Both the position numbers and the translations under genes were made by a program. DNA of 62,273 bases, counting the filler. It is 11 parts of 11 records of this genome, joined end to end, with 100 filler letters (N's around TTAATTAATTAA, not from the genome) between each part and the next. Parts side by side here need not be neighbours in the genome. Positions count along the whole stretch, not along the records: positions 51,214 to 57,609 come from SRR20825010_4766; 10 more parts are not named here. One strand, 5' to 3'. The notes below the pieces were generated by a model, which saw only the letters and a program-made list of their open reading frames with translations, searched no databases and was not told the origin of the DNA. This document shows positions 1 to 62,273 of the stretch, in pieces. Within the stretch, counting starts at the first letter, position 1. Each line of letters starts with the position of its first letter.

Positions 1-891
1 CTTGGCGCCGGTCGGCGGCACGATATGCGCGGCGTCGCCTGCCAGGAAAAGGCGCCCGTGGCGCATGGTTTCGCACACGAAACTGCGCATCGGTGTCACG
101 TCCTTGCGCAGGACCGTGCCTTCATTCACCCGGAAGCCGTCTCCGGATTCCAGTCGCGTGTGAAGTTCGCTCCAGACCCGTTCATCGGGCCATTCATCGA
201 GATTTTCTTCCGGATCGCATTGCAGATAGAGCCGCGTGACTTCCGGCGAGCGCATGCTGAACAGGGCAAAGCCGTTCTCGTGATAGGAATAGATCAGCTC
301 ATCCTGGGCCGGCGGCGCTTCCGCCAGAATGCCAAGCCAGGCAAAGGGATAGATTTTCTCGAACATCCGCAGCCGGCCGGCCGGGATGGACGGGCGCGAC
401 ACTCCGTGGAAACCATCACATCCGGCGATGAAATCGCAGGACAGCACCACATCCTCACCCTGCCGGGAGAAGCTTACCGACGGGCTGTCACTTTCAATGT
501 CATGCAGCTGGACATTCTCGGCCTCGAACAGGATCTGCCCGTCGAAATCCTTCTTTAGCGCGATCAGGTCCTTCACGACCTCCTGCTGGCCATAGACCGT
601 GACCTTCTTGCCGCCGGTCAATGCAGGGAAATCTATGCGTCGCTTCTCCCCGCGAAAGATCATGTCCACCCCGTCATGGGGCATGCCCTCCCGGCCAAGC
701 CGTTCACCGGCACCAATGGAGTGCAACAGCTCGACCGTCGGATGCTCCAGCACGCCCGCGCGGATCCGGCTGAGCACATACTCCTCCGACCGCGCTTCAA
801 GAATAACGGACTCCACGCCACTCTGGCGCAATAGCTGAGCAAGCAGCAGACCGGCGGGCCCGGCACCGATGATCGCGACCTGGGTTTTCAT
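1..891 (-). CDS. pobA: 4-hydroxybenzoate 3-monooxygenase (3' end outside the window; missing from the ORF track)
   Basis: Manual translation from ATG at 891 gives MKTQVAIIGAGPAGLLLAQLLRQSGVESVILEARSEEYVLSRIRAGVLEHPTVELL and ends LFLAGDAAHIVPPTGAK. It has the GxGxxG FAD motif, the RIRAGVLE motif and the GD motif of PHBH, and is divergent from an AraC gene. Confidence 0.95.
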   Translation of the reverse strand, partial: MKTQVAIIGAGPAGLLLAQLLRQSGVESVILEARSEEYVLSRIRAGVLEHPTVELLHSIGAGERLGREGMPHDGVDMIFRGEKRRIDFPALTGGKKVTVYGQQEVVKDLIALKKDFDGQILFEAENVQLHDIESDSPSVSFSRQGEDVVLSCDFIAGCDGFHGVSRPSIPAGRLRMFEKIYPFAWLGILAEAPPAQDELIYSYHENGFALFSMRSPEVTRLYLQCDPEENLDEWPDERVWSELHTRLESGDGFRVNEGTVLRKDVTPMRSFVCETMRHGRLFLAGDAAHIVPPTGAK

Positions 892-1043
892 TTTCAATCC
901 TCCCGAACATCTCGAATTTTATCCGGGAAAGCGGGAACCGCTAAGAGAGGTTCAGGACAAAGAATTGCATTTTCCGGCCAAATTGATCTTTATTAGAAAT
1001 CTGCGCACCGATAATGCGCGCCCCAGAAATCGGCAAATTCCTT

Positions 1044-1961
1044 ATGAACTCCATCCCTTCCTTCAATCTTTATCTGGATGGTGATGGCATTGTGGAGCCG
1101 CGTTTCCTGCATATTGAAACGATCCCGATGCGCAGTCGGGAGAATGATTGGACAATCCGGCCACACCGGCACCCGGAACTTTTCCAGTTCCTGCTGCTCA
1201 CCGCAGGCGCCGCCGAGATGCAGCTTGAGGGTTCGACAGCCCGCCTCGTCGCGCCCGCCCTGACAGCCGTCACGCCGAACGCCATTCATGGCTATGTTTT
1301 CAGGCCGGACACGCAAGGCTATGTCCTGACAATCGCGGAAGCCTATCTGAGCGAACTGGTCGGGCATGCGGGTGACGCGGCGGCACGGGATGCCATCCGG
1401 ACATCAGCCATTGTGCCGCTTGCCGAAGATCTGGGAACGGTTGAAGAAATACGGCTGGCCTGCGAGCGGGTGTTTCTTGAAAGCAGGCGGGAGCAAGCCG
1501 GCAAACACGCCCTTGTGGCAGCGGACCTGCTCCGCATCCTCGGCCTGTTCATCCGGCTCACCGAAAGCGTGCGAGGGTCCAGGAACGACGCCACCGTGCC
1601 GGACAATCTGTTCGAACGGTTCCGGACACTGGTGGAAGAGTGCTTCCGGGATCAGCTCACGATTACGGATTATGCGGAACGTCTGGCAACATCCGAGCGC
1701 ACCTTGCGCCGGGCGACACAGGCGCGCTCCGGACGCACGCCGCTCGAGATACTAAAGCAGCGCACCCTGCTCGAAGCGCAACGAGACCTGCTCTACACGG
1801 CCCGGTCCGTCGCGGAAGTCGCCTACGGCCTCGGCTTTGAAGACCAGGCCTATTTCAGCCGCTTCTTCGCCACCGGAACCGGCCTGACGCCAACCCAGTT
1901 CAGAAAACAGCATAAATCCTATCTGACGGGCACTCCGGAAATCGATACAACAGATGTCTGA
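1044..1961 (+). CDS. pobR: AraC-family regulator of 4-hydroxybenzoate catabolism (PobR-like)
   Basis: N-terminal cupin-like sensor (LHIETI...WTIRPHRHPELFQ), C-terminal AraC HTH (VAEVAYGLGFEDQAYFSRFF), divergent from pobA. Confidence 0.85.
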   Translation: MNSIPSFNLYLDGDGIVEPRFLHIETIPMRSRENDWTIRPHRHPELFQFLLLTAGAAEMQLEGSTARLVAPALTAVTPNAIHGYVFRPDTQGYVLTIAEAYLSELVGHAGDAAARDAIRTSAIVPLAEDLGTVEEIRLACERVFLESRREQAGKHALVAADLLRILGLFIRLTESVRGSRNDATVPDNLFERFRTLVEECFRDQLTITDYAERLATSERTLRRATQARSGRTPLEILKQRTLLEAQRDLLYTARSVAEVAYGLGFEDQAYFSRFFATGTGLTPTQFRKQHKSYLTGTPEIDTTDV

Positions 1962-1987
1962 GCCGGGAACAAAATTGCAAGGCGCGC

Positions 1988-2491
1988 ATGCACACACTGG
2001 TCTCTTTCGCCGGCCTGCCCGGGGTCGGTAAAACGACCATTGCGCGGCAGCTCGCCCGGCAACAGGGCATTCCCTATCTTCGCGTTGACGAGATTGAAGC
2101 CGTCCTGATGGCGGACGCTCCCGGACAGGATATCGGCCCTCAGGGCTATCATATCGCCGCAGCTCTCGCCGTCTCAAACCTCACCCTTGGGCTCAGCGCC
2201 ATCGTCGATTGCGTGAACCCGTGGCAGCTGACCAGAGACACCTTCACCAAAGCCGCACGCACAGCCGGGAGCAGTTTTTTCGGTGTGGAACTTTATTGTT
2301 CCGATGAAGCGGAACACCGGCGGCGCGTCGAGACCCGGCATGCCGATATTCCCGGCAAGGCCCTGCCCGACTGGCAGAAAGTGATGGCCCGGGATTATCA
2401 CCCCTGGGCCGGAGCCGATCTCCGGATCGATACGGCGACATGCACCGCCGAACAGGCGGCCGATGAAATCATCCGCGCTCTCAGCCTCTAG
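1988..2491 (+). CDS. AAA/P-loop nucleotide kinase-like protein
   Basis: N-terminal Walker A GLPGVGKTT, 167 aa, motifs IVDCVNP and EHRRRVETR. Confidence 0.8.
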   Translation: MHTLVSFAGLPGVGKTTIARQLARQQGIPYLRVDEIEAVLMADAPGQDIGPQGYHIAAALAVSNLTLGLSAIVDCVNPWQLTRDTFTKAARTAGSSFFGVELYCSDEAEHRRRVETRHADIPGKALPDWQKVMARDYHPWAGADLRIDTATCTAEQAADEIIRALSL

Positions 2492-4449
2492 GCCGGACGC
2501 TCGACTGCACGCGCTTCGGGAGCATGTTTTTCCGGCTGCCCTGCCGCCGAACCCGTCTGCCCGCTGAATTCCGGCACAAGCCGGGCCAACAGTCCCAGCA
2601 CCTGATCGCCATTGCGCTGACGCCCGCTCGCTTCGATCTCGTCAAGCACGCGGGATAGCACCGCCAGATCGGCAGTGCGCGGCGAGGCCCGGTGGATGCC
2701 CTCGATCTCTGTTGCGATCAAGGCCTCGGCATCGTGGAACAGTTCCTCGAAAAGCTTTTCTCCCGGGCGCGGGCCGGTATAGGAAATCTCTATATCGATA
2801 CCGGGCGTAAGACCGGACAGGCGGATCATCTGCGCGGCCAGATCGGCGATCTTCACCGGCTCGCCCATATCGAGCACGCAGATGGCGCCGCTCTCCCGCG
2901 TATCGGCACTCGCGCTCGCATCCATGGCGGCCGCCTGCAGCACCAGCTCCACCGCCTCGCGCACGGTCATGAAATAGCGGGTCATGTCCGGATGGGTCAC
3001 GGTCAGAGGGCCGCCCCGGGCCAGCTGACGTTTGAACAATGGAATGACCGAGCCGGTCGAGCCAAGCACGTTACCAAACCGGACGGTGACATAGCGCGGC
3101 CCACCCCGGCGGGCCTCTTCCCGGTCCTTGGCCTGGCAATAGGCCTCGGCCGTCCGCTTGGTGGCGCCCATGACATTGGTCGGGTTCACCGCCTTGTCAG
3201 TGGAGATCAGCACCATCTCGCCCACGCCATGCCGCGCGACGGCATCCGCCACATTGCGGGTGCCGATGACATTGGTCATCACCCCGTCGGTCGGATTTGC
3301 CTCGACCAGCGGCACATGCTTCAGCGCCGCCGCGTGAAAGACGATATCCGGCGCGAAGCCGGAGATCCGCTCATCAACTGACTGTGCATCGCGGACATCG
3401 GCAAGCAGTGCCTTGCGTGGCAGGTCCGGGAATTTTTCGGAGATTTCCAGATCGATCTGATAGAGCTGGAACTCGCCCGCATCGAGCAAGGCGATCTCGG
3501 ACGGAGCAAGGGCTGCGATCTGGCGCGAAAGCTCCCCGCCGATCGTTCCCCCGGCCCCGGTGATCATCACCTTGCGGCCGCCGATCAGGTCCGAAACCCC
3601 TTTGCGGTCGAGAACCTTCTGGGGGCGTCCAAGCAGGTCTTCCACGCTGACGGAACGCACTGTTTCGGATGGCTCGTCAGCGCCTTCCAGCGACGCCATC
3701 TTCGGCATCCGGCCAACCGCAAGGCCAAGAGAATTCGCCCTGTCCAGCAGATCCCGGATGACAACACCCTCGATGGATTGCCGGGTAATGACGAGCCGTT
3801 GCGGTGCCGTGTCCCGCTTGCGCAGATCAGCCACGACCTTTTCCAGCTCATCCAGCGTACCCAGTACCTGTATGCCCCGGATCATACGGCCAACTCGGCC
3901 ACCAAGATCGTCGACGATGCCGACAACCCGGTACGGCGCGTCCTTCTCCCGGCCCATCTCGCGGATAAAGGCGTCCGAGCCGTCCCCGGCGCCGATCAGC
4001 AGCACCGGCACCCGGCCTGCCGCATTGCGTTCGAACAGGCTGGAGAAGGCACCATCCTTGACCAGCCTGTAGGCGAAGCGCGGGCCGGCCAGCAGCAATG
4101 TCAGGACGAAGAACTCGATGATCAGGAAAGAGCGCGGAAAATCGTCCAGCCGGGTCGCCAGAAACTGCACGACAAGGAACAGCGCAATACAGACAACCAC
4201 CGCCCGGACAATCCGGCTGAGGTCGCTCATCGACGCATAGCGCCAGACCGTCCGGTCAAGGCGCATGGAGAAGAACACCAGGGCGGCAACGGCGGTGAAG
4301 GCCACCAGGCCGAATCCGACCACCTCACGCGGCCAGACAAGGATGTCCTGACCGAGCCGTAAGGTCAGCGAGATCAGGAAAGACAGCGCCGCCATCCCGA
4401 CATCATGCAGGAAGGTCAGAAAACTGCGCTTAGACCCGAACATTGTCAT
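2488..4449 (-). CDS. Membrane-bound nucleoside-diphosphate sugar 4,6-dehydratase (CapD/PglF/WbpM family)
   Basis: Four N-terminal TM helices, then ITGAGGTIGGEL, FHAAALKHVP, STDKAVNPTNVMGATKR, VRFGNVLGSTGSVIP and RPGEKLFEEL. Confidence 0.93.
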   Translation of the reverse strand: MTMFGSKRSFLTFLHDVGMAALSFLISLTLRLGQDILVWPREVVGFGLVAFTAVAALVFFSMRLDRTVWRYASMSDLSRIVRAVVVCIALFLVVQFLATRLDDFPRSFLIIEFFVLTLLLAGPRFAYRLVKDGAFSSLFERNAAGRVPVLLIGAGDGSDAFIREMGREKDAPYRVVGIVDDLGGRVGRMIRGIQVLGTLDELEKVVADLRKRDTAPQRLVITRQSIEGVVIRDLLDRANSLGLAVGRMPKMASLEGADEPSETVRSVSVEDLLGRPQKVLDRKGVSDLIGGRKVMITGAGGTIGGELSRQIAALAPSEIALLDAGEFQLYQIDLEISEKFPDLPRKALLADVRDAQSVDERISGFAPDIVFHAAALKHVPLVEANPTDGVMTNVIGTRNVADAVARHGVGEMVLISTDKAVNPTNVMGATKRTAEAYCQAKDREEARRGGPRYVTVRFGNVLGSTGSVIPLFKRQLARGGPLTVTHPDMTRYFMTVREAVELVLQAAAMDASASADTRESGAICVLDMGEPVKIADLAAQMIRLSGLTPGIDIEISYTGPRPGEKLFEELFHDAEALIATEIEGIHRASPRTADLAVLSRVLDEIEASGRQRNGDQVLGLLARLVPEFSGQTGSAAGQPEKHAPEARAVERPA

Positions 4450-4543
4450 CGCTCATCACTTCCCCGCCCCAAACGGACCCGAAACGCCAACGACCTTAAA
4501 CCAGATGCCTGGGGGCGTCTGCCCCGGCACGCCGAAAACCATG

Positions 4544-5569
4544 TCAGACCGCCGCCTCCGCCTTCACTCTGCCCTTGTGAAAAAGCAGACAGAGCAGGAT
4601 GACGGCACCGAGGCCAATGGCCACGGAAGACAGTGGATAAACCGGCGCCACGAACAAGGCCAACGCAATCAGACCGATATTCAGCGCCAGTATGGCAAGA
4701 CAGGCACCGGCATGACTGAAGCCCCGCTGTGTCGCCTGCTGGTAGAAATGCTGGCGGTGCGCCTCGAAAACATTTTCCCGCCGGAGCACGCGCCTGACCA
4801 GCGTGAAGGTCGCATCGAACAGGTAATATCCCGGTAACAACAAGACCGCCGCCCACCCCGAAAGCCCGCCGGAGGCCGCGCCCGTCTCCAGCAGCATCCA
4901 GCCCGCCAGAAAACCGAGCGGGATTGAGGCGACATCGCCGATGAAAATCTTCGAGGGCTGCCAGTTCCAGACCAGGAAACCGGCAATCGCCGCAACCATC
5001 GCCAGCGCCGGAAGCTGGATAGAAGCGCCGATGCCGCCGATCACAGTCAATCCGATCAGGCCGCTGCCTATACTGATCGTCTCGACCCCGGTGATCCCGT
5101 CAATGCCATCCATGAAGTTGAAAAGATTGACGAACCAGAGCCAGGCAAAGCCCGCAACCGGAAGCTCGACCCAGACCGGGATCAGACCGCCGGTGAAACC
5201 CGTGTCCGGGACCGTCACCATCAATCCGGCGGCAACAGCCAGCGCCTGCACCAGCAGCCGTAGCCGCGCCGGCAGGTTCTTCATATCGTCAATGAAGGAG
5301 AGCATGGCGAGGCCGGCGGTCAATCCGGCAATCAACAGAAACTTGCCATCAAGAGCGCCTTGCAGGGCCAACCAGCCGATCCAGCCGGCGAGCATCACCG
5401 TGACAACGGCAATCCCGCCGCCGCGCGGCTTCGGCACAACGTGGCTGCTGCGCTCGTTCGGAACATCGATCACGGCACGGCGCGTCAGCACAGTGATCAG
5501 CGCGCGCGTGCCAGCCAGAGACGCGACGAACAGAACACCGAAAAAAACAAGGGCTGTAAGCAGTTGCAT
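4544..5569 (-). CDS. MraY/WecA/WbpL-type initiating undecaprenyl-phosphate sugar-1-phosphate transferase
   Basis: DVPNERSSHVVPKPRGGGIA, FIDD, NLFNFMDGIDG, KIFIGD and AHRQHFYQ motifs; multiple TM helices. Confidence 0.92.
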   Translation of the reverse strand: MQLLTALVFFGVLFVASLAGTRALITVLTRRAVIDVPNERSSHVVPKPRGGGIAVVTVMLAGWIGWLALQGALDGKFLLIAGLTAGLAMLSFIDDMKNLPARLRLLVQALAVAAGLMVTVPDTGFTGGLIPVWVELPVAGFAWLWFVNLFNFMDGIDGITGVETISIGSGLIGLTVIGGIGASIQLPALAMVAAIAGFLVWNWQPSKIFIGDVASIPLGFLAGWMLLETGAASGGLSGWAAVLLLPGYYLFDATFTLVRRVLRRENVFEAHRQHFYQQATQRGFSHAGACLAILALNIGLIALALFVAPVYPLSSVAIGLGAVILLCLLFHKGRVKAEAAV

Positions 5570-5614
5570 GGGCGCTCTTATAGCGTTCCGCGGGCCAAAA
5601 GGGCCAGCCGATTG

Positions 5615-7237
5615 TCATCCGGCCGTCTTGGCGTCCTCGCGTTGCAGGGCCCAGCGGATCGTAACCTCTCCGGTCGCCCTGATATTGTCCAGCGGCTCAC
5701 GGATAACCAACTGCTCGCAACGCTGGAACTGGCCGCCCCGCCCGAAATAGACACTCTCGTTCAGGGCAAGCCCGCGATCGCAGCGCAGGCGCCAGCCGGA
5801 GCCGCTGCCAAGCCGGATCAAAGCGGCCGATCCGCTCTGGATGATGGAGGTGCGGACTTTCGGATGCAGGTGCAGGCGGATACAGGCTTCCTTCGGCAGG
5901 TCGCCGGGATCGCCTGTATAGACAAGCCGGTCCTCAACCCTGAGATCGTCCCCCGCATGGGACAGATAGACCCGGCGGAAATGCTTCAGGCCATGGGTCG
6001 GCAGATAACCGTCATGCTCCGCCTCGATCAGCATGTCACCATCGTTTTCAGAACGCTCAGACCGGACATGCGCCGGGCGGGTGCCGGTCAGGCCATCCAC
6101 CTCGATCTCGGCCGCGTTACGATCATCAACCACGAGGGTGGAATGCGCCGCCGTGGCCCGGAGCGCGCCATCCCATTTCGGATCTGCCGGGCTGGCGCCG
6201 CAATTCACGATCATCCGCTGCTTGCCGATGCTGAGCTCGAAAGACAACAGACCGGCATGCGCCGCGTGATCCGCCGAGGACGGCTTGCCGGTATCCATGA
6301 TCAGACAGGTCCGCCCGGCAACCAGTCTCTCGAATCCGCTATCCGGGGCCGAGGCCAGTGATTTCCGCTTGGTTTCCGCCTGCGCGATCAGGCTGTCGAT
6401 GAACCAGACCTCGCCTTCTGTCGCATGATTGAACAAAGCCAGGCCGCCATCGCCATGGCGCAACAGCCGGAGCATCGCCGTCATCATGGAAATGCGCTCG
6501 TCCAGAGCCTCGTCGGCATGTCCGGCCAGACGCAGCGCTTTCCTGATCTCGACCAGATCGGCGAGTACGGAGACCTGCATGGCGGGCGAACGGGAAACAT
6601 GGCCGCCATCGGCAGCGACCTGACGGTCGAGCTCACGATGCAGCCATTGCAGGGCCTGATCGAACTTGCCGGAGCCTTCGCCGATCACTGCCATGGCCGC
6701 GAACAGGCCCTTGGCCGCCAGCAGGCGCCGGGCGCCCGGCGCCGAGGCCTCGATATCGCCGACCAGATGTCTGTATTGGCGGCCAATGGACTGGAAGAAA
6801 TCGGCACGGAACTCGTCGTCCGCCGAACCGCCGAAAAAGTCGTAATTTCCGATCCAGGAAGACAGCCGCGCGCCGAGAATATCAGGGCGCCACAACAGTG
6901 CATCCCATTCGTCATGCCGGGCCAGCCAGCCATCGACCAGATCGCGGGCGCGCAGCCGGGCCGCCTCGCCGCCAAGATCGCGCAAATCGCGCAGCCAGCA
7001 AAAGCCGTGCAGATGTTCCAGCGCGCCGGGCTCTCCCGGCTCCTTGATCCACGGGTCCGCTTCAAGGGTAAAGCTGCCGTTCGCATAAGACATGCGCCCG
7101 TCCAGGATCGCACGCCCTATCGAGGTGTCCCCCGGCAGATCGTCCGATAGCCGGTCATTGAGTCCGAGCAATGGCTTCGCCGCAAGGCGCCAGCGATAAA
7201 CCGGCGAGGCGAAATAGAGCTCCTTTAATGTCCGCAT
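5615..7237 (-). CDS. Heparinase II/III family protein
   Basis: LHGFCWLRDL, DGGHVSRSP, RHGDGGLALFN, AHAGLLSFELS, RATAAHST and EHDGY motifs. Confidence 0.85.
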   Translation of the reverse strand: MRTLKELYFASPVYRWRLAAKPLLGLNDRLSDDLPGDTSIGRAILDGRMSYANGSFTLEADPWIKEPGEPGALEHLHGFCWLRDLRDLGGEAARLRARDLVDGWLARHDEWDALLWRPDILGARLSSWIGNYDFFGGSADDEFRADFFQSIGRQYRHLVGDIEASAPGARRLLAAKGLFAAMAVIGEGSGKFDQALQWLHRELDRQVAADGGHVSRSPAMQVSVLADLVEIRKALRLAGHADEALDERISMMTAMLRLLRHGDGGLALFNHATEGEVWFIDSLIAQAETKRKSLASAPDSGFERLVAGRTCLIMDTGKPSSADHAAHAGLLSFELSIGKQRMIVNCGASPADPKWDGALRATAAHSTLVVDDRNAAEIEVDGLTGTRPAHVRSERSENDGDMLIEAEHDGYLPTHGLKHFRRVYLSHAGDDLRVEDRLVYTGDPGDLPKEACIRLHLHPKVRTSIIQSGSAALIRLGSGSGWRLRCDRGLALNESVYFGRGGQFQRCEQLVIREPLDNIRATGEVTIRWALQREDAKTAG

Positions 7238-7264
7238 GCCCGCCCCCAAAGGCTCAGCAGAAAC

Positions 7265-7503
7265 TCACTTTTCACCGCGAATGGCCGCTATATTCGCGGC
7301 ATAGGAATCCGGCCCGCCCCTGAAGACAGCGGTCCCGGCAACCAGCACGTCGGCACCGGCGGAAATACAGCCCGGCGCCGTCTCGATCGTCACCCCGCCA
7401 TCGACCTCGAGGTCGATGGTCCGGCCCGTGGCGTCGATCTTTTTCCGCACCGCCTCGATTTTGCGCAACTGGCTGTCGATGAATTTCTGCCCGCCAAAGC
7501 CGG
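7265..7503 (-). CDS. rpe: Ribulose-phosphate 3-epimerase, C-terminal fragment
   Basis: GFGGQKFIDSQLRKI...LEVDGGV...AGADVLVAGTAVF; cut by the contig edge. Confidence 0.93.
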
Positions 7504-7603
7504 NNNNNNNNNNNNNNNNNNNNNNNNNNNNNNNNNNNNNNNNNNNNTTAATTAATTAANNNNNNNNNNNNNNNNNNNNNNNNNNNNNNNNNNNNNNNNN
7601 NNN
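7504..7603. other. Synthetic contig spacer. Others lie at 11429-11528, 14881-14980, 25696-25795, 29559-29658, 35203-35302, 39839-39938, 44822-44921, 51114-51213 and 57610-57709.
   Basis: Identical 100-bp blocks of Ns around TTAATTAATTAA (stops in all six frames). Genes are truncated on both sides. Confidence 0.99.
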
Positions 7604-7744
7604 TCATGCAATGATGACAAAAGATGGTTTGAGTGCAAGTGTTTTTAAGCGCAACTCAGGGTTTAGCAAAATTAGACACACATGCATCAAGGATGCCGGG
7701 CCGCTGACTTTTGAGAGCAGGCCTTCGATTAAAGGAATAGAATC

Positions 7745-7954
7745 ATGGTCGCGATCACCAAAGAAGCCGGCGTATTTGTCACCCCTGCGCGCAATGACAA
7801 CACCATCAATCTGATGGATTTGCCACGTGCATGGCTCAAACGCCACGGCCTGCGCCAGAAACTGGCCCAGATGGATAGCCGCATGCTGCGCGATATTGGC
7901 TGGAACGTTTACGACGCCAAACGCGAAGCGGCCAAACCATTCTGGAAAGCCTGA
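7745..7954 (+). CDS. DUF1127 family small protein
   Basis: WLKRHGLRQKLAQMDSRMLRDIG...EAAKPFWKA matches the DUF1127 signature; AAGGA RBS upstream. Confidence 0.9.
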   Translation: MVAITKEAGVFVTPARNDNTINLMDLPRAWLKRHGLRQKLAQMDSRMLRDIGWNVYDAKREAAKPFWKA

Positions 7955-8010
7955 GACCGAAACGAAACGACGCCTAAAACCGCGCATTTGCGCATAACCG
8001 AGTAAAATTC

Positions 8011-8112
8011 ATGCAGAACAATGTCTCCCCGCTGCAGGGCGCAATCACCTTCCCGCTACAGGTTTTGATTGAAGCCCTGATGGACGCCTGGAAAGGCCTC
8101 CGCCTTAAGTAA
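8011..8112 (+). CDS. Possible 33-aa small protein MQNNVSPLQGAITFPLQVLIEALMDAWKGLRLK
   Basis: ATG-to-TAA ORF between the DUF1127 gene and the hairpin cluster; RBS is weak. Confidence 0.35.
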   Translation: MQNNVSPLQGAITFPLQVLIEALMDAWKGLRLK

Positions 8113-8119
8113 GGCTCGG

Positions 8120-8217
8120 GAACGTTCAATCCTCCCTGAACGCAGATCCAACATCCCCCCGTTGGAAGATGCGTATATAAATGCTGGTCACTCCCCTGGT
8201 GACCGGCATTTCTTTTA
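8120..8217 (+). ncRNA. Candidate cuckoo/CcsR-like sRNA: three hairpins with C-rich loops ending in a terminator
   Basis: CGTTCA-atcctccc-TGAACG (8123-8142), TCCAAC-atcccccc-GTTGGA (8147-8166) and AAATGCTGGTCAC-tcccctg-GTGACCGGCATTT (8179-8211), followed by CTTTT. Confidence 0.6.
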
Positions 8218-8302
8218 TCCGGCTTTATTCCCGAACCGTCCCAAACTCCCCGAACCCACACCACAACAGCGCGGATCGGCAAAGCAGGCCAGTCGCGCCA
8301 GA

Positions 8303-9571
8303 TTATTTTTTGTCGGGGAACCGCAGATACATCAGGTTTGCGGCATTCAAAACCGAATACATCACGGCGAATTGCGCATTGAACTCGAACTTTTCCGGCA
8401 TTGGCTGAAACAGTTCGTAAATCTGGCGGATGGATCGTTTGCCATCGATCCGTGACAGGATCGCAGGTGATGCCGATGGCATGGTCCGGGTCACCGACAG
8501 GCCGGTAAAGGTGATTTTGATATTGCCGGTTTTGGCAACGGATCTGGCCAAGGCCGCACCATCCACCCGGGTGAAGAACGGAATTGCGTCTTCGGCCGGG
8601 ACCGGTGGTTTGGTCTTGTTCTTGGCCTTCACCACATAAAATGTGTGCTTGGTAATATTGCCTGCCATCAGTTCGGCAAGGGCAGCACGTTCGCGGAACG
8701 GCACATGGACGGCCTTTTCCAACACATCATGGCGCGAACAATAGGTTGTCGGGTCATAGCGCATCGGTTCGATAAAGCTTTGCAGGCGCAAGCCCGCCTG
8801 ATGCACAAAATCAAAGACTTCATCAACGCGGTAAGCCCGGTCTTGCTGATGCAAAAGCAAGTCATAAAACCCGGCATCGCCGCCGTGGATATGATCGCCG
8901 ACAAACGGGTTGCGTTTCAGCCAGTTGGTTCCGGGCAGCGAATTAAACAGCGCCTTGCCGAAATTCAGGCGCCTTGCGCCACCGGCCTCGGCATTGAGCC
9001 GGTCCATCATTTCCTGCATATGATAGACGCCCTGGCGCCCAAGCTCGCCATACACCATAAGCCCCATGCCGCCATTGGGCTTCAGGGAGTCGGCCAGTGT
9101 CCGCAACCCTTCGTTCGGGTCGGGCAAATGGTGAAGCACCCCGCAGCAGTCAATATAGTCAAACGGGCCATATTCCTTGGCCAGATCGACAAAAGATCCG
9201 GTCACGAATGTAACGTTCTTTTCAAGATTACGGCGTTTGATCCGGGCTTCGGCAATAGCGCGGGCGTTTTCCGACAGATCGATATAGACGATTTCGGCCT
9301 TGGCTTTGCGATCCCGGGCCTGCTGAGCCAGCATCACCAGCGCATCACCGGTCCCGCCGCCGGCGACAAGAATTTTGATTTTGCCTTTGGCCGATGGGTC
9401 GCGCCCGCCAAAGACATAATGAACGACTTCTTCCCAGTTGCCGGGGGATCCGCTGACCAGTCTTTTATCCTCATCCTCCGGGTTTCGCGCCGGATAGGGA
9501 TATGTTTCATACTGATCACGCGTCTTGTTTGACGATTGCACAGTATCAGGCTGATTTTTGTCGTCGGACAT
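8303..9571 (-). CDS. Class I SAM-dependent methyltransferase
   Basis: QYETYPYP, ILVAGGGTGD (SAM motif I) and FDYIDCCGVLHHLPDP. Confidence 0.85.
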   Translation of the reverse strand: MSDDKNQPDTVQSSNKTRDQYETYPYPARNPEDEDKRLVSGSPGNWEEVVHYVFGGRDPSAKGKIKILVAGGGTGDALVMLAQQARDRKAKAEIVYIDLSENARAIAEARIKRRNLEKNVTFVTGSFVDLAKEYGPFDYIDCCGVLHHLPDPNEGLRTLADSLKPNGGMGLMVYGELGRQGVYHMQEMMDRLNAEAGGARRLNFGKALFNSLPGTNWLKRNPFVGDHIHGGDAGFYDLLLHQQDRAYRVDEVFDFVHQAGLRLQSFIEPMRYDPTTYCSRHDVLEKAVHVPFRERAALAELMAGNITKHTFYVVKAKNKTKPPVPAEDAIPFFTRVDGAALARSVAKTGNIKITFTGLSVTRTMPSASPAILSRIDGKRSIRQIYELFQPMPEKFEFNAQFAVMYSVLNAANLMYLRFPDKK

Positions 9572-9648
9572 TCGCGCGGATTCCAGCAGATTTTTGGTTG
9601 GGACGTCAGCAGTCTATACCAAGGAATTAATTAATAAAATCCGCCAGT

Positions 9649-10641
9649 TCACGATATATCACAACAATCAATTATAAGTTTCCCCGTCGCACTCCGATCC
9701 CGGATCGCGCCGAGCGCATCCATGGCATCTGCCAGCGGGTATTTTGCCGATATCATCGGGCGAATTTTACCCTCCCGCAGCAGGCCAAGAATCTCGGCCA
9801 TGCCTTGCCGGGCGATGGTCGGGTTTTGTTCAAGATAGGCCCCGAAATAGAACCCGATTGCCGTGACATTCTTGACCAGCAAGATATTGGCCGGGATTTG
9901 CGGCACGATGCCACTGGCAAATCCGATCAATAATATGCGGGCCCCCGGCGCAACACAGCGCAGGCTTTGATCAAAGATATCCCCGCCGACCGGATCATAC
10001 ACCACATCCACCCCCGCAGGCTTTCCAAGCGTTGCGGTAATCTCACGCACGCCATCGCGGATATTTTCGGATTTATAATCAATAACGTGGTCGGCACCGT
10101 GATCACGGGCGATCTGACATTTTTCCGCCCCGCCCGCCGTGGCGATCACGGTTGCGCCCAAAAGTTTGGCACATTCCACCGCTGTTAAGCCAACACCGCC
10201 CGCCGCCCCATGGATTAAAACAACATCGTCCGGCTGCACATTGGCGCGATATTTCAAACCAAACCAACTTGTGCCATAGGCAATCTGAAACGCGGCCGCA
10301 CTTTCAAAATCAACCGCACCCGGAAGCGGGATGACAAGTGACGCATTGGCGACAACCCGGGTGGCATATCCGCCCCAATCGGGCATCGCCATCACCCGAT
10401 CACCAACCGCAATGCCAACAACTCCGTCGCCCACCGACTGCACAATGCCGCTGACTTCAAAGCCCGGGGCAAAGGCCCCTTTGGGACGTTTTTGATATTT
10501 CCCCTCAAGGATCAGGGTATCGGCGAAATTGACCCCGCAGGCCGCGACATCAATCAAGACCTCGCCCGGACCCGCCACAGGATCGGGCCAGTCGATCAGG
10601 GTGGGCGTTTCGCCAAATGACGGGCAAATCCATGATTTCAT
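9649..10641 (-). CDS. NADPH:quinone oxidoreductase (MDR family)
   Basis: GVNFAD...GKYQ, PGFEVSG, VLIHGAAGGVG and DVVYDPVGG motifs. Confidence 0.9.
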   Translation of the reverse strand: MKSWICPSFGETPTLIDWPDPVAGPGEVLIDVAACGVNFADTLILEGKYQKRPKGAFAPGFEVSGIVQSVGDGVVGIAVGDRVMAMPDWGGYATRVVANASLVIPLPGAVDFESAAAFQIAYGTSWFGLKYRANVQPDDVVLIHGAAGGVGLTAVECAKLLGATVIATAGGAEKCQIARDHGADHVIDYKSENIRDGVREITATLGKPAGVDVVYDPVGGDIFDQSLRCVAPGARILLIGFASGIVPQIPANILLVKNVTAIGFYFGAYLEQNPTIARQGMAEILGLLREGKIRPMISAKYPLADAMDALGAIRDRSATGKLIIDCCDIS

Positions 10642-10794
10642 GCCGGTTTCCTGCTTGGGGTCTTGATCAATAGGCACCATCTATAGGCGCGAGTGTGCCG
10701 CGTGATCATAGACCAGACAAGCCGACATTGGGCTAAAGCATGTTGTATTTAATGCCCAATCAGATGGAACCATGGATGGGGGAAAACCGAAGGA

Positions 10795-11100
10795 TCAGAA
10801 AATGCGTTGCCGTTTGCGTTTGCGGGTCAAAAACAGCAAAACCAAGGAGGGTACGAACAACACCACAATGGCAGGCGCCAACAGGATCCGCACAAAAACC
10901 GTGTCCCACGCCCAAACAGAAACATAGCGCTGAATGACCGATTGCAACAGATTCAGGCTTCCGGCATCAAGGCGATACCAAAGCTCTCCGGCTGCGACCA
11001 GACGAAAACTGCCTGCTTGAAGTGCGGTAATGGAATCATCGACCAGCACGGTAATGCCAGCAAATAACAACCCCCATCCCAACGCTCTTAAAACCCACAT
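10795..11100 (-). CDS. Hypothetical small membrane protein
   Basis: GGAG RBS; two hydrophobic segments flanking GELWYRLDAGSLNLLQSVIQRY; basic C-terminal tail. Confidence 0.65.
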   Translation of the reverse strand: MWVLRALGWGLLFAGITVLVDDSITALQAGSFRLVAAGELWYRLDAGSLNLLQSVIQRYVSVWAWDTVFVRILLAPAIVVLFVPSLVLLFLTRKRKRQRIF

Positions 11101-11385
11101 CTTCGTCTCCGCACTACCTGTAAGGGTTGGTTTATTAGCAAACACTGCAAGCACCCTAACGGCCTGACCCGCTTACGTAAAGTGCCCCAAAAGACCAACG
11201 CGTAATAACGCACCAACCCTAAACTCTAACGTGAAACCTTACGGGTGAGAGATCAACAAGAAGTAAAGATCGCGCCAAAGCCCACAATTCCAACGGTTAC
11301 AGCCGAACTATCGGCGTCAATACAGCGGTTTTGCGATTGATTTCGCGGCAATTTCACGAAAGTGCAAAAAGAGGGTGATTGGCCC

Positions 11386-11428
11386 TTGTCAAGCAAGGTC
11401 GGGTCGGCTAATGTCCGCCCGCTTTCGC
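11386..11428 (+). promoter_or_regulatory. Sigma70 promoter of rRNA/tRNA type
   Basis: TTGTCA (11386-11391), 17-nt spacer, TAATGT (11409-11414), then a GC-rich discriminator CCGCCCGC. The contig ends immediately afterwards. Confidence 0.55.
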
Positions 11429-11528
11429 NNNNNNNNNNNNNNNNNNNNNNNNNNNNNNNNNNNNNNNNNNNNTTAATTAATTAANNNNNNNNNNNNNNNN
11501 NNNNNNNNNNNNNNNNNNNNNNNNNNNN

Positions 11529-11591
11529 AGTCGCCGCGATAGCGGCTTAGTTCAATCCCAACTGATTCAGAAAAGCACAGAAACGCTCTAG
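11529..11591 (-). mobile_element. Probable IS terminus (IS630/IS5-like) inserted at CTAG
   Basis: The minus strand reads CTAGAGCGTTTCTGTGCTTTTCTGAATCAGTTGGGATT, starting exactly at the integrase stop. The contig breaks about 60 bp later. Confidence 0.5.
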
Positions 11592-12301
11592 GATCGCCAG
11601 ATTGTGCGCAGACAACCGATATCCTTATTGCCCGATGAGGCGCTTCTTTGCGCTGGTCCGTCAGCTGGAGCAATTTTCTCCCGCCAATACCGATAGAGCT
11701 TCAGCGCATCCTCGCGATCGATTTCATCGAAATACTTGTCGCCGGCAACAGAAATGAAATTCGCCACGGCCCGGCGACGAACCTTCGTCCAGTTGCGCCG
11801 TTGGGTCGTGCTTTTGCCGGCGATCTCAGACGCCGCGATTTCGGAAAGATACAATTCAAACGCTTCTGAAAGCCGGGCGCGCGGCCGATCCTCAAGGCCC
11901 ATGACTGCCGTAGCGTCCATGCTTTTAGGCGGATAGGCCGACAAAGCATCGAGACGCGCCATTATCTGATCGCCCGTTTCGCTCGCAACCAGATCAGCAG
12001 CTGGCCGATAGGTAAAGCCCAGAGCTCGCGCCCGCGCCACTGCGGCGCGATAACGTGCCCCGGCCCGGTTGCGATCATCGCCCCTCAGATACGCGCCCCA
12101 GAGCTCGTTGTCGGCGTCTTCGTAAGCGTCACGCTTGATTCGGGCCATCGCCAGATCGCGAGTGCCAAGAGAAATTCGAATTGCGAGTGCGCGAGGATCA
12201 AGATCCAGAGCGAGCTTTGGAACGCGCCGGACATACATGTAGATGCCTCGTCGCGCGGTCAGAAAACGATCCGGATTTTTGCTTTGTGAGGTCGCACGCA
12301 T
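11588..12301 (-). pseudogene. Tyrosine integrase N-terminal half (DUF6538-like), lacking the catalytic domain
   Basis: RRGIYMYVRRVPK...IRISLGTRDLAMAR N-terminus plus core-binding region. It stops after about 237 aa with no R-H-R-Y domain and lies next to a tRNA 3' end. Confidence 0.75.
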
Positions 12302-12418
12302 CGCTTCCGTTGCTCCATTTGTTGCACGCAAATTGACGTCAGCGCAATACCCCAAATTTCAAGCCTTCAATTAAGACAATAAAATCAGTTATTTACACAA
12401 ATTTTCTTGAAAAGTTTT

Positions 12419-12503
12419 TGGTGCCCCTTGCCGGAATCGAACCAGCACTCCTTTCGGAACCTGATTTTGAGTCAGGCGCGTCTACCAATTCCGCCAAAGG
12501 GGC
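12419..12503 (-). tRNA. tRNA-Leu (CAA)
   Basis: 85-nt cloverleaf GCCCCTT...CCTGA-CTCAAAA-TCAGG with a long variable arm, GGTTCGATTCC and AAGGGGCACCA. Confidence 0.97.
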
Positions 12504-12678
12504 CCTTTGCCTTGTTTGAAGGCAGACATCGCGGAATATAAGGAGATCGGGACAGCCGTCAACACGCTTCTGACGCCGGGTGCGCACAAATTTGCACTAT
12601 GCGGCCAGTCAGTGATGGACATGGCGGGCCGAAGACAGCATTCTCCCGCCGACCCGCTGATCCAACCCCGGACCATCC

Positions 12679-13260
12679 ATGCTGCGCAGACTTTACAACT
12701 GGACGCTTTCGCTCGCCGGCAACCGCAATGCCGAAGGCGTTCTTTTCGGAATATCGTTTGCCGAAAGCTCGTTCTTCCCGATCCCGCCGGATGTGCTGTT
12801 GATCCCGATGGTGATCGCGCGGCCGGCAAAGTGGTTCCGGATCGCGCTGATCTGCACCCTGGCATCTATCCTCGGCGCGATCGCCGGCTATCTGATCGGC
12901 ATGTTCCTGTTCGAACAGGTTGCCCGACCGATCCTTGAGTTTTACGGCAAGCAGGGCTCGTTCGACCGGATCGCCGACTGGTACAACACATGGGGCGGCT
13001 GGGGCGTGCTGTTCGCCGCCATCACGCCGTTTCCCTACAAGGTGCTGACGATCTTTTCGGGCGCCACGGGCCTGAACTTCGGCATTTTCCTGCTGGTCAG
13101 CTTGATCGGGCGCTCGTTCCGCTTCTTCCTGGTCGCCTGGCTGCTCAACCGCTACGGTCCGCCGATCCGCGATTTCATCGAGAAATATCTCGGTCTTCTT
13201 TTCACCGTATTCGTCATTCTTCTGGCTGGTGGATTCTATCTCGTCAAATACGTGTTCTAA
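12679..13260 (+). CDS. YqaA/DedA family membrane protein
   Basis: SFAESSFFPIPPDVLLIPM, TPFPYKV and GRSFRFF motifs. Confidence 0.9.
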   Translation: MLRRLYNWTLSLAGNRNAEGVLFGISFAESSFFPIPPDVLLIPMVIARPAKWFRIALICTLASILGAIAGYLIGMFLFEQVARPILEFYGKQGSFDRIADWYNTWGGWGVLFAAITPFPYKVLTIFSGATGLNFGIFLLVSLIGRSFRFFLVAWLLNRYGPPIRDFIEKYLGLLFTVFVILLAGGFYLVKYVF

Positions 13261-13268
13261 GAGGGTTC

Positions 13269-13772
13269 ATGACCGCGCGTTCTTTCTCCCGCATCCCGAG
13301 CAGCCTGACGCTTTCAACGCTCGCCATGGCCGTCACGGTCGGGGCGGCGCTCGGCTTCGAGCATCTCGGCAGCTATATCCCCTGCCACCTCTGCCTTCTC
13401 GAGCGGAACCCTTATTATATCGGCGTGCCGGTCGGCATTGTCGGCCTTCTCGCCTGGCGCTTTCGCCTGCCGCGCCTGATCGCACGGCTGGCGCTCCTCG
13501 TCATCGCCGGGCTGATGGTCTGGGGCATGGTGATGGGCGTCTATCACGCCGGCGTCGAATGGCACTGGTGGGCGGGGCCGTCCGATTGCTCCGGCTCGCT
13601 TGCCGGCGTGACCACCAATGCCATGGACCTGCTCGGCGATCTCAACCGCGTGACCGGCCCGAAATGCGACGAGGCGGCGCTGCGCGTGCTCGGCCTTTCC
13701 TTCGCCGGCTGGAACGTGGTCGCAAGTCTGGTAATCGCGGCGATCGCGCTCTGGGGCGCGCGCGGGAAATAA
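13269..13772 (+). CDS. dsbB: Disulfide bond formation protein B family
   Basis: PCHLCLLERNPY CxxC, YHAGVEWHWWAGPSDC and CDEAALRVLGLSFAGWN. Confidence 0.88.
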   Translation: MTARSFSRIPSSLTLSTLAMAVTVGAALGFEHLGSYIPCHLCLLERNPYYIGVPVGIVGLLAWRFRLPRLIARLALLVIAGLMVWGMVMGVYHAGVEWHWWAGPSDCSGSLAGVTTNAMDLLGDLNRVTGPKCDEAALRVLGLSFAGWNVVASLVIAAIALWGARGK

Positions 13773-13841
13773 AGCGTCGGGCGAAAAAGTGGAGCCCGGG
13801 TTTTCGTTAACCCGGCGCGTCAAAAGAAAGAATCAAGCGCC

Positions 13842-14834
13842 TCAGGCAGCGCCGATCCGCAGAAAATCGTGGAAATGGACGATCCCGAGCGGGCGATTGT
13901 CCTGATCGACCACCATCAGCGCGGAAATATTGTGCTTCTGCAGCAGCGCCATCGCGGCGGAGACCAGCATGGACTTGCCCACCGTCTTGGGCGCCGAGGT
14001 CATCACGTCTTCCACGGCAAGCCGGCTCATGTCGCGGGCAAGATTGCGGGCGAGATCGCCATCGGTGATGATGCCAGCCAGCCGGCCATCATCGGTCAGA
14101 ACCCCGACACAGCCGAAACGACGCCGGGAAAGCACCATGATCGCGTCGGGCAGCGGCGTGCCGGCGGGCACCAGCGGCACCTCCTCGCCGACATGCATGA
14201 TATCGGCGACATGGGAGAGCAAAGCGCCGAGCTTGCCGCCCGGATGATAGATCTTGAAGTCGACCGCGGAAAAGCCGCGCGCCTCCAGCAGCGCGATCGC
14301 GAGCGCATCGCCGAGTGCCAGCTGCATCGTGGTCGAGGTCGTCGGCGCCAGACCGTGCGGACACGCTTCTTCCGCCTTTGGCAGGTCGAGAACGATATCC
14401 GCCGCCAGCGCCAGCGAGGATTGGCGGCCTGAGGTGAGCGCGATCAGAGGGATGGCGAAGCGCCGCGTATAGGCGACCAGGGCGGTCAACTCGCTGCTCT
14501 CCCCGCTCCACGACAAAGCGAGCACGGCATCGTTCTGGGAAATCATTCCCATATCGCCGTGATTGGCCTCGGCGGGATGGACGAAAAAGGCGGGCGTGCC
14601 GGTGGAGGCAAAGGTTGCCGCGATCTTGGTGCCGACATGGCCGCTCTTGCCGACGCCCGAGACGATCACATGCCCCGCCGTCTGCTGCAGCAACGCCACG
14701 GCCTTTTCAAACGGCTCCGCGAGCCTGTTGCCGAGCGCCGCCGACAGCGCCTCGAGACCCTTGCGCTCGAAATCGAGCGTCCTCAGTCCCGAACGGGCCG
14801 CCTCCCCCAAACCATTGTCATTCGCATCAACCAT
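13842..14834 (-). CDS. kdsD: Arabinose-5-phosphate isomerase (KpsF/GutQ family, SIS plus 2 CBS domains)
   Basis: GVGKSGHVG, STGTPAFFVHPAEANHGD, EACPHGLAPTTSTT, HPGGKLG and a CBS pair. Confidence 0.93.
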   Translation of the reverse strand: MVDANDNGLGEAARSGLRTLDFERKGLEALSAALGNRLAEPFEKAVALLQQTAGHVIVSGVGKSGHVGTKIAATFASTGTPAFFVHPAEANHGDMGMISQNDAVLALSWSGESSELTALVAYTRRFAIPLIALTSGRQSSLALAADIVLDLPKAEEACPHGLAPTTSTTMQLALGDALAIALLEARGFSAVDFKIYHPGGKLGALLSHVADIMHVGEEVPLVPAGTPLPDAIMVLSRRRFGCVGVLTDDGRLAGIITDGDLARNLARDMSRLAVEDVMTSAPKTVGKSMLVSAAMALLQKHNISALMVVDQDNRPLGIVHFHDFLRIGAA

Positions 14835-14980
14835 GCCACGCTGTTAGCGCTTTTGTGGAATGCAATCAATAGAGTGGTTGNNNNNNNNNNNNNNNNNNNN
14901 NNNNNNNNNNNNNNNNNNNNNNNNTTAATTAATTAANNNNNNNNNNNNNNNNNNNNNNNNNNNNNNNNNNNNNNNNNNNN

Positions 14981-15233
14981 GGTTGCCCGCATCATCATGC
15001 CGATGTCGGTGGTGCGACTTGCCGCTGGTCGCGAGTTGATGTCGGACGAACAGCAGGCACTTTGCTTCATGGCTGGTGCCAATTCGATCTTTGTCGGCGA
15101 CAAATTGCTCACCGCCAAAAATCCGGAAGCGGACAAGGATCAAATCCTGTTCAAGAAACTCGGCATTGAATCCATGCCCGCTCACAGCTGCCCGTCAGAA
15201 AAAGACGTGTCAGCCAAGCGCAAGGCCGGCTGA
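14981..15233 (+). CDS. bioB: Biotin synthase, C-terminal fragment
   Basis: [44 protein letters not shown]. Confidence 0.92.
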
Positions 15234-15554
15234 CCACCTCTCCCGCCAAAAGGCCAGACGCTCCTTCAATAGCGATTGAAGGAGATAGGGCGTCATGTCT
15301 TCGTCCTCGATGCGTTCAACAATCTCGTAAACGAGATTGTTTTCGCCATGCGTGTTCCATGCAGCCTGCATGGCCGTGACGCGATGGTTGCCCATCTTCA
15401 GTTGAAACCAGATGCCATTTTGCTGCGCATCAAGATTGCGGCTAGGCCCGAGCCAGCGCTCATCGGTGACGAGGCAACGCACGACAAAAATGCCGGGCGT
15501 CACCTCGCGCTCCTTAAAGTCGCGCACGATCTGTCTCTTGCGATCCTTGTCCAT
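15210..15554 (-). CDS. GIY-YIG nuclease-fold protein (stand-alone, probably degenerate)
   Basis: PGIFVVRC...RWLGPSRNL...FQLKMGNH...MQAAWNTHG...YEIVE pattern. Confidence 0.75.
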
Positions 15555-15556
15555 GA

Positions 15557-16156
15557 TTAAACTTTCCCCGAACGCCGACGTTCAGGCACAGGCGGAACGA
15601 TGCGGGCAAGTTTTTGGTTCAAGCGGTAATGCGCCTTGGCATCATTCGGCTTCACCCAATCACGCCCGATCGCTTCCCAATCAGGATCTGATACATCCAC
15701 GCCGAGTACTTTCAGCAAGCCACCTTCGCAAACCACAAACTGGTGACGATAGGGAAATAGGAAACGATCCCTACCCTTCAGCGCAGCCTTCGCTTCGTCA
15801 TAAGTCACAAACCATGAATTGAGGAAGAAACCCGTTTTATCGGAAAAGAGCCTCGCAGTATCAAACGCAGGCAATTCGATATGCGCTTCTTCTGTCAGAT
15901 GCTGCCAATCGCGAAACCCCATTTCGCGAGCGATGACAGCCAATGCATGCTTGCGCTGCACACGCGATTTATCGGCTAGCAATTCATTGGCATTGCCATC
16001 AGGCCAGAGACTTGCCAAGCGATAGGCCGCACCAAAGGCCCGACGCTTGTCGGCACTGGCAAAATCTTTCATGAGCTTGCTCGCACGAATTTTATATTCG
16101 GCAAGCGCGTCAATTTCTTTTTCGGAAGCACTGGATATAGACGGGTCTGTTCGCAC
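15557..16156 (-). CDS. Hypothetical protein with a HALAVIAREMGFRDWQHL motif
   Basis: GTG start at 16156 preceded by AGGAGG; stop 2 bp before the GIY-YIG gene. Confidence 0.7.
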   Translation of the reverse strand: MRTDPSISSASEKEIDALAEYKIRASKLMKDFASADKRRAFGAAYRLASLWPDGNANELLADKSRVQRKHALAVIAREMGFRDWQHLTEEAHIELPAFDTARLFSDKTGFFLNSWFVTYDEAKAALKGRDRFLFPYRHQFVVCEGGLLKVLGVDVSDPDWEAIGRDWVKPNDAKAHYRLNQKLARIVPPVPERRRSGKV

Positions 16157-16400
16157 AGATTCCTCCTGTTGTCTGAAGTCGCTGGTCCGAAACAGCGGCA
16201 AACAATTGAGGGGATCGCGAACTAACAGGCGTCATCTCATATCATCGTCGAAGGTGAGTTCCTCTTTCTCGGACGGCGGCACCCTTCGCAGCACCGGTGA
16301 TATGTTTAGCCGATTGTCACAGGGTTGCCAAGCCGGTGCTAAATCCGCCTATATGCAGGCTGATATAAAGAACGGCCCCGACCCCAGAAAGGCCCGCAGA

Positions 16401-17693
16401 ATGTCGATCCCCCCGGTAAACCCGCTTTTCCCCAATCCGCCTGCATGGCTGGCCGAAGGGGCAAAGCATCTCTGGCTGCCCTACACGCAGATGCAGACTG
16501 TGCCCATGGCGCTGCCAGTGGTGAAGACAGGCGGTGTACGGCTGACACTGGCGGATGGACGCGAATTGATCGACGGGACCTCATCTTGGTGGACGGCGGC
16601 GCATGGCTATAACCACCCTCATATACGTGCCCGAGTGACCACACAGCTTGAGCAGATGCCGCATGTGATGCTGGGTGGGTTGGCGCATGAGCAAGCTGTT
16701 ACGCTCGCTACGCGCCTAGCAAAATTATTGCCCGGTGACCTAGGCCATACGTTCTTTTCAGAGTCCGGCTCTGTCTCTGTCGAGATCGCCATGAAGATGG
16801 CCGTGCAATATTGGATCAACAAAGGTAACCGAGGTCGTACGCGCTTTGTCGCCTTTCGAGGCGGCTATCACGGCGACACGCTGGCCACGATGTCGGTCTG
16901 CGATCCCGATGAAGGAATGCATACGCTGTTCAAAGGCGCGATAGCGGAGCAGCTCATCTGCGATCTGCCGACAACACCGGAACGCGCAGAAGCTTTTGAT
17001 GCCTTTCTGAATAAACACAAACATGAGATTGCCGCCGTCATCACAGAACCGCTGGTACAGGGTGCGGGAGGCATGATTTTTCATGATGCCGCAACGCTCA
17101 AAACTCTTCGTGAAATTTGCGACCGGCATGACATGCTTCTAATTTTGGATGAAATCTTTGTAGGCTTTGGGCGCACGGGCAGCATGTTTGCCTGCGAGGC
17201 GGCAGACATCGTGCCTGACATTGTAACACTGTCGAAGGCGCTGACAGGCGGCACCATGGCACTCGCCGCCACTGTTGCGCGTGCGCATGTGTTTGAGGCT
17301 TTTCTGGGTGACACAGCTGCCAATTGTCTGATGCACGGGCCGACTTATACCGGCAATCCATTGGCCTGCGCGGCAGCTAATGCTTCCCTTGACCTCTTCG
17401 AGAGTGAGCCTCGCCTCGCGCAGGTCGCTGCCATAGCCGAACAGCTTAGCCGCGAGCTCGAGCCCGCACGCGCCATCAAAGGTGTGGTCGATGTGCGTGT
17501 CAAAGGAGCGATTGGCATCATCGAATGTGAAAGCATCAAGGATGCCGATCTGATGAAACGACGCTTTGTCGAAGCAGGTGTTTTTATTCGTCCTTTCGGT
17601 CGGATCATCTACATCACGCCGCCACTGATTATTGAAAGTGCCGACCTCAGCCGTCTCACAGCCGCCATGCTTCATGTTTTGCACGAATTGTGA
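16401..17693 (+). CDS. bioA: Adenosylmethionine-8-amino-7-oxononanoate aminotransferase
   Basis: HLWLPYTQM, DGTSSWW, SGSVSVEIAMK, YHGDT, DEIFVGFGRTG, LSKALTGG (PLP lysine) and HGPTYTGNPLACA. Confidence 0.95.
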   Translation: MSIPPVNPLFPNPPAWLAEGAKHLWLPYTQMQTVPMALPVVKTGGVRLTLADGRELIDGTSSWWTAAHGYNHPHIRARVTTQLEQMPHVMLGGLAHEQAVTLATRLAKLLPGDLGHTFFSESGSVSVEIAMKMAVQYWINKGNRGRTRFVAFRGGYHGDTLATMSVCDPDEGMHTLFKGAIAEQLICDLPTTPERAEAFDAFLNKHKHEIAAVITEPLVQGAGGMIFHDAATLKTLREICDRHDMLLILDEIFVGFGRTGSMFACEAADIVPDIVTLSKALTGGTMALAATVARAHVFEAFLGDTAANCLMHGPTYTGNPLACAAANASLDLFESEPRLAQVAAIAEQLSRELEPARAIKGVVDVRVKGAIGIIECESIKDADLMKRRFVEAGVFIRPFGRIIYITPPLIIESADLSRLTAAMLHVLHEL

Positions 17694-17754
17694 CGTGTAA
17701 GCCTTTGGAATAGGCAATTGGGTGTGACTCGTTAGACACTGTTTGTAGTGGTAG

Positions 17755-17763
17755 TTATCCACA
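17755..17763 (+). promoter_or_regulatory. Perfect DnaA box upstream of the parA-like gene, flanked by GANTC sites
   Basis: TTATCCACA at 17755-17763; GANTC at 17726, 17829 and 17866. Confidence 0.5.
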
Positions 17764-17983
17764 CCCATCCTAAATGTTGAGCCAAAATGGGCCAACCACT
17801 AGTCTCCCTTAAGTCTCCGGGGGGAGCTGATTCGCGCTTTCCGCTTTCTGCCCCACATTTCTCGAGAGTCTAACCGGCCACCTAGCGATGGGCGCGCTTT
17901 GCTGGCTGTTTCCGATTGCAATTCACCATGCCCGCAGAACCTGCCCACAGAGGCAGAAAAGCAAGACTGGGAAGCTGAATACG

Positions 17984-18664
17984 ATGCATGTCATAGCGTT
18001 TGCGTCACAAAAAGGCGGGTCGGGCAAAACCACACTCGCCGGTCATATCGCCGTTGAAGCCGAGCGTCAGGGTGCAGGGCCAGTTGCCCTTCTCGACACC
18101 GATCCACAAGGTAGCCTTTCACAATGGTGGAATGCGCGGGAGGCCGAGCGACCATTTTTTGTCAAAGCGTCGGCCGAAGGCCTCGAGCATGATCTGGCGC
18201 GGCTGAAAGCTGGCGGCGTCCGGCTCGTTATCATCGACACTCCGCCGGCCATTACCTCCACAATCGGTCAGGTCATCAGCGTCGCGGACCTCGTGGTCAT
18301 TCCCACACGCCCCAGTCCGCATGATTTGCGCGCCGCAGGGGCCACGGTTCGGCTCTGTGAAGAAGGCGGAAAACCGCTGGTTTTTGCCGTAAATGGCGCC
18401 AGCCCGCGTGCCCGTATCACCACCGAAGCAGTGATTGCACTTTCGCATCACGGCCCCGTCGCCCCTTCGATCATCCATCAGCGAATCGACTTCGCTTCGA
18501 GCATGATCGATGGCCGGACCGTCATGGAAATTGCCTCAAATACGAAATCTCCCGATGAAATCTCGGATTTATGGGCTTTTCTGTCAGATCGGCTCATGGG
18601 GCGGGAGACATCGCCGCTTGTGTCGGGTAATTTTGCCGGAACAACGCTCCGCGGAGCCGCCTGA
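17984..18664 (+). CDS. Orphan ParA/MinD-family ATPase
   Basis: Deviant Walker A KGGSGKTT, DTDPQGSL and Walker B IIDTPP; no N-terminal HTH and no adjacent parB. Confidence 0.92.
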   Translation: MHVIAFASQKGGSGKTTLAGHIAVEAERQGAGPVALLDTDPQGSLSQWWNAREAERPFFVKASAEGLEHDLARLKAGGVRLVIIDTPPAITSTIGQVISVADLVVIPTRPSPHDLRAAGATVRLCEEGGKPLVFAVNGASPRARITTEAVIALSHHGPVAPSIIHQRIDFASSMIDGRTVMEIASNTKSPDEISDLWAFLSDRLMGRETSPLVSGNFAGTTLRGAA

Positions 18665-18686
18665 GCGCGTTCTGGAAAGATAGCCT

Positions 18687-19616
18687 ATGTCTAAAAAGCC
18701 TGCCTCTTTGACCAGCGACCTCCTTGCGCGCAAGGGAGAGGCTGAACCATCAACCATTGATCCGACAGCGCGGATGACGCTTTCGGCAGGTCCGGGCTAT
18801 TCGGATTATGGTGGTGGTGATAAAGGCGAGCACTCAGACGACAATCAGGCGCGGGCACCCATGCATACCGAAGAGCCGCGCCCATTGCCGCCTGAGCCGG
18901 AAATAATCTATACGGCAGAAGAAACACGTCGTGGGGGCGGAAACTCACGCCTCGTCATCATCGCCGTACTGGGCGTGATCATTGTCGGCGGTATTTTTCT
19001 GGCCATGTCAGGCACACAGACGAACAGCGTCGCCCCGATTGCAGAAAATATTGTGCCGCGCACAGAAGACCCTGTCGCTCCTGTCAAAATGACAGAAGCA
19101 ACAGCTGCCGCCTCTGGCCAATCGGAAGCACCTGCAGAAGACACATCGGCAAGCGACACTTCCGCAGCGACCAGCGTGCCTGAAGAAAGCAATCCACTTC
19201 AGACGGCAACGCCCGAAGATGTTGCAGATGCCGTGGTGGCGGAAACACCTGCCGCGCCATTGCCAATTGAAGAAGCCCAGCCGGTGGCGGAAGTTAATGC
19301 TCCTGTCGATGCGCCAACACCTGTAACGAAAGCGGAACCTGCCGCAGCGACAAAACCGCTGACAGGCGGCACTTATGTCGTGCAACTTCTGGCGTTACGT
19401 GACGAGGCATCGGCCCGCGCGGCATGGAAGAAAGTCTATTCCAAGAACGCTCTGATACTCGGTGCACATGCGCTAGACATTGAGGAAGTAGACCTCGGCG
19501 CCAAAGGCATTTGGTTCCGTGTACGTGCCGCTGGGTTTGATTCCAAATCATCGGCCAACGCAGTTTGCTCCAAGCTGAAAGCCAAAGGTCAGGACTGCAT
19601 GGTGCGCAGACGCTAA
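18687..19616 (+). CDS. Bitopic SPOR-domain protein with an N-terminal SLTSDLLARKG peptide
   Basis: One TM (LVIIAVLGVIIVGGIFLAM), an Ala/Pro/Glu-rich linker and a C-terminal SPOR domain (YVVQLLAL...WFRVRAAGF...CSKLKAKGQDCMV). Confidence 0.85.
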   Translation: MSKKPASLTSDLLARKGEAEPSTIDPTARMTLSAGPGYSDYGGGDKGEHSDDNQARAPMHTEEPRPLPPEPEIIYTAEETRRGGGNSRLVIIAVLGVIIVGGIFLAMSGTQTNSVAPIAENIVPRTEDPVAPVKMTEATAAASGQSEAPAEDTSASDTSAATSVPEESNPLQTATPEDVADAVVAETPAAPLPIEEAQPVAEVNAPVDAPTPVTKAEPAAATKPLTGGTYVVQLLALRDEASARAAWKKVYSKNALILGAHALDIEEVDLGAKGIWFRVRAAGFDSKSSANAVCSKLKAKGQDCMVRRR

Positions 19617-19625
19617 TCAGCGCGA

Positions 19626-20729
19626 CTATGCGGCCCGTGAGCTTTCGTTATCCTTTGCCACCATGTAATGACGCACGCTAAGGCGCAAAGCCTGCTCAAT
19701 GTCGCTTGGAACCAACCCTGCCTCCACAGCCGCGCGTTCTGCTGAACTCGTATCGAAGCGGAATGCATTGATGAAGGCGAGCGCGTCGACCGGAGTACCA
19801 GTGAGGCGGTCAAGCCCAGCCTTAAGCAAAGGCCGCAATACCCAGAGCGGTATGTAGCGGCGCGGCGGATTCTTTCCCAGTTCATCTGCAATAATAGAGA
19901 GCGTTTGCATAAGACGCGGTGTGCCTTGATGGAGCAACGTATAATCCATACCGGCGGCTTCCTTTTTCAATGCGGCGCGGGTCAAGAATTCAGCCAGATA
20001 GTCGATGCTGACAAACGGCAACCAGTCATCTGGCTTACCCGGCACAGCGGCCAGCGAGCCATTGCCCAGACCTTTGATCAACCCTTCAATGCCGAAAAGC
20101 TGGTGCGCCTCGCCGGTTTGCGAATGTCCAAGAACAGTCGCGGGATTGATGATAGTCACAGGCAGTCCGGCAGCACGTGCACGCCGCACATGAATATCAG
20201 CTTCGATCTTCGATGCTTCATACGGCGATGCGTGTTCAGCAAGATAACGGAAAAATTTCTTGGCTTTGCGCGGATTGGCGACCACCTCATCGCGCGAAAA
20301 ACCTTGCGCGCGCCAGAAGGCATCCGCCGTGATGAGGTAGCCGGAAATGTGCACAAAACCCTCAAGGTGCGGAGTCCGCGCTGCAATCTCCAGAAGGTCG
20401 AGGGTCGCGGTTACATTAACTTTATGCATCCGCTCGCGGTCGCGGCTCCAATCCATCAAGGCCCCGAAGTGACAGACATGGGTAATGTCAGCAAGCCGCA
20501 AATGATCGTCTGCTGACAGACCAAGCCCGGCCTGCTCCAGATCACCTTCGACCAATGTAAGGCGCGAAACATCGCCTTTATGTGCGGCAATCCAGTTTCG
20601 GATCATTTTGCCTCGGGCGGCATGGCCCCGCATTAAGGCAATAACGTGATGCCCTTCGGCAGTCATGCGCGCAGCCGTCCAGCGTCCGATCAGACCCGTC
20701 AGGCCTGTCATAAAGATTGTTTTGGTCAT
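19626..20729 (-). CDS. Extended SDR / NAD-dependent reductase (fatty acyl-CoA reductase-like)
   Basis: MTGLTGLIG, VEGDL, YEASK catalytic motif and INPATVLG. Confidence 0.82.
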   Translation of the reverse strand: MTKTIFMTGLTGLIGRWTAARMTAEGHHVIALMRGHAARGKMIRNWIAAHKGDVSRLTLVEGDLEQAGLGLSADDHLRLADITHVCHFGALMDWSRDRERMHKVNVTATLDLLEIAARTPHLEGFVHISGYLITADAFWRAQGFSRDEVVANPRKAKKFFRYLAEHASPYEASKIEADIHVRRARAAGLPVTIINPATVLGHSQTGEAHQLFGIEGLIKGLGNGSLAAVPGKPDDWLPFVSIDYLAEFLTRAALKKEAAGMDYTLLHQGTPRLMQTLSIIADELGKNPPRRYIPLWVLRPLLKAGLDRLTGTPVDALAFINAFRFDTSSAERAAVEAGLVPSDIEQALRLSVRHYMVAKDNESSRAA

Positions 20730-20743
20730 TTGGGTCTGGTCCT

Positions 20744-21367
20744 TTATCGGGCGGTGGCAACAGGCCGCACAAAAAGAAGGGTAAGTTCGGCTATCGCATC
20801 ATCAAGCGGTGCGCGACTGCGTTGAGCTCTCGCGAGGATCAATGCGCCTTCAATGGCCGATAGCGCGAATGTGGCCAAACGCGGTGCGCGTTCACTGGCA
20901 ATGCCTGCTGCCAAAAGGTTTTTGCAAATACGAGACTGCCAGTCGGCATAGGCTTTAGTGCATGACGCACTCAAACGGGGCGTATCGCAGTCTGTTTCCA
21001 GCGCCACTGTTGTGACTGGGCAGCCCCGGGCAAAGCCAGATGATTCAAGCTCGGACGCAAATCCATCCACAACAAGACGGAGGGCCGCTATCGGATCAGC
21101 GGCGGCGGCAAAAGCGAGATCGATACCAGACCCTATTTCATCCCGTGCCTGATCAATCGCGGCTGCCGCAATCTCTTCCTTGCCGCCTGGAAAATGGAAA
21201 TAGAGCGATCCACGCGGAAAACCGCTTTCGGCAAGCAGCTGTGCGACACCCGTACCGCGGTAGCCCTGCGCGTGAAATGTGCCAAGCGCCGAGGCAACAA
21301 GACGAGCCCTAGTGGCATCGCCCTTGGAGCCTTTTGCGTTGGGTTTTGTCTGTCCGGTCTGTTTCAT
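20744..21367 (-). CDS. TetR/AcrR family regulator (LmrA/YxaF-like)
   Basis: QGYRGTGVAQLLAESGFPRGSLYFHFPGGKEE HTH; GCPVTTVALE and AIEGALILAR. Confidence 0.93.
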   Translation of the reverse strand: MKQTGQTKPNAKGSKGDATRARLVASALGTFHAQGYRGTGVAQLLAESGFPRGSLYFHFPGGKEEIAAAAIDQARDEIGSGIDLAFAAAADPIAALRLVVDGFASELESSGFARGCPVTTVALETDCDTPRLSASCTKAYADWQSRICKNLLAAGIASERAPRLATFALSAIEGALILARAQRSRAPLDDAIAELTLLFVRPVATAR

Positions 21368-21448
21368 AAATTTTATGTAGACCGATCATCATATTATATC
21401 AAGAGCAAAAATAGGCGGTCGGTCCCTGCAGCCTCGTTCAGTGATCTA

Positions 21449-21832
21449 TCAGGGCAGGCGCAGCCAGGCGATGAGGAGCCAGGGGTAGGCGATGGTGAGC
21501 GTGAGGAATGAAGCGAAAGTGACGATCGAGACAGCGCGATGCTTCACATAGCCAGCTTCCGAAGTGGCATGGACCAGAAAGAGCTGGGCGTTCACCCACG
21601 ATCCGATGACGAGCAGCCAGCCTGCGATTTCGGGAATGGCTGGATGAACGGCGGCAATTGCAAATTGCAGTAGGCTCATCAAAATGTTGTCGATATGGCA
21701 CTGCAAAACGCGCTTGGCATTCTTCAACGGCCCGAAGCGCTTCACTCCGCTATACATGGTGGTAATGATCCAGCCCTGCATCACGGCAACAGTGATTTGG
21801 ATGAGGCCGGATGTAATGAGGATGGATTTCAT
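21449..21832 (-). CDS. Hypothetical four-TM membrane protein
   Basis: Four hydrophobic segments; RVLQCHIDNILM and GSWVN motifs. Confidence 0.65.
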   Translation of the reverse strand: MKSILITSGLIQITVAVMQGWIITTMYSGVKRFGPLKNAKRVLQCHIDNILMSLLQFAIAAVHPAIPEIAGWLLVIGSWVNAQLFLVHATSEAGYVKHRAVSIVTFASFLTLTIAYPWLLIAWLRLP

Positions 21833-21956
21833 CTGTGAGTTTCTTTGCCGGTTTCTTGGTCTTGTTTTTTTTGGCGTCTTTCGATGAAGACGCACGCAGT
21901 GTAGGGTCCGCCCATCAAAATTGAAAAGCCGGATTTGTCGGGGTATCGGAGAGACA

Positions 21957-22598
21957 ATGATTGAAGCAGTAATCTGGGATTTTGGCGGCGTACTGACGTC
22001 CAGCCCCTTTGAAGCCTTTGCACGCTACGAGCGCGAACGCGGGCTACCAGAGAATTTCATTCGCGGCATCAATGCCACCAATCCCGATACAAATGCCTGG
22101 GCGCTTTTTGAACGCTCCGAAGTGACGCTTGAACAATTTGACGAACTCTTTGCGCAGGAAGCTCTCGCCAAGGGACATGAAGTGCGTGGACGTGCTGTCG
22201 TGGAACTGCTCTCAGGCGACATTCGCCCTGAGGTTGTCGCCGCCCTCAAAGCCTGCAAGGCGCGCGTCAAAGTCGGCTGCATCACAAACAATGTACCCGC
22301 AGGCAAAGGTGCCGGCATGGCCCGAAGCGCCGACAAGGCTGCCCAAGTTGCCGAAGTCATGGCTCTTTTTGACCATGTGATAGAAAGTTCAAAACTCGGC
22401 ATCCGCAAACCCGACCCGCGCATCTATCAGCTTGCTTGCGAAACGCTGCAAGTGGACCCGGCAAAGTGCGTTTATCTTGACGATTTGGGCATCAATCTGA
22501 AACCGGCGAAGGCGCTGGGCATGACCACGATCAAAGTGGGCGATGCTGCACCGGCGCTGGTCGAGCTTGAGGCTGCCGTCGGGTTTCCGGTCAGATAG
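21957..22598 (+). CDS. HAD-superfamily hydrolase (HAD-IA)
   Basis: VIWDFGGVL, ITNN, RKPDPRIY and YLDDLGINL. Confidence 0.9.
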   Translation: MIEAVIWDFGGVLTSSPFEAFARYERERGLPENFIRGINATNPDTNAWALFERSEVTLEQFDELFAQEALAKGHEVRGRAVVELLSGDIRPEVVAALKACKARVKVGCITNNVPAGKGAGMARSADKAAQVAEVMALFDHVIESSKLGIRKPDPRIYQLACETLQVDPAKCVYLDDLGINLKPAKALGMTTIKVGDAAPALVELEAAVGFPVR

Positions 22599-22677
22599 AC
22601 CCTACTTATTGCGAGCTGCTTGAGGCCATGCCCCCTCCCGCCTATCCTCTCAACAGGGAGATATGGGGGAGGAAAAG

Positions 22678-23952
22678 ATGCTCAGACCAAAGGCAGAAAA
22701 ACTCGACTTTGACGGCGGTCCCGACCTCAAGGATCCGGACCTCTATATGCGCGATGAACACCACGAGGTGTTCCGCAAACTGCGCGCGGAAACGCCTGTT
22801 TACTGGAACCCCGAAGCTGATGCTGCGGGCTTCTGGGCCATTACGCGTTATGACGATATCGAGACCGTTTCAAAGAATCCGAAACTTTTCTCGTCGGCCA
22901 AGGACAATGGTGGGCACCGGATATTCAACGAAAACGAGATTGACGAGAATAATACCGAGGCGAGCATGATTTCGCTCGACCCACCTGAACACGCTGCATA
23001 TCGCCGGATGGTAACCCCTGGTTTTGTACCCAAGCGCATATCCGGCATGGAAGACCGTATCCGTACGCGCGTCACTCGCCTGCTCGACCGCCTGGAAGAA
23101 CGAGGCGCAGGCGGTGCGGAAGTCGAGTTTGTCGACGCCGTGGCTGCGGCGCTTCCTATCGAGGTGCTGGCCGAACTGTTCGGTGTGCCTGAAAGTGACG
23201 GACCAAAACTTTTTGAGTGGTCAAATGCAACCGTCGGCGAAGACGATCCCGAATTACGCGTCTCCGATGATTATATGCGGCAATGCATCGTCGAGATGGC
23301 GAAGTATGCAGCCGGTCTGTGGCAAGCACGATTGGAAAAACCCGGCGAAGACTTGATATCCATGCTGGCCCATTCGCAGATCCCCAATGCCGAAGGCAAG
23401 GCTGAGCCGATGAGCTTTCCTGCCTATATCGGTACGTTCATCCTTCTGGTCGTGGCTGGCAATGAAACCACGCGTAATTCTATTACCGGCGGTCTTTTGG
23501 CGCTCTCGCAACACCCAGAGGAACGCACAAAGTTACTGGCTGATCCAACTCTCATTCCCAGCGCTGTGCAGGAAATCATCCGCTGGGTCAGCCCTGTCCT
23601 GCACATGCGCCGCACGGCGACGCAGGACACTGAAATTTCAGGTCAGAAGATTGCGAAGGGCGACAAGGTGGTCATGTGGTACGCATCGGCCAATCGCGAC
23701 GAAACGAAATGGGTAGACCCTTATCGCTTCGACGTGACGCGCTACACGAATCCGCAAACAGCAACCCAACTTGGCTTTGGCGTCGGACAGCATTTCTGTC
23801 TCGGTTCGCGTCTTGCAGAACTACAACTTCGTATTCTGTTTGAAGAACTACTTCGGCGTTTTCCCGATATCCATGTGACAGGACCAGCGCGCCGTCTGCG
23901 CTCGAACTTTATCGGAGGCATAAAAGATATGCCTGTCAGACTTTCCCGCTAG
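22678..23952 (+). CDS. Cytochrome P450
   Basis: DPPEH, AGNETT, EIIR and heme motif FGVGQHFCLG. Alternative start at 22663. Confidence 0.96.
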   Translation: MLRPKAEKLDFDGGPDLKDPDLYMRDEHHEVFRKLRAETPVYWNPEADAAGFWAITRYDDIETVSKNPKLFSSAKDNGGHRIFNENEIDENNTEASMISLDPPEHAAYRRMVTPGFVPKRISGMEDRIRTRVTRLLDRLEERGAGGAEVEFVDAVAAALPIEVLAELFGVPESDGPKLFEWSNATVGEDDPELRVSDDYMRQCIVEMAKYAAGLWQARLEKPGEDLISMLAHSQIPNAEGKAEPMSFPAYIGTFILLVVAGNETTRNSITGGLLALSQHPEERTKLLADPTLIPSAVQEIIRWVSPVLHMRRTATQDTEISGQKIAKGDKVVMWYASANRDETKWVDPYRFDVTRYTNPQTATQLGFGVGQHFCLGSRLAELQLRILFEELLRRFPDIHVTGPARRLRSNFIGGIKDMPVRLSR

Positions 23953-23963
23953 CGCATTGCCAC

Positions 23964-24002
23964 AGACAAGCCCGCACCAAAATAGATGGCGCGGGCTTGT
24001 CT
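23964..24002. terminator. Hairpin between the convergent P450 and terB-like genes
   Basis: AGACAAGCCCGC...GCGGGCTTGTCT inverted repeat. Confidence 0.6.
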
Positions 24003-24028
24003 ATATAATATCGGGAGCTGTTGATGCT

Positions 24029-24454
24029 TTAACCGCGCAGAGACAAAGCTGTAGCGGCATCGACGCCAATTTCCTTTGCAAGCCGCTCGATCATAGCCGC
24101 TTCGACGCGGTGCAATTTGCCGTCAGCGAGCGCCACTTCCCAGAGCATGGCGACCACTTCCTTGCGTTCTTCGTCGGAAAAACTCTCGGCAATCGTGCGT
24201 GTGAAAATGCTTTCACCATAAGGTAGTCGCTGACGCTGCTCGGCCAGATCAACCAGCGTTTTCGACTCTTCCCCGGTCAACGAAAACCGTTCACCAACAA
24301 TTCGCCTAATAGCGGTTCGTTCATTGTCGTCAAAATCGTTATCCCGCCTTGCGGCTTCAACCATCAGTGCGGCGGCGGCCAATCGCTTTACGTCCTGTGA
24401 GACGGGGGCAGATTTGGCACTGCCTTTCAAAGCTTCAATAATTTTATCCAGCAT
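24029..24454 (-). CDS. TerB-family (tellurite-resistance-like) protein
   Basis: LAAAALMVEAARRD...LWEVALADGKLHRVE repeated TerB motifs. Confidence 0.85.
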   Translation of the reverse strand: MLDKIIEALKGSAKSAPVSQDVKRLAAAALMVEAARRDNDFDDNERTAIRRIVGERFSLTGEESKTLVDLAEQRQRLPYGESIFTRTIAESFSDEERKEVVAMLWEVALADGKLHRVEAAMIERLAKEIGVDAATALSLRG

Positions 24455-24575
24455 TAAGACACCTGCCTTGTTAATGAAGCTCCCCACAAAAGGGAGAGCC
24501 ATTCTGCGGCTGAGATGTCAGCCGTTATGTAGATGGGTAAACAAGATCGTTTCACAATAGGTAGCTACCAACAAG

Positions 24576-24611
24576 ATGGTCGGCATGTTGCAAATTCCAC
24601 ATGCCGACCAT
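24576..24611 (-). terminator. Hairpin downstream of the MMPL gene
   Basis: 13-bp perfect inverted repeat ATGGTCGGCATGT...ACATGCCGACCAT. Confidence 0.55.
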
Positions 24612-24617
24612 TGCATT

Positions 24618-25695
24618 TTAGTGCGACGACAGATTGGCGTGACGCTTCACAGGTGCGGCACGCGGGAAGATCATGTCGAGAATGACCGCCAACGCAGGCA
24701 GAACGGTCACAGCCATGATCATGTTGACCATAAACATAAAGGTCAGCAGTAGTCCCATATCGGCTTGGAACTTCAAGGCCGAGAAGGCCCAAGTTGAAAC
24801 ACCGATAGCAAGCGTGATAGCTGTGAAGAATGTTGCCATGCCGGTTTCAAGCAATGCCTCCTGGAAGCATTGCGTGATGTGCTTGCCTTCACCCAGATGG
24901 TACTGGATACGATTATAAATATAAAAGGCATAGTCGACACCAATACCCACTGCGAGCACCATCACCGGCAGTGTTGCGATAGTCAGGCCTATCTGCAGGA
25001 CTTCCATAAACCAGTACCCGAAGAAGGTACCGAAAGTCAGCGGCAGGCAGCATGCGATGACAGCGCGCCAGTCACGATAGGTGAGCGTCACCAGCGCGAT
25101 GATGATGACATAGACCCATAACATCATCGGCAATTCCGAGTGAGTGATCTCCTCGTTCACTGCGGCCTGCACACCCATATTGCCCGAAGCCAGACGGATG
25201 TTGACGTTCTCCATCGGGCGCTCGGCACGGAAGTCTTTCACAGCTTGAATGACAGGCGCGATTGTTGTGGCCTTGCTGTCCTTCAGGAAAATCTGAACCG
25301 GCAAGAGTGTACATGATTGGTTCATCAATTCGCTGCGGCCCGGAACTGTTGCCGCCGCTTGCGCCAGTGCGTCTCTGTTACGTGGAATATCGTTCCACTT
25401 AAGATTGCCTTCATTCCACCCTGCCGATGACCCCTTCACAGCAAATGGCAATGAGATCACGAGAGCAACGCCGGGCTGGTTTTCCATGTACCAGGAAAAA
25501 CGATTGAGATATTCAAGGACATCATAATCAACACAGGCATCAACGGGGGTTTCGACAACCACCGTCAACTGGTTGAGGCCCAGTGAATATTTTTGCGCGA
25601 TATCGCGGCTGTCGACATTGTAACGTGCATCGACATGAAGTTCGGGTGCGCCAGCATGCAGAGCGCCGACATGGCGGTTGCTGCTTTCATAGACG
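24618..25695 (-). CDS. RND/MMPL family exporter, C-terminal part
   Basis: LAVGIGVDYAFY, LKFQADMGLLLTFMF and TVLPAL; 5' end cut by the contig edge. Confidence 0.88.
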
Positions 25696-25795
25696 NNNNN
25701 NNNNNNNNNNNNNNNNNNNNNNNNNNNNNNNNNNNNNNNTTAATTAATTAANNNNNNNNNNNNNNNNNNNNNNNNNNNNNNNNNNNNNNNNNNNN

Positions 25796-26261
25796 GCGTC
25801 AGCTCAAGAAGGGAAATCCAGTCCACATCTGATTGGTTCTTCAGATTCTGCTCAGCAAAAGCTGACAACATATTTCCCAGATTTTCTTGTCCTGAATTAT
25901 GCTGGACATTCAGTTCCGGCTTCTGCCCTTCAATCAGATCTTTTTCGTTCGACAAGAGTTCATCTTCACTTAGTGCTAACAGGTGAATATGCAGCTCATT
26001 GGCCCCGAGACGAAAAGCTGGATCAACTTTTTCATGTGCGAGAAATCTCTGCCGAAGGTTATCGGCCTTCCCGATATACAGGGCCGTCGCCGTGCCATCC
26101 GAATTGCGACGAACCATTACATAATTCGCCCGGCAATCGATCAGTTGTTCTGTCCGCGTAATAACACTATGCGGATACCATCGCCCAGACTTGCCTTGCC
26201 ACTGGTGCAGCGGTAACACTGATTTTTGTGGAAGGCTATTCAGAGAAACTCCAAACATCAT
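25796..26261 (-). CDS. GIY-YIG nuclease-like protein downstream of nrdA (3' end truncated)
   Basis: ANYVMV...LYIGKADNLRQRFLAH...NEKDLIEGQKPELN; AAGGA RBS. Confidence 0.7.
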
Positions 26262-26304
26262 TCTTTCCTTTCGAGATTTGGCGCTTCACAGCGCTATGAA
26301 TCTC

Positions 26305-28323
26305 CTACTGGCAGGCGAGGCACTCGTCGTATTCGACGACTTCGCGGCGGCTCTCTGTCGCGACTTGATCGAGTGTTTTCACATCGAGCGTTTTGGCGGC
26401 GACGAGCGACGTGACTTCGGCTTTTTCGGCGCGCTGGATCGAGAGCGAGCGGCAATAGTAGAGGCTTTTGACGCCCTGCTTCCATGCCTGGATGTGCAGC
26501 TTGTTCAGATCACGCTTATGCACGTCGGCGGCGAGGAAAAGGTTGACCGACTGGGCCTGATCGATGAGCGGGGCGCGGTCGCCTGCGTGCTCGATGACCC
26601 AGCGCTGGTCGAGTTCGAAGGCTGTCTTGAAGACGTCCTTCTCTTCATCGTCGAGGAAATCGAGATGCTGGACGGAGCCGCCATTGACGACAATGGACGA
26701 CCATGTGGCGTCATCATTGCGGCCTTTGGTTTCCAGCAGTTTTGTCAGGTGACGGTTGCGCACGTTGAACGAACCCGACAGCGTTTTATGCGTAAAGGAG
26801 TTTGCCGCAATCGGCTCGATGCCCGGCGAGGTGCCGCCGGTGATGATCGAGATGGAAGCTGTGGGCGCAATGGCTGTCTTGTTGGAGAAGCGTTCGTTGA
26901 AGCCGAACTGCTTGGCATCCGGGCAGGCACCACGCTCGTCGGCCAGCTTGCGCGAGGCCGCGTTTACGCCGTCGTGGATCTGCTTGAACATGCGCTTGTT
27001 CCAGACCTTGGCCATGACACCTTCGAACGGGATCATGTTGGCCTGCAAGAAAGAGTGATAGCCCATGACGCCGAGACCGACAGAGCGTTCCTGCGCGGCG
27101 GCATATTTGGCACGGGACATATCGTCGGGCGCACGGTCGATGAAGTCCTGCAACACATTGTCGAGGAAGCGCATGACGTCTTCGATGATGGTGGGATGCT
27201 CGGACCATTCGAAATAGGTTTCGAGATTGAGCGAGGAGAGGCAGCAAACGGCTGTGCGCTGCTCGCCATGCTGGTCGATGCCTGTGGGCAGCGTGATCTC
27301 GGCGCAGAGGTTTGAGGTTTTGACCTCAAGGCCCGCAAGCTTGTGATGCTCGGGACGCGCGTTGTTCACGGTGTCCTTGTAGATGATGTAGGGCTCGCCT
27401 GTTTCGATGCGCGAGGTGAGAAGACGGATCCAGAGCGAACGGGCGGAAACCGTTTTCTGGACGGCCTTGTCCTTCGGGCTGAGCAGCGCCCAGTCGGCAT
27501 CAGCCTCGACAGCGCGCATGAAGGCGTCGGAGATGAGAATACCGTGATGGAGGTTGAGCGCCTTGCGGTTCGGATCGCCACCTGTGGGGCGGCGCATTTC
27601 CATGAACTCTTCGACTTCGGGATGGTCGATCGGCAGATAGACGGCTGCCGAGCCGCGACGCAGCGAGCCTTGCGAAATGGCGAGCGTCAGCGAATCCATC
27701 ACACGGATGAAGGGAATGATTCCGCTCGTCTTGCCGTTGCCATTCACGGTTTCGCCGATGGAGCGCAGATTGCCCCAATAGGAACCGATGCCGCCGCCCT
27801 TGGAGGCGAGCCAGACATTTTCGTTCCAGAGGCCGACAATGCCTTCGAGGCTGTCTGTGGCTTCGTTGAGGAAGCAGGAAATGGGCAGGCCGCGCTGGGT
27901 GCCGCCATTCGACAGAACGGGCGTTGCGGGCATGAACCAAAGCTTGGAGATGTAATCATAGAGACGCTGGGCGTGGTCCTGATTGTCGGCGTAATAGGAA
28001 GCCACACGCGCAAAAAGGTCCTGAAAGCTCTCGCCCGGCATGAGATAGCGGTCGGTGAGTGTCGCCTTGCCGAATTCGGTCAGCAGCGCATCGCGGGCAT
28101 GGTCGATCTTGACGGCAAAGCCCATTTTGCCGGACTTGCCGGGCGCAACCTGAACCACCTGATCCTGCTCGCCGAACGGCATTTCCGGCTCGGAGATCGC
28201 ACGCATATCGGTGCGGGGGCGATGAGCACCCGACCGCTGCGGCGCACGCTCGCCGGTGATGATCGCGGAAACCGTGGCCTCGACATCGGTCATGTCGACA
28301 GCTTTCGACGTATCATTGAGCAT
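26305..28323 (-). CDS. nrdA: Class I ribonucleoside-diphosphate reductase alpha subunit, without an ATP cone
   Basis: PATPVLSNGG, LPISCF, SNLCAEI, IAPTASIS, KSLYYCRS and C-terminal ECLACQ; GAGGGG RBS before the ATG at 28323. Confidence 0.95.
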   Translation of the reverse strand: MLNDTSKAVDMTDVEATVSAIITGERAPQRSGAHRPRTDMRAISEPEMPFGEQDQVVQVAPGKSGKMGFAVKIDHARDALLTEFGKATLTDRYLMPGESFQDLFARVASYYADNQDHAQRLYDYISKLWFMPATPVLSNGGTQRGLPISCFLNEATDSLEGIVGLWNENVWLASKGGGIGSYWGNLRSIGETVNGNGKTSGIIPFIRVMDSLTLAISQGSLRRGSAAVYLPIDHPEVEEFMEMRRPTGGDPNRKALNLHHGILISDAFMRAVEADADWALLSPKDKAVQKTVSARSLWIRLLTSRIETGEPYIIYKDTVNNARPEHHKLAGLEVKTSNLCAEITLPTGIDQHGEQRTAVCCLSSLNLETYFEWSEHPTIIEDVMRFLDNVLQDFIDRAPDDMSRAKYAAAQERSVGLGVMGYHSFLQANMIPFEGVMAKVWNKRMFKQIHDGVNAASRKLADERGACPDAKQFGFNERFSNKTAIAPTASISIITGGTSPGIEPIAANSFTHKTLSGSFNVRNRHLTKLLETKGRNDDATWSSIVVNGGSVQHLDFLDDEEKDVFKTAFELDQRWVIEHAGDRAPLIDQAQSVNLFLAADVHKRDLNKLHIQAWKQGVKSLYYCRSLSIQRAEKAEVTSLVAAKTLDVKTLDQVATESRREVVEYDECLACQ

Positions 28324-28490
28324 AAAAGTCCCCTCTTGGCCCCTGCGTGCCCGCTCCGCCGCCGCGAATGGCACAAGAATATCCGCGCGGCGCGATAGCG
28401 TTCGCCGCCTATCTGCCCGCTAGGGACAGAACCTACTGATTCGATGATTGCGCGATTTTCGACTGGTAGCGTCACCGAAGCACCGCGCGT

Positions 28491-28533
28491 CTAGATATAG
28501 TAGCGAGCCTGTGATTCACGTCAACGATTTGTG
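28491..28533. promoter_or_regulatory. Tandem NrdR boxes
   Basis: CTAGATATAGTA at 28491 closely fits CwAtATaTwGtg. A weaker copy, CAACGATTTGTG, starts 31 bp away at 28522. Confidence 0.65.
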
Positions 28534-28724
28534 TCAGGCCAGACTAAAATAATTCGTTAAGGATTGGTCTGAGGATAAGTCATGCGGACGTCGCGGCGCA
28601 TCCATTTATTGTGACTTATCAACAGGTTGATTCCATTTGACCTTGCCCGCGCGGCAAGGCCGAATGGGGCAAGCCCCTAAAAGGCGGGGCAAAATGCCGG
28701 ATTTGCAGAGGAATTGGGACGGAC

Positions 28725-29558
28725 ATGTTCGATCAGGCCGCAAGGCGCACGCTTTACCCCGAAATCGAGCCTTACGGATCGGGTTTTTTGCAGGTTTCCG
28801 AGCTTCATCGCATCTATTACGAGGAATGCGGCAACCCTGACGGCAAGCCTGTCGTCATCGTGCATGGCGGGCCGGGCGGCGGCTCCAACCCCACCATGCG
28901 GCGCACGCATGACCCCAAAGCCTACCGAATCATTTTGTTCGACCAGCGCGGCTGCGGGCGCTCGACGCCTCATGCTGAACTCGACGGCAATACGACGTGG
29001 GACCTTGTGGCCGATATGGAGGTGCTGCGGGCGCATCTGAAAATCGAGAAGTGGCAGTTGTGCGGCGGGTCATGGGGCTCGACGCTGGCGCTGGCTTATG
29101 CCGAGACGCACCCTGCCCGCGTCAGCGAAATCATCCTGCGCGGCATCTTCACGCTCCGGAAACGCGAACTCGACTGGTTTTATCAAGAGGGGTCGGACGC
29201 GATGTTCCCCGATGCGTGGGAAAAGTTCATCGCGCCCATCCCAGAAGCTGAGCGCGGCAACCTGATGGCGGCGTATTACAAGCGCCTGACGGGCGACAAT
29301 GAGGCAGAGAAGATCGCCTGCGCCAAGGCCTGGAGCATCTGGGAGGGGACGACGCTCTCTTTGTACTCCGACCCCGAACGGATCGCGCGCTTTGCCGATG
29401 GGCATTTCGCTTTGGCCTTCGCGCGGATCGAATGCCACTACTTCATGAACAAGGGCTGGTTTGAACCGCAGGACCAGCTGATTGCCAATGCGGGCAAGCT
29501 CAAGGGCATTCCCGGTGTGATCGCACAGGGCCGCTATGATGTGGTGACGCCGATGTTC
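28725..29558 (+). CDS. pip: Proline iminopeptidase (3' end truncated)
   Basis: LYPEIEPY, HGGPGGG, FDQRGCGRS, GGSWG nucleophile and QGRYD. Confidence 0.95.
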
Positions 29559-29658
29559 NNNNNNNNNNNNNNNNNNNNNNNNNNNNNNNNNNNNNNNNNN
29601 NNTTAATTAATTAANNNNNNNNNNNNNNNNNNNNNNNNNNNNNNNNNNNNNNNNNNNN

Positions 29659-30576
29659 TTCTTCCTCATCGTCGCGCTCACCTATTCCATCGTGGTGATG
29701 GGGCTCAACATCCAGTGGGGCTATACCGGGCTCTTCAATGCCGGCGTGGTGGGCTTTTTCGCCATCGGTGCCTATGGCACGGCAATCCTCGTCGGCCCCG
29801 ACCGTGCTCATCTCATCGGCGGGTTCGGCCTGCCCTTCCCGCTTGCCGTTCTTGGCGGCATGGCGCTCTGCGCGCTTGCGGCGCTGATCGTCGGGCTCGC
29901 CACGCTGCGATTGCGCGAGGAATATCTGGCCATCGCCACTTTCGGCATCGCCATCTCGATCCAGCTCGTCGCGCTCAACTTCGAGAGCCTGACCGGCGGA
30001 GCGCAAGGGCTTGTCGGCCTGCCGCGTCCGCTGTTTGGCCTGTTCGATAGCCCCGCCGGCTACAACCTTTTCTATCTGGGCGTCGTCGCCGTGATGGCCG
30101 GTCTCGTCTACTGGGCGCTCGAAACGGCTGTTCGCTCGCCCTGGGGCCGGCTTTTGAAAGCCGTGCGTGAGGATGAGACCGCAGCCCGCTCGCTGGGGCG
30201 GAACCCTGCACGGGTGCGGCTGGAGGTCTTCGTGCTCGGCTGCGTTCTGATGGGCCTGGCCGGCGGGCTTTATGTTGGCTTCATCGGCTATGTCAGCCCG
30301 CTCGATTTCCTGCCCATCCTCACTTTCCAGATCTGGGCCATGCTGATTGTGGGCGGCAGCGGCAACAATCGGGGCGCCATTGTCGGCGCGGTCGGCGTAT
30401 GGGCCCTGTGGGCCATGAGCGGGCTCGCCATCAGCCGCTTCCTGCCCGTCGCCTATCAGTCTCAGGGTGGCGCTATTCAGGTGATCCTGATCGGCCTTCT
30501 GATCGTCCTAACGCTGATTTTCCGCCCGCGCGGCCTGATCGGCGAAGCCGAATCTGTGTCGAAACACGCGGACTGA
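29659..30576 (+). CDS. Branched-chain-amino-acid-type ABC permease (LivM-like, 5' end truncated)
   Basis: GLNIQWGYTGLFN, LREEYLAIAT, SPWGRLLKAVREDE and IVGGSGNNRGA. Confidence 0.92.
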   Translation, partial: FFLIVALTYSIVVMGLNIQWGYTGLFNAGVVGFFAIGAYGTAILVGPDRAHLIGGFGLPFPLAVLGGMALCALAALIVGLATLRLREEYLAIATFGIAISIQLVALNFESLTGGAQGLVGLPRPLFGLFDSPAGYNLFYLGVVAVMAGLVYWALETAVRSPWGRLLKAVREDETAARSLGRNPARVRLEVFVLGCVLMGLAGGLYVGFIGYVSPLDFLPILTFQIWAMLIVGGSGNNRGAIVGAVGVWALWAMSGLAISRFLPVAYQSQGGAIQVILIGLLIVLTLIFRPRGLIGEAESVSKHAD

Positions 30577-30580
30577 GCCG

Positions 30581-31918
30581 ATGAGAACTGCTCACCCCGA
30601 CACATTGTGGCGCAAGACAGCCGGGCCCAAACCGGTTTTCCCCGCCGCCACGGGTGCGCGCAGGGCAGATGTGGCTGTAATCGGAGGCGGCATTGCCGGC
30701 CTGACAACAGCACTGCGGCTTGCAGAGCGCGGGGTGAGCACGGTTCTCCTCGAAGCCGAGCAAATCGGCTTCGGTGCCAGCGGACGCAATGCGGGTTTCG
30801 TGGTCCCCAATTTCTCCAAGGCCGATCCCGAAACGGTGGTTCGACGCCTCGGCGATGAAAAAGGCAAGGCCCTGCTGGACCTCGTCGGCAGGGGTGGCGA
30901 GCGCGTCTTCTCCCTGGCAAACGCCATGGGGCTTGGCAAGCAGGCAGAGCAGACCGGCTGGCTACAACCGGCGCATTCACAAGCCGCAGCGAAGGATTTG
31001 CAAAAACGCGTTGCCGCCTGGCAGGCGCTTGGCCGACCTGTCACATGGCTAAACGCGGAAGAAACGGTCGCCCGCACCGGCATGCCGCTCTACCATGGCG
31101 CGTTGCATGATGCGTCGGGCGGCATGATCAATCCGCTGGCCTATGTTCATGGTCTCGCTCATCTGGCGAACACCGCCGGAGCGGCCATTGTCGAAAACGC
31201 TCCGGTGACCGGCATATCCGCGCGCAATGGTGGATGGGTTGTGCAGACGCCCCATCTGGAAATCACCGCCCGGCGGGTGGTCATGTGCACCAATGCCTCC
31301 GAAAGAGGCATCGCCGCTCGTCTTGGACACGCCATCCTTCCGCTCACCGTATTCCAGATGGCGACCGAGCCGTTGCAGGGTGATGCCGTCAGGCGCTTCT
31401 CACCAAACCGCGAACCCGTTTCAGACACGCGTGCCAATATCTTCACCTACAGGCTCGATGCCGCCAATCGGCTGATTTCCGGAGGCATGGCGCTCAGCCC
31501 CTTCACCGGCGAGCGTCGCATGGGTGAGAAGATCCTCGACCGCCTGGTGAGCGAATTGGGCCTCGACCATCGACCCCGGCTCGCCCATGCCTGGCGTGGC
31601 ACGGCAGCGGTCACCACCGATTTTCTGCCCCATCTCTACAGGCTTGGACCGGGTTTCGTCGGAGCGATCGGCTGCAATGGCCGCGGTGTCGCCTTCACCA
31701 CCATGCTGGGAGACGTGCTCGCCGACGCCGCCACTGGCAGGGATCTCGGCTCTCTGGCCGTGCCGCTCGCCCCGGCGCGTCCACTTCCCTTCCGCCGCCT
31801 CGCCGGCCTCGCGCCCCGTTTCTACCTTGCGAAAGGCATCTGGGACGACCGGCGGACGACGAAAATGCGGCCCAAAGGCCATGTGACAACCAAAACGAAG
31901 AAAGGGGAACTGACATGA
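30581..31918 (+). CDS. FAD-dependent oxidoreductase (DAO/DadA/PuuB-like)
   Basis: VAVIGGGIAG, GASGRNAGF and GCNGRGVA. Confidence 0.9.
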   Translation: MRTAHPDTLWRKTAGPKPVFPAATGARRADVAVIGGGIAGLTTALRLAERGVSTVLLEAEQIGFGASGRNAGFVVPNFSKADPETVVRRLGDEKGKALLDLVGRGGERVFSLANAMGLGKQAEQTGWLQPAHSQAAAKDLQKRVAAWQALGRPVTWLNAEETVARTGMPLYHGALHDASGGMINPLAYVHGLAHLANTAGAAIVENAPVTGISARNGGWVVQTPHLEITARRVVMCTNASERGIAARLGHAILPLTVFQMATEPLQGDAVRRFSPNREPVSDTRANIFTYRLDAANRLISGGMALSPFTGERRMGEKILDRLVSELGLDHRPRLAHAWRGTAAVTTDFLPHLYRLGPGFVGAIGCNGRGVAFTTMLGDVLADAATGRDLGSLAVPLAPARPLPFRRLAGLAPRFYLAKGIWDDRRTTKMRPKGHVTTKTKKGELT

Positions 31919-33177
31919 AATCAATGATCGCCTCCGGCCTGATGGGGGCCGGGCTCGTATTATCGGGAGCAGCAAGCGCACAGGCGCAGGATTGCAAGAT
32001 CGCCGTTGGCTCGGTGCTCTCCATCACAGGCTCCATGGCGGCCATCGGCTCGGCCATTGGCGATGCCGGAAAGCTCGCCATCGACCATTTCAACGAGGCC
32101 GGCGGCGTCAATGGCTGCGAGGTCAATTTCATCCTGCGCGATGATCAGGGCTCGCCCAATGTCGGCGTCGATGCCGCAAAGACCCTCGTCGAAATCGAGA
32201 AGGTGCCGGTGCTTCTGGGCGCCATCCAGTCCGGTGTTTCGCTGCCGATTCTCACCTCGGTCACGGTGCCGGCCAAGGTCACGCAGATTTCCTGCTGCTC
32301 CAGCGCGCCGAGCTTCACCGAACTGGCCAGGGAAGGTGGCACGCAAGGCTATTGGTTCCGCACCCTGCCAACCGACCGCCCACAGGCGGCAGTACTTGCC
32401 ACCATCGCTGCCGAGAAAGGCTACAAGAAAATCGCCGTCATCCATGTCAACTCGGATTACGGTGTCAGCCTCGCTACCCGCTTCAGGGACGATGCCGAAA
32501 AGCTCGGTATCGAGGTGACGGGCGTCACGCCCTATAATCAGGAGCAGGCCTCCTACCGCGCCGAGGTGAATGCGGCGCTTCAGGCCGAGCCTGACGCCCT
32601 GTTCCTCGTCGCCTTCCCGGCGGACGGTGCCACTGTTGCCCGCGAGTGGATTTCTTTCGGCGGCAGCCAGAACCTGATCCTCAGCAATGCGCTTCGCGCG
32701 GATGAATTCGTGGAATCCGTCGGCGCTCAGTATCTCGAAAATGCCTATGGTATCGACAATGCACAGGTCGAGGGCGAGTCGGTGGAAGCCTTCAACACGA
32801 GCTGGAAGGACGCCAAGGGCTCCGACCCAAACGGCCCCGGCCTCCACGTGATGTATGACGCTGCCGCTGTCGCACTTCTGGCAATGGAACAGGCGGGCGA
32901 AGCCGATGGCACCGCAATCCGCGACAATATCCGCAAGGTGACTGGCGGCGAAGGCGAACCGATCTATCCTGGCGCCGAGGGCTTCAAGAAGGCCAAGGCC
33001 CTGATCGCCGAGGGCAAGCCCATCCGCTATGTGGGTGCGACCGGGCCCATCACCTTTGACGAGAACGGCGATGTGACCGGCCCTTACCTCATCTACGGCG
33101 TCAAGGACGGAGAACTGGCAACGCTCGACCGCTGGGACAAAGCCCGCGTCGAGGCAGCGCTCGAAAAACTGCAATAG
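31915..33177 (+). CDS. ABC transporter substrate-binding protein (Leu/Ile/Val-binding family)
   Basis: Signal peptide ending ASAQA; NEAGGVNG, YWFRT and GATGPITFDENGD. Confidence 0.92.
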   Translation: MKSMIASGLMGAGLVLSGAASAQAQDCKIAVGSVLSITGSMAAIGSAIGDAGKLAIDHFNEAGGVNGCEVNFILRDDQGSPNVGVDAAKTLVEIEKVPVLLGAIQSGVSLPILTSVTVPAKVTQISCCSSAPSFTELAREGGTQGYWFRTLPTDRPQAAVLATIAAEKGYKKIAVIHVNSDYGVSLATRFRDDAEKLGIEVTGVTPYNQEQASYRAEVNAALQAEPDALFLVAFPADGATVAREWISFGGSQNLILSNALRADEFVESVGAQYLENAYGIDNAQVEGESVEAFNTSWKDAKGSDPNGPGLHVMYDAAAVALLAMEQAGEADGTAIRDNIRKVTGGEGEPIYPGAEGFKKAKALIAEGKPIRYVGATGPITFDENGDVTGPYLIYGVKDGELATLDRWDKARVEAALEKLQ

Positions 33178-33184
33178 CAGTCAG

Positions 33185-33222
33185 GGGCTGGCCTTCGCTC
33201 TCGCAGCCCAGCCAGCCCTTTT
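33185..33222 (+). terminator. Hairpin plus U-tract after the SBP gene
   Basis: GGGCTGGC...GCCAGCCC-TTTT. Confidence 0.5.
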
Positions 33223-33255
33223 GTTTCAAAGCCCCAATGACAGGACTGAAATTCC

Positions 33256-34425
33256 ATGCCGAGTTTCGCAAAACGCATCACCCACACGTCCAAGAAGAGC
33301 TACGGCATGGTTGCCAAGGCGGCCGCGCTCCCTACCGAAGGTCGGGACATCATTCATCTCGAACTCGGCCAGCCCATTCACGACACACCCGACCATATCA
33401 AGGACGCCGCCATTCAGGCCCTCAGGGACGGGCACGTCCACTACAGCGATCTACAGGGCATCCTGCCGCTGCGCGAAGCCATGGCGGAGAAGGTTCGCAG
33501 CTATAATGGCATCGATGTTTCGGCTTCCGAGATCGTGGTCACCAACGGACTGACCCAGGCTTCTTTTGCTGCCTTCATGGCGCTGCTCGACCATGATCAG
33601 GAGTGCATTCTTCTCGAACCCTATTACCCGCAGCATGTCGGCAAGATCGAGATGGCAGGCGGCAAGCCGGTCATGGCCCCGCTCGACCGGGAGAACGGAT
33701 TTGCCATCCGACGCGACCTCATCGAGAAGCACATCACCCCCAAAACGCGCATGATCGCCATCGTCAACCCGTGCAACCCAACTGGCCGCGTCTATACGCG
33801 CGAGGAGTTGCAGGTGGTGGCGGACCTTGCCATCGAGCATGATCTGTGGGTCATCGCGGACGAAGTCTACGAGCAGATTCTTTTCGACAACGCCAGACAC
33901 ATCAGCATTGCCTCCCTGCCTGGCATGAAGGAACGCACCGTAACCATGTTCGCCTTTACCAAGGCTTACGCGATGGATGGCTGGCGGCTCGGCTACATCG
34001 CCGCCGATCAAAGCCTGATCTCCGCCCTGATGAAAATCACCACCACCGAGGTCACCCACGTCAACACCTTCATCCAGCACGCTGCGATAGCCGCCCTCAA
34101 GGGGCCGGCCTCCGCGCTTCAGGACATGGTGGATGATGATTGTCGCAAGCGTGATATGGTGGTGAGCCGCCTGAACCAGATGCCCGGCGTGAAGTGCGCC
34201 CGGCCCGAAGGCACGATCTATGCCTTTCCCGACATCAGCGGAACAGGGCTAAGCGCACAGGCTGCCGCCGACGCCATTCTGGAAAAGGTCGATGTGGTGG
34301 TCGAGGCGGGAAGTTTTTATGGCACAGCCGGCGAACACCATCTGCGCGTGTGCTTCGGGTCGCAAAGCCACGAACGCCTCGAGGAGGCCATGGATCGTCT
34401 TGGACGCTTCTTCAACGATCTGTAG
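33256..34425 (+). CDS. PLP-dependent aminotransferase class I/II
   Basis: NPCNPTG, ADEVYE and FTKAYAMDGWRLGY. Confidence 0.93.
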   Translation: MPSFAKRITHTSKKSYGMVAKAAALPTEGRDIIHLELGQPIHDTPDHIKDAAIQALRDGHVHYSDLQGILPLREAMAEKVRSYNGIDVSASEIVVTNGLTQASFAAFMALLDHDQECILLEPYYPQHVGKIEMAGGKPVMAPLDRENGFAIRRDLIEKHITPKTRMIAIVNPCNPTGRVYTREELQVVADLAIEHDLWVIADEVYEQILFDNARHISIASLPGMKERTVTMFAFTKAYAMDGWRLGYIAADQSLISALMKITTTEVTHVNTFIQHAAIAALKGPASALQDMVDDDCRKRDMVVSRLNQMPGVKCARPEGTIYAFPDISGTGLSAQAAADAILEKVDVVVEAGSFYGTAGEHHLRVCFGSQSHERLEEAMDRLGRFFNDL

Positions 34426-34503
34426 AGCGAGGATCGCAGATATGGACCCTCGCCCATTGTACGGCTATCAAGGGGCCGAGCGGCACAAAACGAGGAAACG
34501 GCG

Positions 34504-35202
34504 ATGAGTGAATTGCAACTGGGGGAAGGACTGCAGCCCGTCTCCACTCGAGTCACCATCGGCGACGGCGTCTACCATCAGTTGCGCAACGCATTGATTG
34601 TCGGCCGGTTTGATCCGGGCCAGATCATGACCATAAAGGCGCTTGCCGCCACCTTCGGCACCAGCCCCATGCCAGTCCGTGAAGCCTTGCGTCGGCTCGG
34701 CGCCGAAAATGCCCTGGAAATCGCGGCCAACGGCTCAGCACATGTGCCGCCCGTTTCCGCCCGGAGGCTCGACGATATCTGCCAGGCGCGGGTGGCGCTT
34801 GAAGGACTGGCAACCGAGCAGGCCGCCGAACGTATCAGCGACGAGGAAGTTGCCAATCTGGAGCGGCTGGTCGAAGCGCATGAATCCATTCATGCGGCGG
34901 GTGACGTTTATGAAATGCTGCTCAAGAACCGGGATTTCCACTTCGCCATCTATGCGGCATCACGTTCTGATGTGCTTATGCAGCTGATCGATTCCTTATG
35001 GCTGCGCTACGGCCCCTATATGCGGATGCTTTCATCCTATATCGCGCCGAAACTTGGGACAGGGCTGCATGAGCCATTCTCCAAGCACCACCACGCTATT
35101 GTCGGAGCTCTCAAACAGCGCAATGCCGTGGAAGCGCGCGCCCATATGGTCGCCGACATCACTGGCACGCAGGCCCTGCTGCGCCAACTCTGCGAGGATG
35201 AC
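34504..35202 (+). CDS. GntR/FCD family regulator (stop codon beyond the contig edge)
   Basis: LAATFGTSPMPVREALRRL HTH; NRDFHFAIY FCD motif. Confidence 0.92.
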
Positions 35203-35317
35203 NNNNNNNNNNNNNNNNNNNNNNNNNNNNNNNNNNNNNNNNNNNNTTAATTAATTAANNNNNNNNNNNNNNNNNNNNNNNNNNNNNNNNNNNNNNNNNN
35301 NNTCTCTGTGCCCTTGG

Positions 35318-35380
35318 GTGAATTCGACCTACCCGCATACGACTCGTAGGTCGTGTTAGGCCGCAGGCCGTAACCCGACA
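35318..35380. repeat. Back-to-back GTAG-family REP-like elements
   Basis: GTAGGTCGTGTTAGGCCGCAGGCCGTAACCCGACA (35346-35380) and an inverted CGACCTAC end (35325-35332). Confidence 0.6.
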
Positions 35381-35405
35381 TTCCTGCCGTGGTTTGATTT
35401 CAACA

Positions 35406-35443
35406 GACATAAAAAAACCGGCGCTAGCCGGTTTTTTTATGTC
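35406..35443 (-). terminator. Bidirectional rho-independent terminator of metG
   Basis: Perfect 17-bp inverted repeat GACATAAAAAAACCGGC-gcta-GCCGGTTTTTTTATGTC. Confidence 0.9.
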
Positions 35444-35448
35444 GCTAA

Positions 35449-37482
35449 TTAGCGCACTTCCATGCCCGGTGTGGCGCCGCTATCCGGGCTGAGGATGTGG
35501 ATATCATCCCCGCCGGGGCCGGCGGCCAGCACCATGCCTTCAGAGACACCGAACTTCATTTTCCGTGGCGCCAGGTTGGCCACCAATACCACCAGTTTGC
35601 CTTCCAGCTCTTCTGGTGCGTAGCGGGATTTGATACCAGCGAACACATTACGCTCGCCCAGCTCGCCCACATCCAGTGTCAGTTGCAGCAGCTTGTCGGC
35701 GCCTTCCACGTGAGCCGCCTTGGCCACGCGTGCCACGCGCAGTTTCACCTTGAGGAAATCATCAATGCTGATGGTGTCGTCGCCTGCGTCCGCTTTTTTT
35801 GCGTCTGCTTTCTTGGGCTTGTCGGCAACCGGTGCGGGTGTGCTGTCCTTGGAATCCGCCAGCATGGATTCCACCTGCGCCACGTCGATACGGTTGAGTA
35901 GGGGTTTGAACTTGGCGATTTCATGGCCTAACAGCAACTGGTCCGCGTCTGCCCAGGTAAGCGGTTCCACCTGCATGAAAGCTTCGGCACGCTCGGCCAA
36001 AGCCGGCAAAACCGGTTTCAGGTAGATCACCAGCAGGCGGAAGACGTTGATGGCGGTGCTACAGATGGCCAGTACTTCCTGCTCTTTGCCGTCTTCCTTG
36101 GCCAGGCTCCAGGGCGCCTTGTCGGCGATGTAGCCATTGGCGTGGTCAGCCAGTGCCATGATTTCACGCATGGCCTTGCCGAATTCCCGCTTCTCGTAGA
36201 AATCCGCAATGCGTGGGCCCGCTTCCTGGACTTCGCGCACCAGCATCATGTTGTCCAGATCGGTACTGAGTGTACCGCCGAACTTTTTCACGAAGTTGCC
36301 GGTGCGGCTGGCGATGTTGACCAGCTTGCCGACCAGATCCGAATTCACCCGTTGAGCGAAGTCTTCCAGATTCAGGTCGAAATCATCCACACGACTGGAG
36401 AGCTTGGCGGCGAAATAGTAGCGCAGGTACTCCGGGCTCAGGTGGTCCAGATAGGTGCGGGCCTTGATGAAGGTGCCGCGGGACTTGGACATTTTGGCGC
36501 CGTTCACGGTGACAAAGCCGTGGCTGTAGATGGCGGTGGGTTTGCGCAACCCGGCGCCGTCCAGCATGGCGGGCCAGAACAGACCGTGGAAGTTGATGAT
36601 GTCCTTGCCGATGAAATGGTACAGCTCGGCGGTGGAATCCTTGCCCCAGTAATCGTCGAAGCTCAGGCCTTCGCGGTCACAGTAGTTCTGGAAGCTGGCC
36701 ATGTAGCCGATGGGGGCATCCAGCCACACGTAGAAATATTTGCCCGGGTAGCCGGGGATCTCGAAGCCGAAGTAGGGGGCTTCGCGGGAGATATCCCAGG
36801 GCTGCAGGTCTTCGATCCATTCCTGCAGCTTGTTGGCCACCTGCTCCTGCAGGGCGCCGGATCGGGTCCACTCGCGCAGCAGAGGTTCGAACTTGGGCAG
36901 GTCGAAGAATAGCTGGGTGGTTTCCTTTTCAACCGGGGTGGCGCCGCTGACCGAGGAGTAGGGATCGATCAGCTCTGCCGGTGTATAGGTGGCACCGCAG
37001 ACTTCGCAGTTGTCGCCGTACTGGTCTTCGCTCTTGCACTTGGGGCAGGTGCCCTTGACGAAGCGGTCTGCCAGGAACATGCCTTTTTGCGGGTCATACA
37101 ACTGGGTAATGGTCTTTTCCAGAATATAGCCGGCATCCTTGTTGCGCTGGAACACCATTTCCGACAACGCCCGGTTTTCGGGGCTGTGAGTGCTGTAGTA
37201 GTTGTCGAAATTGACCTGGAAGTCGGCAAAGTCCCGCTCATGGTCCGCTTTCACCTGGGCAATCTGCTGTTCCGGAGTGACGCCGTTTTCCTCGGCCTTG
37301 AGCATGATGGCGGTGCCGTGGGCATCGTCAGCGCAAACATAGGTGCATTGCTGGCCACGGAGCTTCTGGAAGCGAACCCAGATGTCGGTCTGGATGTATT
37401 CCAGCAAATGGCCGAGATGGATGGGCCCATTGGCATAGGGGAGGGCACTGGTGACCAGTATCTTGCGGGGAGTGTCACTCAT
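35449..37482 (-). CDS. metG: Methionine--tRNA ligase
   Basis: [12 protein letters not shown], Zn knuckles CPKC and CEVC, WDISR, KMSKS and a C-terminal tRNA-binding domain. Confidence 0.98.
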
Positions 37483-37686
37483 GGGAACGGCGTCGTTTTC
37501 CAAAAAATGGGTGGCCTATGATACGGGTGCTGCCGTTGTTTTTCATCCTGTGTTATTTGCCATTTGCGGTGCAGATTTTGTGCACTTACTGACGGCCATA
37601 CCGCGAACGGCACCGCTGAAGTGAACAGGCGTTGTGGCGTTGTGGCGATCTGCTAGGGTTTGCGGTTAGTTGTGAGGGGGTGGGCA

Positions 37687-39786
37687 ATGTCGCTGAGAGT
37701 TCGTATTCGCTGGTTACTGGTGGTCTCTGCCGCTATCTGTGTGGCGCTGGCAACGGTGGCTCTGTATTGGGTAAACCTGTCGTTGGTGGATACCCTCGCG
37801 GAGCGCAATGCGGAACGTGAGCTGGGCAAGGTGGAGGCTGCTTTTCTCGACCAGTTGTCGGTGTTGCGGGTACGGGCACAGGACTGGAGCCAGCAGCCTG
37901 AACAGGCTCCGCTGAATCAGGGGGGGGTTGGCCATCTGGACCTGATGATGGCGCTGGATAACGATGACATTCGTTGGGATAACGGGGAGCCGGGAGCGGA
38001 TTCGCCGGTGTTCGAGACCTTGGCGCGGCGTTTCACTGAGCAGGGCTGCATGCCGATTTGGGGGGTGGTGAAGGTAGAGGGAAGGCCTTTGCTGTTCAGT
38101 ACCGCGGTGGAGAATGGCTGTCAGGCTTATCTGCTGGGGGTGTGGCTGGATAGCGGTTGGTTGAGTTACCTGTCCGAGCGGGTAGGGCATGCCTTGTACG
38201 TGCAGGAGGCCCAGGGTGACGGTCAGTTAATTCGTGGTCTGGGCGAGGTGGAAGGCGGGCAGTTACAGGGGCGTTTTCCCATTCCGGATTTCCTCGGGGG
38301 CACGCCGTTGGCGGTGATTGTCGAGATCCCCCATGACGGTTACCAGAGCATGCTCTATGCGGTCTTGTTGGTGGCGTTGATTATGGTGGTGCTGACCTCG
38401 ATAACCGTGTTCGTCATCAATTGTCGTATTCAGCCCATGCTTTTTGGACGCTTGAGGCTGGTGCATAACGCCGTTCGATCGATTGCCCGTGGTGGAGCGC
38501 TGGATCAGCGTGTACCGGTGCTGGGCCGCGACGAAATCGGTGTACTGGCGGAAGACTTCAACGCCATGGTGGACAGTATTCACCATGCCCAGACTCAGCT
38601 CGCGCAAGCCAGGATGCAGGCAGAGGATGCCAGCCAGACCAAAAGCCAGTTCCTGGCCAATATCAGCCATGAAATCCGCACGCCAATGACGGCCATTCTC
38701 GGTTACACCGAACTGCTGCGGGATGGCTCGCTGAGTGCCGCAGACAAGCGGCGCTACCTGACCATCATTCAGCACAACGGCGATGCGCTACTGGCGCTGA
38801 TTAACGATGTGTTGGATCTGTCACGGATCGAGGCGGGCCAATTGCATCCGGAGCAACGGCTGTTTTCTGTGCGGGTGTTGCTCGATGAGATCCTCGACAG
38901 TCTGCAGTTGCGGGCCACCGAGAAAGACATTGTTCTGCGTATTCATTACCTGACGGACATGCCGCCAACGGTTAGTGGGGATGCGTTTCGCCTGCGCCAG
39001 ATACTGGTCAATCTGATTGGTAATGCGGTGAAGTTTACCGAGCGCGGGCGGGTGCATGTGGGGGTTAACTGGAATGAAGAGGCGTCGCGTCTGAATGTGT
39101 CAGTGGAAGATACCGGGATTGGTATCAGTGAAGGCGAGCTGAGCCGCATCTTCCAGCCCTTCTCCCAGGCTGATGCGTCGCATACCCGTCGCTATACCGG
39201 CACCGGTCTGGGGTTGAGCATTGCGCGACAATTGGCCCGTGCCCAGGACGGTGACATCCAGGTCTTCAGTACCCTGAATAAGGGTAGCTGCTTTGTGCTG
39301 GATATTCCGCTGATGCGTGCCTGTGACACGGTTTCACAAACTGCTGGCGACAGGCCGGATACCCTGCCAGCTTCCCGGGAAGCGCTGGCTTCGCTGCAGG
39401 GGGGGCGGGCGTTGTTGGTGGAGGACAACGAAGTGAACCGTCTGTTTGTCCGCAAGGTGCTGGAGCAGGTGGGCATGCAGGTAACCGAAGCAGAGCACGG
39501 GCGAGAAGCCTGTGCGGTCTTTAATGACGCCGGCGGCGCTTACGATTTAGTGGTGCTGGATATGCAGATGCCGGTGATGGATGGCTATGAAACTGCGCAT
39601 GCCCTGCGCGACCGGGGGTTTGACGGGCCGCTGCTGGCTCTGACGGCCAACGTGCTGGCAGTGGATCGCCAGCGTTGCCTGGACGCCGGTTGTGATGCCT
39701 TTCTGGGTAAACCGGTACGGGTCAGGGAGTTGCTGGCGGTGTGCGCGCAGCTCCTTAACCCGTCAGGTGTTTCCGTTAGCCGGTAA
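37687..39786 (+). CDS. Hybrid sensor histidine kinase (periplasmic sensor-HAMP-HisKA-HATPase-REC)
   Basis: FLANISHEIRTP, NLIGNAVKFT, DTGIG, GTGLGL and a REC domain with LDMQMP. Confidence 0.93.
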   Translation: MSLRVRIRWLLVVSAAICVALATVALYWVNLSLVDTLAERNAERELGKVEAAFLDQLSVLRVRAQDWSQQPEQAPLNQGGVGHLDLMMALDNDDIRWDNGEPGADSPVFETLARRFTEQGCMPIWGVVKVEGRPLLFSTAVENGCQAYLLGVWLDSGWLSYLSERVGHALYVQEAQGDGQLIRGLGEVEGGQLQGRFPIPDFLGGTPLAVIVEIPHDGYQSMLYAVLLVALIMVVLTSITVFVINCRIQPMLFGRLRLVHNAVRSIARGGALDQRVPVLGRDEIGVLAEDFNAMVDSIHHAQTQLAQARMQAEDASQTKSQFLANISHEIRTPMTAILGYTELLRDGSLSAADKRRYLTIIQHNGDALLALINDVLDLSRIEAGQLHPEQRLFSVRVLLDEILDSLQLRATEKDIVLRIHYLTDMPPTVSGDAFRLRQILVNLIGNAVKFTERGRVHVGVNWNEEASRLNVSVEDTGIGISEGELSRIFQPFSQADASHTRRYTGTGLGLSIARQLARAQDGDIQVFSTLNKGSCFVLDIPLMRACDTVSQTAGDRPDTLPASREALASLQGGRALLVEDNEVNRLFVRKVLEQVGMQVTEAEHGREACAVFNDAGGAYDLVVLDMQMPVMDGYETAHALRDRGFDGPLLALTANVLAVDRQRCLDAGCDAFLGKPVRVRELLAVCAQLLNPSGVSVSR

Positions 39787-39938
39787 TGTCTCTGGAAACC
39801 TGGGGAAGCTCTGAATAACTCCTTGCATGCTCAGTCTTNNNNNNNNNNNNNNNNNNNNNNNNNNNNNNNNNNNNNNNNNNNNTTAATTAATTAANNNNNN
39901 NNNNNNNNNNNNNNNNNNNNNNNNNNNNNNNNNNNNNN

Positions 39939-40512
39939 GGGCGACGTGGTCAGCCTGGTCGAGAAGGCTGCCGAGACCATCGAGGTCGAGGAAGCCGAAC
40001 GCATCGCCAAGAAGATGCAGAAGGGCGCCTTCGATCTTGAAGACATGCTGTCGCAGCTTCGTCAGGTGAAGAAGATGGGCGGCCTCGGTGGCGTCATGTC
40101 CATGCTTCCGGGCATGGGCAAGCTGCAGAAACAGATGGCCGGCGCCAATATGGACGACAGCGTCATCAAGAAACAGGAAGCGATCATCCTCTCCATGACC
40201 AAGGTGGAGCGGAAGAACGTGAAACTGATGAATGCCTCGCGCCGCCGCCGTATCGCGGCTGGTTCCGGGACCAGCGTTCAGGAAGTGAATAAGCTCCTGA
40301 AGCAGCACCAGGACATGACGCGGGTGATGAAACAGATGGGCAAGAAGGGCGGCATGAAGGGCCTCGGGGCACTTCTCGGCGGCGGGGGCGGCATGCCAGG
40401 CATGCCATCGCCCGGCCAGATGCCCGGTCAAATACCGCCAGGTCTTGGCGGTCAGGGAATGCCGAAGCTTCCGGGAGGCATGCTGCCGCCCGGTTTCCCC
40501 GGCAAAAAGTAA
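39939..40512 (+). CDS. ffh: Signal recognition particle protein, C-terminal M domain
   Basis: DVVSLVEKA, KKMGG, SMTKVER and SRRRRIAAGSGT; Met/Gly-rich tail. Confidence 0.96.
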
Positions 40513-40558
40513 TCGAACACACGTGAAAAGCTAAGAGCGTTACTGAAAGGAATAATCA

Positions 40559-41008
40559 ATGTCACTTCGCATTCGTCTGTCGCGCGGCGGCGCCAAGAAG
40601 CGCCCGTTCTACCGCATCGTTGTCGCCGAGGGCACGTCCCCGCGCGATGGCCTCTTCATCGAGCGTCTGGGCACGTACAACCCGATGCTGCCGAAGGGTC
40701 ACGAAGCACGTCTGGTGGTCAAGGAAGACCGCATCAAGCATTGGATGTCCGTTGGCGCCAAGCCGACCGACCGTGTCCACAAGATGCTGGCCAGCATCGA
40801 GCTGCTTGAGAAATTCGAATATCGCGATCAGCCGAAGAAATCCGCTCCGGGCCGCAAGCGCCAGGAACGTGAGGAAGAAGAAGCCCAGAAGGCTGCTGAC
40901 GCTGCCGAAGCTGCTGCCGCCGAGGCCGCCGCTGCTGCTGAAGCCGCTGCTGCCGCAGCCGAGGCTCCGGCCGAGGAAGCTCCGGCTGAGGAAAAGTCCG
41001 AGGGTTAA
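40559..41008 (+). CDS. rpsP: 30S ribosomal protein S16
   Basis: [19 protein letters not shown]...PRDG...LGTYNP; Ala/Glu-rich tail. Confidence 0.98.
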
Positions 41009-41014
41009 GACCTT

Positions 41015-41557
41015 ATGGCCGAGCCGGTCACACTCGGCGTCATCGTCGGCGTACATGGGGTGCGAGGTCTGGTCCGGGTGAAGAGTTTCACCGAGGATCC
41101 GGACAATATCACTGCCTATGGCCCGCTGAAGGACGCCGCCGGGAAGAGCTACGAGCTTGAGGTGACCGGCCGGGCAAAGGGCGTGCTGCTGGTGCGCATT
41201 GCCGGTATCCGAGACCGGAATGAAGCCGAGGCCCTGAAGGGCACCGAGCTTCAGATCGACCGGGATCGGCTGCCGGAAGCGGACGAGGACGAGTTCTATC
41301 ACGCGGACCTGATCGGCCTTCGGGCGGACTTGGTCGCGGGGGAATGTCTCGGGCAGGTGGTCGCGGTGCAGAATTTCGGCGCCGGTGACCTTCTGGAAAT
41401 CCGGCTCGACGGTAGCCGCAAAACGGTACTGGTGCCGTTCAACGGTGAGGTGGTGCCGGAAATCGATCTCGATGCAGGCCGATTGGTGGTCGATCCGCCG
41501 GCAGGCCTGCTTGAGGATGACGAGCCCGGTGCCGAAGGCTCTGGTGATGAGCGCTGA
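41015..41557 (+). CDS. rimM: Ribosome maturation factor RimM
   Basis: [22 protein letters not shown] and [10 protein letters not shown]; position in the operon. Confidence 0.96.
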
Positions 41558-42260
41558 GGACGGCGTGCCCTGGCAGGCGACCGTGCTCAGTCTGTTCCCG
41601 GAAATGTTCCCGGGGCCGCTGGGCCACTCGATTGCCGACAAGGCCCGGAAGTCCGGGCTTTGGAGCCTGAAATCTCTGGACATCAGGGATTTTGCACGCG
41701 ATAAGCACCGCTCCGTAGACGAAACCCCTTTCGGGGGCGGCTCCGGAATGGTGATGCGGCCCAATGTGGTCGACGCGGCTCTGGCCTCTGTCGACGACAT
41801 GCCGGGGCGGCGGATTTATCTCAGCCCGCGCGGTGCCCGGTTCGACCAGGTGATGGCGCGGGAGCTTGCGGCAGAACCCGGTGTGGTACTGCTTTGCGGG
41901 CGTTACGAAGGCCTTGACCAGCGGGTGATCGATGCCCGTGGCCTGGAAGAGGTCAGTCTTGGGGATTTCGTGCTTTCGGGCGGCGAGATCCCGGCCCTGG
42001 CGCTGCTGGATGCCTGCATCCGCCTGCTGCCGGGCGTACTCGGAGCGGCGGAAACGCTGGACGAGGAAAGTTTTGAAGAGGGGCTGCTTGAGTATCCCCA
42101 CTATACGCATCCTCGGGAATGGAACGGTGTGTCCGTCCCCGAGATCCTGCTTTCCGGCCACCACGCCAAGATCCGATCCTGGCGGCGGGAACAGTCGGAA
42201 GAGATCACGCGGCAGCGCCGGCCCGATCTTTGGGCCCGTTATCGCGGATCGGAAGAGTGA
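41547..42260 (+). CDS. trmD: tRNA (guanine37-N1)-methyltransferase
   Basis: [38 protein letters not shown] and LLSGHH. Confidence 0.97.
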
Positions 42261-42429
42261 GCGGCATGGACGGTCTGGCTGTCCGGATCTCGCTCGAACG
42301 GTAGCGGCACGCCGCTCCTCTGCGGTCCGGTAACCGGGCACGCAAGAGCCGTGTGTTTTATAGAAGAAGCCGGTATTCACCGGTCCCTGGATGGACCGGT
42401 CGCCACTGGCGCGTATTGGAGAATGAAGA

Positions 42430-42810
42430 ATGAATATCGTTCAACAGATCGAAAAAGAGCAGGTTGAAAAGCTCTCTTCCGAACGTCCGGTTCCGGAATT
42501 CGGCCCCGGTGACACCGTGCGTGTCAACGTGCGTGTCGTCGAAGGCACCCGCGAGCGTGTCCAGGCCTATGAAGGCGTCTGCATCGCGCGCAAGAATGAC
42601 GGCCTGAACTCCGCTTTCACCGTCCGCAAGATCTCCTATGGCGAAGGCGTCGAGCGCGTGTTTCCGCTCTACTCCCCGCGTCTGGACAGCATTGAGGTGG
42701 TTCGCCGCGGTAAAGTGCGCCGCGCGAAGCTCTACTATCTGCGCGGCCGTCGCGGTAAATCGGCGCGTATCGCCGAGAAGAACACCTGGACCAAGAACAA
42801 GTCTGCTTAA
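42430..42810 (+). CDS. rplS: 50S ribosomal protein L19
   Basis: [25 protein letters not shown] and [12 protein letters not shown]. Confidence 0.98.
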
Positions 42811-42835
42811 GCATTGGTCTCATATTGAATTCCGG

Positions 42836-42867
42836 ACGGGAGCGCCTTGGCGCTCCCGTTTGCGTTT
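42836..42867 (+). terminator. Terminator after rplS
   Basis: ACGGGAGCGCC-tt-GGCGCTCCCGT followed by TTGCGTTT. Confidence 0.75.
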
Positions 42868-42872
42868 GAGGG

Positions 42873-43631
42873 TCAGCTGAACAGCGTCCCGCATCCAATC
42901 ACGGCCAGCAGCAGATAGGCGATGCGGCGGAAAGTCTGTTCGCTCGCCTTGTAGAACAACCTTCCGCCAAGCCAGATGCCGCCCACATAGAAGGGGGCGA
43001 GCACGGCGCCGAGCAGCATGCGCTCGGGTGTGAGCACACCGAACCAGAAATAGCTGGCAACCACGAAGACGAAGCCTATCTGGAAAAACGCGGTGATGTT
43101 GGCCCGCACCGCCGCCGGGGCATAGGGGCCGGAGAGCAGATAGAAGATGATCGGTGGCCCGCCCAGCCCGGTCGATCCGTTCAGGAAGCCGGCGACGGCG
43201 CCAACCGCGACATCAATGCCGAGCCGGCGGGAAATCGTGTGCCGGTATCCGCTCGCCAGCAGCACAACCAGAAGCAGGACGATGCCGGAAATCAGCCGCC
43301 GCAGCAGGTCCTGATCGATGCTCACCAGAATCCAGGTGCCGAGCGGCAGGGCGATGATACCGCCGAGCGCCATGGGGGCCGCCTGTTTCCAGTCCGCCTC
43401 CCGGCGCGACATGCGCAGAAGCTGGATCTGTGCCGGCATCTCCATCGTCGTCAGGCAGGCAAGGGCGGTTTGCGGCCCGAACAGCAGGCTCAGCAAGGGG
43501 ATCGAGATCATGGCCGCGCCAAACCCGGAAAAGCCGCGAACCAGACCGGCCAGACCAACCGCAACGGCGCCGAAACCGAGCTGCCAGAGGCTGGCCGCTT
43601 CCAATATGGAAGTAATCGAGTTCAGATCCAT
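42873..43631 (-). CDS. Sulfite exporter TauE/SafE family protein
   Basis: LAGLVRGFSGFGAA and GSTGLGGPP; about 8 TM helices. Confidence 0.88.
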   Translation of the reverse strand: MDLNSITSILEAASLWQLGFGAVAVGLAGLVRGFSGFGAAMISIPLLSLLFGPQTALACLTTMEMPAQIQLLRMSRREADWKQAAPMALGGIIALPLGTWILVSIDQDLLRRLISGIVLLLVVLLASGYRHTISRRLGIDVAVGAVAGFLNGSTGLGGPPIIFYLLSGPYAPAAVRANITAFFQIGFVFVVASYFWFGVLTPERMLLGAVLAPFYVGGIWLGGRLFYKASEQTFRRIAYLLLAVIGCGTLFS

Positions 43632-43831
43632 TCGGGATTGGCCTTTATCGGTTTGATTATTTCTAAAAAGCCCGGATTTACCGCAAGATTCAGCTTTTGT
43701 CGCCGGGGGCGACTCGGTATGCTCCGGTCCCCGTCGTGAGTGACGAGAGATATGGTGCCGCAGTACCCGGAGGGCGTTTGCCCTCAAATAAACCGGGGCC
43801 GCGCAGAGAGACGAGAGGAAGCATAGCAGCG

Positions 43832-44821
<990 letters not shown>

Positions 44822-44921
44822 NNNNNNNNNNNNNNNNNNNNNNNNNNNNNNNNNNNNNNNNNNNNTTAATTAATTAANNNNNNNNNNNNNNNNNNNNNNN
44901 NNNNNNNNNNNNNNNNNNNNN

Positions 44922-45873
44922 AAACACAGTAGATTCCTTTCTTTTTCATGTGCTCGATAAACCATGTGCGTTGCTTCAGGTCTTTGAGAAGCAGGTAATA
45001 CATGTGGGCGTTGTGCACGCTGTTTTCAGGAATTCTGGGGCGATGAATATCACTGGATGTTTCCAGTGTTTCGAAAGCACTGTGATATTTGTCCCACAAG
45101 GTGAGCCTGTTCATGGTGATATTGTCGGCTTCCTGCATTTGTGCCCAAAGGAATGCTGCGACGATCTCGCCAGGCAGGTACGAGGAGCCAATGTCCACCC
45201 AAGTGTACTTGTCCACTTGGCCACGAAAAAAAAGGCTGCGGTTGGTACCTTTTTCGCGGATGATTTCTCCACGTTCGACCAGCCGTTCATCGTTGATCAG
45301 CAGTGCACCACCTTCACCCGATATAATATTTTTTGTTTCGTGAAAGGAATAACAGCCAATATGCCCGATGGTTCCGAGGGGGCGCCCCTTGTAGCTTGCC
45401 ATGACAGCTTGCGCGGCATCTTCAATCACCAGAAGACCGTGACGGCGCGCAATGTCCATGATCACATCCATCTCGCAGGCAACGCCCGCGTAATGCACAG
45501 GGACGATCGCCTTTGTTCTTCCAGTGATGGCGCTTTCTATCAGTGACTCGTCGATATTCAGTGTGTCTGGTCGGATGTCAACAAACACAGGTACTGCGCC
45601 ACGCAATACGAACGCATTCGCCGTCGAGACGAATGTGTAGGATGGCATGATGACTTCATCGCCAGGTTGAATGTCAGCAAGAATTGCGGCTATTTCCAGC
45701 GCTGCGGTGCATGAGTGCGTCAGCAAGGCCTTGTGGCACCCCGTGGACTTTTCCAGCCAAGTACTGCAGAGTTTCGTGAAATGCCCGTCGCCTGCGAGCT
45801 GTCCTCGTGTATGCGCCTCTGCGATATAGTGTAATTCTTTGCCGGTGAGGTAAGGTTTATTGAATGGAATCAT
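44922..45873 (-). CDS. wecE: dTDP-4-amino-4,6-dideoxygalactose transaminase (3' end truncated)
   Basis: MIPFNKP, SCTAALE, SYTFVSTANAF, EDAAQ, SFHETKN and FFRGQVDKYTW. Confidence 0.92.
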
Positions 45874-45969
45874 CGCTTTGAGTTTCTATTTGTCGAATTA
45901 GGACATTCTTGATTGGCTTTCTTAGGTCTGCCAAAAGGACTTGCACACCTCCAAAACCTTCCGTATCCG

Positions 45970-46758
45970 TTATTGATCTCCACGCAACCAGTGCAGGGTC
46001 ATTTCTGGAGGGAAAAACCTGAAGTTCAACTTGGAATACAGGTTGAGAACAGGCGTGTTTCTGGCTGAAATTGTTGTTAAAATAGATTGCTTACCTGCAT
46101 CGCGATGATAAAACATCATAGCTTTCCATATCTCAGTTCCCATTTTTTGTCCCTTAAAGTCTGGGTTTGTCGCAGTAAGGTGCCAATAGACCATACCGTC
46201 TGATTTGTTTTCCACAACAAAAAATCCTACCAGATCATTCAGACGCGTTATTTTGAGAAGAATTTGTTTTTCATCATGGAAGCTGTTGTGAATCCACTTT
46301 CCATAACGCTTGTCTGCGAGCTTGGAATTAATTCTTGGATCCACATGGTAGCGCTCAAAACCAAACGAACGCTCCGCCAGTGAGGCAACAATAGCCACTT
46401 CGTCTGCCCTTACTGGCTCTACCCGTAGCTCGGTTTTAAGCACAGGTAGAGTTCGCAGTCTGCCAAATGTTGGGTGCAGCACCATTTCAACAAATCGGAA
46501 TCCTCGACTTTCAAGAAACATTGAAGAAGTTAATTGATCTTGGGGCAGACGACACGATATAAGATCAACTGACCTCGCATTGACCCATTCTTCGAACTGC
46601 TCGAAAGCTTTGGCAGCTTTGTCCGCTTTGTATATTTCGATTGTTTTAATGGATGCAACATTAAAGCCAAATATCTCTTGATCGTGAAAAACCTGGCCAG
46701 CATGAATTTTCAACCCAGCGGTTTCCAATTCAAATGTATCGGCATCATTCATGGTCAT
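45970..46758 (-). CDS. GNAT acetyltransferase, WecD (TDP-fucosamine acetyltransferase)-like
   Basis: RYHVDPR...RYGKWI, FKGQKMG and NTPVLNLYSKLNF; upstream of wecE. Confidence 0.7.
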   Translation of the reverse strand: MTMNDADTFELETAGLKIHAGQVFHDQEIFGFNVASIKTIEIYKADKAAKAFEQFEEWVNARSVDLISCRLPQDQLTSSMFLESRGFRFVEMVLHPTFGRLRTLPVLKTELRVEPVRADEVAIVASLAERSFGFERYHVDPRINSKLADKRYGKWIHNSFHDEKQILLKITRLNDLVGFFVVENKSDGMVYWHLTATNPDFKGQKMGTEIWKAMMFYHRDAGKQSILTTISARNTPVLNLYSKLNFRFFPPEMTLHWLRGDQ

Positions 46759-46802
46759 GAAGCGTCTCGTTTTGTGAATGAGCGAATGAAAATACCTTGG
46801 TT

Positions 46803-47963
46803 TCAGACAATTCCTGACGGAGTACCAGTCTCTAACCAAGTCAGGAAACGATGAATCTGATATTGCCAAGTGTGTTGTTGATTGAACCCCTCGATTTTTT
46901 GACAGAGATCAATGTAAGTATTTTGATCCAGCGCCAGTGTACTTCTGAGTGAATCCGCAAGCGCTGTTTCGGTCTCATCCTTTACGCGCACCAAAACCTC
47001 GGCATATTCCGGACCCATGCCTTCTGTGAATGTCGAGATGACTGGTTTGCCGTAGGCGAGGTAATGCAAAAGTTTTGAAGGGTAATTGAGTTTGTTGGGT
47101 GCAAATGAGCTAGGCCTTGGGTTGACGAAGGCATACACCGATGTTGCCAGGCGATCCAGTTCTTCGGTGTCGACAAACCCTTTGATCTTGATTCTGAAAT
47201 CTTCTTTGGCAATTTGCTCAAGTTCGGGATTTCTGCCTCGCCCGCAGATCCACAACTCAACATTTTTGTCTTGTAGTTGGACGAATGCACGCGCGAGTTG
47301 TGTCACGCCACCATGCTCGGTTAGGGCTCCCATGTACATCAGTACTTTGAGGCTTTGATCCGACGCTTGTTGAAATGCAGGGATGGCTGCGCGATTGACC
47401 TCTGCAATGCCGCCATCAAGATGCATGCATTGCTGGAGTGGCTGCGCTGACTGAAAGTTTGACCAAGGCAGGTAGATGTAGCGATCTGCTCCCGCTGGTA
47501 TAGCACCATCTGCAACAATGCAAATCCACGGCACGCCATGGTGTTTTCGCAGGTGTCTCACCATGCGGATGGCCGGGGGTTGTTCCTCAGCGTGTTCGAG
47601 ACAGGAAAACACCACGGCATAATCTGGTCTGCCACTAGGTTGCTTGATTCTGGACAGAACGGCATGGCGCAGGTTGATGTATTGCGTTAACTCTCTTAAG
47701 ACAGGCAAATTCACATAGCCGCTTGTCGAGCCCGGAAAGCCAGGAAGCAGTGTGGCTTGCGCCTTGCGCACGAGTAATCTTCCGAAGGGCCAAATCCGCT
47801 CTGCCGGGTAGCCAACAATTTCGGTCGTCGACCCGGTATTTTTCAGTGTTTCTAGAAAGCCTTTTTGCCAGAAGTTGGAGGCAGCACTGATGGACTTGAA
47901 TGCATGAACGGTGTTGTCATCGAAGACACCGTCAAGCCAAAGAAATTTGTGTTTTTTAGCCAT
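46803..47963 (-). CDS. Glycosyltransferase (GT4-like)
   Basis: YMGAL...GV, LWICGRG and PSKLLHYLAYGKPVIST. Confidence 0.82.
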   Translation of the reverse strand: MAKKHKFLWLDGVFDDNTVHAFKSISAASNFWQKGFLETLKNTGSTTEIVGYPAERIWPFGRLLVRKAQATLLPGFPGSTSGYVNLPVLRELTQYINLRHAVLSRIKQPSGRPDYAVVFSCLEHAEEQPPAIRMVRHLRKHHGVPWICIVADGAIPAGADRYIYLPWSNFQSAQPLQQCMHLDGGIAEVNRAAIPAFQQASDQSLKVLMYMGALTEHGGVTQLARAFVQLQDKNVELWICGRGRNPELEQIAKEDFRIKIKGFVDTEELDRLATSVYAFVNPRPSSFAPNKLNYPSKLLHYLAYGKPVISTFTEGMGPEYAEVLVRVKDETETALADSLRSTLALDQNTYIDLCQKIEGFNQQHTWQYQIHRFLTWLETGTPSGIV

Positions 47964-49215
47964 TTATATGTCTCGCGTTCATTGCAGGCTCGTTTGCCTT
48001 GTTAATAATTGTCCGGGAACAGGCAAGAGGAAGCAGAACCAGGCAAAACAGCACAACTTTGTTGGGACTGAAAACGCCACCGTTTTGCATCAAGATTGCT
48101 AGCACGATAATTACGGCAAATGACGCCACTTTCATTGGCTTGCCGAGGCTGTAGGTCGTACGTATCAGACGAAAAAGGTAAATTAGTCCACCAACCCCTG
48201 ATATGGCAACAATATAAAAAAGACCGTTGTGAATTCCAACTTCAGGAAGCATGGCGACGTCGCTTACCCCTCTGATCATGTCGAGCAAATCAAGTTCGAA
48301 AAAAAATCCAAAGCGCTGGTCGAAACTGAGGCTCTCCCCCATCGTCAACCGGTAAATGAAATAGTCGTAGCTGAACACCACAAATGCGGCCCCGAAAATC
48401 AGTGCTATGAACAAGGAAATACCACGTTTCTTCCCGACAAGTTGTTGCCTTACAAACAAGAAGTAAATTGAGACCAAGGCATAGATAATTGAGCTGAAAG
48501 ATTGTATGTAGAGCAGACCAAGGGTTGCAAGGTAGGGTGCCATATTCATGACCTTTGCTGAAATGCCTCGATTTGATAATTTACTCTGCACGTCACTAGG
48601 TCGCGTCAGCAGCGATGATGTCAGGACATGACACCCAAGGCATGTGAACAACACAATTGCAAGGAAACTTGGCTCACCATAAAAAAGATCAATCCGTTCG
48701 TTTTCTCCCATCAGTGCCAGAAAAGCTTGATTTTCGAAAAGTGCATCGGCATCTGTGAAATTGTCGATCAATCTCGAGTTTTGTTGGACCATAGCCTCGC
48801 GAGTGAGGAAAGGAATAATGTTAGATTCGGAAATCAGGAGAATTCCAACCAATATCAGAATGACCGCACTGCAGACGCTTCTTAGCGTTACAAGCAGTTT
48901 CTCCGGACGGTTGACCTGAACGAGTGGCAAATGAAAAATTGCTGCTGCGTAGACCAAGATGGCTAGGGCGGTGAGGAAAATATTGGACGAATTTGTCGAA
49001 ATGACCAGGGGGGAGGAGATAGCTGTCATGGAAAAAGATATAGCGAATGCCATGTACCCAACAGCATCCAGTAGGCCATTTCTGATACGACCACCCGCGG
49101 ACAATACCAATGATGCAAGAATGAAAAGTGCCAGAATCTGAAAAGACAAGTAGTAGGAGACTCCTACTTGCAGAAAAATCAGTGACAAGATCAAGAGTGG
49201 CCTGCCCAACCTCAA
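47956..49215 (-). CDS. Putative O-antigen polymerase (Wzy-like) membrane protein
   Basis: About 10 TM helices, FYGEPSF and GIHNG motifs; lies between glycosyltransferase genes. Confidence 0.65.
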   Translation of the reverse strand: MRLGRPLLILSLIFLQVGVSYYLSFQILALFILASLVLSAGGRIRNGLLDAVGYMAFAISFSMTAISSPLVISTNSSNIFLTALAILVYAAAIFHLPLVQVNRPEKLLVTLRSVCSAVILILVGILLISESNIIPFLTREAMVQQNSRLIDNFTDADALFENQAFLALMGENERIDLFYGEPSFLAIVLFTCLGCHVLTSSLLTRPSDVQSKLSNRGISAKVMNMAPYLATLGLLYIQSFSSIIYALVSIYFLFVRQQLVGKKRGISLFIALIFGAAFVVFSYDYFIYRLTMGESLSFDQRFGFFFELDLLDMIRGVSDVAMLPEVGIHNGLFYIVAISGVGGLIYLFRLIRTTYSLGKPMKVASFAVIIVLAILMQNGGVFSPNKVVLFCLVLLPLACSRTIINKANEPAMNARHING

Positions 49216-50507
49216 TGCAATTCCTTTGTTTTATTAATGGCGCGGAGGAGTGTGGTGGCATACCCCTCGAAAGACAGCACAGACGGTTGAGTTCCGTTAT
49301 CTGAGACGGATTGTGAACGCAGCCGTTTTGCAGAAAAACTTTCTGTGTAGTCACACAGGGCTTGAGCGATGGCGTTGTCGCTCAAGTCCTGTGTGATTTG
49401 TCCAATGTGTTCTGAAATGATCAAGTCTTTTGCTACCCCAATAGGAGTCGAAATGACGAAAACTCCTAACGCAACACACTCGTTGATCATCAACGGGCCA
49501 GCATCCTCGCGCGAGGTCACAAGCAGCGCGTCAGCCTTTTCATACATCGCGAAAAGCCCTCTCCGGTCCACGTGGCCCATCGATTCGTGATCTACATGCG
49601 CGTCGATCCCCGCGTTGCTCAAGGTGGCATCTCCGATCGAGATAATTGAAAGCTTGCTACGAAGATTCGGTGTCCGTTGACTCAAGATCTTGAGGGCGGA
49701 GATCAACAAATCACATCCCTTGCGTTGCTCGCTGCTGGAACGCACTAAGACAGTCAGTTTTTTCGGGCAATCGGAATGCTTGCCATGCGCATATGTACGT
49801 CGCATTTGGAAGCAGTTTTGCTCCATGCTGGAGATCGCGCCGAGGGGAATGACCAGTGATTTAGCTGATTGCAGCGCGCTGGATCGTTTCCCCATTTCTT
49901 GCAGATTCGTAGTTGGATAAACAACGGTCGGCTTGATTTGCTCAAGCAGCGATTTTTTCTGCATGAAACCCCGGGAGATTCGGCGCTGCAACCAATCCAA
50001 ATTCGTACCAGGGCAGTTCTCGCAGGATTTCATGTAGCCTTCACACCCATGGGAATAGTGGCAACCCCCGGTGAGAAATGCTTCATCTGTGCAAGTCAGT
50101 ATGATGGGCACTTCGGGATGCTTGCGCTGCAAGGCCAGCATTGTATCGAAGCCAACAAAATAGGATGTCCAGTAAAAAATGAAGGCGGTTGGTGTGAAGT
50201 TCTTGATGGCCTGTTGTATGTCCTGTGGGCCCACGGGGCATTTTTCGATGCCAAACATAGCATAGCTGTTGTTCATCAGGCCAAGCTTGCCCAGCAAGTT
50301 TAAAGTATGTGCCCGAAAGGATGCACTGACTCGGGATATTGGTTTTATGGTGATCACACCTCGAAGACTGTCGCGGTCTCGTGTCAGCACAAGGGACGAT
50401 AGCCCCATTCCTTGCATTGCGATGTGCAGGTTCCGGACAAACGCACCGGCGCCTCCTGACAGTTCGGTGGCAATATGCACGACTGTCAAGCTGTGGCCTT
50501 TGTACAC
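49212..50507 (-). CDS. Glycosyltransferase (GT4, WcaC-like)
   Basis: VHIATELSGGAG, LTGGCHY...C...CP and SREDAGPLMINE. Confidence 0.82.
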   Translation of the reverse strand: MYKGHSLTVVHIATELSGGAGAFVRNLHIAMQGMGLSSLVLTRDRDSLRGVITIKPISRVSASFRAHTLNLLGKLGLMNNSYAMFGIEKCPVGPQDIQQAIKNFTPTAFIFYWTSYFVGFDTMLALQRKHPEVPIILTCTDEAFLTGGCHYSHGCEGYMKSCENCPGTNLDWLQRRISRGFMQKKSLLEQIKPTVVYPTTNLQEMGKRSSALQSAKSLVIPLGAISSMEQNCFQMRRTYAHGKHSDCPKKLTVLVRSSSEQRKGCDLLISALKILSQRTPNLRSKLSIISIGDATLSNAGIDAHVDHESMGHVDRRGLFAMYEKADALLVTSREDAGPLMINECVALGVFVISTPIGVAKDLIISEHIGQITQDLSDNAIAQALCDYTESFSAKRLRSQSVSDNGTQPSVLSFEGYATTLLRAINKTKELH

Positions 50508-51113
50508 GTTGTAGACAGGGCCACATTCACTGTGAAATCAGGAATTTTGCCTTGGTAGGCGTATTGCGCGGTGCAGTCGTGACAATCAAGTACTTCTTCG
50601 TTTTCGTGCAGAGCGCCGCCACAAGCAGGGCATGCCATGATAGCCAACAGGTCGAAATTCTTTAGCCGCTGGTTCCGTTTGCGCACATGCCATCGGTTAA
50701 GCATGGCCAGCCCCCATGAGCGCCATCCACTTTCGTCGGTGAGATAACTGTCCTTGATCTCACCTACATTGCTGTCGGTGTTTATTTTTTCAATCCACGC
50801 ACACGAAACTTCGGGGTTTTCAATTTCATATTGAATTGCATCGTTCCATAAGTACCTGACATGAAAATCCTGAGGGTTGTCGAACATGTGTTTGCCCCAA
50901 GGGCTTTCATCGGAAAGCATGGATTTGGTTCCCAAGAAAGTATCTTCCACGCCCTGCTTTTTCTTGTGGATGTGAAGAATACTGTCTTTTTCAGTGATTT
51001 CCAGGCAGTGAATATGGAACGGATTCAGTCGTTCGAAGATTGCATTCGGTGTTTCTATATAACCTGCTTTGCCAACGCGCTGCAATTCCTTGAGAAACAC
51101 TTCAGGTTCGGCC
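50486..51113 (-). CDS. Methyltransferase C-terminal part with a Trm112-like zinc ribbon (5' end truncated)
   Basis: PEVFLKELQRVGKAGYIETP; C-terminal MACPAC...CHDC...KIPDF. Confidence 0.65.
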
Positions 51114-51318
51114 NNNNNNNNNNNNNNNNNNNNNNNNNNNNNNNNNNNNNNNNNNNNTTAATTAATTAANNNNNNNNNNNNNNNNNNNNNNNNNNNNNNN
51201 NNNNNNNNNNNNNGGGCAATGCGGCCGGCCACTTCCCACAGCATCATCCTTTGTCACCCAAGACTTTTCCGCAAAAGATGCGCTTCAATGAGCAATTGGG
51301 TGCCAATCCGGTAGAGAT

Positions 51319-52407
51319 ATGATTATGCAAAACAACGCACTGCCACTGGAGCGAACCCATCTTCGGGAACTGAACGGCTACATTCCCGGTGCGCAGCCCG
51401 ACCTCGCATCGATCAAGCTGAACACCAACGAAAATCCGTTTCCACCTAGCCCTGCAGTAATGGCGGCATTGGCAGATCTTAAGGCAGAGTCGCTCCAACG
51501 CTACCCCGATCCCAGAGCGCGCGCATTTGGGGAGGCGGCGGCTCAACTTCATGGAGTTCAGCCCGCGCAGATCATTGCAACCAATGGCGGTGACGAGTTA
51601 CTTCGACTCGCGCTCACGACATTTGTTGACCCAGGCCGAGCGATCGGAGTCATCACACCGAGCTATGGCGTATACTCAGTCTTGGCCGGGATACACCAGG
51701 CTAAGCTGAGCGCTTGCCCCTTACTGGAAGATTGGACGCTCGCCACGGGGACGGCTGAGCAGTGGAATTCGGATGGCGCGCAACTCGCCCTTCTTACCAA
51801 CCCGCACGCGCCGTCTGGGACGTTGTTCACCTTGCCGGATATAGAACGCCTTGCTGCAGTGTTTCGCGGCGTATTGCTGATCGATGAAGCCTATATAGAT
51901 TTCGTGGCCCCTCCGCTTAAATTCAACACGGTCGGCCTAACAAGCCGATACCCCAACGTCCTGTTGCTGCGGACCTTGAGCAAAGGCTATTCTCTCGCAG
52001 GCCTGCGGCTAGCTTATGGCATAGGTAGCGCCGCCCTCATCGCCCCGATGCTGAACAAGACGAAAGACTCTTACAATGTCGATGCCGTCGCACAAAAGCT
52101 TGGCGTGGCCGCGCTTGAAGATCGCGCGTACGCGGCCAGGAGTTGGGAGCACGTCCAACAGGAGCGAAGCCGGGTCACGCGCAGGCTAGCGCAACTCGGC
52201 TTCGAAGTGGCCCTATCACAAACCAATTTTGTATTGGCGTCTCTTCCACCGCAATCGCGCTGGAGTACCGCGAGTGCTCTTCTCGAAGAGCTCCAGTCTC
52301 GCAATATCTATGTTCGCTGGTTCAATGAACACAGGCTGTCGAACCGACTCCGGATATCGATCGGAACAGCAGCGGAGAATGACGCCCTGCTCCAAGCGCT
52401 TGAGTAA
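51319..52407 (+). CDS. hisC: Histidinol-phosphate aminotransferase-like protein
   Basis: IKLNTNENPFPPS, QRYPDP, NGGDE, DEAYIDF, RTLSKGYSLAGLRLAY and LRISIG. It overlaps the end of an upstream partial ORF by ATGA. Confidence 0.85.
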   Translation: MIMQNNALPLERTHLRELNGYIPGAQPDLASIKLNTNENPFPPSPAVMAALADLKAESLQRYPDPRARAFGEAAAQLHGVQPAQIIATNGGDELLRLALTTFVDPGRAIGVITPSYGVYSVLAGIHQAKLSACPLLEDWTLATGTAEQWNSDGAQLALLTNPHAPSGTLFTLPDIERLAAVFRGVLLIDEAYIDFVAPPLKFNTVGLTSRYPNVLLLRTLSKGYSLAGLRLAYGIGSAALIAPMLNKTKDSYNVDAVAQKLGVAALEDRAYAARSWEHVQQERSRVTRRLAQLGFEVALSQTNFVLASLPPQSRWSTASALLEELQSRNIYVRWFNEHRLSNRLRISIGTAAENDALLQALE

Positions 52408-52529
52408 GCGATAAGCCCGACCAACAGGCGTCGCAGAATGCTCAACCGACGCCAAGCATCTGATGTTTTCAGGCGAAAGACGAATGCTACGTCGCAGAAA
52501 TGAAAAATTGAAATTGCATAGTTCGAATT

Positions 52530-54080
52530 TCAATCCGCTCTCTCATTTGCAACAGTCGAAGCGAAATGATCTCCACTGCGGGGGGGAGGTGATGCCTGTA
52601 CTGCCTGCCGCATGAGCCTGAGCACGACAAATGCTGAAACGATAGCAACAATGCCTGAAGTCATCAGGGCCGCAGAAAACCCATAAGAGTACGCCCCCAA
52701 TCCTCGCGCAAACCACGATGATTGAGAAACCATATCAAGTCCGACCAGAGCGGCTGGCAAGTCGCCTGAGACGACAGCCTCGGCGAACTCCGGTGGGCAC
52801 GCCCTGTCTCCGCACCCTGACAAGAGGTTACTGCGAACCGCAGTAGCCAAGATTCCGCTTAGAACGGCAAACCCAATCAGTATTCCCGAGAACCGCGACG
52901 TCGTACTGATCCCCGACGCCATGCCGGCTCGTTCCCTGGGAACAACGCTCATAATAGCCTTTTGGGTTTCGCCGTTGAGAAGACCACCCCCACTCCCAAG
53001 CACCAGCATCCCGAACATCACGGTCGTCCAATCACCGCCACTCGCCCCCCATGCCGTCACGAGGCTCCCAGAGCCGACGACAGCAAGTCCGATCGCCAGA
53101 ATTCCGCGTGACGTCATTATTCTAGAAAGCCGGCGCCCGACATTTGGAAAGATCAGCATTGCCAAGGCAAATGGAAGCATCGAGAAGCCAGCCTCCAACG
53201 CCGACCGACCCAAACCGTTCTGGAGATATAGCGGCAACAACGAAGCCATAACCTGCGCACAGGCTGCGTAGGCGAACATCGCCCATACCCCGCCGACAAA
53301 CCGAGGATTTCGGAACAAACGAAGATCGAGCATCGGCCGCTTCTGAGCATTCTCGACAAACAGAAAACCCGCCAGCGCCAAGGCGCCGCAAAGAAAGCCA
53401 GTCACCGCAACCGGCGAAGTCCAGCCGTGAGCCTGTCCGTTAATTAACCCCCAAGTCACTCCGAACATCGCGGCAGTGAATGTGATGATCCCGAGGGGGT
53501 CCAGCCGCCGTGCATTATCGTCTCTGGATTCTCCAACTAGAGCGAGTACGGCGAACCCGAGAGCGAGGCAGATCGGGATGTTGATATAGAACGCCCATCG
53601 CCATCCCAATGCGTGGGCAATAATACCACCGATGATCGGTGACATCACCATCGTCAGGCCCATGATGCCGCCCCAGATGGACCACGCTCGGTTTCGTTCG
53701 CTTTCACTATGAAAAGTATGGCCGATGATTGCCAATGCCGGTGCAAGCATGAACGCCGCGCTGCCCCCCTGGAATGCGCGAGCCAGATACAGATACGTCG
53801 CCGTGGTCGCCGCGGCGCAAAGCCCCGATGAAAGCGCAAATGCAGCGATGCCCCCTAAGAAGACTTTGCGCCGACCATATCGATCCGCGATGGAGCCGGC
53901 AGGCAAAAGCAACGATGCAAAACAAAGGACGTAGGTGCTGATCACCCACTCGACTTCAGCAAAAGTAGCACCAAAATCACGCGCGATCGTCGGCAGGACT
54001 ACCGCCACAACATTGGTGTCCAGCACCGTCATTGCGCAGCCCGTCGAGGCAACCAGCAGCACGAGTGTTGGTTTGGTCAT
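52530..54080 (-). CDS. MFS efflux transporter (DHA2/EmrB-QacA type)
   Basis: LDTNVVAVVLPTI, GSIADRYGRRK, LGWRWAFYINIP and LDPLG; about 14 TM helices. Confidence 0.92.
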   Translation of the reverse strand: MTKPTLVLLVASTGCAMTVLDTNVVAVVLPTIARDFGATFAEVEWVISTYVLCFASLLLPAGSIADRYGRRKVFLGGIAAFALSSGLCAAATTATYLYLARAFQGGSAAFMLAPALAIIGHTFHSESERNRAWSIWGGIMGLTMVMSPIIGGIIAHALGWRWAFYINIPICLALGFAVLALVGESRDDNARRLDPLGIITFTAAMFGVTWGLINGQAHGWTSPVAVTGFLCGALALAGFLFVENAQKRPMLDLRLFRNPRFVGGVWAMFAYAACAQVMASLLPLYLQNGLGRSALEAGFSMLPFALAMLIFPNVGRRLSRIMTSRGILAIGLAVVGSGSLVTAWGASGGDWTTVMFGMLVLGSGGGLLNGETQKAIMSVVPRERAGMASGISTTSRFSGILIGFAVLSGILATAVRSNLLSGCGDRACPPEFAEAVVSGDLPAALVGLDMVSQSSWFARGLGAYSYGFSAALMTSGIVAIVSAFVVLRLMRQAVQASPPPRSGDHFASTVANERAD

Positions 54081-54284
54081 GTGCGGGTCGCGGATCGATG
54101 CAACAGTCATTGTGCCAACGCCCCAGCACCGGCCATCTCGCCGCGAGCCAGCACGAACAGGGCAGCGGCGTAGGACATCGAGACGGCCCAAACTCGTGCA
54201 GACATTTGTTCTCTCCTTCTGGGGTAAACCAAGGAGATATTGCGGATTTCAGATTGCCTTTCATTCTTGCTGTTTTTGTAGTTT

Positions 54285-54301
54285 ATTAGGTAGAACCTAA
54301 T
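54285..54301. promoter_or_regulatory. LysR recognition site (T-N11-A palindrome)
   Basis: ATTAGGT-AGA-ACCTAAT perfect inverted repeat between the divergent MFS and LysR genes. Confidence 0.75.
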
Positions 54302-54316
54302 TGTTGGAGAGCTACG

Positions 54317-55234
54317 ATCGAACTGAGGCATCTTCGCTACTTCGTCGCTCTCGCTGAGGAACTCCACTTTGCGCGCGCAGCGGAGCGACTGAACATCGCG
54401 CCTCCGACCCTCACCGTGCAGATCCAGGAGATCGAACGAAGCCTGGCTGTACGTCTGTTTCTCCGAACGAAGCGTTCCGTGACACTGACACCATCAGGTG
54501 AGATTTTTCTGACCGAGGCTCGAAACGTCCTCGAACAGTATTCGAGAGCGGAAAGTGTTGGCCGGCGAGCTGGACGCGGTGAGATAGGGCGAGTGGAGAT
54601 CGGCTATGTCGGATCAGCCGCGTACGCTGGTGTTCTACAGCATCAAATGAGCACTTTTTCGGAAAGCTGGCCGAGCGTCCACCTCAATGCTCGTGAGTTT
54701 CCTATGGACGAGTTACCTCAACTGATTGTCAATGGGACCATTGATGTCGGTTTTGTACGCTTGCCAATTTCGATGCCCCGGTCGCTCCGGGTCCACACTC
54801 TTCTAAGAGACTACTTCTGTCTCGCTACGCCTTCTCGCCTCTATCGCGACATCAAGGACACCGTCCGCGCGACCAGGTTGTCTGAGGCTTCATTTATTAC
54901 TCCTGAGCAGGAAGCAGGCACCTATGCTATCGCGAAGCGCGGGCGTTTCAACCCGGACATCATCGCCTCACCTGGCAGCCTGCTAGCCGTCCTTACCCAT
55001 GTTTCCCTGGGTGCAGGGGTGGCGGTCATCCCAAGCGTGGTGCGCAATGTTGTGTCCCTACCTGGAGTTACATTCCATCGCATTGCCGGAGAACCAATTT
55101 TTTCGGAAGTCGCGGCCGTTTTTCGTACGGGCGAAAGCTCCCCAACAGTGAAGCATTTCGTGCAGCAAATCCAAAGCACACCGTCGCATCAGATCAGCCC
55201 ACTTGACTGGAACCGGCCCTTTCCTCCGGCATGA
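54317..55234 (+). CDS. LysR-family regulator with a non-canonical or mutated start codon
   Basis: The frame reads (ATC)ELRHLRYFVALAEELHFARAAERLNIAPPTLTVQIQ from 54317, with GGAG 7 nt upstream. There is an in-frame stop at 54287 and no ATG/GTG/TTG before the HTH. Confidence 0.88.
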   Translation: MELRHLRYFVALAEELHFARAAERLNIAPPTLTVQIQEIERSLAVRLFLRTKRSVTLTPSGEIFLTEARNVLEQYSRAESVGRRAGRGEIGRVEIGYVGSAAYAGVLQHQMSTFSESWPSVHLNAREFPMDELPQLIVNGTIDVGFVRLPISMPRSLRVHTLLRDYFCLATPSRLYRDIKDTVRATRLSEASFITPEQEAGTYAIAKRGRFNPDIIASPGSLLAVLTHVSLGAGVAVIPSVVRNVVSLPGVTFHRIAGEPIFSEVAAVFRTGESSPTVKHFVQQIQSTPSHQISPLDWNRPFPPA

Positions 55235-55618
55235 CGGCGGCCGAGACGGTATGACCTAAGCAAAACTGCTTGTGATCTCTCGATCCAGCCTCGGCGAAGC
55301 AGAGACCGCCGCTGCCATGAATCGTAGCAGCAGCCGAGATGATCCGATCGTCTGATCTTGAGCTAGAGGCCGCTCTCGGCTATAATGGGGCATAAAGATA
55401 AGGCTGGAGCGTTGTCGTGTGCACGACGACACTCATTATCCCTGTGAGCCTGTAGCTGCACTTTTCGCGCCAGTATTTGCGCGACGCTACGCTACGCAGG
55501 AATACGTCATTGCCCGATATATCAGCCATTTCAAGGTCGTTCACCGCCGTCTGCTTCTCTGTAACCAGGGAGGTTTCCGCGTCATTGTCGTTCTGTGACC
55601 AGCAGGACGAGCACAAAT

Positions 55619-55804
55619 ATGGCACGGGATACCAAGACCAGGCGGAAGGAGCAGAAGGAGTTCGGTCAGCCCGAACTCACCCTGCTACGCGCTGGCACTG
55701 GCACAGATCCGCGCCTGGTCGAAATGGTTCGCCTTCTCGCCCGTCGTGCTGCAACCGAACTATACGAGCAGGAGCGGAAGAAACGCCGGACAGAGCGCTC
55801 CTGA
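55619..55804 (+). CDS. Small basic protein upstream of the serine recombinase
   Basis: MARDTKTRRKEQ...DPRLVEMVRLLARRAATELYEQ; AGGA upstream; ends 22 bp before the recombinase start. Confidence 0.6.
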   Translation: MARDTKTRRKEQKEFGQPELTLLRAGTGTDPRLVEMVRLLARRAATELYEQERKKRRTERS

Positions 55805-55826
55805 TCAACACTCAGGGGATTACATC

Positions 55827-57609
55827 GTGAAAGTCGCCGTTTACGCACGCTATTCGTCGGACAATCAGCGGGACGCATCCATCGCCGACCAGCTGCGCAT
55901 ATGTCGCCTTCATGCCGAAAAGCAGGGTTGGCATATCATCGAGGAATACACCGATCACGCTGTATCCGGCGCATCCCTGCTCCGCCCCGGCATTCAGGCA
56001 CTAATCTCTGATGCCAATCGCGGACGCTTCGATATCATCCTTGCCGAAGCAATGGACCGGCTGTCTCGGGATCAAGAGGACATAGCCGGCATCTTCAAAC
56101 GCATGACCTATTCGGACGTGAAGATCGTCACCCTTTCCGAGGGAGAGATCACCCACCTTCACGTTGGTCTCAAGGGCACAATGAACGCCCTCTTCCTGAA
56201 GGATTTGGCCGATAAGACAAGACGCGGACAACGCGGCCGCGTGGAAGCCGGCAAGTCCGGTGGCGGCAACTGCTACGGCTACGATGTCGTCAAGAAGTTT
56301 GACGGCAATGGTGAGCCAGTACGGGGGGACCGCACCATCAATGAAATCGAGGCTGGCATCATCCGAAGAATCTTCAGGGACTACAATACCGGTAAGTCCC
56401 CGAAACGCATTGCCGTCGAGCTAAACAAGGATGCCATCGCAGCGCCAGGTGGGGGGGATTGGGGCTTCAGCACCATCAATGGCAATGCCAAGCGCGGCAA
56501 CGGCATTCTCAACAACGAGATGTATATTGGTAAACTGGTCTGGAACCGCCAGCGGTTCATCAAGGACCCGGACACTGGCAAGCGTCAGGCGCGCCCGAAC
56601 CCTGAATCGGAATGGATTACACATGAGGTTCCAGAGCTTCGCATCCTCGACGAGGATCTATGGAACGGCGCAAAGAGCCGCCAAGCCGCTATCAAGTACA
56701 CACGAAGCGACAACGGGGAAAAGGAAAACCATTTCCGCGAACGCCGTCGTCCAAAATATCTGTTCTCTGGCCTGACGAAATGCGCCTGCTGCGGTGGCGG
56801 CTACTCGATGATTTCGGCAGATCTGGTTGGTTGCTCGACTGCCAGGAACAAAGGCACCTGTGACAACCGCAAGAACATTCGCCGCGATCGGCTCGAGGCG
56901 CGCGTCCTTAACTCTCTTCGCCACCACCTGATGGACCCGGCCCTGTTCACGGCGTTCTGTGACGAGTTCACTCGCGAGATGAACCGTCTTCGCATGGAAG
57001 GACGCGCATCGCTCGATGCCGCCGAGGCCGAGATCAAGAAAATCGACCGGGAGCTGGACACACTTCTGAACCTAATCCTGAAGGGCGGAGCCGCCGACCG
57101 ACTCAATGAGAAAATGGTCAGCCTTGAGCGCCGGAAAAAGGAAGTAGAGCAGTTTCTGGCAGAGGCCGATGAGCCTCCCCCCCTCCTGCACCCGAGCATG
57201 GCCACCTACTATCGGATTCAAGTGGCAGAGCTGTACGAAGCTCTGCAGGAAGAATCGGAGGCAAAGCGGATGACCGCGTCCGACATTATCCGGTCGCTGG
57301 TCCAAGAGATCATTCTCACGCCGGGAGAAGACGAGCTTCTGATTGACGTTCGTGGGGATCTGGCTGGCATCCTGGCCATATCCCTGAATACGAAAAAGCC
57401 CGCCACAAGGGCGGGCTCTTCACAATTTGAGATGGTTGCGGGGACCAGCTCTGATCTGAACTTGCGCCGGTCGCAAGTTGAAGTGGTTGCGGGAGCCTGC
57501 TCAAATCTCAAATTGCGAACGCAAAAAAGCCGCCCGGATGGGGCGGCTGGATCGCACGATCATGGATCGCAAGTTGAGATGGTTGCGGGGGCAGGATTTG
57601 AACCTGCGA
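55827..57609 (+). CDS. Large serine recombinase (integrase); the ORF is open to the contig edge
   Basis: VYARYSSDNQ catalytic Ser, DRLSRD, recombinase domain, LFSGLTKCACCG...C...C zinc ribbon and coiled coil. Confidence 0.95.
57393..57589 (+). repeat. Three 23-bp att-like direct repeats with inverted arms and two minus-strand terminators
   Basis: TCACAATTTGAGATGGTTGCGGG (57420), TCGCAAGTTGAAGTGGTTGCGGG (57471) and TCGCAAGTTGAGATGGTTGCGGG (57567). Hairpins preceded by A-tracts lie at 57393-57417 and 57523-57548. Confidence 0.85.
57580..57609 (-). tRNA. 3' end of tRNA-fMet (T-arm, acceptor strand, CCA), truncated; likely integration site
   Basis: The minus strand reads TCGCAGGTTCAAATCCTGCCCCCGCAACCA. 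The anticodon is not visible, so identity rests on recognising the sequence. Confidence 0.8.
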
Positions 57610-57709
57610 NNNNNNNNNNNNNNNNNNNNNNNNNNNNNNNNNNNNNNNNNNNNTTAATTAATTAANNNNNNNNNNNNNNNNNNNNNNNNNNNNNNNNNNN
57701 NNNNNNNNN

Positions 57710-58351
57710 CTTGAAACCGATGTCGACCAGATCCTTGTCCAACTGTTCCCACAGCGGTGTGACCACGACACCGGGCGCATAGCCGTTGACGGTGATGTTG
57801 TGTTCGGACAGCCCGATCGCGCCGCAATGGGTCAGAGCCAGACAGCCATATTTCGAGGTGCAGTAGACTGTGACATCGATCAGTGGTTTGCGCGAAGCGA
57901 TGCTGCCCACGTTGATGATTTTGTAGGGGTGATCGTCCATCGGTCCCTGAGCAATCATCTGGCGGGCGGCTTCTTGCATCCCTAACCTCATTGCCTTGGT
58001 GTTGACGTTCATGATCATGTCCCAGTTGTCTTCGTCGATATCCATGAAGAACCGGGGTTTGTTCAAACCGGCGTTGAACACCGCGACATTGATACTGCCA
58101 AAGGCCTCGACCGTGGCGGCCACGGCGGCGGCGTTGTCTTCGCGTTTGGTCACGTCCATCCGGACGGCCACTGCCTTGCCGTTGCCACCCTCGTTGATGC
58201 GCTCGGCGACGGCCTGTGCCGCATCGGGATCGAGATCGCCAAGACACACGTTTGCGCCCTGCGCGGCAAAGTTTTCGGCATTGGCGGCACCCATGCCACG
58301 GCCTCCGCCGGTGATCAGGATGTTCTTGCCGTTCAGGCGGTTGGGGTCCAT
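57710..58351 (-). CDS. SDR dehydrogenase (sorbitol/acetoin-type, 3' end truncated)
   Basis: TGGGRGMG, FNAG, YCTSK and APGVVVTPLW. Confidence 0.9.
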
Positions 58352-58371
58352 CTTTGTTCCTCCTCAGGTCA

Positions 58372-60081
58372 CTAAGTCTTGGGCGGGCGCATCAATGCGT
58401 CGGCGCGGGTCTGGGCGCGACGCAGGGCCTGGGGCGGGGTTGAAAACCCGCGCAGCATGTCGTGAAATTCCTCACCGCAGATCTGGATGATGTCGCAGAT
58501 CTCGGGCACTGGCGGGCGGGGCCAGAATTGCAGTTCATCGCGCCATGACATGGCATCGACCGCCTCAAAGATCGGTGAGGCGCGACGCACCTCTGGGTCA
58601 GAGCCGACGGAATAGCGCGGGTTGGTGCGGCTGCCGTTCTGGACAAACAGTTTCTGCGACTCTGGCGAGGTGAAGACGATCAGCGCCTCGACCGCCGCCT
58701 GCACCCGTTCCGGCGGCAGGTTGGCGGGAATGCCCATCACATAGCCGCCGACCGGGGCGACCTGTGCCGCGCCGGGAACGGCGGGGTGGGGCAAATACCC
58801 GGTCTGACCACAGGCCGGAGAGGACTCATCCAGTTCAAAATACGGGGCCAGCAGAGTGTAGCCATAGGCCATGGCAATTGACCCGGCGGCATAGGGGCGG
58901 ACCCGCTCGTACCAGGACATCGACAGGATGTCGGGCGGCGAATACTTCAGCAGTTCCATCAGGAACTCTGCCGCCCGCAGTCCGTTTTCGGTGTCGATGG
59001 TCGGGTGGTAATTTCCGTCGGCCAGATGGTCCGTGCCAAAGCCACCAGCGATTTCCGGCAGGTTCAGGACAGGTTGCCCGAAATCCGCCATCGTCATCAG
59101 GACGGTATGGCCCAAGGCGGTGCCGCGCGCCGCGTTCCACGCGACCCCATGACGTCCGCGCTGTGGGTCGTGCAGAACGGATGCCGCGTACAGTAAATCA
59201 TCGGTGGTGGTGGGCGGCTCCAGCCCGACCTCGGCAAACAGATCCCGGCGATAGAACAACAATTCCGGCGTGGTCTGGGCAGGGACGCCGTAGGGACGTC
59301 CGCCCCAGTGTGCCGCCTGCCAGCCTGCCGTGTGAAAATCAGCCGGATCGAGACGGGCAATATCCATCGCCTCGTCCAGTGGCATAAGTATGCCCTTGTC
59401 GGCGAACTCTCCAACCCAGGGCAGGTCCAGCGCGATGATGTCATAGCGGCTGGCCTTGCGGTCGGCATTGCGCCGCGCCTCTTCCCGCAGCCTGTCAATG
59501 GAAAAGGCGCGTTGATGGATCTGTGTTCCGATAACTTGTTCGAACTGCCGCTTGAGGTTTTCCATCACCATGAAGGTCGGATCGCCGTGAACCAGCACCC
59601 GCAGGCCACCGGCGACTTTCAGCGGCTCTGGCAAAACCGTCAGGGGCGGGATGGACTGGGCGGACATGTAAGATCCGCCAAAGTAATAGTCCTTGCTGTC
59701 AGCGGCGCGCTTGCGCCCTCCGAACCGGGTTTCCGCCAATCGTTCGACACGACCGGAGAGCTGCATCCACTGGTCCAACAGTTTTTCGCTGGGGTGCAGG
59801 GAAAAGCTCTTGCCGCTTTTTGTGCGCGGCCGCTGTTCGATTAGCCCGTCGTCCGTCATCTGCCGTAGGCGGCGGTTCGCGGTGGCATAAGGCACCTGAC
59901 TGGCCCCGATCAGCGACGTGGGTGTGACCGTCTTGGCCTCTAGGTGGCCGCGGATCAGGTGCAGGGTCATGCGCAAGTACGGGTTGGGCGCGAATAACTC
60001 GACCGAACTTTCGATCTCGCCGCCGATATCCTCCAGAAAGGACAAAATGCGCAGCAAATCGGTTTTCCCCTGACGTGACAT
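58372..60081 (-). CDS. Winged-HTH plus family-1 solute-binding-domain fusion (probable one-component regulator)
   Basis: N-terminal VTPTSLIGASQVPYATANRRLRQMTDDGLIEQR wHTH, then YDIIALDLPW, LLFYRRDLF...GLEPP and PVGGYVMGI SBP motifs. No signal peptide; GGAG before the ATG at 60081. Confidence 0.8.
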   Translation of the reverse strand: MSRQGKTDLLRILSFLEDIGGEIESSVELFAPNPYLRMTLHLIRGHLEAKTVTPTSLIGASQVPYATANRRLRQMTDDGLIEQRPRTKSGKSFSLHPSEKLLDQWMQLSGRVERLAETRFGGRKRAADSKDYYFGGSYMSAQSIPPLTVLPEPLKVAGGLRVLVHGDPTFMVMENLKRQFEQVIGTQIHQRAFSIDRLREEARRNADRKASRYDIIALDLPWVGEFADKGILMPLDEAMDIARLDPADFHTAGWQAAHWGGRPYGVPAQTTPELLFYRRDLFAEVGLEPPTTTDDLLYAASVLHDPQRGRHGVAWNAARGTALGHTVLMTMADFGQPVLNLPEIAGGFGTDHLADGNYHPTIDTENGLRAAEFLMELLKYSPPDILSMSWYERVRPYAAGSIAMAYGYTLLAPYFELDESSPACGQTGYLPHPAVPGAAQVAPVGGYVMGIPANLPPERVQAAVEALIVFTSPESQKLFVQNGSRTNPRYSVGSDPEVRRASPIFEAVDAMSWRDELQFWPRPPVPEICDIIQICGEEFHDMLRGFSTPPQALRRAQTRADALMRPPKT

Positions 60082-60253
60082 CAGATAACTGTCTCCATGT
60101 CCTTTCATTACGTTCATGGGGTCTGCCTGCGCCTTTCGCGTCTCCGGGTCCGCCGGGCCTGCCGATTTATTCATATTGGACGAAAACCATTCGGGCATCG
60201 CGCCGCTCCGCTGCAAAATGTTCAAATTGACGGATGAAGTGTACCGCGAAGAA

Positions 60254-60287
60254 ATCCACTTTGGATGATGAATTATCCATAATGGAT
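60254..60287. promoter_or_regulatory. Tandem palindromic operator ATCCA-N3-TGGAT
   Basis: ATCCACTTTGGAT (60254-60266) and ATCCATAATGGAT (60275-60287), 21 bp apart. A degenerate copy, ATTCATATTGGAC, is at 60169. Confidence 0.65.
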
Positions 60288-60426
60288 CTATTTGGTGCGG
60301 TCTTGATGGATTGGACTCGACAAGGTTGCCGCAATCGGTCGGCATGCCGGACGATGCTCCCCTGCTGGAGGTGCGGGGATGAGCGCAAGATACCTAGATA
60401 CTGGGACACTCCGGGAGGAATTCGAA

Positions 60427-61383
60427 ATGAACATTCGCAAAACACTGGCCGCCACCACCGCCGCTGCTGCACTGGCCTTGGGCGGTGCGGCCTGGGCCGA
60501 TACCATGAAAATCGGCATCACCCAGAACAATGTCGGCGTCGACAGCTATCAGACGACCTACGAAAAGGCCTTTATCGAGGCGGCAGAGGCGAACGATAAT
60601 GTCGAGGTCATCGTTCTGGATGCGGGTGGCGACGTGGCGCGCCAGATTGCCCAGATCGAGGATCTGATCCAGCAAGGCGTCGATGCCATCATCATCTGGC
60701 CAACCAATGGCGAGGCGGTCATTCCCGCCGTCCGCAAGGCGCACAACGCCGGTATTCCGGTGATTGTCACCAATTCGAACATCGCCGATGCGGGCTTTGA
60801 TTTCGTGGCGTCCTTTTCTGGTCCCGACAACATCACACAGGGCGCGCGGTCGGCGGAAATCATGTGTGATAAATTCAAGGACATGGGCATCGAGACAGAG
60901 GCGCAAGTGGTCCACATCACCGGCCAGCCGGGCTACACCACCGCGATTGAGCGCGCCAAGGGCTTTGAGGATCGTCTGCCAGAGGTCTGCCCCGACGTGA
61001 CCATCGTCGACACGCAGCCGGGCGACTGGAACCGCGAAAAGTCGCAAAAGGTGATGGAGGCGTTCCTCGTCAAATACGACGACATCGACGGTGTCTATGC
61101 GGGTGACGACAACATGGGTGTCGGCGCACTGAACGCGGCCAAGGCGGCCGGACGCGATGGCATCATCTTTGTCGGGGCGACCAACTTTGCCGTCGGCTAT
61201 GAGGCGATGGAACGGGGCGAATACTGGGGCTCGATCTATCAGTCGCCGGTGGATGACGCCAAGGCGGCGCTGAAGACGGCCATCGAGACTTTGGAAGGCA
61301 AGGACTTGCCGTTCCTGAATTACTTCGACACGCCGAAAATCACTCAGGACAACATGGGCGATTACACCAAGCCGGTCTTCTGA
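60427..61383 (+). CDS. Sugar ABC transporter periplasmic binding protein (RbsB-like)
   Basis: Signal peptide ending AAWA; QIEDLIQQGVDAIII, AGIPVIV, ERAKGF, GDWNRE and DDNMGVGA. Confidence 0.93.
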   Translation: MNIRKTLAATTAAAALALGGAAWADTMKIGITQNNVGVDSYQTTYEKAFIEAAEANDNVEVIVLDAGGDVARQIAQIEDLIQQGVDAIIIWPTNGEAVIPAVRKAHNAGIPVIVTNSNIADAGFDFVASFSGPDNITQGARSAEIMCDKFKDMGIETEAQVVHITGQPGYTTAIERAKGFEDRLPEVCPDVTIVDTQPGDWNREKSQKVMEAFLVKYDDIDGVYAGDDNMGVGALNAAKAAGRDGIIFVGATNFAVGYEAMERGEYWGSIYQSPVDDAKAALKTAIETLEGKDLPFLNYFDTPKITQDNMGDYTKPVF

Positions 61384-61397
61384 GACCCGCTTGATCA

Positions 61398-61426
61398 GGG
61401 GCGCGGCCTTGGCCGCTCCCCATTTT
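61398..61426 (+). terminator. Hairpin plus U-tract after the SBP gene
   Basis: GGGGCGCGGCC-tt-GGCCGCTCCCC-ATTTT. Confidence 0.55.
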
Positions 61427-61463
61427 CGTATCGATTTGACACTGTTTCCTGGGAGGGTGACCC

Positions 61464-62261
61464 ATGGCCCGTGTTTCCGGCCGTTCCTGCATCGTGACCG
61501 GTGCAGCCCAAGGCATTGGCCGCGCTATCGGTGAGGCGCTTCTCGACGAAGGGGCCGATGTCTGTTTTGCCGACATCAATGGTGGCAAGGTCGCCGAGGT
61601 GGCGCAGGCCAATCGGGAAAGGGCACAGCGCGCCGGGGGGCAAGTGACCCATGCGCGGGTCGACGTAACCAGCCGGGAGCAGGTGCGGGCGATGATCGTT
61701 CACGCGGTTGATGTGTTCGGCAAGCTGGACGTCAAGTTCAACAATGCCGGCGTCAACAAACCGATGAATTTCCTGGACGTGACCGAGGAAAACTGGCGCT
61801 TTATCACGGATGTGAACGGGCTGGGTTGTCTGATTGGCATGCAGGAGGCCGCGCAGCAATTCATCCGCCAGGGCACGCCCGGCAAGATCATCAACACCGC
61901 CTCTATTGCCAGCCGTCAGGGATTCGGGAATGTTGCGCCATATTGCGCCTCCAAGTGGGGTGTGGTGTCTCTGACGCAGTCGGGCGCACGCGATCTGGCG
62001 CAGCATGATATCACCGTCACCGGGTTTGCGCCGGGGGTGGTGGCCACCGAAATGTGGGAACAGGTCGATCAGGATCTGATGGCGATTGGCGCGGCAGAGC
62101 GTCCGGGTCAGGCGATGGAGGAATTCTCTGCCGAGATCCTGAAGGGCCGTGTTGCAACGCCCGCGGACATCACCGGAACGACGACGTTCCTGGCATCAAA
62201 GGACAGCGACTACATGACCGGACAGATCGTGATGATCGATGGCGGCATGACGCTGGTGTGA
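61464..62261 (+). CDS. SDR dehydrogenase (sorbitol/acetoin-type)
   Basis: TGAAQGIG, NNAG, YCASK and APGVVATEMW. Confidence 0.92.
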   Translation: MARVSGRSCIVTGAAQGIGRAIGEALLDEGADVCFADINGGKVAEVAQANRERAQRAGGQVTHARVDVTSREQVRAMIVHAVDVFGKLDVKFNNAGVNKPMNFLDVTEENWRFITDVNGLGCLIGMQEAAQQFIRQGTPGKIINTASIASRQGFGNVAPYCASKWGVVSLTQSGARDLAQHDITVTGFAPGVVATEMWEQVDQDLMAIGAAERPGQAMEEFSAEILKGRVATPADITGTTTFLASKDSDYMTGQIVMIDGGMTLV

Positions 62262-62273
62262 CTGCCACACAGG

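Follow-up and report, generated by a model that had tools for sequence, protein, structure and literature searches.

A tandem array of attP-type sites within a large serine integrase gene, probably one site for each tRNA-fMet allele

A large serine recombinase (LSR, here also integrase) gene was found to contain, at its 3' end, three tandem sites of attP type, the last of which is joined to a tRNA-fMet gene, and we consider it likely that these are alternative attP sites in a set order, with one for each tRNA-fMet allele. They lie in a stretch of 62,273 nucleotides (the window), which consists of 11 contigs joined via artificial N44-TTAATTAATTAA-N44 spacers. Comparison between related loci establishes, at the level of sequence, the anatomy of the sites, the rule that sites in one array have different central dinucleotides, the agreement of the site used with the allele of the host, and the division of the array on integration; the purpose of such a set would be host range. 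The locus is read as the integrase-proximal end of a large integrative element, probably a conjugative or mobilisable island of about 60–140 kb, which would sit in the tRNA-fMet gene closing an rRNA operon. An earlier sequence-only reading had already recognised a stack of in-frame att-like sites at the 3' end of an LSR gene finishing in tRNA-fMet, and this description holds.

Table 1. Features at the integrase end of the element, in window positions.
Feature	Position	Strand	Remarks
69-codon small ORF	55595..55804	+	directly 5' of integrase gene; conserved partner
Large serine recombinase (LSR, integrase) ORF	55827..57609	+	GTG start; open at contig end
Terminator-like hairpin 1, tRNA/rrn strand	57394..57420	-	inside integrase ORF; encodes KKPATRAG
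Site 1, attP-type palindrome	57420..57467		left arm 57420-57443, right arm 57444-57467
Site 2, attP-type palindrome	57471..57518		left arm 57471-57494, right arm 57495-57518
Terminator 2, tRNA/rrn strand	57522..57548	-	hairpin 57528-57548 plus U tract
Site 3, junction in use (attR)	57567..57609		element left arm 57567-57590
tRNA-fMet 3' part (CCA end, acceptor strand, T-arm)	57580..57609	-	cut by contig end
Artificial contig spacer, non-biological	57610..57709		N44, TTAATTAATTAA, N44

The integrase has the Resolvase, Recombinase and Zn_ribbon_recom domains of Pfam, with the N-terminal catalytic domain (PF00239, residues 3–143, E 1.1e-23) followed by PF07508 (residues 174–285) and PF13408 (residues 312–365) as in other LSRs, and the N-terminus (...VYARYSSDNQ in translation) presumably provides the serine nucleophile. 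Its best match in the phage collection is 37% identical; plasmid and chromid matches show 70–73% DNA identity, and the one such region examined had no annotated features. The ORF had been described as lacking a stop, and there is indeed none before the contig end at 57609, but homologs stop about 10 codons further on and the open end is an assembly effect caused by the end of the contig (a listed ORF stop at 57665 was dismissed as this position falls inside the artificial spacer). Homologous ORFs end in ...FEPxTFRL, a tRNA-antisense C-terminal peptide present in 99 of the best 120 homologs, with the TGA stop inside the tRNA anticodon loop. LSR excision requires a separate directionality factor, and the 69-codon ORF upstream of the integrase gene, which is found at the same position in 62/80 related loci by tblastn and matches no Pfam family, is a candidate for this role or for a regulator.

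The array in the window is built on a 24-bp repeat at 57420, 57471 and 57567 (2, 3 and 0 mismatches to the third copy), which was matched in 0/100 shuffled sequences; each copy forms the left arm of one site. Within the 62 kb of the window there are just three occurrences of TGGTTGCGGG and no fourth copy of the repeat motif. Repeat search and translation agree with the earlier description of three in-frame copies, 51 and 96 bp apart, which encode SQFEMVAG, SQVEVVAG and SQVEMVAG, and the inverted repeats likewise bear out the ~48-bp imperfect palindromes proposed for copies 1 and 2. Placed by the symmetry of the palindromes and not by a mapped cut, the central dinucleotides are GA in Site 1 (57443-57444), AG in Site 2 (57494-57495) and GG in Site 3 (57590-57591), and this dinucleotide would be the crossover. 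The outer CGCAAGT motif of Site 1 is equidistant from the centre in both arms, the inverted-repeat arms of Site 2 (57468-57481 and 57508-57521) are 86% complementary, and the left arm of Site 3 shows 92–93% complementarity to the right arms of both. At Site 3 the left arm meets a host half-site in the tRNA T-arm (57591-57609), and here the TCGCA motif on the tRNA side is 5 bp nearer the centre.

This anatomy is maintained in related loci, where CGCAAGT is equidistant from the centre in left arms (n = 110, 45 distinct) and reversed right arms (n = 42, 29 distinct), and TCGCAGGT in the tRNA-side arms (n = 67) is 5 bp nearer the centre than the element-arm motif. The sites are short and near-symmetric with the outer motif nearer the centre in attB, as in LSR systems in which this offset is 4–5 bp between attB and attP (bioRxiv 10.1101/2025.01.03.631226). 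Variation in the left arm shows no third-position bias, which indicates that the arm is constrained as DNA. Each site is a ~48-bp imperfect palindrome with common arms, of which the left restores the tRNA acceptor 3' strand, CCA end and trailer.

Arrays were surveyed in 161 sources, comprising the window and 160 related loci (81 sources including the window, plus 80 metagenome loci). Four loci without the anchor motif (L079, L208, L254 and L262), two on contigs that were too short (L213 and L266) and one partial match (L251) were left out, and motif matches with two mismatches (offsets 55, 133, 266 and 290–301) were excluded before counting because they are located in the terminator hairpin or the flanks. 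Two or three sites were found in 46 arrays, 26 among the 81 sources and 20 among the 80 metagenome loci, although these counts overstate the number of independent events because loci share descent. No array repeats a central dinucleotide (0/46), and the order of sites, which is GA-AG-GG or GA-GG in some and GG-GA-AG, GG-GA or GG-AG in others, with a third lineage showing AG-GG, AG-GA or GA-GG, is kept across genera and orders. Units are 51, 60 or 96 bp long and every site offset is in frame, so that spacings are multiples of 3 throughout the homologs. Single-site elements are also numerous, and the array is therefore not required.

Where the third copy had been said to continue into real tRNA sequence, related loci carry a full tRNA-Met(CAT) gene: ARAGORN placed one opposite the integrase end in 54/80 related genome loci, and reported no tRNA at the end of the array in the window, where the truncation of the gene accounts for the miss. 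All 53 full-length tRNA genes have the C1-A72 initiator mismatch. In relatives the tRNA-fMet gene is the last of the rRNA operon, and in six related loci ARAGORN found tRNA-Ala and tRNA-Ile genes ~3.5 kb beyond it. A serine integrase at tRNA-Met has also been described for the Paracoccus phage Pami6 (PMC6536676), and separate islands, which leave behind tRNA 3' halves severed within the anticodon loop, were observed at the same gene in L027, L036, L068 and L071. A tyrosine-integrase tRNA island was rejected for the window, as the adjoining recombinase is of the serine type and the end-to-end repeat is only about 11–18 nt.

Alphaproteobacterial tRNA-fMet occurs as three alleles at positions 66 and 65, and the junction dinucleotide co-varies with these host-side bases, with compensating changes at positions 7 and 49. 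Among the 53 full tRNA genes, GG junctions are found with G7-C66 and G49-C65 (36/53), GA junctions with A49-U65 (12/53), and AG junctions with A7-U66 (4/53) or G7-U66 (1/53). A point against this picture is a contig from run X4 in which a Site 2 arm is joined to a GG-type tRNA and the centre has G rather than A; it requires a variant element or some other path, for example homologous exchange of Site 2 with Site 3.

Since religation by serine integrases requires the same central dinucleotide in attP and attB (10.1101/2025.01.03.631226) and there are three tRNA-fMet alleles, the excised element would carry one matched attP per allele and integrate via whichever fits its host, with the dinucleotide mismatch presumably keeping the other sites out. 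Sites upstream of the one used would remain at the integrase end, leaving an ORF 1, 2 or 3 units long, and sites downstream would go with the far end of the element. In the window, the element would then have used its third site (GG) to enter a GG-type tRNA. We note that the sequence-only reading had suggested alternative excision points and decoys; we read the sites as alternative integration sites instead, and found no support for a decoy role.

Far ends of the element have the composition expected from such splitting. In 11 of the 15 genomes searched, a same-strand partner site lies 59–136 kb away on the same contig and shares the dinucleotide of the junction, presuming that a single element lies between the two ends (tandem elements are known at tRNA-fMet). 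Junction and far-end dinucleotides are identical in all 11 pairs and fit the host allele, and distal sites directly follow the partner, just inside the far end, in 5/5 genomes where they were expected. In two of these the integrase end has GG and the far end GG-GA-AG (G008 and G010), and the corresponding ends are GG-GA and GA-AG in G006, GA and GA-GG in G011, and GA-AG and AG-GG in G013. No same-contig far-end partner was found in the remaining 4/15 genomes (G004, G005, G007 and G014), of which G014 has a fitting partner on a different contig and G005 only an unexplained AG site. The sequence just inside some far ends looks tRNA-like, but ARAGORN reported no tRNA there in 11/12 loci and, in the one other locus, a tRNA-Arg that is unrelated; there was no Rfam match at E up to 0.1 in the six loci searched.

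Near-identical integrases were also found to be joined to tRNA through different sites. L015 and L025 have 100% identical cores, with site 2 of its own array joined to a GG tRNA in the former and site 1 to a GA tRNA in the latter; L035 and L032 are 97.9% identical in the core and have one and two sites, respectively; and in P0002, which matches 94% of the query at 100% identity, the tRNA follows Site 2. Four runs were searched for contigs matching the window, and the comparison listed no joints or indels, leaving loose ends alone as informative. A contig from run X1 differs from the window at two positions over 55200-57496 and has the Site 2 arm joined directly to tRNA, retaining the A of Site 2. 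A second X1 contig has a terminator-like hairpin and a short trailer resembling no P arm, followed by the Site 2 right arm, terminator 2 and Site 3. Run X2 provided a contig in which Site 3 is joined to a mirror-image right arm, and this represents an attP or a tandem form. Separately, we have no explanation for an X2 contig of low depth in which unrelated sequence adjoins Site 1.

The array had been interpreted earlier as an accretion that records one recombination event after another. Spelled out, this would mean that serial insertions of related elements into a regenerated tRNA site lost their interiors and left right-arm plus left-arm mini-cassettes as passive scars. Several observations are in keeping with this, including the tandem elements at tRNA-fMet, a second recombinase family that reads into the same site beside the far end of the present family (L081 and L184), a Brucella sp. 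contig with five same-strand copies, the similarity of internal right arms to genuine far-end right arms, and the 96-bp unit, which resembles a right arm followed by a terminator plus left arm. However, serial insertions into one host tRNA would share its dinucleotide, and as the sites of all 46 arrays differ, with their order preserved between genera and between orders, a record of this kind is not supported. The distal part of the array is moreover carried at the far end after being split exactly at the matching site, and unit lengths are few and each in frame. We consider accretion an improbable explanation of the array as it now stands, although it may have been the first origin of such arrays.

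About as improbable is a regulatory or architectural array, in which the repeats are accessory integrase-binding sites comparable to res, decoys, or terminators insulating the element from rRNA-operon read-through. Three dimer-sized sites do adjoin the crossover site, and the 96-bp unit brings a second strong terminator facing the rrn operon, but the 51-bp units have none, the number of sites at the integrase end follows the host allele and is not constant, and internal sites are the active junction in other hosts. A fixed res-type set of subsites, needed together at each recombination partner, was rejected, as the junction has from one to three sites depending on the allele of the host and integration divides the array. 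Large serine integrases are not known to require accessory sites. Chance repeats or an assembly artefact, which might be suspected at a contig end beside a repeated rRNA operon, can be given practically no weight: besides the shuffled sequences, an X2 contig from an unrelated metagenome run spans 57433-57593 with 0 differences, and the three-site layout recurs in contigs from other studies, in many genomes and in other genera.

The hairpins reported before Sites 1 and 3 both fold with a U run next to them, but a terminator consensus scan listed only the second and not hairpin 1. Hairpin 1 has 11-nt arms that are 91% complementary and folds at -20.4 kcal/mol (z -3.95). Terminator 2, which occupies the 48-bp spacer of the 96-bp unit, was listed as having a T run and a stem of 8 pairs that includes 7 G-C pairs, and the region around it (57515-57579) folds at -27.1 kcal/mol (z -4.06). 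Both lie within the ORF and are predicted to stop the convergent tRNA/rrn transcript.

As had been anticipated, the integrase's C-terminus varies with the site used, and homolog ends and junction contigs agree on this. The exchanged part comprises the last 13–80 codons: the integrated form ends in ...FEPxTFRL and the right arms at the far ends read as other tails. In the integrase frame 15/19 far ends finish in ...AA, mostly as LFR(A/T)AA, 17, 37, 45 or 48 codons from the last site, and across 10 variants of this excised-form tail codon position 2 is invariant and position 3 always variable. Tails not ending in AA were found at 4/19 far ends and in 6/12 closed non-tRNA tails of the metagenome set, and one class of right arm ends in ...IAV or ...VAI. 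The LFR(A/T)AA tail is, we assume, akin to ssrA-type tags, and we tentatively propose that it may be a protease or degradation tag which is swapped for the tRNA-antisense ...FEPATFRL on integration. On this same tentative footing, the ORF would be kept open through the array because the excised integrase must reach the conserved tail. The reading which joins the two parts, with a natural orthogonal attP set, kept in frame in the integrase gene of a widespread family of alphaproteobacterial integrative elements, providing allele choice and recombination rewriting a C-terminus that bears a protease tag, is possible but rather less than probable; within it, rewriting of the C-terminus means that the enzyme would sense whether, and through which site, it had integrated.

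The integrase shares its three-domain architecture with phage and ICE large serine integrases (phiC31, Bxb1, SPbeta SprA and LI/A118), which likewise have a near-symmetric attP of ~50 bp and a shorter attB half-site. Unlike these, attP here falls inside the ORF of the integrase itself, as many as three attP sites with differing central dinucleotides stand in tandem, and the target is the acceptor/T-stem border of tRNA-fMet. Ccr serine recombinases build SCCmec-type composite islands by insertion at the 3' end of a conserved gene, rlmH, with the target regenerated and tandem elements with several repeat copies possible, but there the repeats flank whole elements and have one core, whereas here complete sites with different cores are adjacent within one element. 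The integrases of SSV-type archaeal viruses also have attP in the integrase ORF and a tRNA target, and their gene is split by integration; they are, however, tyrosine recombinases whose gene is divided into two large parts, while here only the end codons are exchanged. In mycobacteriophages BPs and Brujita attP lies in an ORF and the viral form has a C-terminal degradation tag that is lost on integration (PMC3694055). That ORF is the repressor and the integrase a tyrosine recombinase, whereas here the ORF is that of a serine integrase and the tag is only a proposal.

A described element is the genomic island of Brucella (Ochrobactrum) anthropi ATCC 49188 with a recombinase of the same family (P0014, 78% identical), in which the recombinase gene shares 40 nt with a tRNA-Met gene on the other strand and 18-nt direct repeats lie 111 kb apart (PMC13707694, 2026); the available text of that paper presents an ordinary tRNA island, without mention of several sites, palindromes or central dinucleotides. 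We found no natural multiple or tandem attP sites and no such array in the literature (the supplements of PMC13707694 and PMC8627217 were outside its scope), and all descriptions of 'two attP sites' found were of engineered constructs. Colloms et al. used one integrase with several attP/attB pairs, which are distinguished solely by their overlap bases and show no cross-reaction (PMC3936721). Those pairs were engineered, whereas the array here would be natural and matched to natural alleles of one host gene.

Serine integrases are usually viewed as having one attP and one attB, and the array departs from that view; engineers use matching of the central bases to obtain orthogonal pairs, and nature appears to do likewise. 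Splitting of the array explains the 549–601-residue length classes seen in annotations of the recombinase as well as the overlap with the tRNA gene. A tandem attP set would let one element enter hosts that differ from one another in two paired bases of the essential initiator tRNA gene, and allele-matched sites would explain the near-identical islands in Rhodobacterales, Sphingomonadales and Hyphomicrobiales, among which integrase cores are 97.9–100% identical and whose cargo includes defence, conjugation and predicted resistance genes (in the loci examined and the available part of PMC13707694). The practical gain would be a ready-made integrase that comes with three orthogonal sites of natural origin. 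Should the swap of C-termini prove functional, integration-dependent protein switching would extend from phage repressors to a serine integrase.

The 3' end of the integrase gene lies at the right end of one of the eleven contigs of about 3–10 kb which make up the window (contig 51214-57609), and contains a 24-bp repeat at 57420, 57471 and 57567 (spacings of 51 and 96 bp; matches in shuffles, 0/100). Translation bore out the earlier proposal of three in-frame copies encoding SQFEMVAG, SQVEVVAG and SQVEMVAG, the palindromic arms and two hairpins it described are both present, and the third copy does run on into tRNA sequence, which is the antisense of the tRNA 3' end. The linkers between contigs (N44-TTAATTAATTAA-N44; ten spacers, 7504-57709) are artificial, and any ORF or synteny spanning them is therefore artificial as well; the listed recombinase stop at 57665 falls inside a spacer, and the ORF has no stop up to the contig end.

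Features of the window, with the basis of each assignment or a remark.
Feature	Position	Basis or remark
tRNA-Leu(CAA) gene	12419-12503, minus strand	on another window contig; unrelated to the att array
Aminotransferase gene	within contig 51214-57609	Pfam
MFS transporter gene	within contig 51214-57609	Pfam
LysR-type gene	54416-55234	Pfam
69-codon ORF	55595-55804	basic; stops 23 nt upstream of the integrase start
Large serine recombinase ORF	GTG start 55827, open at contig end 57609	Pfam Resolvase, Recombinase, Zn_ribbon_recom
Terminator-like hairpin 1	57394-57420	hairpin for the tRNA/rrn strand
Site 1	57420-57467	predicted attP-type; central GA (57443-57444)
Site 2	57471-57518	predicted attP-type; central AG (57494-57495)
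Terminator 2	57522-57548	hairpin for the tRNA/rrn strand
Site 3	57567-57609	predicted attR; central GG (57590-57591)

The HTH_1 profile matched the LysR-type ORF only from profile position 32, which indicates either a truncated DNA-binding part at the N-terminus or a true start elsewhere. The 69-codon ORF, just upstream of the integrase, matched no Pfam family and is conserved in position in 62/80 related loci. It may encode a recombination directionality factor or a regulator.

Each repeat makes up the left arm of a c. 48-bp imperfect palindrome. The left arms have the consensus tCGCAAgTtgAGaTGGTTGCGGGg (110 arms, 45 distinct), and the right arms, when reversed, have CGCAAGT equally far from the centre (42 arms, 29 distinct). 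In the tRNA-side arm TCGCAGGT lies 5 bp nearer the centre, matching the half-site offset between attP and attB known for large serine integrases (from the available text of bioRxiv 10.1101/2025.01.03.631226). The symmetry centre lies at the boundary of the acceptor-strand complement and the T-stem, which is exactly where homolog tails begin to diverge, and together the arm symmetry, offset and point of divergence suggest that sites 1 and 2 are complete attP-type sites and that site 3 is an attR consisting of the element left arm and the host tRNA arm. The left arm provides the last 11 nt of the tRNA plus the trailer, with the terminator hairpin next on the tRNA strand, and far-end right arms mirror the left arm (e.g. 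GCACGCAACCATCTCAAATTGC). Left-arm variation among homologs falls at first and second codon positions between two conserved DNA motifs, and the constraint on this part of the arm is therefore at the DNA level.

The 120 best homologs share 69–100% identity, those with names being alphaproteobacterial, and 99 of them end in ...VAGxGFEPxTFRL, a peptide which at the DNA level is the antisense of the tRNA acceptor strand, T-arm and anticodon stem, with the TGA stop sitting in the anticodon loop. ARAGORN identified tRNA-Met(CAT) on the opposite strand directly after the recombinase gene in 54/80 genome loci (in six of these, tRNA-Ala and tRNA-Ile c. 3.5 kb further on mark the end of an rRNA operon), and all 53 full-length tRNA genes have the C1-A72 mismatch of the initiator tRNA. 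In Brucella anthropi a recombinase gene of this kind and tRNA-Met share 40 nt, in an island with 18-nt direct repeats 111 kb apart and conjugation genes (PMC13707694, 2026), but the array we describe here does not feature in the available part of that account.

Arrays of two or three sites were found 26 times among 81 sources (the window and 80 genome loci) and a further 20 times among 80 metagenome loci, counted after two-mismatch motif hits had been removed, and in 0/46 arrays was a central dinucleotide (the presumed crossover, placed by symmetry) repeated. All site offsets keep the integrase frame, the units being 51, 60 and 96 bp long. The site order differs by lineage, with GA-AG-GG or GA-GG in that of the window, GG-GA-AG, GG-GA or GG-AG in the Paracoccus/Sphingomonas lineage, and AG-GG, AG-GA or GA-GG in a third (57–62% identical). 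The dinucleotide at the junction, where a site is joined to the tRNA, co-varies with host-side tRNA bases not provided by the element: GG with G7-C66 and G49-C65 (36 genes), GA with A49-U65 (12 genes), and AG with A7-U66 (4 genes) or G7-U66 (1 gene). It follows that when the host-matching site ranks nth in the array, the integrase end has n sites. Two loci with 100% identical integrase cores (L015 and L025) differ accordingly, one joining a GG tRNA via its second site and the other a GA tRNA via its first, and L035 (one site, GG host, Rhodobacterales) is 97.9% identical to L032 (two sites, GA host, Sphingomonadales). We consider it likely that the array provides alternative integration sites matched to the host tRNA allele.

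If the excised element carries the array and integrates via the host-matching site, then sites beyond the one used must sit at the element's far end. A motif search of 15 genomes found a same-strand, same-contig partner 59–136 kb away with the dinucleotide of the junction in 11, and the distal sites directly followed the partner in 5/5 genomes where they were expected. These were Paracoccus versutus (G008) and Salipiger (G010), both with GG at the integrase end and GG-GA-AG in 51-bp steps at the far end, Sphingomonas (G006; GG-GA and GA-AG), Xanthobacter (G011; GA, and GA-GG 96 bp apart), and Dongia (G013; GA-AG and AG-GG). Where the whole array was at the integrase end the far end had a single site (G001, G002, G003, G009, G012 and G015). 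No same-contig partner was found in the other four genomes searched (G004, G005, G007 and G014), with a fitting partner on another contig in G014. In G005 we note a single AG-type site (L119, contig C1) that has a right arm and an ...LFRAAA tail and lies c. 86 kb from the L039 integrase, with no neighbouring sites found; the occupied tRNA in this genome is GG-type.

The sequence-only reading had explained the array as an accreted record of successive recombination events at the tRNA. Tandem elements are indeed found at this tRNA, a second zinc-ribbon recombinase family (...GELGTILNW...) ends reading into the same 3'-end motif, one contig has five same-strand motif copies, and other islands have left 3' halves of the tRNA that are cut within its anticodon loop. 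However, insertions into a single host tRNA would share the host's dinucleotide, which the sites of an array never do, and arrays move together with the element. Accretion is not borne out for these arrays, though accretion in different hosts may have been their first origin.

The ...GELGTILNW... family (L081 688-1554, and left flanks of the motif in L113, L117 and L184) occurs in tandem with the elements studied here, and the crossover point is therefore common to at least two integrase families. In L027, L036, L068, L071 (after the integrase stop), L113 and L167, the integrase runs into a 3' half of tRNA-fMet that ends in the anticodon loop and is followed by unrelated DNA. This resembles the footprint left when a different type of island inserts in the anticodon loop of the same tRNA, and would make the gene a multi-element hot spot. 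In six further loci (L066, L070, L186, L193, L229 and L263) non-palindromic sequence follows the left arm of the integrase, and the ORF continues in antisense across a conserved segment before ending in ...E(D/Q)xxQLAA; these loci may represent secondary targets or a different type of attP partner.

The window's element was also recovered in other samples. One homolog (P0002), with 100% identity across 94% of the query, has site 2 fused to the tRNA peptide at its end, and a contig from metagenome run X1 with two differences over 55200-57496 passes from site 2, with its A kept, to the tRNA T-arm. A second X1 contig has a terminator-like hairpin and short trailer unlike any P arm followed by the site 2 right arm, terminator 2 and site 3, and is the expected reciprocal end, with the last 18 nt ambiguous in the metagenome graph. 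A contig from run X2 matches 57433-57593 without a difference and, beyond site 3, has a mirror-image right arm, which makes it an attP or tandem junction. A contig from run X4 has the left arm of site 2 fused to a GG-type tRNA, the centre being G and not A (window 57484-57493); either the dinucleotide rule has an exception here or sites 2 and 3 have undergone exchange. Contigs from X18, the likely source run, cover all three repeats, and this run also has tRNA copies with other trailers.

The relative L015 has SIR2-like and HerA-type ATPase genes adjoining each other just upstream of the integrase (5374-8762), which looks like defence-system cargo; ParB-like and Toprim/DUF7146 genes also occur upstream of a relative's integrase. 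We found no close relative in the phage collection (best match, 37%).

The reading frame is open through every unit, and far ends read in the integrase frame finish in ...AA in 15/19 cases (mostly LFRAAA or LFRTAA; 4/19 are exceptions), 17, 37, 45 or 48 codons past the last site. Ten variants of the last six codons keep position 2 invariant, always vary at position 3 and use all three stop codons, which is a coding pattern. Further exceptions are a class with ...IAV or ...VAI at the end and, among the metagenome loci, 6/12 closed non-tRNA tails. The conserved tails suggest that the excised integrase would end in Ala-Ala and the integrated form in ...FEPATFRL, and by analogy with degradation tags the stability of the integrase may depend on its integration state. 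Integration-dependent immunity offers a comparison for such a change (PMC3694055, in the text available), and we regard a C-terminal switch on integration as possible but somewhat doubtful. Our literature search returned no description of a natural attP array, only engineered uses of several attP sites or of orthogonal central dinucleotides (e.g. PMC3936721, as far as its accessible text goes). We regard the system as a large serine integrase with a multi-allelic attP array in its own gene.
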